Assembly (NCBI GenBank): GCA_002269645.1
Contig: NIVC01001049.1
Location: 1-64,000 of the forward strand
Source of the DNA: Macrostomum lignano
Taxonomy: Eukaryota
DNA length: 64,000 nucleotides
Reading direction: 5' to 3'
Positions 1 to 64,000 of this stretch are shown piece by piece (position 1 is the stretch's first letter; each line of letters begins with the position of its first letter). The notes below the pieces were generated by a model that was not told the DNA's origin, searched no databases, and was given only the letters and a program-made list of their open reading frames with translations. The position numbers and the translations under genes were made by a program.

Positions 1-345
1 ATGACGTCATCCAAGTAGGCAATCTGATTTGGAGAGTCAGCTGTTAACAATGCTACAAGACGGCACATTAAGCTAGGACTGGACTTGAGTCCTTGAGGTA
101 GTCGATTGAATTCCCAAAGTAGGCCGTTGGGTGCAATGAAGCGCAGTGTATTTTGTGCTTTCTGGATCGATCGAACTTGGTAGAAAGCATCTGCTAGGTC
201 ACAGAGTGTGTACAGTTTAGGCGTTTTTCAATCGATGTAGCAAATCCGGAATCTTAGGAGGTCGGATGCTAGGAGCACGAATTAGCTTGTTCAGTTTTCG
301 GTAATCCGTCACGAGTCTTAGTTGTCCGGCGACCTTGAGCGTCGA
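1..345 (-). CDS. pol: Reverse transcriptase core (frameshifted, truncated by window edge)
   Basis: Manual translation of the reverse complement gives GQLRLVTDYRKLNK...KLYTLCDLADAFYQV...YTAFIAPNGLLWEFNRLPQGLKSSPSLM...QIAYLDDV (YLDD at ~7-18). At least two single-base indels. Confidence 0.92.
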
Positions 346-915
346 GCGTCTTCTTTTCCACGAGAAGACATGGACTTGAGTATTCGATTCACTCGGACTG
401 ATGATTCCTTTTGACGGAAGTTTTCGATGAGCTCATCAAACCGTTCTTGTAGTCCATGAGCGATTGGATAGGGTCTGGACGTGACTGGCTCAGAGTGTGG
501 GTGTAGATGCAGGTGAGCCGTGTATTGGGTAGAGCAACCCATGTCGGTTGGCAGTAGTGCAAGACGTCACGGTACTTGTTCATTAGAGAACTAATTGTTC
601 ACTCTGCTCGGTTGAGAGTGTGCTGGTTGGCTTGTTTGAGTTGAGTACGGATCATGTCAGTCGTGGTGCTTCTTGTTGCAGGTGCGGAGATGTTTGATTT
701 GAGCTGCTGGGCGCACGATGTTGTAGTCAGACATGTTAGCCAGATTTCCAATGACTTGTTGAGGATGCAAGGTTTGCGTTGTCAGCGACGGGTTGGCAAT
801 TTCCACAGTGATAGTTTGTCCGTCCGGCTTGACAGAAACAAGGCAAGTTGGTATCATCAACTGGTGTTTCTGGATCGTGTGGTCCTTAGGGACGAACAGG
901 ACAGGAATCGTTGGC

Positions 916-1400
916 TCATGTCGAGAAGAGAGTTTCAGCGTGACTTGGTGCGTTGTCTGTGGTGGTAACTCTATTGTTTTGCATCACCGCAGAGGTTTCT
1001 TGCAACTGTTGGATGGAGTTGAGCATCGCAAATTGCTCATTGCCAAGCTTAGCTGTCGCTTTCGAGTAGTCGAATTGTAGTGGTATTCCCAGTGACTTAA
1101 AGGTTTCTACTCCTAAGAGCAAATCATAGTCAGCGTCGGGGGTGTCGAGCACAAAGGCCGATATCTTGTGGTTGCGTCCATCGATTTCGAGATCAAAAGT
1201 AGCCTTTTGTTGAGGTTTAGTTGTTGTCCTCCTGCACAAATGGCGTTCATGTTGGTGTCTTGTAATGGTACTCGAAGCTTTTTGGCGAATGCCGGTGAGA
1301 TGCAGGAGATCGAGGCGCCGCTGTCAATGAGGGGGTGCATCTGTGTCGAGTATGCGGTGCGTTGCGGCACCACAGGTTGATCATAGTTGCTGTTGTTAGA
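916..1400 (-). CDS. pro: Retropepsin aspartic protease (split across two frames)
   Basis: PLIDSGASISCIS (DSG at 1317-1325) in ORF 1113..1778 continues after a frameshift as ATFDLEIDG...DYDLLLGVETFKSLGI in ORF 916..1239. Confidence 0.9.
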
Positions 1401-1492
1401 TGCTTCAAAACAAAGGCGTATGAGTAGTTTGCTGCCATTTTGGAACTTTAGGTTCTGGCGGTGGTCTCCGTGGTGGCGGGGTGGCACGAAGT

Positions 1493-4300
1493 TCAATCGT
1501 TTCGATGGGTGCCGAGGGTTGGCGCTTGTCTCGGTGGTATCAGTTGCTGTTGTTGGGAGTAGTCGTTTCGTGATTCCACTCGAGTTGGAGTTCGTTGTTG
1601 CCGCAGCACTTGTATAGTGTGCGTTCTGCCGTACCGGATGGTGCTGGCGACGCAGAGTCGGCCAAGATTGCACACGAAGATAATAACGGCAATGTAGACG
1701 ATTACAGCTGCTGTTAAGACGAACTTTTCTTGATAGTTTGCGACTAGTCGATCCCAGTTGAATATCGACGAAGACCATAGATTGAGAAAGCTAGTTTTGA
1801 GTCCAGGAATGCACTGTCAGCATGTGCTGTTCTATGTCGTGTTCGATTCGGAAGTTTGAAAACCGTAATCAGAAAATCGCGAGTTTGCATGAACTGGTGC
1901 ATTAGGTCGGTCACCGTTATTGGCTACGAAGTGAAGTATAATTGATATCTCCCTAGGTTTGAAGATGCTTTCGGAGACGGAGTTTGCAAATCGGACAACC
2001 GATAGTTTTTCATCGGATCTGACATTAGCGGTTGTGGGTTCAAATCTCGAAAAATTTAGTGTGGTCTTGAATAGCATCGATTGTTTAGGCAGGTAGTAGT
2101 ATGGGAAGGCGTCGCATGAGATTAGAGCTGGAGTAGCTGTGGAGACAATACGAGTCGTTGTGTCCAAAAATCCAAGAACAGTATAATTTTGTAGACGGAA
2201 TTCCAGTGGGGGACGCGTGAAGCATTGGTTCGTCTTGTACTTTGGTTGGACAAAGCGGAACTGGTGTAGAGGTTTGCACTGGTAGACGAAGAGGTATCCA
2301 GCAATGGATCTAGCTCGCAGGAAAGGATCATTTAATAAGAGTCGAGCAGCGAGCGTTGGTTGTGTGTAGTATAACTGTCGGTTGTACTTGAGATTAGTTG
2401 CATACATCATGCATTGAGTAGTTGCAAGCTGTTTCTGTACTTGGAGAAGGTCTTTTCGAGCTTTACTAGCAGCTCCTTGTAGTTGTCCAGCAAGAAGTTC
2501 AGCGGATGCGAACGTTGATGAAAGTTGCGCAGTAGAGTTGCCTGAAGGGGCTGCGATGGTTTTGTCGTCTGTGCTTCGCTTGTTGCGTGGTAGTAGTAGG
2601 AGATCCGGTTGACTGCCTTGTGGTTCGTGATGTGGAACTGCTAGATTCGTGATGAAGCCAGTTGTGGATTGGTTGTTGTCGCTGGTGAGTTCGTGGTGAG
2701 GGTTGAGGTTGCAGACTTTGCTGGTGCACTGGTTGTGCTGCTAGAGGTTGAGGTTGTTGGCGGTAAAGGTGGTGGTACGAGGTTGTGTCGTCACTTTTGT
2801 AGTCGTCGTAGTTGAATCTGCTGTCGTTGTTGCTGCTGAGGTTGTAGCAGTGGTGGTTGTTGAAGTTGTCGGTGTTACGGTTGTGGTAGGTATTGTTGTC
2901 GTTGTAGTCGGTGGCATTGTCGTCGTAGCTGGTGGTGTTGTCGTTGTAGTCGGTGGTGTTGTCGTTGTAGTCGGTGGTGTTGTCGTTGTCAAAATTGTAG
3001 TTGTTGGTGTTGATTTTGTAGTAGTTAGTATCGTAGTTGTTGGCGTCATTGTTGTAGAAGTGCTTGACGTCGGTGGATGATCAGGTCGCTCTTGTCGTAA
3101 AGGTTGCGGCGGTAGGAATTGTCGTGACTGAGTTGTCGTAGTGAAAGGATGTTGAGTCGTCGATTGCTGAACGGGTAATATTGTTGGTGGCGTTGGTAGT
3201 ATCGCTGGTGGTGAACGACGTTTTTGTCTCGAAGAAGTGGTTTCTTCGCTAGTTTGAGGTTTTGGAGTAGCTTCTTCTAATGGGCTTCGTAAGGTGGCGA
3301 GAAATTCTGCTTCTTTGTTGTCGAGGATGTCTACGTATAGACCTTGCGTTGAAAGGTACAACGTCTTACGGACGCCAGTGCAGGTGAGAGTGTGAGTCGA
3401 CGGCACTGGGTTGAAGGTTAGTCCCAATGTTTGATCATTAGTTAAGAACAAGCCGGAGTTTAAGTTGCCTTCAAGAGTACGAAATGGTTTTAAAGGACAA
3501 TCAGCGAGTGGTGGAGGTGTCCAAATAAGATTTAGATGTCTTGGTCCTTTCACGTCAATTTGGTAGATTGCTTCAGTTTCCAAAGGATCCCAGGGGGATG
3601 TTAGTATCGGCAAAGGTAGGTTGAAAGCTCGCATTTCTTGTGCAGTTGTTTTAATTGTACAAAATTTGTCGGCGAGTTTGCAGTTGTCCATTGGGAAGGA
3701 CAAAGATTCCATTTTTTGATCTGCTGTTGAGTAGGCTGGGATTCCGGTGATCACTGTTGTTACTATTTGTTCTGAATGTGAACCAGGAGTGCAACGCACA
3801 GCATTTTGCGTGTTGAATGTCGATTGCAGGCGTTGGATAGACTGAGTTGACGCAGTCTTTAACACTAATGATCCATCAGGCGATAGCTTTGTTCGTGCCC
3901 AGTTTTCACAATCAGCTTGAGTGACTGGTTGCGGTTCCAACTCTACCAGGGCGGATGTCCAGGTTCTTATCACCGCCTTATCACATCTGATAGTGATTTT
4001 CTCGCGGAAACAGACAGTCATAACCAGAGAACTGGTTTCCACGTTCGTTGTGTAAAGTTCCAGTTTCAACGGGAGTGTCGGCGTCGTTTGGTGTTTGAGC
4101 TGTTCACAACGGATCTCATGTGGTATCGTGAAAATTCGTGGGATCTGGTTGTACGGACAGACCATTGGTGTGTCAATGAAGCCCTCGTGAGATTGTCTCT
4201 CAATCGATGGTGGAGTTGACGTCGTTATCGGCGTAGCGTTGGCTAGTGCGAAGAGTGAAGTTGCTAGGCACAGGAGAAAAAGTGTCAGTAGTGATCGGCG
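1493..4300 (-). CDS. env: Envelope-like glycoprotein, class III (herpesvirus gB / chuvirus G-like), with frameshifts
   Basis: Signal peptide LLTLFLLCLATSLFALANA (~4236-4300); Cys-containing ectodomain; furin-type RQKRR (~3215-3229); Thr-rich linker; then AGQLQ...TQC...QPTLAARLLLNDPFLRARSIAGYLFVYQC and CFTRPPLEF...GFLD...C, resembling gB domain III/IV motifs; TM FVLTAAVIVYIAVIIFVC (~1668-1723); cytoplasmic tail ending at TGA 1493. Confidence 0.78.
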
Positions 4301-6205
4301 AATTCCGACGGAAGCTTTCACGGTTTTCTCGCGGTTGTTGTTGCTGGTCGGTGGAGTGTAGGCGTTTGTCACTCTTTCAACCGTACAAAGGCGAATAGAG
4401 TTGATAGTCGCAGCGGCAGTAGTCGGTTTTTTGAGTAAAGATTTCAGCTGCTTAGCGTCTCCAGAGTAGCGAATTTCGTTTCCAAAAGTCGGTGGGCGTT
4501 CATCAACTGTAGCAATGTGCATCAGTTGGGCAGACTCGGGAGCGTCGTGAGTCGTCCATCCAATCTGCGGCTGTTGATTCCATCCTGGGTGGGACGTTTC
4601 AGGGTCCTGAGCAGTGATGGCGCGTATCGGTGGATATTGTTGTTGCGCAAATCTCGGAGGTTGTCGTTGATTGTTGGTGCCGTTGTATCGAGGCGGATAG
4701 CGTTGCTGAGGCCGGTTTCCATAGTCTTGACGGGGTGGAAATCGTGATTGTTGTGTCGCCGGTGGACCGTAGCCTTGTGTACGTTGGGCTCGTAGTCGGC
4801 ACTGGTTAATAGAGTGTCCTGGTTTTCGGCAATAGTTACAGGTCAATCGTGGCGGTCCCTGCTGGTAACGATTTCGCGGGGCATCAGAGCCGTATTGGGC
4901 TGTGTTCCTTCGATCACTTGAGTTAGGTCGGAAGGGACGAGGTTGTTGGTCATTCCTTCGACGACAGTCGGCGGCATAGTGTCCAGGTCGACCGCAATGA
5001 TAACAAGTGGGCTTCTGTTGCATATTAGCGATAGGTGGCTTGGTTTGTGTTTGCAGGGAGGCAACCACCTGCTGATTGGCTTCCTTCGTCGTTTTTTCTA
5101 AGGTAGTTAGACGCTCTGTGAGAGCTTTCAAGTCAGTGCCATCAGAGTCCATGGTGGAGTCGCGGATTTGTTCGGCGCGGATGGCCTTGTTGATTAGCGT
5201 ACTTTCCGTGGTGATATTTTGCTTCAAGAGTTCTCGTTTGATGTAGGGTAGAGCATTGTTGATAGTCGTAGCCATCAGGGTAGCAAGGAAGTCTCGGTTG
5301 CGCTGGTCGATGACAGCTTGGTTCGCGGGTGGTGTTTCCGGACCGGCACCTTCCGGAAATTCTTCCGGTATTTCCGGCATAGCTGACCTGAGCTTTCGAC
5401 GAATATCGGTGAAATAAGACAGGAACGGTTCGCCGTACTGTTGTTTCCGGGTTGTTGCATTATGCAGCGTTAGAGCCGAGCCAATGGTTACTTCCCGAAG
5501 GCGTTGAGACAGTGCCTCAATGGTGGCTGGATAAGAGGCTTGGACTGCGGCAGAGAGGCGACTGTATTCGAGTTTAAGAAGGTCATTCAGTAGTCGCGGG
5601 AAGAGCCGAATCTTTGCGTTCTCCGATAGTCCAAAGGAGCGTGTGATCAAGTCGAACTCTTCAGTGAAGGAGCGGAAGTCATGCATTTGGTCGATTCCTT
5701 TCAGGGATTGACGAATTTCAGCAAGAGCAGTAGCTGAGACGGGATGGTTTGATTGCAATTGCAGACTGCGGTTCATAACGTCAGTAAGTTCACGGACAGC
5801 ATTTGTCGCTGCAGCATCAACATGGGGAGCGCCGTCCTGATCAGCCATATCTAGAGTAGATTCTTCAGCAATATCGTTTGGGGCTGGTTGAACTGTTTCG
5901 TCCGCGTCTGTTAGGATGGAGCTGGGTGCTGGTGAGTGTGCACGGTTGTGTTCAAAATGATCCGCGAGAGGGTTATTAAACTCAACGTTATTTGGTATAA
6001 ACAGGTTAGGTACTGGTGAACTATTTCGTGGGAGCTGTTCACCTATTTGGCAGTCAGAAGTTTCTAAATTTTGTTCAGGGGGTCTGTTAATATTTGAGCT
6101 TTGAAAAACTGGTCCGGAACGTAAATCTCGGACAGGTGTGGTCATTAACAAGAATTCAATCAATAATTTCAAGGCAACGATAGCACAAAATGTAACTAAT
6201 AGCAA
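2741..6205 (-). CDS. gag: Gag-Env N-terminal polyprotein ORF (1154 aa; likely start MTTPVRDLRSG at ~6145)
   Basis: Retrotransposon capsid-like segment (FRSFTEEFDLIT...KQQYGEPFLSYFTDIRR); knuckles CYHCGRPGHYAADC (~4964-5005) and CNYCRKPGHSINQC (~4799-4840); no stop codon before the env signal peptide. Confidence 0.9.
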   Translation of the reverse strand: MLLVTFCAIVALKLLIEFLLMTTPVRDLRSGPVFQSSNINRPPEQNLETSDCQIGEQLPRNSSPVPNLFIPNNVEFNNPLADHFEHNRAHSPAPSSILTDADETVQPAPNDIAEESTLDMADQDGAPHVDAAATNAVRELTDVMNRSLQLQSNHPVSATALAEIRQSLKGIDQMHDFRSFTEEFDLITRSFGLSENAKIRLFPRLLNDLLKLEYSRLSAAVQASYPATIEALSQRLREVTIGSALTLHNATTRKQQYGEPFLSYFTDIRRKLRSAMPEIPEEFPEGAGPETPPANQAVIDQRNRDFLATLMATTINNALPYIKRELLKQNITTESTLINKAIRAEQIRDSTMDSDGTDLKALTERLTTLEKTTKEANQQVVASLQTQTKPPIANMQQKPTCYHCGRPGHYAADCRRRNDQQPRPFRPNSSDRRNTAQYGSDAPRNRYQQGPPRLTCNYCRKPGHSINQCRLRAQRTQGYGPPATQQSRFPPRQDYGNRPQQRYPPRYNGTNNQRQPPRFAQQQYPPIRAITAQDPETSHPGWNQQPQIGWTTHDAPESAQLMHIATVDERPPTFGNEIRYSGDAKQLKSLLKKPTTAAATINSIRLCTVERVTNAYTPPTSNNNREKTVKASVGIRRSLLTLFLLCLATSLFALANATPITTSTPPSIERQSHEGFIDTPMVCPYNQIPRIFTIPHEIRCEQLKHQTTPTLPLKLELYTTNVETSSLVMTVCFREKITIRCDKAVIRTWTSALVELEPQPVTQADCENWARTKLSPDGSLVLKTASTQSIQRLQSTFNTQNAVRCTPGSHSEQIVTTVITGIPAYSTADQKMESLSFPMDNCKLADKFCTIKTTAQEMRAFNLPLPILTSPWDPLETEAIYQIDVKGPRHLNLIWTPPPLADCPLKPFRTLEGNLNSGLFLTNDQTLGLTFNPVPSTHTLTCTGVRKTLYLSTQGLYVDILDNKEAEFLATLRSPLEEATPKPQTSEETTSSRQKRRSPPAILPTPPTILPVQQSTTQHPFTTTTQSRQFLPPQPLRQERPDHPPTSSTSTTMTPTTTILTTTKSTPTTTILTTTTPPTTTTTPPTTTTTPPATTTMPPTTTTTIPTTTVTPTTSTTTTATTSAATTTADSTTTTTKVTTQPRTTTFTANNLNL

Positions 6206-7180
6206 AGTAGAGTGTCAAATTCAAAGTGAGCAAACGGCAATGGCTTTCAGGGTTGCGGTTGGCGGACTGGCTGGGGAAGGGAGAAAAAGAGAGACTGTGT
6301 AATTTTTTAACTGTGATCTGCGACGAGCTTTGAAAATCGAAGTAATTTTGAATTGAACTGCCTTTTGATTGGTTCTGAAACTTTGAATTTTGAAATTTTG
6401 AACTCGGAAATCTTGAATTGAACTGCCGTTTGATCGGTTCTGAAACTTTGAAACTGAATTTGATAAAGGAGCTCCTGAATGTTGGACTAGACGGACATCA
6501 GTGGTGGCCAATAAAATCGAATTTGTATCATTGAAGTCGGCAGTTTTCTTTTTCTTGAAGTCGGCAGTTTAGTCTTTTGAAGTCGGCAGTTTTCTTCTGA
6601 GAATTTGTTCTGGCTTTTTGAATTTCGAATTTGAATTTTGAACTATCTGACGAGTTTCAGCTAGGGGGGTTGATTTCATAATTTTAAGCAAGCGTAGAGT
6701 AATGTTTTTGTAGTTTTGTAAATTTGCTATTTTTTAATTTTTGAAAATTTTATAATTTTTATTGATCGGACTGATCATTTTGTAACTTTAACATGATAAG
6801 AGCAGTACGGGTTGTACGAAATGAACTATAAGCAATGGTATTGTTTTTTGTGTTTTCAAGTTTTATTATTTTTTTTTTGCGATCTAATGATCATTTTGAG
6901 TTTGTCGCAGGCTACGAAAATACTATGTGAATAGTCTAGCATAGATGAAGCGAAGAAGAGTAAATGGAGACGTGCGTTTTTTGAGGTTTTAAATTTTTTA
7001 TATTTTTTGTCGATCAAATGATCATTTTCAAAGTAGTGTTTACACCATGCAGTTTAAAGTAACAGAAGGTGAGCTGGAAATGAGACTACGATCAAAAGAC
7101 AATGAGAGAGTATAGTATATTTACAGGGCCCAAGGGGGCTGATGCTGAGGCGATAGAAATTGCGGCTTATGGGGGGGGAA

Positions 7181-7988
7181 TCACTCAGGGCGACCACCGT
7201 ATGCGGAGGCGAGAAGTTTGGGGCAAGGAGAGTCGCTAACGTCAAAACAGGGGTCGTCGGTAAAGTCGGGGTGGCCAACTATATGTTCCCGGTGGAACCG
7301 AGGGAGGGTGAGGAAATGAGCTTCAATGGCCTGACCTCTAGAACTGCCGCGATGGCGCGTCCAGGTCGACCAGAAGTGGTAGCGGAGTTGGTAAGAGGCA
7401 AGGTGGAACAGGCTTAAGGGTGAGTCGGAAACGGGGGGAACAAAGCTCTGGAGCAATAGTTCGTGGCGTTCACACTCCTCGTCATCAATTTTGCGACAGT
7501 ATATTCGGCGGAGATCTTTGTAGCGAAGAGGAACGCCGGTATGAAAATCAACGCAACGCAGAGCGCGGAAGAGTAGCTCGAAGTCCTGGCCTCGGAGGGC
7601 TATATCGACGATTGCGGACTTAAAAGCTCCTTGCAGGGGCGGCAGATGGAGGCCTTCGAGATGGAATAGCATATTGTCTATCTGCCCCGGGATGTGGCAT
7701 TGGTAGCAGTCGGAAATGTGGGTCAGGTAGGAATCAGTAATGGTGAGGACAAACTTGGTTACGGGACCAGGGCGTCCATTACAACTGAAGAGATCGTGAA
7801 ACAGGGATCCGGGATTGCGGGCTTGACGGTACGAGGAAACGGAAAGGGCGAGAGATAGGAGGGGTGATAGTAAATGAAACTGCGGCGATGTTGGCAATAA
7901 TACGTCTGACACTGGCAATCAAATAGTGGGACATCATCGGGGCAGTAAGGGATGCGGCTTCAGCGTAGATACGTGCGAAAGTAGTCAT
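7181..7988 (-). CDS. Accessory ORF of unknown function in the retroelement leader (probably frameshifted; ATG at 7988)
   Basis: ORF 7779..7988 (ATG) overlaps ORF 7181..7918. Non-repetitive, globular-looking sequence with CYQCH and further Cys/His. Confidence 0.45.
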
Positions 7989-8259
7989 GTTGAAATTATA
8001 ATAAGTGAATTAAAGTACTTTAATTTAATTTACAGTGTTACCAAGTTGCTGGAACGGTAGAGACTGGATGTGAAGAGTGTCGTTCTTGCAGTTGGCTTCG
8101 GTAGTACTGGAGAGGAGATTAACTCAAGAGTGCAGGATTCTGTCAATCTATAGTGCTGCAAAAGTGCTAGTATAATAGTGCTGTTGATGGCGAATTCTGA
8201 AGGGAGTTGGGAACGGAGTTTGCGGCGTCCTCATTGGTTGGTTAGGGGGATTCCAAGCC

Positions 8260-8667
8260 ATGCCTGGGAGACGGGGCGGTTATATTGGTGAAACTGAAGG
8301 GGGACGGGTAAGGCTTGCTACTCCTTCGCGACTCCGCTACTTCAAACACTCCCGGACGACGATTGCTCGACTATTTATTATGGCTATGCAAGCTCAACTC
8401 GAAAGGACGAGGAAGACGGCAGATCAATGGTGGTGGCTCTGTCGGCGGTTGTGGGAGCTCGAATTGCTGCTGGAGGACGGCTGGCCCCGCGACACGAAGC
8501 GGGGTGCTCGGCGGGGTTCGCGACTCCTGTCAGCGTTCAGGCGGCTAGTCACACCCGTCCGTAAGTGGTGTGAGCGCCGCCTCGAATGGTGGCAGGAGCT
8601 CCAGCACGTGGAAGAAGAGATTGTAGCGGGACGCCGATGGGGTAATTTTTATCCTAGTTTAATGTAA
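8260..8667 (+). CDS. Antisense Trp/Arg-rich accessory ORF inside the retroelement leader
   Basis: ATG-initiated 135-aa ORF preceded by TATAAT (~8171) and an ATTGG (CCAAT) box (~8234), followed by a T-rich tract. Confidence 0.4.
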   Translation: MPGRRGGYIGETEGGRVRLATPSRLRYFKHSRTTIARLFIMAMQAQLERTRKTADQWWWLCRRLWELELLLEDGWPRDTKRGARRGSRLLSAFRRLVTPVRKWCERRLEWWQELQHVEEEIVAGRRWGNFYPSLM

Positions 8668-10491
8668 TGGAAGGGGCTAACCGACTGAAGGTAGGGGTAA
8701 TCTTGAGTTTAATTTTTTGTAATTTTGTATAGTTTTTGTAGATATTCTAACAACAATTGAATTACTTATTAGTGTACATATATTTATATTGTTATTGTTG
8801 CGATTACCCTTTTGCACGTGTGAATGTTTTTGTAAAAAAATACATAACTAACCTGTTTAACTATTTGAATTGATAAAGGCTGTTTCAGGTTAGAGGGGGG
8901 GGGCTATGGGTAGGGCTCAATCTTGACAAAGCAAAGGATGGATAGCGTAACAAGATGGTTAACAAAATAAGTAGGGCAAAAGCTGTATGGGGCACTAAGC
9001 ATCTATTGCCTTTGGCAATAGGGAGATGAGAGAAAAGTAGAAGTTGTTTGGATCTTAATCCATCATACAAAAACGAGAAATGGCTAGGAAAAGAAAAAAT
9101 TCCTGGGGAAATTGTTTATCAGAGATCGTGAAAAGGTCGCTGAACCGGAGGGTGAGTGGCAGGATGGAGCTGGCCTGGACAGTTTGATTAAGGAAAAGAT
9201 TTTTTGTGGGAGATAAAGTTGAGTGATGGTTTTAATCAAGAAAAGAGGTCGCTCTGGGAGGTCGAGTAGGCACACAAAGTCTGATGTGGGCAGTTTGTTT
9301 AAGATTAATATTTATTGGAGGGAACTGGAGTTGATTAAACACGCAAGAAATTCCCAGCATCCCGAATGATCCATAGAAGGCAACTGCCAGAATCAGCAAT
9401 CCGAAAAAAAAACTTGGGTCGATAAGGATTTGATGGATGGGGCTCGTGGGGTTTGCAAACAGTGAGTTTGGAGTGTTTAATCAAGAAAAATAATGAAAGG
9501 CTAGGCAAGCGGTCTACGAAAATCAGAAAAGTTTTCCGGATGAAGCACGCAGGTTCGGCAAACAATTGGTTGGGACTTTAATCAAGGAAAATGATGAATG
9601 GTCAGGCAAGCAGCCTGTCGGATAAGCGAAAAAAAATTTTTTTTTGTTGACAGCAAGAAATTGGTGGCTCCAGAGTTTGATTAATATTTGCTGAAGTGAC
9701 TTTGTTTGAATAGCTCGTCAGGTTTTTTGCGTTTTCGTTCTTTTTTCGGGCGCTTAACGGCGCAGAGAATCTGAGATAAGCCAGTTTTCTAGATGTGGCC
9801 ACACACTGGGAAAAACCGAGGAGGAAACGAATGGCTCAGTCACTTTGGAGAGTTTCAAGTTTACTTGAGGAAATCCAGAGTAGACTTTGCTATTCTATGG
9901 AAAAGCAGTGAAGAAAGAAGCGTCCAACATTAAATAAACTTGAACAATTGATGATGCCGCGGTCTTTGAAAAATCGAAGCTTGGAAGCTTGAACAATTGA
10001 GGATCCGAATAACTGAATTGAATTTCTGCATTGAAGCTCTGAGGCTTGAGAATAAGAACTCGATATCAGACGTTCGACGACGTTTCTTGAATTAGAGTGA
10101 AATTGAAATTGTTCCGGAACGATAATTTATTGACTTTCATGGATCCTTTGAATCTGAAAAAACTTGAATCAGGTCTCAGTGCACTGGACAAAACTTAGAA
10201 CCGATTTGAATTCTGAATTTGAATTTGAGGGCTCGTGATTTACGATTCATTCTTCGAATATGTATTACTGACAGTCTCGAATGCTCAAAGGGGAGGGGGG
10301 GGGGAAGCCAGTCCAACCGTTCACACCCATCAGCCACGCCTGTAGCTGTCTACCCCATGCAGGGCATAGCGGCTATTGTGGTGAAAAGCATCGGAGGAAA
10401 AGTACGGTCAGGGAACCAGTGAAATATTTTAAAATATATGTTATTGTTCTTCTTCTGGTCTCTCACTTCTATGGCTCTTGTTCTACTTCAA

Positions 10492-10509
10492 ATATCAATG
10501 TGAGAGCCA
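10492..10509 (-). promoter_or_regulatory. Primer binding site TGGCTCTCACATTGATAT
   Basis: Begins with TGG directly after the LTR end GTTATT; a nearly identical motif occurs at 63663-63680. Confidence 0.7.
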
Positions 10510-11073
10510 AATAACTGAGGCGGCGGATTCAACTGACTTTTCCTGATGATGCAAACACTTGATGGTAACTTACAGACCGTTGTATTTGATGGTCACAATC
10601 TCGAGATGTTTTCTCACAAAATATAATGTCTAAGGTGGAATTCCAAATAAGAAGCTCGTTCGATTTAAGTCACAAGGTGTTTCTAGTTGTTCGGGTGAAC
10701 CGAAGGTTCAGTCTATTGTGAAACGTGGATTGGGTGTTGGTTTGGCTTTAGTAAGTCGACTTATAAGTTTTGGTGTTTGGGTTGAGACCCTAACTGTGTC
10801 AATCAAAATAGTCAAACGAGGTAAGCTAGGAGAATGGCGAAGGAGAGGCAAGGGCGCGGAGAGGCGGAGCGAGCAGAAAAAAGGCGAGCTTCTTGCTTGG
10901 TTAACATGAGCTTTTATAGTACTTTTCAGTCTTGATCGCATTGGATGGTACATAACTGCTTTTCATTGGTTGAGGTTGGGGTCGTGTCCTCAGCTTTTGC
11001 TATTTGGAGCGCATTCATTGGTTAAAATACATTCAATCTGGATGGGAGCTTTCTAGAGCCAAAATGTATCACT
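10510..11073 (-). repeat. 5' LTR (~560 bp)
   Basis: AGTGA...ATT termini like errantivirus LTRs; two CCAAT boxes (~10965, ~11017) and TATAAAA (~10914-10920) on the minus strand; bounded by the PBS and by host exon sequence. Confidence 0.75.
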
Positions 11074-11535
11074 TCACATCCACCTGCGGTTGGGGAGTGC
11101 TTGGCATTGCAGCATGACTGTGTACACATCCACCTGCGGTTGGGGAGTGCTTGGCATTGCAGCATGATTGTGTACACATCCACCTGCGGTTGGGGAGTGC
11201 TTGGAATTGCAGCATGACTGTGCCAGATATGGAGCTGATTGTGCCAGATATGGAGCTGATTGTGCCAGATATGGAGCTGATTGTGCCAGATATGGAGCTG
11301 ATTGTGCCAGATATGGAGCTGATTGTGCCAGATATGGAGCTGATTGTGCCAGATATGGAGCTGATTGTGCCAGATATGGAGCTGATTGTGCCAGATATGG
11401 AGCTGACTGTGCCAGATATGGAGCTGACTGTGCCAGATATGGAGCTGACTGTGCCAGATATGGAGCTGACTGTGCCAGATATGGAGCTGACTGTGCCAGA
11501 TATGGAGCTGACTGTGCCAGATATGGAGCTGATTT
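11074..11535. repeat. 50-bp acceptor-containing repeat x3 followed by a 19-bp minisatellite (TGTGCCAGATATGGAGCTGA-like)
   Basis: Direct tandem periodicity visible. Confidence 0.9.
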
Positions 11536-14500
11536 GTACAAGAAAATCAGTCCCGGATCAAGGGTAAGCACCCCAAACAATTCCAACACAAACGAATCCG
11601 CAGGCGCCCCGATGAGTCATAGCTGAGTCAGCACCCAAAATAACTCAAACACAAATCCGCAGGCGCCCCCATGAGTCATAGCAGGGTCAGCACCCAAAGC
11701 AACTCCAGCACAAATCCGCAGGCGCCCCCCATGAGTCATAGCAGGGTCAGCACCCAAAACAACTACAGCACAAATCCGCAGGCGCCCCGATGAGTCATAG
11801 CTGGGTCAGCACCCAAAATAACTCAAACACAAATCCGCAGGCGCCCCCATGAGTCATAGCAGGGTCAGCACCCCAAACAACTCCAGCACAAATCCGCAGG
11901 CGCCCCGATGAGTCATAGCTGGGTCAGCACCCAAAATAACTCAAACACAAATCCGCAGGCGCACCGATGAGTCATAGCTGGGTCAGCACCCCAAATAACT
12001 CAAACACAAAGCCGCAGGCGCACCGATGAGTCATAGCTGCCGGTGAACAGCTCGGGCGGCATGTGGATCGGGGTGCCCACGATGCTGCCGCTCATCATGG
12101 CGTGCGGCTTGCAGAAGCCGAGGTCCGTCAGCTTGGCGCGGCTGCGCCTGTCCAGCAGCACGTTCTTCAGCTTGACGTCTCGGTGCACCAGGCCGCGGCT
12201 GTGCAGGAACCGGATGCCCTCCACCACGTCGCAGGCCACCTGCAGTCTGGAGGGGGAGGTGTGCGATGGCTGAGGATGGGATCATGATGGATCAGGGTGG
12301 GATCAGGGTGGTATCAGGGTGGTATCAGGGTGGGATCAGGGTGGGTAGCTGAGGATGGGATCAGAGTGAGATCAGGATGGGATCGGGGTGGCATTAGGGT
12401 GGGATTAGGATGGGATCAGGATGGGATCAGGGTGAGAGGCTGAGGATATGAACAAGGTGGGAGGCTGAATATGGGATCAGGGTGGTATCAGGATGGGATC
12501 AGGATGGGATCAGGATGGGATCAGGATGGGAGGCAAGCAGGCAGTATTGGCAATCGCGGGGACATGCGGGGCGGCAATCAACAGGTGCGGCACGGGCTGT
12601 CGGTGGCACTGCGGTGTCACCTGGCAGCGAAGCTGAGCGAGCCGAACTGAATGGCGCGGTGCAGGTCGCAGCCCATCAGCTCCGAGATGATGAGAATCTC
12701 CGGCGAGGCTGCGGCTGAGGCGCCGAGCACGCAGATCTCGGAGTCGGTGAGGCCGCCGTCGCCGCCGCCGACCCCGCCGCCGCCATAGGCATAGTTGGTG
12801 ACGACGCCCAGCACTGGGACGATGCGCTCGTGAGGCGGCAGCTGCCTGCGCAAATGCGAGGCACTGATTAGCAACTGGCGGCCTCCACTGGCTGAGTGAC
12901 TGGGTCAGACGTTCGTTTCTTAGAAAGACTTAATCTGTCTTAATTGCATATTTGTGCTAGCAGAAAGGTTAGTTTAAAGGTTTTATATCTCTGCAGTTAA
13001 TATCAAGCGTAAATAGAGCCTTCAAATATTTTCTAAGAAACATAAATTGAGCCTTCAAATATTTTTTAAGAAACGTAAATTGAACTGGCAAATATTTTCT
13101 AAGAAACGTTAATTCAGCCTTGAAATATTTTCTAAGAAACGTAAATTCAGCCTTGAAATATTTTCAAAGAAACGTAAATTCAGCCTTGAAATATTTTCTA
13201 AGAAACGTAAATTCAGCCTTGAAATATTTTCTAAGAAACTTAAATTGAGTTTTCAAGTATTTTTTTAGAAACGAAGCGTCTCGGCCCCTCAACCTCAGCC
13301 GCAACCAAACGAAACAGCCGCATCAAAGCAAGCAATTTATTTATTGCTCCCGAGGATTTTCCCATTTAAACCCCGTTACTCGCTACTGATATTGCCAGCC
13401 AATCAGTAGGCTGGTTGGGACATGCAAATCTGTCCGGCTCGGGGCCGCCACCTGTCAGTCCAGGCCAGGCCCCGGCCCAGGGCCACGTGCAGGTCGCGGG
13501 GCAGGCGGGCCATCGCCAGCAGCACCGCCGGCTCCGCCAGCCGCCTGTCGATGGCGCAGCCGAGGATGCGCGCGACTCTGGCGTGCTCAGGCAGCTGCCT
13601 TGGGGTGGCCGGGCGGCGTGTCGGGGACGAAGGGGATCATAAATTGTGCGATGGGGCGCGGAATCTGACTTCTTGGGGCATTCATCCGCATTTAGCACAA
13701 AATGACAATTCTACTGCGAGAAAAGAATGAAATAAATAATTATGATAATTCACGGTTACCCCGGCTGTGTAGCGGATAATCTGGAACACTACTATATGAA
13801 ATACTGTATAGACTGCAGTCACATGAGGTCACACAGAGTCACAAGAGCTCACAAAAAGTCACCGAAGCTCACACAAAGCCACATAAGCTAACATAGAGTC
13901 ACAGAAGCTCACACAGAGTCACACGAGCTCACTGGGTGTAATAGAACTCCAATGCCAGGTCATTCCAGTGCTTGTCATCCGGAGGCACCACCGACTTGAT
14001 GGCCACGGGGCTGCGGCCGCCCCAGGAGTCGCAGCTGTACACAATGCCGTACTGGCCGCGCCCGATCTCGCGGGAGAACTGCGGCATGCCTGAGGGGAAG
14101 AAGGGGTTCGATTTCGGCATGTGTTACTAAGGCCCAGCTCACCATAGAGTCATGTCCCAGCTCACCATAGAGTCATGTCCCAGCTCACCATAGAGAGTCA
14201 TGTCCCAGCTCACCATAGAGAGTCATGTCCCAGCTCACCATAGAGAGTCATGTCCCAGCTCACCATAGAGAGTCATGTCCCAGCTCACCATAGAGAGTCA
14301 TGTCCCAGCTCACCATAGAGAGTCATGTCCCAGCTCACCATAGAGAGTCATGTCCCAGTTCACCATAGAGTCATGTCCCAGCTCACCATAGAGAGTCATG
14401 TCCCAGCTCACCATAGAGAGTCATGTCTCAGCTCACCATAGAGAGTCATGTCCCGGACAGAGGCGGACTCCAGCGCCAGGCGGGCGATGCGGGGCGCGTG

Positions 14501-17500
14501 GCGGCAGCGGATCCGGTCGCGCTGCTCTTCGCACGCGCGGGTCCGGGCGGATTTTTGCTCCTCGAGCCGCCGCATGGCAACCAGGAAGGCCTCGTGCGCG
14601 GCCCGGATGCGCTCGGACAGGTGGGCGCACATGTGCCGGGCCAGGCGCTGGTCGGACAGCCCGTCCAGCATGTCCGAAGCCACGCGGCGGCGCCAGCTTG
14701 CGTCCAGCTTGGGCGCCGATGCCCACGGCAGGGAGCCGGCCAGCTGAAGGGGCAGATCAGGAGCCAGTCAGGACAGACACAGCCAGTCAGGAGATAGACA
14801 GTCAGAACAGACACAGACAGTCAGGACAGACACAGTCAGTCAGGACAGACACAGACAGTCAGGACAGACACAGTCAGTCAGGACAGACACAGACAGTCAG
14901 GACAGACACAGCCAGTCAGGACAGACACAGCCAGTCAGGACAGACACAGTCAGTCAGGACAGACACAGACAGTCAGGACAGACACAGTCAGTCAGGACAG
15001 ACACAGACAGTCAGGACAGACACAGCCAGTCAGGACAGACACAGCCAGTCAGGACAGACACAGCCAGTCAGGACAGACACAGCCAGTCAGGACAGACACA
15101 GCCAGTCAGGACAGACACAGCCAGTCAGGACAGACACAGCCAGTCAGGACAGACACAGCCAGTCAGGACAGACACAGCCAGTCAGGACAGACACAGCCAG
15201 TCAGGACAGACACAGCCAGTCAGGACAGACACAGCCAGTCAGGACAGACACAGCCAGTCAGGACAGACACAGCGAAGGTCGGCAGGCGGTCTCGCCCTCA
15301 GAGCTGCTCACCTCCCTGAGCAGGTCTCTAAACGAGCGCGCATAGGAGGACCCGGAGCGCGCCGTGACCTCCACCTGGTAGGCTGCGCTGATGATTCGCC
15401 GCAGGGCCTCCGTGGCGCTGCAGTCGCCGCAGCCGTCGCCGTCCTCGAGGCCCTCGAGACAGCGGGTCAGCGTGCCCGCGTAGGCGTCCCTGAAGAGGCT
15501 GACGGAGCGGACCAGCTGCTCGCCGATAGCCACCCCGAGCCGGGACATCACCAGCTCCCGGATCTCGAATTCGCACCGCCGGCAGTCGCCTTCTGAGCCA
15601 CCGCCTGCGAACTGGTGCTCGGCCGCCGCGGTCAGCAGGCTCTCCCGCATCCCCGACAGGGTGGCCGCCACCAGCTGCCGCATCTCCTCCTGCTTGCTGT
15701 CTGCCACCTCGCACAGCGAGTCGAACAGCTGCTGCTCCTGCCGCTGGGCGAACTGAATCTTGCGGGGCGTCACCATCAGGTCGCTATGGGTCGGGGCGGG
15801 TTCGGTGGGTCATGAGCTGCGAGTTGGTGCGTCAGGAACAGCGAGTCAGTGGGTCAGGAACAGCCGGTCAGTGGGTCAAGAACAGAGTTCATTGGGTCAG
15901 GAACAGCGACTCAGTGGGTCAGGAACAGCCGGTTAGTGGGTCAATAACAAGGATTATTGGGTCAAGATCAGCGAGTCAGTGGGTCAGGAACAGCCGGTCA
16001 GTGGGTCAAGAACAGGGTTCATTGGGTCAGGAACAGCGAATCAGTGGGTCAGGAACAGCGAATCAGTGGGTCAGGAACAGCGAATCAGTGGGTCAGGAAC
16101 AGCCGGTCAGTGGGTCAGGAACAGCCGGTCAGTGGGTCAAGAACAGGGTTCATTGGGTCAGTAACAGCAAGTTAGTGGGTCAGGAACAGCGAGCCAGTGG
16201 GTCAGGAACAGCGGGTCAGTAGGGTTAGGAGCATCAGCCGGGCTCGCACCGTGACAGGTCAAAGGCCAGCAGGATGAAGTTGTTGAGGGCGGCGCAGTGG
16301 GCCTGGTTCAGCAGGACGGCCGCCCGCACCAGAATCCGCTGCAGGGCCCGCCGAACGAAGGCAACAAGTCGCGGCCAGCCCGCCTGGAAGTCGTCCAGCA
16401 GCTCGGAGGTCGCCGAGGTGCCCAAGGCCGCCGTCGCCGCCTCCTCCTTGGCTTCGGCGGTGTCAGGGAGGCCAAGCTCCCGCAGCTGGCAGCGCAGCCG
16501 CTCGGCCAACTGGGGATTCGCCGACTCTGCAGGCGGTGGCGGCGGCCGCGCGATCAGGACTGCGGAGGGAGCCGCCGCGGTCGACAGCAGCTGCTGGAGG
16601 TCGCGCGCCTCGGCGGGCGTCAGGCAGCGCTCGCGCGGCAGGGCGCAGAGGCAAATCAGCGGCGGCGCGGCGGCTGTGAAGTCTCCGTCGCCGGCCACCA
16701 GCAGTTCGGCGCCGTCCCGCAGCAGCGGGTGATTAAGCGGCACCTCCAGCACCACGGCGGTAGAGTCGCCGCAGTCGGGCGACAGGCGAAGGTCGGCCTC
16801 GTCAAGCGCCGCAGCGGTGGCGGCGGTCGGCGAGGCGGCAGAGAAGCGGAGCCGCACGGGGCGCCAGGCGGGGCCGTCCGCGTCGTCTGGACAGGCGGTT
16901 GGCGGGGCGGATTGTGAATTAAACTCGGCAATCTCCCAGAGCCTTTGCACATCCCAAACTGCAGCTCAAAACTTTTAAAAATGCGCTGTCAGTGGCAGGC
17001 AAACTTTCAAATTTTCAAACGTGAGGAACATACAGAAAGATTTTGGAAGCAAAGATTACGACTACCACCCAGTAAATGCTCATATGCATTATGAAACTAG
17101 GATGCTGCTATTAAAACCGAGTAATCAAAGGCCAGCAGTTCGAACCTTCATTTGCCGATGTCCCCGAAGGCAGGAGGCAGCAGTGCAGCAGGTGATTGGC
17201 CAGATGGTTGCGGGCACAACGGCTCTGGCCAAACACGAGTAGCGTGGGTGGCTGGTGCAGCAGCTGCTGCAGTTCAGCCTCAACTGGTGGCTCTAGGCGA
17301 GCAAAAATCTCTCGAGGTGGCCGATCTAGACAAATTCAAACAAGACAGTTTGTGAAAATTGAATTAGCTCTTAATTTGATTCTGCCAATTGGATTCTGAT
17401 GACTATAGTGCTTTTTGAATCTTAAGCTTATATTAGAATTGTCTAATCTTATTTAGATGTGAAATTTTACTAAGAATAGTTAATTTAATAAAATTACTAA

Positions 17501-17938
17501 AATAAGTATTTTTATTAAATTTATGAAAATACTTAATTAAAACTAAGACACCTTATGATTTTCAGATGGTTCTTTATGAGTTTTTAAACTAACACTTTGG
17601 ATACTAAATAAAAATGTCCTAACATATGTCAATACTAAATATTTCCCAAACTTTTAATAAAACTGGCCAAGTAGTAACCTGTATTATAGGAAAAGCTGCA
17701 AAATATAGACCTAAGAGTGCTAACATATGAAATATACTTTACACTACAAAAATAGCTGAATGTAAAAGCTGTACCAGTACTCACCTGATACTAAAGCCCC
17801 AGATGATTCACTGTGCAGAAAATCAATAGAGCTTGAATTTGATGCATCCAAGAAAGCTGTCAATGTTTCTTTATAGATTCTGCGTAGTTGGTTAATGCAT
17901 GAATTAAATTTATAGAATTCAGCATTTAAAGATGCCAT
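11074..17938 (-). CDS. DSTYK: Dual serine/threonine and tyrosine protein kinase (DSTYK/RIPK5), multi-exon, interrupted by the LTR element
   Basis: Exons ~17938-17785, 17325-17146, 16958-16250, 15783-15312, 14743-14437, 14089-13933, 13598-13452 and/or 12845-12621, 12246-12024, and 11083 onward, with GT-AG junctions in compatible phases. Motifs: [72 protein letters not shown]. Confidence 0.95.
11570..12040. repeat. ~58-bp tandem repeat derived from the DSTYK exon end / intron start
   Basis: Unit CACAAATCCGCAGGCGCCCCGATGAGTCATAGCTGGGTCAGCACCC, ~8 copies. Confidence 0.9.
14135..14450. repeat. ~25-bp tandem repeat containing the splice donor TATG|GTGAG
   Basis: GTCCCAGCTCACCATAGAGAGTCAT, ~12 copies. 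Confidence 0.9.
14760..15270. repeat. 19-bp intronic minisatellite (GTCAGGACAGACACAGCCA)
   Basis: Tandem periodicity. Confidence 0.9.
15820..16220. repeat. Intronic minisatellite (CAGTGGGTCAGGAACAGC core)
   Basis: Tandem periodicity. Confidence 0.85.
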
Positions 17939-19119
17939 TGTTATGCTGTAAACTATTGATTATGTATAATTTATGCACACAAAAAATTACATCAACCAGA
18001 TTCATCAACTCGACAACAAGCAAAACAACTCAGACGTGCTGTCTTGCATCCACTCCATCAACAGTGAAAAACTCACTGTTTATAGTAGTTCACATATCAT
18101 AGCACACAACATCATAGTTCACATAGTGTAGTGTAAACTGAGGCCTGGGCAGTAATAGTGAATAAACTGGAATAAGACAGATGATAGTTCCTAGAAAAGC
18201 GAAGAAACAAAAATGGACTATTTTAAAACATCAAGCGTACGAAATTTTAAAGTAAAATACATTTTTAAATATTTAAAAATATAGTTATCTAAATAAAGCT
18301 CTCTGCATTGATTTTCACTTAAAAATAAAAACATTAATTGAATCTTTTGTTTTATTAGCCTAACTCCACTTATCTCAATGCGTCAATTTCGTTTTTAAAT
18401 ATTTTTTAGACTTCATTTTTGTATGTTTCTAATTTTTTTTTCATGCAACTGTTGGTAATGGTGTCTGCCTTGCAAATTAAAAGGTTTATTGATTATGTTT
18501 AAAAGTCCACATAGCTTGAGCTTTTGAATACTAGTGAGACAAATATAAGTCTTGTGAAGTTAAATCATGCATGCAACGAAGATTGGTTTAATTATTTTTG
18601 GCCTACTATTATGCTATCTTGGTTTTCCTGTGTGTAAGTTCATAAATCAAAATCAACATTTTTTAAATAAAAATTGATCAAATATGCCTAATTTTAGTAT
18701 ATGGGTTTTAAATTGCACTTTAGGCTAACATTTAGCACATGCTACACATTCTTGCTACACAAATAATGTAGCATTCTTATTTGCTAATGAGCAACCTGAT
18801 TATAAGTATTGACATTTCCTTACCCAAGTTTAGAAAAAGCAATTTATACATATTATATTGGATTTTGTAAAGACTTATAGATTGCATACCAATTTAATTG
18901 TAGCATTGCAATTGAAATTAAATTGTTCAATAATTTATTGCTTATTCACTTTTAGTTTTAATTATTTTGGAACAAAGCAGAAAATATATCAAATAAACTT
19001 AAAATTAAAAGTAAAGTATAGCAAAATACTAAAATTAGCAATTGGAAAGGGGGTCTAAAATTGGTTATATTTTAGGTTGATTTTGACTCTATGTATATAT
19101 TGAGGTTTCATATTTTGTA

Positions 19120-20110
19120 CAAGGGGTGTCCAAAAAGTAGTCATACTTTTAACCATAGCTCTCATTCTATAGCTTCCTGTGATTCAAAATTTTTTGAACT
19201 GATAGCAGCAAATCTCTTCTACAGACTGCTTTTGGAATTTTTAAAATTGATACCAGATTACAAAAGTTATACCTATAAAAGTAATAGTACTTGTTAACTC
19301 TACACAAATTATAGGCTAAGCTCTACAAGGTCCATGCCAAGTAAGCTTCGATGAATTGTTGATTTCAGCTTGTCCAACCTGTCAGCAATCTCTCAACTCT
19401 CTAATGGTCATTTGGGAGTCCTTGTCAAGAAGATCCAGAATAGTCCGCCAGTACATCAGGTTGATGAACATATGGCCATCCTGTCTGATGCTGATCTGCC
19501 AAGTCAGTCCTTCCCTCACTAAACTGTTCCATCCATTGATAAACTGTCATTTTGCTGACTGCAGAGGATCTGTGAGCAGAGCAAGGTTTTGCATAAATTT
19601 CTGAGGCACTATGGCTAATGTCCCAAAGAGTGAAGATAGTACTTTGCTGAGCAATAACTGAGTGCACATCCATGTGTGTTGTTGAGTATAGGCAATGAAA
19701 TCATGAACAATGGCAAAATGCAAGCTCCTCTGTTTGCAAATAAAGTAATGAATTTAATGCTTTATTTTTCTGCGCATGATCCCATCCATAGACAAATTTC
19801 ACTTAGTCACAATGAGCATCATTTTGTAATAGGGCCTTGGTATTACTTAAATAAGACATTTATCAATGCCTTCTTAATGAATGAGTACAGAACTCGACTA
19901 TTATAAATTTTGATATAGTTTTTGTAACTCTATGGTATAGATGCTGTTACTTTTGTGGGTATAACTTTTGTTCTCTAGTATTAATTTTTTAAATTCAAAA
20001 AGTAGTCCTTTAGAAGATTTTCCGCTATCAGTTCATAAAATTTTAAATCACATGAAGCTATAGAATGAGAGCTATGGTTAAAAGTATCACTACTTTTTGG
20101 ACACCTCTCA
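19120..20110 (-). mobile_element. Internally deleted mariner (Tc1/mariner) element with ~190-bp TIRs
   Basis: Inverted repeats starting CAAGGGGTGTCCAAAAAGTAG / ending CTACTTTTTGGACACCTCTCA, flanked by TA. Relic transposase HTH in ORF 19425..19673 (VSKMTVYQWMEQFSEGRTDLADQHQTGWP). Confidence 0.88.
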
Positions 20111-20395
20111 TATTCTAGAAATATATAGGCCTACCACAAGCAAGCAAGCAAACCATTTTTTCATTTTTAGTATAACTGGTTGAAGAAAATCGGCCAAGAA
20201 TTGAAATCTCTAGAGCATTATGGATATACAAACCTTAGAGATTTAGTATATTTAGATTTTTTCATTTTTAGTATAACTGATGATATCACAATCTGGCAAA
20301 ATACTATAAATTGTAAATTGTTAAAAGATCAAGTATTTCCTTAAAATTAACGACTTTGTTCTGCAAAGGAAATTTTAAGCTATGTTACTTTTGAG

Positions 20396-20578
20396 CAGGG
20401 GCATAGCCAGGAATTTCCTATGTGGGGATGCACCAAGGTGAATTTTCTATGGGGGGATGCACCAAGGTCAAAGTGCTATGACAGTCACATGGTAGCATGT
20501 ATAGCAACAAAGGGCAACAAAAAAGTTTTGGTCTTTGGGGGGGATACATCCCCCCATCCCTCCTTCCCTATGCCCTTG
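20396..20578. mobile_element. hAT-type MITE
   Basis: TIR CAGGGGCATAG / CTATGCCCTTG with a perfect 8-bp TSD CTTTTGAG (20388-20395 and 20579-20586). Confidence 0.85.
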
Positions 20579-21289
20579 CTTTTGAGCCAAACAAAATCTT
20601 GCTAATGCTAATTAACTTATGCTATCTAAGAAGAAGTTATATCAAAATATAATACTTAATGACATTGTGTGTAATTAAAAATTAAAATAATATTTTACTT
20701 TTTACTTTTTTAGTATATTCATGTGTATATATTACCATGAACTTAAATATAGGTCTAAGTATATATAGTACCAAAGTATGTATCTACCTATAGCATATAT
20801 CCTAAGATTTGTCTATCTGTTTGTATACAATTTAAGTCTTAATTCTAAGTATAATTTTTGACTTAATGTCTTAATTTAATTGCTACTATGCTGAGATTAT
20901 AAAAATTGCATCAAATTAGAAAAAAATTGTTCTTTGTTATTGAATATTCTTAAATCTTAAAAATTTATTGTCTTTATAAAACCTTAAGTTAATTAATTTT
21001 TGTGTTTTTAACTAATGTTGGTCTTATTGATATAAAACTTTCCTAATAGAAAACCTTAAGCTTATTCAAAAGTTTCTTTTCAAAATGTAAATGAAATTGT
21101 AACAATAGTAAAAATTGCACAAAACTGTCAATTTATAAATTTTGTCTGTTTCCTACCATCAATCAAGCAAAATTTTGGCTTCAATAACTTTACTTTTTAT
21201 CCATTCAGACCATGCCATGGGACAGTTTAGACTATAATTGCAGATAAATTCTTTTGCTCATACTGCTCACACTGTGCATTGATTCTTAG

Positions 21290-24200
21290 GTGCGCCACCG
21301 CCGCCAGCTGATGAGGAGGCTGCAGTGGACAGTGCAGCTGCTGCCCATCGCCGGAAACCCGCCAGACTCGATAGTCCAGATGCTGCTGCTGCCCAGGTGC
21401 GGCCAACACCGCGGCCTAAAAGCCGAATTGTTGAGGCCGTTGCTGCTGCTGATGAGGGTCACGACAGGTGAGGCTCTCGTTATGAACTTCTCTCTGTGCG
21501 AATCCCGGTTGAGTCGCTAATTTGATTGATCATTATTTTCAGTCCTTGCCTATTAGTCACGCCCTGACCCATTAGAGTCACTCTCTGACCCACTGGAGAG
21601 TCACTCCCTGACCTACTAGAGAGTCACTCCCTGACCCACTGGAGAGTCACTCCCTGATCCACTGGAGAGTCACTCCCTGACCCACTGGAGAGTCACTCCC
21701 TGATCCACTGGAGAGTCACTCCCTAACTGCACGGAAGAGTCACTCCCTGACCTACTGGAGAGTCACTCCCTGACCCACTGGAGAGTCACTCCCTGACCTA
21801 CTGGAGAGTCACTCCCTGACCCACTGGAGAGTCACTCCCTGACCCACTGAAGAGTCACTCCCTAACCGCACGGAAGAGTCACTCCCTGACCCACTGGAGA
21901 GTCACTCCCTGACCTACTGGAGAGTCACTCCCTGACCCACTGGAGAGTCACTCCCTGACCCACTGGAGAGTCACTCCCTGACCCACTGGACAGTCACTCC
22001 CTGACCCATTGGAGAGTCACTCCCTGACCCACTAGAGAGTCACTCCCTGACCCACTGGAGAGTCACTCCCTGACCCACTAGAGAGTCACTCCCTGACCCA
22101 CTGGAGAGTCACTCCCTGACCCATTGGAGAGTCACTCCCTGACCTACTGGAGAGTCACTCCCTGACCCACTGGAGAGTCACTCCCTGACCTACTGGAGAG
22201 TCACTCCCTGACCCACTGGAGAGTCACTCCCTGACCCACTGGAGAGTCACTCCCTGACCCATTGGAGAGTCACTCCCTGACCCATTGGAGAGTCACTCCC
22301 TGACCCATTGGAGAGTCACTCCCTGACCCACTGGAGAGTCATTCTTCCCACTCTGCAGGCGCAAGGACGAAAAGCCGTCACTAAAGCCGCCGCCGGCTCG
22401 CCCGAAAATCAAGGAGGCTGTCGATTCCGCCCCGGCCGCTCCCGCCGCCCCCGCCGCCGCGTCGCCCCGCCGGTCCCCGTGGCCGAAGCAGCTGCTGTCC
22501 GACTCGGAGGCGTGCGCGGCCACCGTCCGCTTGCTGTGCAGCCGCTCCGTGCTGGACAACAACTTCGCCGTGCTGGACTGCCTGCAGCGGGACCAGTCCG
22601 TGGCCGACCGCGTCCCCTCCGCCTGCCAGCACGAGATCTGGCAGCTGAAGTTCAACCTCACCCACAATGTCAAGTTTGACTTGGCCGCCAACGGTGCCTG
22701 CCAGGAGGACCTGCAGCGCCTGAGCGACTGCAACGGCCTGCAGCCCGGCCAGGGCCTGCGCGTCTCCTGCCTGATCGAGAACAGCCGCAAGGTTCGATCC
22801 CCGGACTGCGTGGCCCTGCTCAGGCGCCTGGAGCCCATCGTGTTCAGCGACTTCCGGCTGGTCCGGCCCTTCGCCAAGGCCTGCTCCGAGGATGTGCAAC
22901 GGCTGCGCTGCGGCCGCCTCGGCACCCAGCCTTCAACGGAAGCTGAGGAAGTTGAGAACAGCCTGCCGAAGAGCCAGGTGGGCTGGGAGCTTGGATGAGC
23001 AATGAAATTTCTAGCTCTGAGCAGGATATTGGAAATTGGAACCTGACAACCCTGAAACCTTCCAACACAACCCTGAAACCTTCCAACACAACCCTGAAAC
23101 CTTCCAACACCACCCTGAAACCTTCCAACACAACCTGGAACCTCCAGACAAGCCTCACCGCACCCCGGAACCTCCAGACAAGCCTCACCGCACCCCGGAA
23201 CCTCCATCCAGACAAGCCTCACCGCACCCCGGAACCTCCATCCAGACAAGCCTCACCGCACCCCGGAACCTCCAGACAAGCCTCACCGCACCCCGGAACC
23301 TTCAGACAAGCCTCACCGCACCCTGGAACCTCCAGACAAGCCTCACCGCACCCCGGAACCTCCAGACAAGCCTCACCGCACCCCAGAACCTTCAGACAAG
23401 CCTCACCGCACCCCGGAACCTCCATCCAGACAAGCCTCACTGCATCCCGGAACCTCCATCCAGACAAGCCTCACTGCATCCCGGAACCTCCAGACAAGCC
23501 TCACCGCACCCCGGAACCTTCAGACAAGCCTCACCGCACCCCGGAACCTTCAGACAAGCCTCACCGCACCCGGAACCTCCAGACAAGCCTCACCGCACCC
23601 CAGAACCTCCAGACAAGCCTCACCGCACCCCGGAACCTCCAGACAAGCCTCACCGCACCCCGGAACCTTCAGACAAGCCTCACCGCACCCCGGAACCTCC
23701 AGACAAGCCTCACCGCACCCCGGAACCTTCAGACAAGCCTCACCGCACCCCGGAACCTCCAGACAAGCCTCACCGCACCCCAGAACCTCCAGACAAGCCT
23801 CACCGCACCCCGCACCCTTGCAGGGCAAGACCATCGCCTGCCTGAGCCGCAGGGCCAGCGACCTCGGCAAGTCCTGCCGCCACCAGCTGCTCCGCCTCGC
23901 TGAGCTGCAGTCGGACGATTTCCAAAACGACAGGCAGCTGTTCTACGCCTGCCGCGAGGACCGCGAGCGCCTCTGCGGTGACGTCACCTCAGGCGACGGC
24001 CGGGTGTTCAGCTGCCTTGGCCGGCAGGCGCCCGACTCGCTGTCCGGTGGCTGCAAGAAGGAGCTGCAGCGGGTGCACTCGCTGATGCAGTACGACTACA
24101 GGGTTGAGCACCGGTTCGCCCAGGCCTGCCAGGACGACTTGAAGAAGCACGAATGCGACGTGGGCAGCGAGGATGACACCAAGGAGCACGGGATGGTGCG

Positions 24201-27200
24201 GGCGCTGCTGTGCTTGGAGAACGCCATCATGACCCAGGGCGCAGAAGCTGTGGACACCGAGTGCAAGCGCCAGATGCTCAAGGTTTGTCCTGGGCTGTTT
24301 GGGAATGTTGGGAAAGCTTTTCTTCACTGGGGGGGGGGGTAATTTAATATGGAAATTGGCTTTAAATGGTAATTAATCTCCCTATAGGATAATCCAGTCT
24401 GGAGATAATCTCCCTATGGGATAATCCAGTCAGTCAGGAAAGTCATGCAATCCGAAATCCCACGGGCCAAGCCAGCCATCTGCTCGGGAACCCGCAGGTG
24501 CGAGCCGAGTACCTGTCGGAGCCGGAGCTGGAGCCAGAGCTGAAGAAGAAGTGCTCACCGCAGATTGAGTACTGCCGCAAGGAGGAGTCCGTCCACGACC
24601 AGCAGCTGCTGCACTGCATCATGCGCCGAGTGCAGGAGGCCACGGACCCCGACAGCGTGGCCGAATGCGGCGCCGCAGTCGCCAAGCTGCTGCGGGTTGC
24701 CATGCCAACCAGGAACCTGCAGGTGGACCCGGTGCTGACCGAGAGCTGTCGCGGCGAGCTGGACTCGAAGTGCGCCCGCTCGGAGCACAAGAACGGCTAC
24801 GTCTGCCTGAAGACCCTCGTTGCCAACGAGCCCGAGTCGGTTGGCCGCGAGTGCGCCGACCGCCTCGCTGAGCTGGAGTACTTCGAGAACCGCGACTTCA
24901 AGCTCAACGACCGGCTGTACAGGGCCTGCAGGCAGCCGGCCGCCTCTCTCTGCAACGCCAGCAAGGACTGGTTCCAGACTGACCGCGACCAGGGCTACCA
25001 GCCCGCCGCTGTGGTCTACAACTGCCTCTTCCACCACATGCACAGGGCTGGCAACAGGTGGGCGGCCTCATCTACCAGCCTCCCATTCTCAATTTCCAGC
25101 CTTCCATTCTCCATCTCCTAAAATCTCATTCTTTATCTCCCAGCATCCTAACCTCCTACTTGCCATCTCAAAAAATCCCATTCTTCATTTCCCAGCATCC
25201 TAGCCTCCTACTGGCCATCTCAAAAAATCCCATTCTACATCTCCCAGCATCCTAGCCTCCTACTGGCCATCTCAAAAAATTCCATTCTTCATCTCCCAGC
25301 ATCCTAGCCTCCTACTGGCCATCTCAAAAAATCCCATTTTTTATCTCCCAGCCTCCTAGCTTCCTACTGGCCATCTCAAAAATCCCATTCTTAATCTACC
25401 AGCCTCCTAGCCTCCTATTCTTCATCTTCCAGCTTCCAATTCTCAATCTCCCAATTTTCCATTCTCCATCTCAAAGAATCCCATTCTTTATCTCCCAGCA
25501 TCCTACTCGTAGCCTCCCATTCCTCATCTCCAGCCTCCCATTCTCCACTTCCAGCGTTCCTATCTCCTTTCCAAGAATTCTATTCTTCATTTCCATCCTC
25601 CCATTCTCCATCCCACAGCCTTCGATTCTCCATTTCCCAGCATCCAATTCTCCAAATCTGCAGTTTGTACAGCTTCATCATCCAGCCTTCCAATACCCAC
25701 CCCGCAGCAAAGTGCCGCAGGACTGCAGCAAGGAGCTGATCCGCAGCCTGGAGGAGCGGGCCAGCCGAGTCAAGCTGGACCCCCGGCTGTACGGGCCCTG
25801 CATCACGGACCTGTCCAACAGGTGCATGAAAGACTCCGGCACTGGCAAAGAGTTCCGCTGTCTGCAGGACAACTTGCCGGAGCTCGCCGAGTCCTGCAGG
25901 GCCGCCGTCCGCGAACTCACAGCCGCCGCTAGCCGCGACATCCGGCTGAGCCCCGATGCCATCATGGTGCGCAGCTGCCTGCCTTTTGCCCAGGCCCACT
26001 GCAACAAGGACTCCGAATCAGCTGGTGAGGGTGAGGGCGTCGTCAGAGCTTGCGTTTCCTACTGCTACGTTATCACCCACCCACTGCTACGTTATCACCC
26101 TCCCACAGCTCGGTGATCACCCACCCACAGCTCGGTGATCACCCACCCACAGCTTGGTGATCACACACTCACATCTCGGTGATCACCCACCCACAGCTCG
26201 GTGATCACCCACCAACCAACAGCTCGGTGATCACCCACCCACAGCTCGGTGATCACCCACAAACAGCTCAGTGATCACCCACCCACAGCTCGGTGATCAC
26301 CCACTCACTGCTCGGTGATCACCCACCCACAGCTCGGTGATCACCCACCCACAGCTCGGTGATCACCCACAAACAGCTCAGTGATCACCCACCCACAGCT
26401 CGGTGATCACCCACTCACTGCTCGGTGATCACCCACCAACAGCTCGACCCGTAAAAAATCACACAAGAGGCACCCCAATCACACAAGAGGCACCCCAATC
26501 ACAAAAGTGGCACCCAAATCACTGATTCGCACTCTTACCTTTCCTTACCCCTCTTACCCCGCCCAGACTCCACCATGGAGTGCCTCATCCGGCTGCTGAA
26601 GCACCCCGACATGCCGGAGAAGTGCCGGGCCGGGGTTGCGCACCACCAGCTCATCGCCCTGGACGACGTGAGCTTCTCGTACGCCTTCTCGCAAGCCTGC
26701 GGCCCCACCATCACCGGCCAGTGTCCGGGCGTGGCCACCAAAAAGGACGCCGTCCGCTGCCTGTCCGAGATGGTGCGCAACGACACCCTGACTGAGCAGA
26801 CCCAGCGGGTGCCGGCCAAGTGCCGCGCCAAGCTCACCTTCGAGATGCTGCAGCGCGGCCAGTCCGTGGACCTGGACCCCCGGCTCCAGCGGGCCTGCAA
26901 AGCCGACCTGGAGAGCGTCTGCAGCGACGCCGCCGACCCGCTGGCCTGCCTGAAGGACAATGTCCGCAGCCTCAGCCCCCGCTGCCACCGGGTGGTGTTC
27001 CGCCGGCAGAAGATGCAGATGGACATGCCGACCTACGATGCCAGGCTGATGAAGCGCTGCCGGGCCATGATCAGCCAGCACTGCTCCGAGAAGGCCGGCA
27101 ACCCCACCGAGCTGTTCACCTGCCTGCGCGAGCGAATGCACGACGATGACTTTGACAAGCGCTGCCGCAGGGTCATTTACAAGCGGCTGCGAGTGCAGCA

Positions 27201-28545
27201 GACCGACTATGAGCTCAACCCGGAGCTTAAGAGGGCCTGCCGGCGCGACATCACCAAGTGAGCACTCCACACTGATAGTGTGTCACTCCGCAGTGATATT
27301 GTGTCACTCCGCAGTGATAGCGTGTCACTCCGCATTGATAGTGTGTCACTCCGCATTTATAGCGTGTCACTCCGCATTGATAGTGTGTCACTCCGCATTG
27401 ATAGTGTGTCACTTTCTAGTGTTTGATGTGTCTGTCAGTGATGCTGTGTCACTATCCATTGTCATGTGCCACTCTGCACTCCCATTTGTCACTCTGCATT
27501 CCCATGTGCCACTCTGCATTCCCATGTGCCACTCTGCATTCCCATGTGCCACTCTGCACTCCCATGTGTCACTCTGCATTCCCATGTGTCACTCTGCATT
27601 CCCATATGCCACTCTGCATTCCCATGTGCCACTCTGCATTCCCATGTGCCACTCTGCACTCCCATGTGTCACTCTGCATTTCCATGTGCCACTCTGCATT
27701 CCCATGTGCCACTCTGCATTCCCATGTGTCACTCTGCATTCCCATGTGCCACTCTGCATTCCCATGTGTCACTCTGCATCGCCAGGTACTGCTCCAAGGA
27801 GCTGAAGTCGGCCGGGGACAACCGGTTCAAGTCCACGCAGGACCAGCTGCAGGACACGGTGATGCAGTGCCTGCGCCGCGTCAGCACCGAGGGCAAGCAG
27901 CCGCTGCGGCAGCGCTGCCACCGCTACCTGCGTGACATCCTGTTCGAGTACAACATGAACTACCGGCTGGAGCCGCGCCTGGCCCGCGCCTGCAAGCCGG
28001 TGGTGCAGCAGCTCTGCCAGGAGGAGGCTGCGGACGCCGAGCCGGAGACGGGCGCCGGCGGCAGCCTGCTGGGCGTCACCGAGTGCTTGAAGCGGGCCGC
28101 CGCCCAGGACAAAATCCCCAAGGAGCACGCGGCCTGCCGTCACGAGGTGCTGCTGCTGTTCAAGGACATGGGCGCCGACATCCACGTGGACCCGGTGTTG
28201 TACCAGGCCTGCTCCTTCGAGATCCGCAACCTGTGCCGCGGCGTGCCGCTGGGCAACGGCCGGCAGATGTCCTGCGCAGTCAGCCTGTTCAAGGACAGCC
28301 AGGCCAACCAGATGATCTCCAAGCGCTGCCGCGACCGCCTCAAGGAGCGCGTGGACCTCATGGAGGCCGCCTTCAAGGCCGCCCCTCCGGAGAGTCTGCA
28401 CGACGTGATGGGGCAGATGTCGGCCTCGCCATCCCGGATGTACTTCCTGCTGGTGGGGCTGCTGCTGGTCCTCGGTCTGCTGGTTGTCGGCATCTGCGCC
28501 GGCCGCGTGACCAAGCGAGTCCAAGTGGATATGAAAAACCGCTGA
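21290..28545 (+). CDS. GLG1: Golgi glycoprotein 1 (GLG1/ESL-1/CFR); signal-peptide exon not identified
   Basis: Exons ~21290-21469, 22359-22977, 23826-24282, 24499-25057, 25709-26025, 26567-27259, 27785-28545. Cys-rich GLG1 repeats (NNFAVLDCLQ, DVHxDPxLYQAC pattern); C-terminal TM followed by GRVTKRVQVDMKNR*. Confidence 0.95.
21560..22345. repeat. 23-bp intronic minisatellite (GAGAGTCACTCCCTGACCCACTG)
   Basis: Tandem periodicity. Confidence 0.9.
23040..23815. repeat. Intronic minisatellite (CCAGACAAGCCTCACCGCACCCCGGAACCT)
   Basis: ~30-bp periodicity. Confidence 0.9.
26110..26450. repeat. Intronic minisatellite (CACAGCTCGGTGATCACCCACC)
   Basis: Tandem periodicity. Confidence 0.85.
27265..27780. 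repeat. Intronic minisatellites (TGTCACTCCGCATTGATAG; CCCATGTGCCACTCTGCATT)
   Basis: Tandem periodicity. Confidence 0.85.
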
Positions 28546-31500
28546 GTAGCTTCGATTAGGATTTGCCTACTAACAGTAGCTTGCAGCGTATTTTAGCTAG
28601 ATTATATCGATAGACTGGGCTACTGGCTGGGTGTTGGAATGGACTTGATTGCCCCATTAGCCCCCGAGTCACGTGAGAATTCGACCAGCCACTCTGCATT
28701 CCCACAGCCGCCCATATTCTCTTGTTGCTGTTGTTGTCCTTGTATTTGTTAAAATCCTGCAACTTTATTGCTTAGTTAGACATCATATTTAACCGGCCGT
28801 CTCTTTTCTGTCTATGATTTGCATCTTAGCTACTGTTAGTAGACTATAAGTGCTCGACTTACTTTCATTTTTCATTTTTATTGGTTTTGTTTTTTATCCA
28901 TTAAATTCAAGCAGTTTGGAGCTGTTAAACTAGTAAGGCGCTTAGCACAATACTTGCAGTAGCGGATTTGAGAGAAAGTTTTTCCTTTTTCTACAATATT
29001 GTTGTCGCAGTAATAAAGTGATGTATATGTTGTTTTTTTATTTGACGCTTACTATAAAATTTTGTAATATTTGTGTTTTCCTTCTGTTTTGTCCGAGAGT
29101 TCGAAGCCTGAGCCGTTGCTCTTGTTCGCCCCCCCCCCCAGTGTGTGGCTTCTGTTTGCCTTGACGTTGCTTCTTTGCGAATTTCTGCTTCTAAATTGGC
29201 CCAGAAAATTTATGCATGAACTGTTTACGCGGAGTCGTGTTGTTTTTCTACTCTTTTTCTCTGAATCGACCGCTTTTTTGCGCGTGCCCGAGATTGGGAC
29301 TAACTGAGCCGACCCCGGTAGCCAATCGGAGTTGCCCGGCCTTGGCCTGCCAGCCAATCAGAGCGAGGCAGGCCCGGCAAGCAGCAGCTGCCCCCTCATC
29401 ATTTTTTAAATCTTGGACCATACCACATTATTTACTCTTGCTCGAAACTTTCTCATTCGCTGTTGGCTGAAGTGCAACGTAAACCCGACCGATATCGAAA
29501 TACCGACCGTTTACCTGTCTGATATGAGTTCAGGCCTCATTCTAATCTTTGTTTTTGTGTCTTTATTGCTAATTGACTCTTCACAGTTTGCTGTATTTCT
29601 GTGTTATCCACCTAATAAAAATATCAAATTCTATTCGAAAGCAAAATACACTTTAAGCCACGGCTTCTTATCATCAAAAGGCTCTTTGAACTTTTTTGTT
29701 ATACATTTCAGATATCATTACGCCAATGCCGCTTGAGGTTGCCTTTAATATTCTGGTCTGTTTCATTCGACTGTCTAAAACCTGCTTGGTCTTGTTACCT
29801 GCAACGACTTCATCAACGAGGGCATCAGAGTCAGAGATATCCGGGGGCATCGCATTCCAGCTTGCCATTGACTTTTAAGTGTGATGCTATGGCGCTCAAC
29901 ACAAGTACAAAGTCATCGAAGGCACTTGAGGGGGACATGCAAGCGGGCCAGGAATAAATCCAAAACTACATGGATGCATGTTCAACCACCAGATTCCCCC
30001 CCCCCCCGGTGAGTGAAAAGCTACTTTAATTGTACAGGACCTTGTTGCTGCGGTTCTTTTACGAAGTCTGCAAACAAGATGGATTGTCTCCATCGCCGCA
30101 GGACTAAAACGTATTGCCTGTACCAGCAGTAAACAATCACGCGCGTACATGTACTTGTGGACTTCTTTGGTGGTCAGCTACACTTCAATTAAATCATAAT
30201 CACGTACTCAATAAATGCTGCAGTGAAGATTTCTTCCAAAACAATGTCTAGATCTTAAGTCAAAGCGCAGGAGTGCTACGTACATGTAAATAACACGATT
30301 TCCAGGCATACTAAAGAGATAATAAAACTATATATACATGTATTACAGCTATGATTATATCCATCAAGCTCATATCCAAGATCTTATATCTTATATATCT
30401 TATAAGATCTTATATCCAAGAAGCCCAAATTAAGGATGCAAATTTCAAACTTTGCCTTTATAAAAAAGCCCTAAACTAAATTTGTGAAGAATAAAGCTTG
30501 AAACTTGACTAACTGGTTCAAAAGTTTACACTAAATGAACAAATTTGCAGCTTTACGCGTTGTCTTCGGAAAGATGAATTAAAATTCACACAATGAGACT
30601 GAGCCTATGTCGTAAGTAAATAAAGAATTTATATTGTTAAATAGCATTTTTCTAAAGGAAATTCGAAGAAATTATTAAATCATAATTTAACCTTGATCGA
30701 GTCTGGTCAAGCCCCTAGTACTCGTCTTCGTCAATCTTACACTATTTCAATTTTATAATACTAATATGCTAAAAAAAATTTAAAAATTTATAAAAACATA
30801 AGCTATGCAGCGTTTTAATAAATTATTTATGTAAAATGAAAAGTTATTTGTTTTTTCATTCTTCTGAGAGCGCGAAAATTTAAGCTTAAAAGTTCATAAG
30901 AATGACCTCTCTTTGAACCCTATTTTTTACCGCTTACTAAGGTGCATTTGCCCGTTGCACCGTAGCTCTAGCAGCTCTACCTCGTTAACACGAAGAAATA
31001 TATTAGTCATCGCTCAGCACGTTGTAGACCTTGAAAACTCGCTTATTAATTTCAGAATAATGTTTTGCTGGTTTTGACTTTCATAGGCTTAAATCCAATT
31101 GTTGGATGCCCCCTGATTCCACTAGATTAATTTGAGAAAAATTTAAATATCTACAATATAAAAATTAAGAAATGTATTCAAGATTTATTGGTAGTGGACG
31201 ACAGCTCTTTTCTACAATATATTCAGTGAGTGATGTATGATGCTGCTAGTATGAGTACTTACTGGGCCTAACTAGTAATACTACTATGAAAAGGCCTATT
31301 ATATGTGCTAAAATGCAATGCATCTTAAAGAGAACACCTTTTGTTTTTATATCGATATTTTTTGTGATATTTTTGTATTTATTTACATAATTTTTTGACC
31401 AATATAAAATTCAATTCCTACATAAATCAGAATGCTCAAAGGGCCAAACCAAAATCATAAAAGTTTATCAAGGGATTTTGAACAATTAATTTTTTTGTGT

Positions 31501-32369
31501 TTTCTTTTAATGCAACTCTGCAGTTTAAAAACATATTTATAATCAATTTGTTTTTCTAAATCACAAGACTTTGATTTGCCTAGGCTTTTTAAGTCTAAAA
31601 GCATTTGTTTTAATGGCCTTGCAAATACTTTATTTTTTATATTTATAATTTGATAGTATTGTAATAAATAAAATGAATACATGTATAATTTATTACTTTT
31701 TTCAATAGTTTTGATAAATAATATGCTTTATTGTTAGAAGTTGATATTTAAAATGGCTTTTTATTCTAACAGTATAATTTATTCTTTTTTTACTCAATAT
31801 TAAGTACAACTTTTTTCAAAAAAAAAATTTCAACTTTTTTCAAATTATTCTTTAAATAGAAGTAGGAGTCTATCTATCACTAATATTATACATGCGCAAT
31901 GGACGATCCAGCCACTGGCAAGGGGCCCAGCTAATGCAAGTCACAAAAATGGCTACCCAAAAATTACTGGTGAAGTACTACTTAGATGACAAGGCATTTG
32001 GCTTTTTTAATACAGTTATAGTTACTCCTGCCGTTTACCCAAGATTACGTTTATTTTGCCTAGGTTTCTTTCATAGGCAAGCGAGTAAGTCGCATGGCCA
32101 GTCTAAATCAGGGGGGTTGCGCCCATATGAGTAATATATTTCATTATCTATTAAAATGCCTCTCATCTTGCATAGGGGCCTACCTAACCTTACATTTTAG
32201 CAATTTCTTTGATTTTTTTTTTGGCTTTTCTTCAAGTCCGATAGTCTTAGGCTCAAGAGTAGACACTTCAGAAGTAATAAATGTTTCCAGGCTGCTTAAA
32301 ACAGCTGCTTTGAGTCTGAAAATTTTTATTTTTTTATATGGAGAAACACTTTCCTGCACTTAATTTTAG

Positions 32370-35300
32370 ACTGTCAGCCAGCAGCAAAGACGGCAGTTCA
32401 ATGTGCATGAGCACACTGCCATGAGCCTGCTCAGGAAGAATGGGATTCTGGTGCCCGACTTTGAGCTGGCCAGCTCTGCTGATGAGGTCTACGCATTTGC
32501 TAGAGAGCTCGGTGAGCTGGGCTGCGATGCATTGAATCAGATCGCTACCAACCTCCCCCCCCCCAACTCACTGGGACCACCACCCCAAACTCACTGGGAC
32601 CGCCACCCCAAACTCACTGGGACCGCCACCCCAAACTCACTGGGATCGCCACCCCAAACTCACTGGGACCGCCACCCCAAACTCACTGGGACCGCCACCC
32701 CAAACTCACTGGGACCGCCACCCCAAACTCACTGGGACCGCCACCCCAAACTCACTGGGACCGCCACCCCAAACTCACTGGGACCGCCACCCCAAACTCA
32801 CTGGGACCGCCACCCCAAACTCACTGGGACCGCCACCCCAAACTCACTGGGACCGCCACCCCGCGTACTCCGTCAGAGCGGCGCACCGGCAGGCCGCAGG
32901 TGATGCTGAAGGCGCAGGTGCTGGCAGGCGGGCGGTCCCGCGGCGAGTGGAGCAGCGGCCTGGCCGGCGGCGGCGTCCGTCTGGCGGCTGGGGCGGATGA
33001 AGCGCGGCTGCTGGCGCAGGGGATGCTGGGCCACCGGCTGCGCACCCGGCAGACGGGTCCGGAGGGCCGGCCCTGCCACCGCCTGCTTGTGGTGAAGCCG
33101 GCCAAGCCGGTGCGCGAGTTCTACCTGGCGGTTGCCATGGATACGGGGGGCAGCGGCGGCCCGATCCTTATGGCCGCTCGGCTCGGCGGCACCGGCATCG
33201 AGGAGGCGGCGTCCAGCGTGGTGGCCCGGCCGCTGGGCCCGGAGGCGGCGCTGTCCGGGGCGGGCGCGGCCGAGGTGGCGGAGCGGGTGCTGGGGCTGGC
33301 CGGCCGGGAGGCGGAGTCCGCGGCGCGATTCGCTCAGCAGCTCTGCAGGATGTTCAGCGCTTCTGACGCCACGCTGCTGGAGGTGAACCCGGCGGCTGTG
33401 GACTCGCACGGCCAGGGTGAGTCTCCGTTTGCATTGCCCGCTGCTGACTGCTGTTAGTAGCAGCGCTGGAGTTTTGTTCTTGTGGATTTCATCACGATAA
33501 GTCGTTGACTTACCGCATTCATTATTAGCGGTCGATGGGAGATTTTTGAGACATTGTTCCCGCTGCGTGGGGATTAAGTATATCGTAGATAGGAGCTCAT
33601 AACCATAGGATCTCTACTATGGAATGTATCTATTTATGGGACAAATCTCCTATAGAATAAATCTCCCTAAAGAATCAATCTCCCCATAGGATAAATCTCC
33701 TTATATGATAAATCTCCCCTATGCAATAAATCTCCCCATGAGATAAATCTCCTCATAGGATAAATTTCCCCTTAGGATAAATCTCCCCATACGATAAATC
33801 TCCCATAGGATAAATCTCCCCATACATGTAGGATAAATCTCAACATAGAATAATCTCCCCATAGGATAAATCTCCCAAGGGATAAATCTCCTATAGGAAA
33901 AATCTCCCTATGCAATAAATCTCCCCTAGATAATTTCCCCACTCCAAACCCGCAGTGCTGTGCCTGGACTGCAAGCTCAACGTGGACTCGAACGCGCGCT
34001 TCCGCCAGCCGGAGCTCTGCAGCGCCCGCGACTGGGCCCAGGAGGACCCGCGCGACGCTACGGCGGCCGGCTGCGGCCTGAAGTACGTCGGCATGGATGG
34101 CGACATCGGCTGCCTGGTGAACGGCGCGGGCCTGGCCATGGCCACCATGGACATCGTCAAGCTGCACGGCGGCGAGCCCGCCAACTTCCTTGACGTCGGC
34201 GGCACCGTCACGGCCAAGCAGGTGGCGCAGGCGCTGGACATCATCGGCTCGGACGGCCGCGTCACCGCCGCGCTGGTGAACATCTTCGGCGGCATCGTCC
34301 GCTGCGACGTCGTGGCGGAGGGCCTCGTCTCCGCGCTGCAGCGCCTTCGGCCTGGCCTGCCCGTGGTGGTCCGGCTGCAGGGCAACCGCGGCAGCGAGGC
34401 CAGGCAGCTGCTGCGCAGGGAGAGCGGCGCCGCCGTCAGCGTCTGCGAGTGCCTGGACGAGGCGGCCAGGATGGTAAGGACTGCGGAGTCCTTGGCGCTG
34501 GCTTCCTTGGGAGGGTTTGCTCTTGGTCATACTGTGCTCATGGTCATTGTGTGCTCATGGTTGTTGTGTGCTCATGGTAATGCTGTGCTCATGGTCACGC
34601 TGTGCTCATGGTCATTGTGTGCTCATGGTCATGCTGTGCTCATTGTCATTGTGTGCTCATGGTCATGCTGTGCTCATGGTCATTGTGTGCTCATGGTCAT
34701 GCTGTGCTCATTGTCATTGTGTGCTCATGGTTATGCTGTGCTCATGGTCATACTGTGCTTATGGTTATGCTGTGCTCATGGTCATGCTGTGCTCATGGTC
34801 ATGCTGTGCTCATGGTCATGCTGTGCTCATAGTCATGCTGTGCTCATGGTCATTGTGTGCTCATGGTCATGCTGTGCTCATGGTTGTTGTGTTCTCATGG
34901 TTGTTGTGTTCTCATGGTCATGCTGTGCTCATGGTCATGCTGTGCTCATGGTCATGCTGTGCTCATAGTCATGCTGTGCTCATGGTCATTGTGTGCTCAT
35001 GGTCATGCTGTGCTCATGGTCATGCTGTGCTCATGGTCATGCTGTGCTCATGATCATGCTGTGCTCATGGTCATGCTGTGCTCATGGTCATGCTCATGGT
35101 CATGCTGTGCTCATGATCATGCTGTGCTCATGGTCATGCTGTGCTCATGGTCATGCTGTGCTCATGATCATGCTGTGCTCATGGTTATGCTGTGCTCATA
35201 TACATGATCTGATGTCTTTATAAATCCCCTATATAAACACAGCAACCCGAAGGTCAAGCAGTGCGCTTTCTCCTGAGCAGCCAGAAGGAGTTTCGTACAG

Positions 35301-61629: not shown

Positions 61630-63315
61630 GAGAATGACCAGCTGGCTGCCCTTGTCGGCCGGCTTGATGACGATGGACTTGTCCGCCCGCAGGTCTCGCA
61701 GTGCCTTTACCTCCGCCTCGCTGATGTTTGGAGCGTTCCTGCAGTCCCGGATGTTCTCCCTGACGTCGTCAAGCTCCGCCAGAGCGACTTGAATTTCGGG
61801 CCGGATGCGGCTCCCATCGATGCTGGCCGTTGGGCGTCGAAGAAGCGGCGGACCGTCGTCCACCGTCAGTTCGCGCTTGAAGCCGCGAGCCTCCGACACG
61901 GTCAGACGCTCGCCAAAGTCTCGGACGCCGGACGCCAGTGACTCCGCCGAGGTGCACCGAGGAGCCACTACGAAGGACTGGCCGCGCTCCAGCAGTTGCA
62001 GTTAAGTCGGTAAGAGAGCGCGATCCAGGCTGATCTGGTCCCGTCGGAATGCCAGGTCCTTGGTGTCCAGCGAGATCAGGCTGACGGACCGGTAGCTGCT
62101 CTGGAACTGGTTCGCCTTGCGGCAGTTATTCTTCTGGAGCGCCTGCGCATCGGGTGGGCACACGGTCTGCACCACCCAGATTGACGCACAGGGGAAAGCC
62201 TTCCTGATGTTGGTCAGGCTCATCTTCCAAAGCTTGGCGATGGAGAAGTCAAAGCTCTCACGGTGGAGGTCGTTGTTGCCGGCCCAGACGATGACGTGGC
62301 CTGTGGCGGGACTCGCATTCTCCACCTTGCTGATGTTCTTCAGGTAGTCCAGCGTGAGGCCTGGAAAGCAGTGCACCTCCAGGTCTGGCGAGGCCAGCTT
62401 CACGAATTCCATGTTCTGGTCAGCGATCACCAAGGTGGGCTTCTGCTTTGAACTCAGCTTCCAGTGCTTCTTGGCTCCGTGGTGGAAGACGACTTTGTTC
62501 TCCCGTAAGCTTCTGGCAGTCTTCGACGGCTGCATGAGGCTCCCGGAATCAGGAGAACCAGATGGAGGTCTCTACCTGGTGGCCGCCGGGGTTCCAGAGT
62601 CTGCGGCATCTTCACTTGTCCGTGCGGTGACAGTTTCTGGGACACCAGTAGACGTAGTCATGGGTAGGGACACCCCCCTGTTCGTCGGAGACTCAATTGA
62701 GGCACAGTCCCGTGCGGATGGCGCCGTAGAGTTCTCTTCTCGAGCCGTCGAAGCTGACGAATCCGCCGGCGCGGTCGCCGACAAAGCCGCCGGCGCAGTC
62801 GCCGACGAGGCCGCCGGCGCGGTCACCGACGAAGCTGACGAGGCCGCCGGCGCGGTCGCCGACGAAGCTGACGAGGCCGCCGGCGCGGTCGCCGACGAAG
62901 CTGACGAGGCCGTCGGCGCGGTCGCCGACGAAGCCGCCGAGGAAGCCGCCGGCGCGTTAGCTCCAGTCTCGAAAATGGACATGTGCTCCTCCGACGCCTC
63001 CTTGATGATGGAAGCCAACGAACCGGACGTAGGTGGGCAGCGGTCGACGCTTGGAAATGCGGCGTGGCTTCGAGCTGCGTAGCCGGTTCACTCAGACAGT
63101 CAGCCAGTGCCTTGAACCCATGGGTGTGCAGTCGCTCCATCAAGGATGCGGGGACTCCAGGCTCTGCCAATCTTGTTAGCGGCCCACCGGATGCCTATGA
63201 GCCAGCCGGTCTTGAATTCCTCCACCGGGCCGGATAGTCGAAGCTGCTCCAACTTCTCGGCCACCGCTGCGAACTGCGTGCCATAATGCGTCCTCATGTC
63301 CGCTGTTGTGTGCAC
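61630..63315 (-). pseudogene. Decayed Penelope-like retroelement ORF: Ala/Ser linker, SGNH-hydrolase-like domain, PLE RT N-terminus
   Basis: ORFs 62572..63018, 62002..62535 and 61483..61968 share one frame and are separated by single stops. SGNH-like VHCFPG...VIVWAGNNDL; PLE-type LLERGQSFVVAP and NISEAEVKALRDLRADKSIVIKPADKGSQLVIL; cut off by a (GA)-rich tract. Confidence 0.75.
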
Positions 63316-63662
63316 CAGCCACTGAAGGGCATTGGATTCAAAGCGCTAGTGAGTCTCCTTGCCCTGGAACGCTGGACAGAGGAATAAGGTCAGACTATCT
63401 GCCTTCCTTCGGACTGTCACTGGAGCTGCCGGGCGAGACCAGTTCTGCAGATGGTGGTGGATCCTGCAGGAGAGAGGGGAGAGGGAGAGGAGGAGAGGGG
63501 GAGAGAGAGAGGAGGAGAGAGGGGAGAGGGAGAGGAGGAGAGAGAGAAGCAGAGGGGAGAGGAGGAGAGAGGGGAGAGGAGGAGAGAGGGGAGAGGGAGA
63601 GGACGATTGAGAGAAGCAGAGGGGAGAGGGAGAGGAGGAGGAGGCTCTATAATTACCTTCTG

Positions 63663-64000
63663 TTATCAGTGTGAGAGCCAAATAACGAAGGCCGGTGGAT
63701 TCGAATAACTTTTCCTGGTGACGCAATCACGAGATGTTTGCTTTCAATCCGTTGTATTTGGTGTGTGCGATCTCAGAGATGCTCACTGCCAGAGAAAATA
63801 CAGGGGGTGTTCCAGGTAAGAGCTTGATTAATTATAGCTCTGTTCAGGGTTCAAATGTCTGGGCGAACTGATAGCTCGATCTGATATGTGGAGGGGATCG
63901 GATATCCTTTGTTAGGGTTCGATGGGATATTGAATAACATATGGGATTTGTTATATCCAAATGGTTGGCTACTTTCTCATCATGGGACAATAAATAGAAC
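63663..64000 (-). repeat. Second LTR 3' end plus PBS, homologous to 10492-10620 (runs off-window)
   Basis: Shared GTGAGAGCCAAATAAC...GGATTC...TTTTCCTG...CCGTTGTATTTG...GAGATG...CTCAC over ~120 nt, at roughly 70% identity by eye. Confidence 0.7.

Follow-up and report, generated by a model that had tools for sequence, protein, structure and literature searches.

The minus strand of the window, the 64,000-nucleotide stretch of Macrostomum lignano DNA analysed here (contig NIVC01001049.1, positions 1 to 64,000), carries the 5′ two-thirds of a Ty3/gypsy LTR element, roughly 17 kb in full, in which env lies upstream of the protease, a rare layout known already from worms. We regard it as almost certain that this gag-env-pro-pol architecture is real, and the best explanation of the data is a gag-env-pro-RT-RH-IN frame of approximately 2,800 codons with a functional gB-type class III env built into it. 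A single frame, a gB fold (in structural models), selection on env, LTRs, a primer binding site (PBS) and a target duplication are all observed. The position of env between gag and pol, a feature that marks membership of the GAG-ENV-POL elements, is found here.

Within the window, a stop-free frame of 1157 codons runs from 6214 to 2741 (minus strand, as are all features described below), with a Met at 6145. Within it a capsid-like region is followed by two CCHC knuckles; then come a linker and a basic-hydrophobic stretch, and last a Cys-rich ectodomain with a Thr-rich tract behind it. A previous sequence-only reading of this DNA had proposed one ORF running from gag and two knuckles into a signal peptide and ectodomain, and this frame bears it out. 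The Gag N-terminus and capsid-like helical region (5156–6145) are assigned by position and by likeness to the gag regions of sister families; no Pfam capsid match was obtained in the element's own family, and related polyproteins match Retrotrans_gag. The nucleocapsid (4799–5005) has its two CCHC knuckles at 5005–4964 and 4840–4799 (Pfam zf-CCHC, E 6.6e-8). It is followed by a Gag-Env linker (4304–4798), in which IRAI (4627–4616) and INSI (4405–4394) are candidate protease sites, and by a predicted internal signal (4235–4303), recognised by hydropathy and charge, with basic residues, a hydrophobic core and an A-N-A end. The N-terminal half of the Env ectodomain (3230–4234) corresponds in the AlphaFold2 model and by gB matches to domains I, II and part of IV (names by gB analogy), and a Thr-rich, mucin-like tract (2576–3229) lies between the furin motifs RQKRR (3229–3215) and RNKR (2587–2576).

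The C-terminal half of the ectodomain (1724–2575), where the frame is broken in the window, comprises a long central helix (2506–2366), a beta domain and a C-terminal arm, as judged from the AlphaFold2 model, a gB match and the fusion glycoprotein family PF24664, whose match to this half is weak (its E of 5e-4 falls short of the curated cut-off). A transmembrane (TM) helix (1661–1723; hydropathy 2.3), which is kept in the Macrostomum lignano protein P0003, and a Pro-rich cytosolic tail (1400–1660) precede an aspartic protease (1030–1399; Pfam gag-asp_proteas) with LIDSGAS at 1331–1311, its frame likewise broken in the window. The last segment (1–1029) holds the protease–RT linker and RT as far as the YLDD motif (17–6), at the window edge. 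The placement of env ahead of the protease, also proposed in the sequence-only reading, is likewise supported.

That reading had delimited the feature at 1113–6205, and the element proves to be larger. Its 5′ LTR (657 nt, TG...CA), identified by its matches to both ends of other copies, is at 11076–10420, and an extra ORF precedes gag; RH, IN, a further ORF (ORF3, approximately 365 codons) and the 3′ LTR follow RT past the window edge, as seen in other copies, and the full span measured in a copy with both LTRs is approximately 16.9 kb. A PBS of 14 nt from TGG lies one base past the LTR (10405–10418; identified from sequence) and presumably corresponds to tRNA-Glu; no tRNA genes were found within the 64-kb window. 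The pol domains are in the order PR-RT-RH-IN, with successive Pfam matches to gag-asp_proteas, RVT_1, RT_RNaseH_2, Integrase_H2C2 and rve, and no BEL-specific families are listed among the Pfam matches of pol. The LTR ends, the TGG PBS, the short target duplication and the pol order are those of Ty3/gypsy elements (Metaviridae). When positions 3200–6200 of the window were compared with the genome, 37 matches were obtained, 22 of them near full-length at 94–100% identity (window included); 20 of these 22 are at least 98% identical to the 3-kb query, indicating several highly similar genomic copies. Since identity within the LTR pairs is 99.8% and 98.6%, and target duplications of 4 bp are present in both of the copies with both flanks readable, insertion was recent. 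This Ty3/gypsy (Metaviridae-like) LTR element is young and multicopy, a recently copied animal retrotransposon.

Whether the frame is truly single was examined by checking each pair of landmarks for one natural stop-to-stop frame, in 17 of the 22 copies, whole or in part. One frame takes in the second knuckle and the first ectodomain Cys in 13 of 16 copies, the Met and the first ectodomain Cys in 8 of 12, the TM helix and the protease (with the tail between them) in 5 of 9, and the protease and YLDD in 3 of 10; the weakest row, RH with IN (2 of 8), depends on a loose integrase landmark motif, and RT, RH and IN occur together in each of two natural frames. The last integrase row of this comparison, based on a loose motif, was left out of account. 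Every landmark interval is open in at least two copies, and the broken copies vary by interval. No stop between gag and the signal, an observation that would have told against a continuous ORF, is common to the copies compared. Because the breaks differ among copies, and a programmed one would be common to all, a programmed stop or shift is not indicated. No copy of the element's own family is open from end to end among the 17 compared, the longest frame being 2,086 codons.

From the Thr-rich tract to YLDD, eight landmark intervals are broken in the window itself, rather more than the 'few' single-nucleotide shifts of the sequence-only reading. Six near-identical copies differ from it by five one-base indels and two substitutions over 6 × 3 kb, a pattern that looks like long-read error. 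Contigs assembled from short reads (four runs, four studies) show small indels relative to the window at a minimum of 10 places in the broken region, at least nine of them in all four runs, among the 12 of 71 rows listed. The frame breaks are thus peculiar to individual copies or to the assembly, and those of the window are probably assembly errors.

The same layout recurs elsewhere in the genome. A search with the C-terminal env half returned 144 matches from 164 candidates, among them sister families whose open frames of 2,458–2,866 codons include the env domain. Gag, a basic-hydrophobic signal, ectodomain, a single furin motif, TM helix and protease are in one frame in all four sister loci examined, and in three of the four this frame continues into RT. 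P0003, at 2,852 residues, runs from gag through integrase in one chain, with signal, ectodomain, furin motif, TM helix and protease included. Among 35 public env matches, of which 20 were Pfam-scanned, P0026, P0028 and P0035 combine knuckle, env and protease in a single chain; the G protein of San Jacinto virus, which we take to be a nyamivirus, is also among the 35. P0039 and P0040 likewise have env before the protease, and are 59–61% alike to the element in RT-RH. The nearest named relatives are flatworm (Macrostomum lignano) proteins. At least six such families are present in the Macrostomum lignano genome, and several of them have open frames; this genome is accordingly a good place for tests on native RNA and protein. 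Judged by these sequences, the layout is old and shared. In a quick RT tree (124 rows, mostly unnamed, no outgroup, with a careful search unfinished), all eight env-upstream rows fall on one branch (SH-aLRT 97) at which long branches meet, and because of those long branches and the unfinished search we do not claim a common origin of the env-upstream elements from it.

These comparisons bear on the proposal that the gene order is an artefact, arising from a viral glycoprotein gene nested in one copy or from a chimeric assembly. The window is indeed error-prone, with its eight broken intervals, yet the junction is common to 22 copies, the order is common to six families and to public proteins, dS is alike in gag, env and pol, and short-read contig depth is present in 30 of 30 bins in all four runs. 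We consider an artefact very improbable, and rejected it on the strength of the 22 copies, the open sister frames and the sister loci with the same order; nor is there any sign of env as a nested insertion, a possibility raised in the sequence-only reading, given the order in the sister loci and the similar dS.

The fold of Env was approached by profile comparison and structure prediction. The window ectodomain alone gave human cytomegalovirus (HCMV) gB as its sole match, a weak one (E 0.09), and a profile of 13 env sequences gave 25 matches, of which 24 are herpesvirus gB chains (best E 2e-15). In an AlphaFold2 model of a natural copy, built from a 30-row alignment, pLDDT is mostly 80–97 in the folded halves and below 50 in the Thr-rich tract. 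Foldseek matches this model to HSV-1 gB with E 1.3e-13; re-comparison of Foldseek's own matches gives Z 12.7 over 420 residues with an rmsd of 10.1 Å for HSV-1 gB, and Z 11.7 with an rmsd of 3.9 Å for isolated gB domain IV. The model of a sister-family Env matches EBV gB (E 1e-21), and when it is compared with viral models a nyavirus glycoprotein ranks first. On these models Env has the fold of a class III (gB) fusogen, which structure prediction had been expected to reveal. The large rmsd of the whole-ectodomain match and the weakness of the window's own env match at sequence level count against the reading. No matches came from a word-index search that used the env alignment as query, and an Atlas feature search gave env leads that were all below 0.9, and none for ORF3.

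Selection was assessed from dN/dS between two sub-lineages of the family. Values are 0.09–0.10 in the first half of the ectodomain and 0.20 in the second, 0.10 in the TM helix and tail, 0.29 in the Thr-rich tract, 0.21 in gag and 0.05–0.06 in pol, and dS is 0.10–0.30 throughout gag, env and pol. The low dN/dS and the similar dS throughout argue that env has been under purifying selection and has travelled with gag and pol. Such conservation could also be met by a single polyprotein whose Env plays no part in infection, serving either as an ER-membrane anchor that holds Gag and Pol for intracellular assembly or in direct passage from cell to cell, with no free enveloped particle. Since pol would depend on read-through of env, env would be hard to lose, and its conservation need not mean entry. 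However, the ectodomain is whole, its cysteines are conserved and a furin motif stands where gB has one, and the lumenal half reaches down to a dN/dS of 0.09, a constraint beyond what an anchor would need. We therefore judge an Env without an infectious role to be rather improbable and prefer a functional class III fusogen.

The most likely mechanism, held with reasonable though far from complete confidence, is a polyprotein threaded once through the ER membrane. The genomic RNA would be translated as one chain, with Gag left in the cytosol; the internal signal, basic at its N-terminal side, would start translocation and be cut by signal peptidase. The ectodomain would then fold in the ER lumen, the TM helix would halt transfer, and the protease and Pol would be cytosolic on the Env tail. 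The element's protease could detach Pol from the tail and separate the signal stub from capsid and nucleocapsid, and furin could cleave at either side of the Thr-rich tract, priming the trimer. Gag, Env and Pol would in this manner begin at 1:1:1 on a shared membrane, with the packaging of Pol depending on Env instead of a Gag-Pol frameshift. The topology put forward in the sequence-only reading fits the internal signal and the stop-transfer helix; the processing steps stay conjectural.

Ten of 11 polyproteins carry a net positive charge ahead of the hydrophobic core, and under the positive-inside rule such a charge is expected of a signal that leaves Gag cytosolic. In 2,429 linker residues of the 11 polyproteins there are 10 instances of [VIL][NR][ASTHV][IVL], a motif chosen post hoc, where shuffled sequences lead one to expect 1.6; the 3,300 lumenal residues contain a single instance. 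This enrichment is a lead, and gives modest support to the suggestion that IRAI and INSI may be protease sites. A zero-frame slippery heptamer common to the families was not found between nucleocapsid and signal; one is present in one of five families.

A membrane-threaded chain has one awkward consequence, as Gag is usually in excess and a ratio of 1:1:1 fits this poorly, so a subgenomic RNA may exist. The continuous frame in DNA might accordingly coexist with proteins made mostly from different RNAs: free Gag in excess from one that is spliced or truncated, and Env(-Pro-Pol) from a spliced RNA or an internal start. There are precedents in the spliced gag RNA of copia and the spliced env RNA of insect gypsy, and expression from separate RNAs would remove the stoichiometry problem. 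Furthermore, four of the 11 polyproteins have a Met 12–25 residues ahead of the signal, which makes a separate Env start conceivable. Against this, the nearest Met is at least 80 residues away in 5 of the 11, the window's family among them; the junction frame is kept open across families just 21–58% alike in env; and the linker's excess of protease-like motifs, subject to their post hoc choice, looks as if the linker were translated and cut. No splice joint was seen in the coding region in the short-read contigs of the four runs, an observation with no bearing on splicing since contigs lose rare forms. We consider separate RNAs unlikely as the main source of the proteins, and favour the membrane-threaded polyprotein. 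With a single frame and Env at its centre, this polyprotein predicts that no Pol is made without passing through Env, that env is hard to lose, and that any Gag excess needs a route other than frameshifting.

Several features are specific to the family. The Thr-rich tract, approximately 240 residues at the position of the gB furin loop, between RQKRR and RNKR, has a similar counterpart in P0003 and is absent from all four sister loci. The extra ORF before gag (ORF0, 7181–7988) is Cys/His-rich, approximately 270 residues in other copies and split over two frames in the window; its block is missing from three of nine copies compared. dN/dS is 0.28–0.47 for ORF0 and 0.23–0.56 for ORF3, after pol, indicating weaker purifying selection. 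Neither has a Pfam or PDB match and, among the matches listed, those in the genome are confined to the element's own family. Tentatively, and with somewhat less than even confidence, we suggest that the assembly route may be new for reverse-transcribing viruses: one membrane-threaded chain delivering Gag, a class III fusogen and Pol at a fixed 1:1:1, with Pol packaged via the Env tail; a mucin-like shield whose excision between two furin sites arms the fusogen; and a pair of rapidly evolving orphan proteins with a possible role against host silencing.

The NERV elements of nematodes, attributed to Sacco et al. (J Gen Virol, 2022), reportedly combine gag, env, pro and pol in one continuous ORF, encode a nyamivirus-like glycoprotein and possess accessory ORFs. 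If these features are as reported, NERV resembles the present element, which has the same continuous order and a nyamivirus G among its env matches; the nearest relatives of the latter are, however, flatworm proteins. By analogy, the element would work like NERV, and we do not file it as NERV. In the literature searched, PMC13524379 was the only source found to describe the NERV elements of Sacco et al.

The sequence-only reading had taken this to be an undescribed lineage, a claim overtaken by Chary and Hayashi (2026, PMC13524379), in whose account the errantiviruses of Nematoda, Bryozoa and Platyhelminthes have env solely of the HSV/gB type and are arranged GAG-ENV-POL in several clades, the GAG-ENV-POL elements not being monophyletic. 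That account credits the nematode GAG-ENV-POL case, with ENV and POL flipped, to Sacco et al. 2022, its supplement contains nine flatworm and ten bryozoan elements, and it states that expression and use of a lone gB-type fusogen by env-bearing gypsy elements outside insects are unknown (PMC13524379). As described there, these errantiviruses resemble the present element in their Ty3/gypsy pol, gB-type env before pol, multiple copies and flanking LTRs. The main text of PMC13524379 describes three ORFs and is without the words 'polyprotein', 'single ORF', 'fused' and 'frameshift', whereas a single frame is found here. Its sole Macrostomum element, as given there, has an LTR of approximately 860 nt, a span of approximately 10.6 kb and another PBS, compared with 657 nt, approximately 16.9 kb and two extra ORFs here; because of these differences the window element is not that one. 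Gene order itself is thus not new, being published for flatworms included, and would not surprise a specialist; a single frame with a membrane-threaded polyprotein is not stated in the main text of PMC13524379. Searches for a single-ORF gag-env-pol retrotransposon, a Macrostomum LTR envelope and signal-peptidase processing yielded nothing relevant in the literature searched, which covered few subscription journals.

The premise that env invariably forms an ORF of its own is contradicted by the belpaovirus Atlas, described as encoding a single Gag-Pol-Env polyprotein of approximately 2,800 residues with Env last (PMC9094657). Atlas and other env-bearing belpaoviruses, as far as described in PMC9094657 and the preprint 10.64898/2026.03.22.711591, are like the present element in having one polyprotein of approximately 2,800 residues that includes Env. 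They differ (Atlas and Anakin, same sources) in their BEL/Pao RT, three CCHC knuckles, class II fusogen and Env in last place, after pol, with no cytosolic enzymes past the TM helix; here Env precedes the protease and there are two knuckles.

Herpesvirus gB and the G proteins of nyamiviruses and chuviruses share with the modelled Env a class III fold, a long central helix and a furin motif just ahead of that helix. Identity to them is 8–18%, the signal here is internal whereas theirs is N-terminal, and the tract of approximately 240 residues between two furin motifs sets the present Env apart. Alphavirus and flavivirus structural polyproteins place capsid first, followed by an internal signal, a lumenal glycoprotein, a stop-transfer segment and cytosolic enzymes (the flavivirus order). 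They have no homology to the element, and the likeness would be one of functional analogy alone. The additions specific to this family are the Thr-rich tract between two furin motifs and the two orphan accessory ORFs.

Between the 5′ LTR and gag, on the minus strand of the window, lies an orphan, Cys/His-rich open reading frame (ORF0, protein P0158; 7181–7988), which has dN/dS values of 0.28–0.47 and is missing in three of the nine element copies compared. A further orphan frame (ORF3, P0157) of approximately 365 codons, rich in Phe and Leu, is located 3′ of pol on the plus strand of locus L016 (3876–4973), where it occupies the position usual for env. Searches of Pfam, PDB and Atlas gave no match for ORF3; its dN/dS is 0.23–0.56. 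Within pro-pol, a stretch of approximately 120 residues (window 660–1030, minus strand) separates the protease from the RT and is also conserved in the related 2,852-residue M. lignano protein P0003. This stretch has no Pfam match; presumably it resembles a decayed dUTPase-like β domain.

A 50-nt minisatellite directly adjoins the LTR of the element, and 900 bases past that LTR there is a protein kinase exon (window 12000–12281, minus strand; Pkinase E 4e-16); the element may be sited in an intron of this kinase gene. Beyond the element (window 11075–63644), many minisatellites are present with host exons interspersed, including a 24-nt unit in 175 copies (36827–41021) and, near 34000, an exon which we take to be a succinyl-CoA ligase β-like stretch. 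Two long inverted repeats, with arms of 156 nt (96%; 45649–45991) and 94 nt (93%; 19122–20108), are possibly small DNA transposons. Elsewhere, two element copies lie head to tail with one LTR in common (L019:1–2846 and L020:4287–7129), which points either to a tandem array of the form LTR-body-LTR-body-LTR or to a duplication introduced by the assembly.

A sister family (L033:5510–1485, minus strand) has gag-env-pro in the same single-frame layout as the window element; it lacks the CCHC knuckle, with an RGG-rich stretch at that position instead. Env-bearing retroelement proteins P0009 and P0039, which are labelled as from bacterial MAGs, probably derive from misbinned animal contigs. The public protein P0087 (2,006 residues) carries an RT followed by a gB-type env domain further along the same chain, and is a pol-env fusion, opposite in order to the env-before-pol layout. 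In another public protein, P0014, part of an env is joined to a dUTPase-like domain and to a Upf1-like helicase of the AAA_11 family; a helicase of this kind has reportedly been described for the nematode endogenous retroviruses (NERVs).
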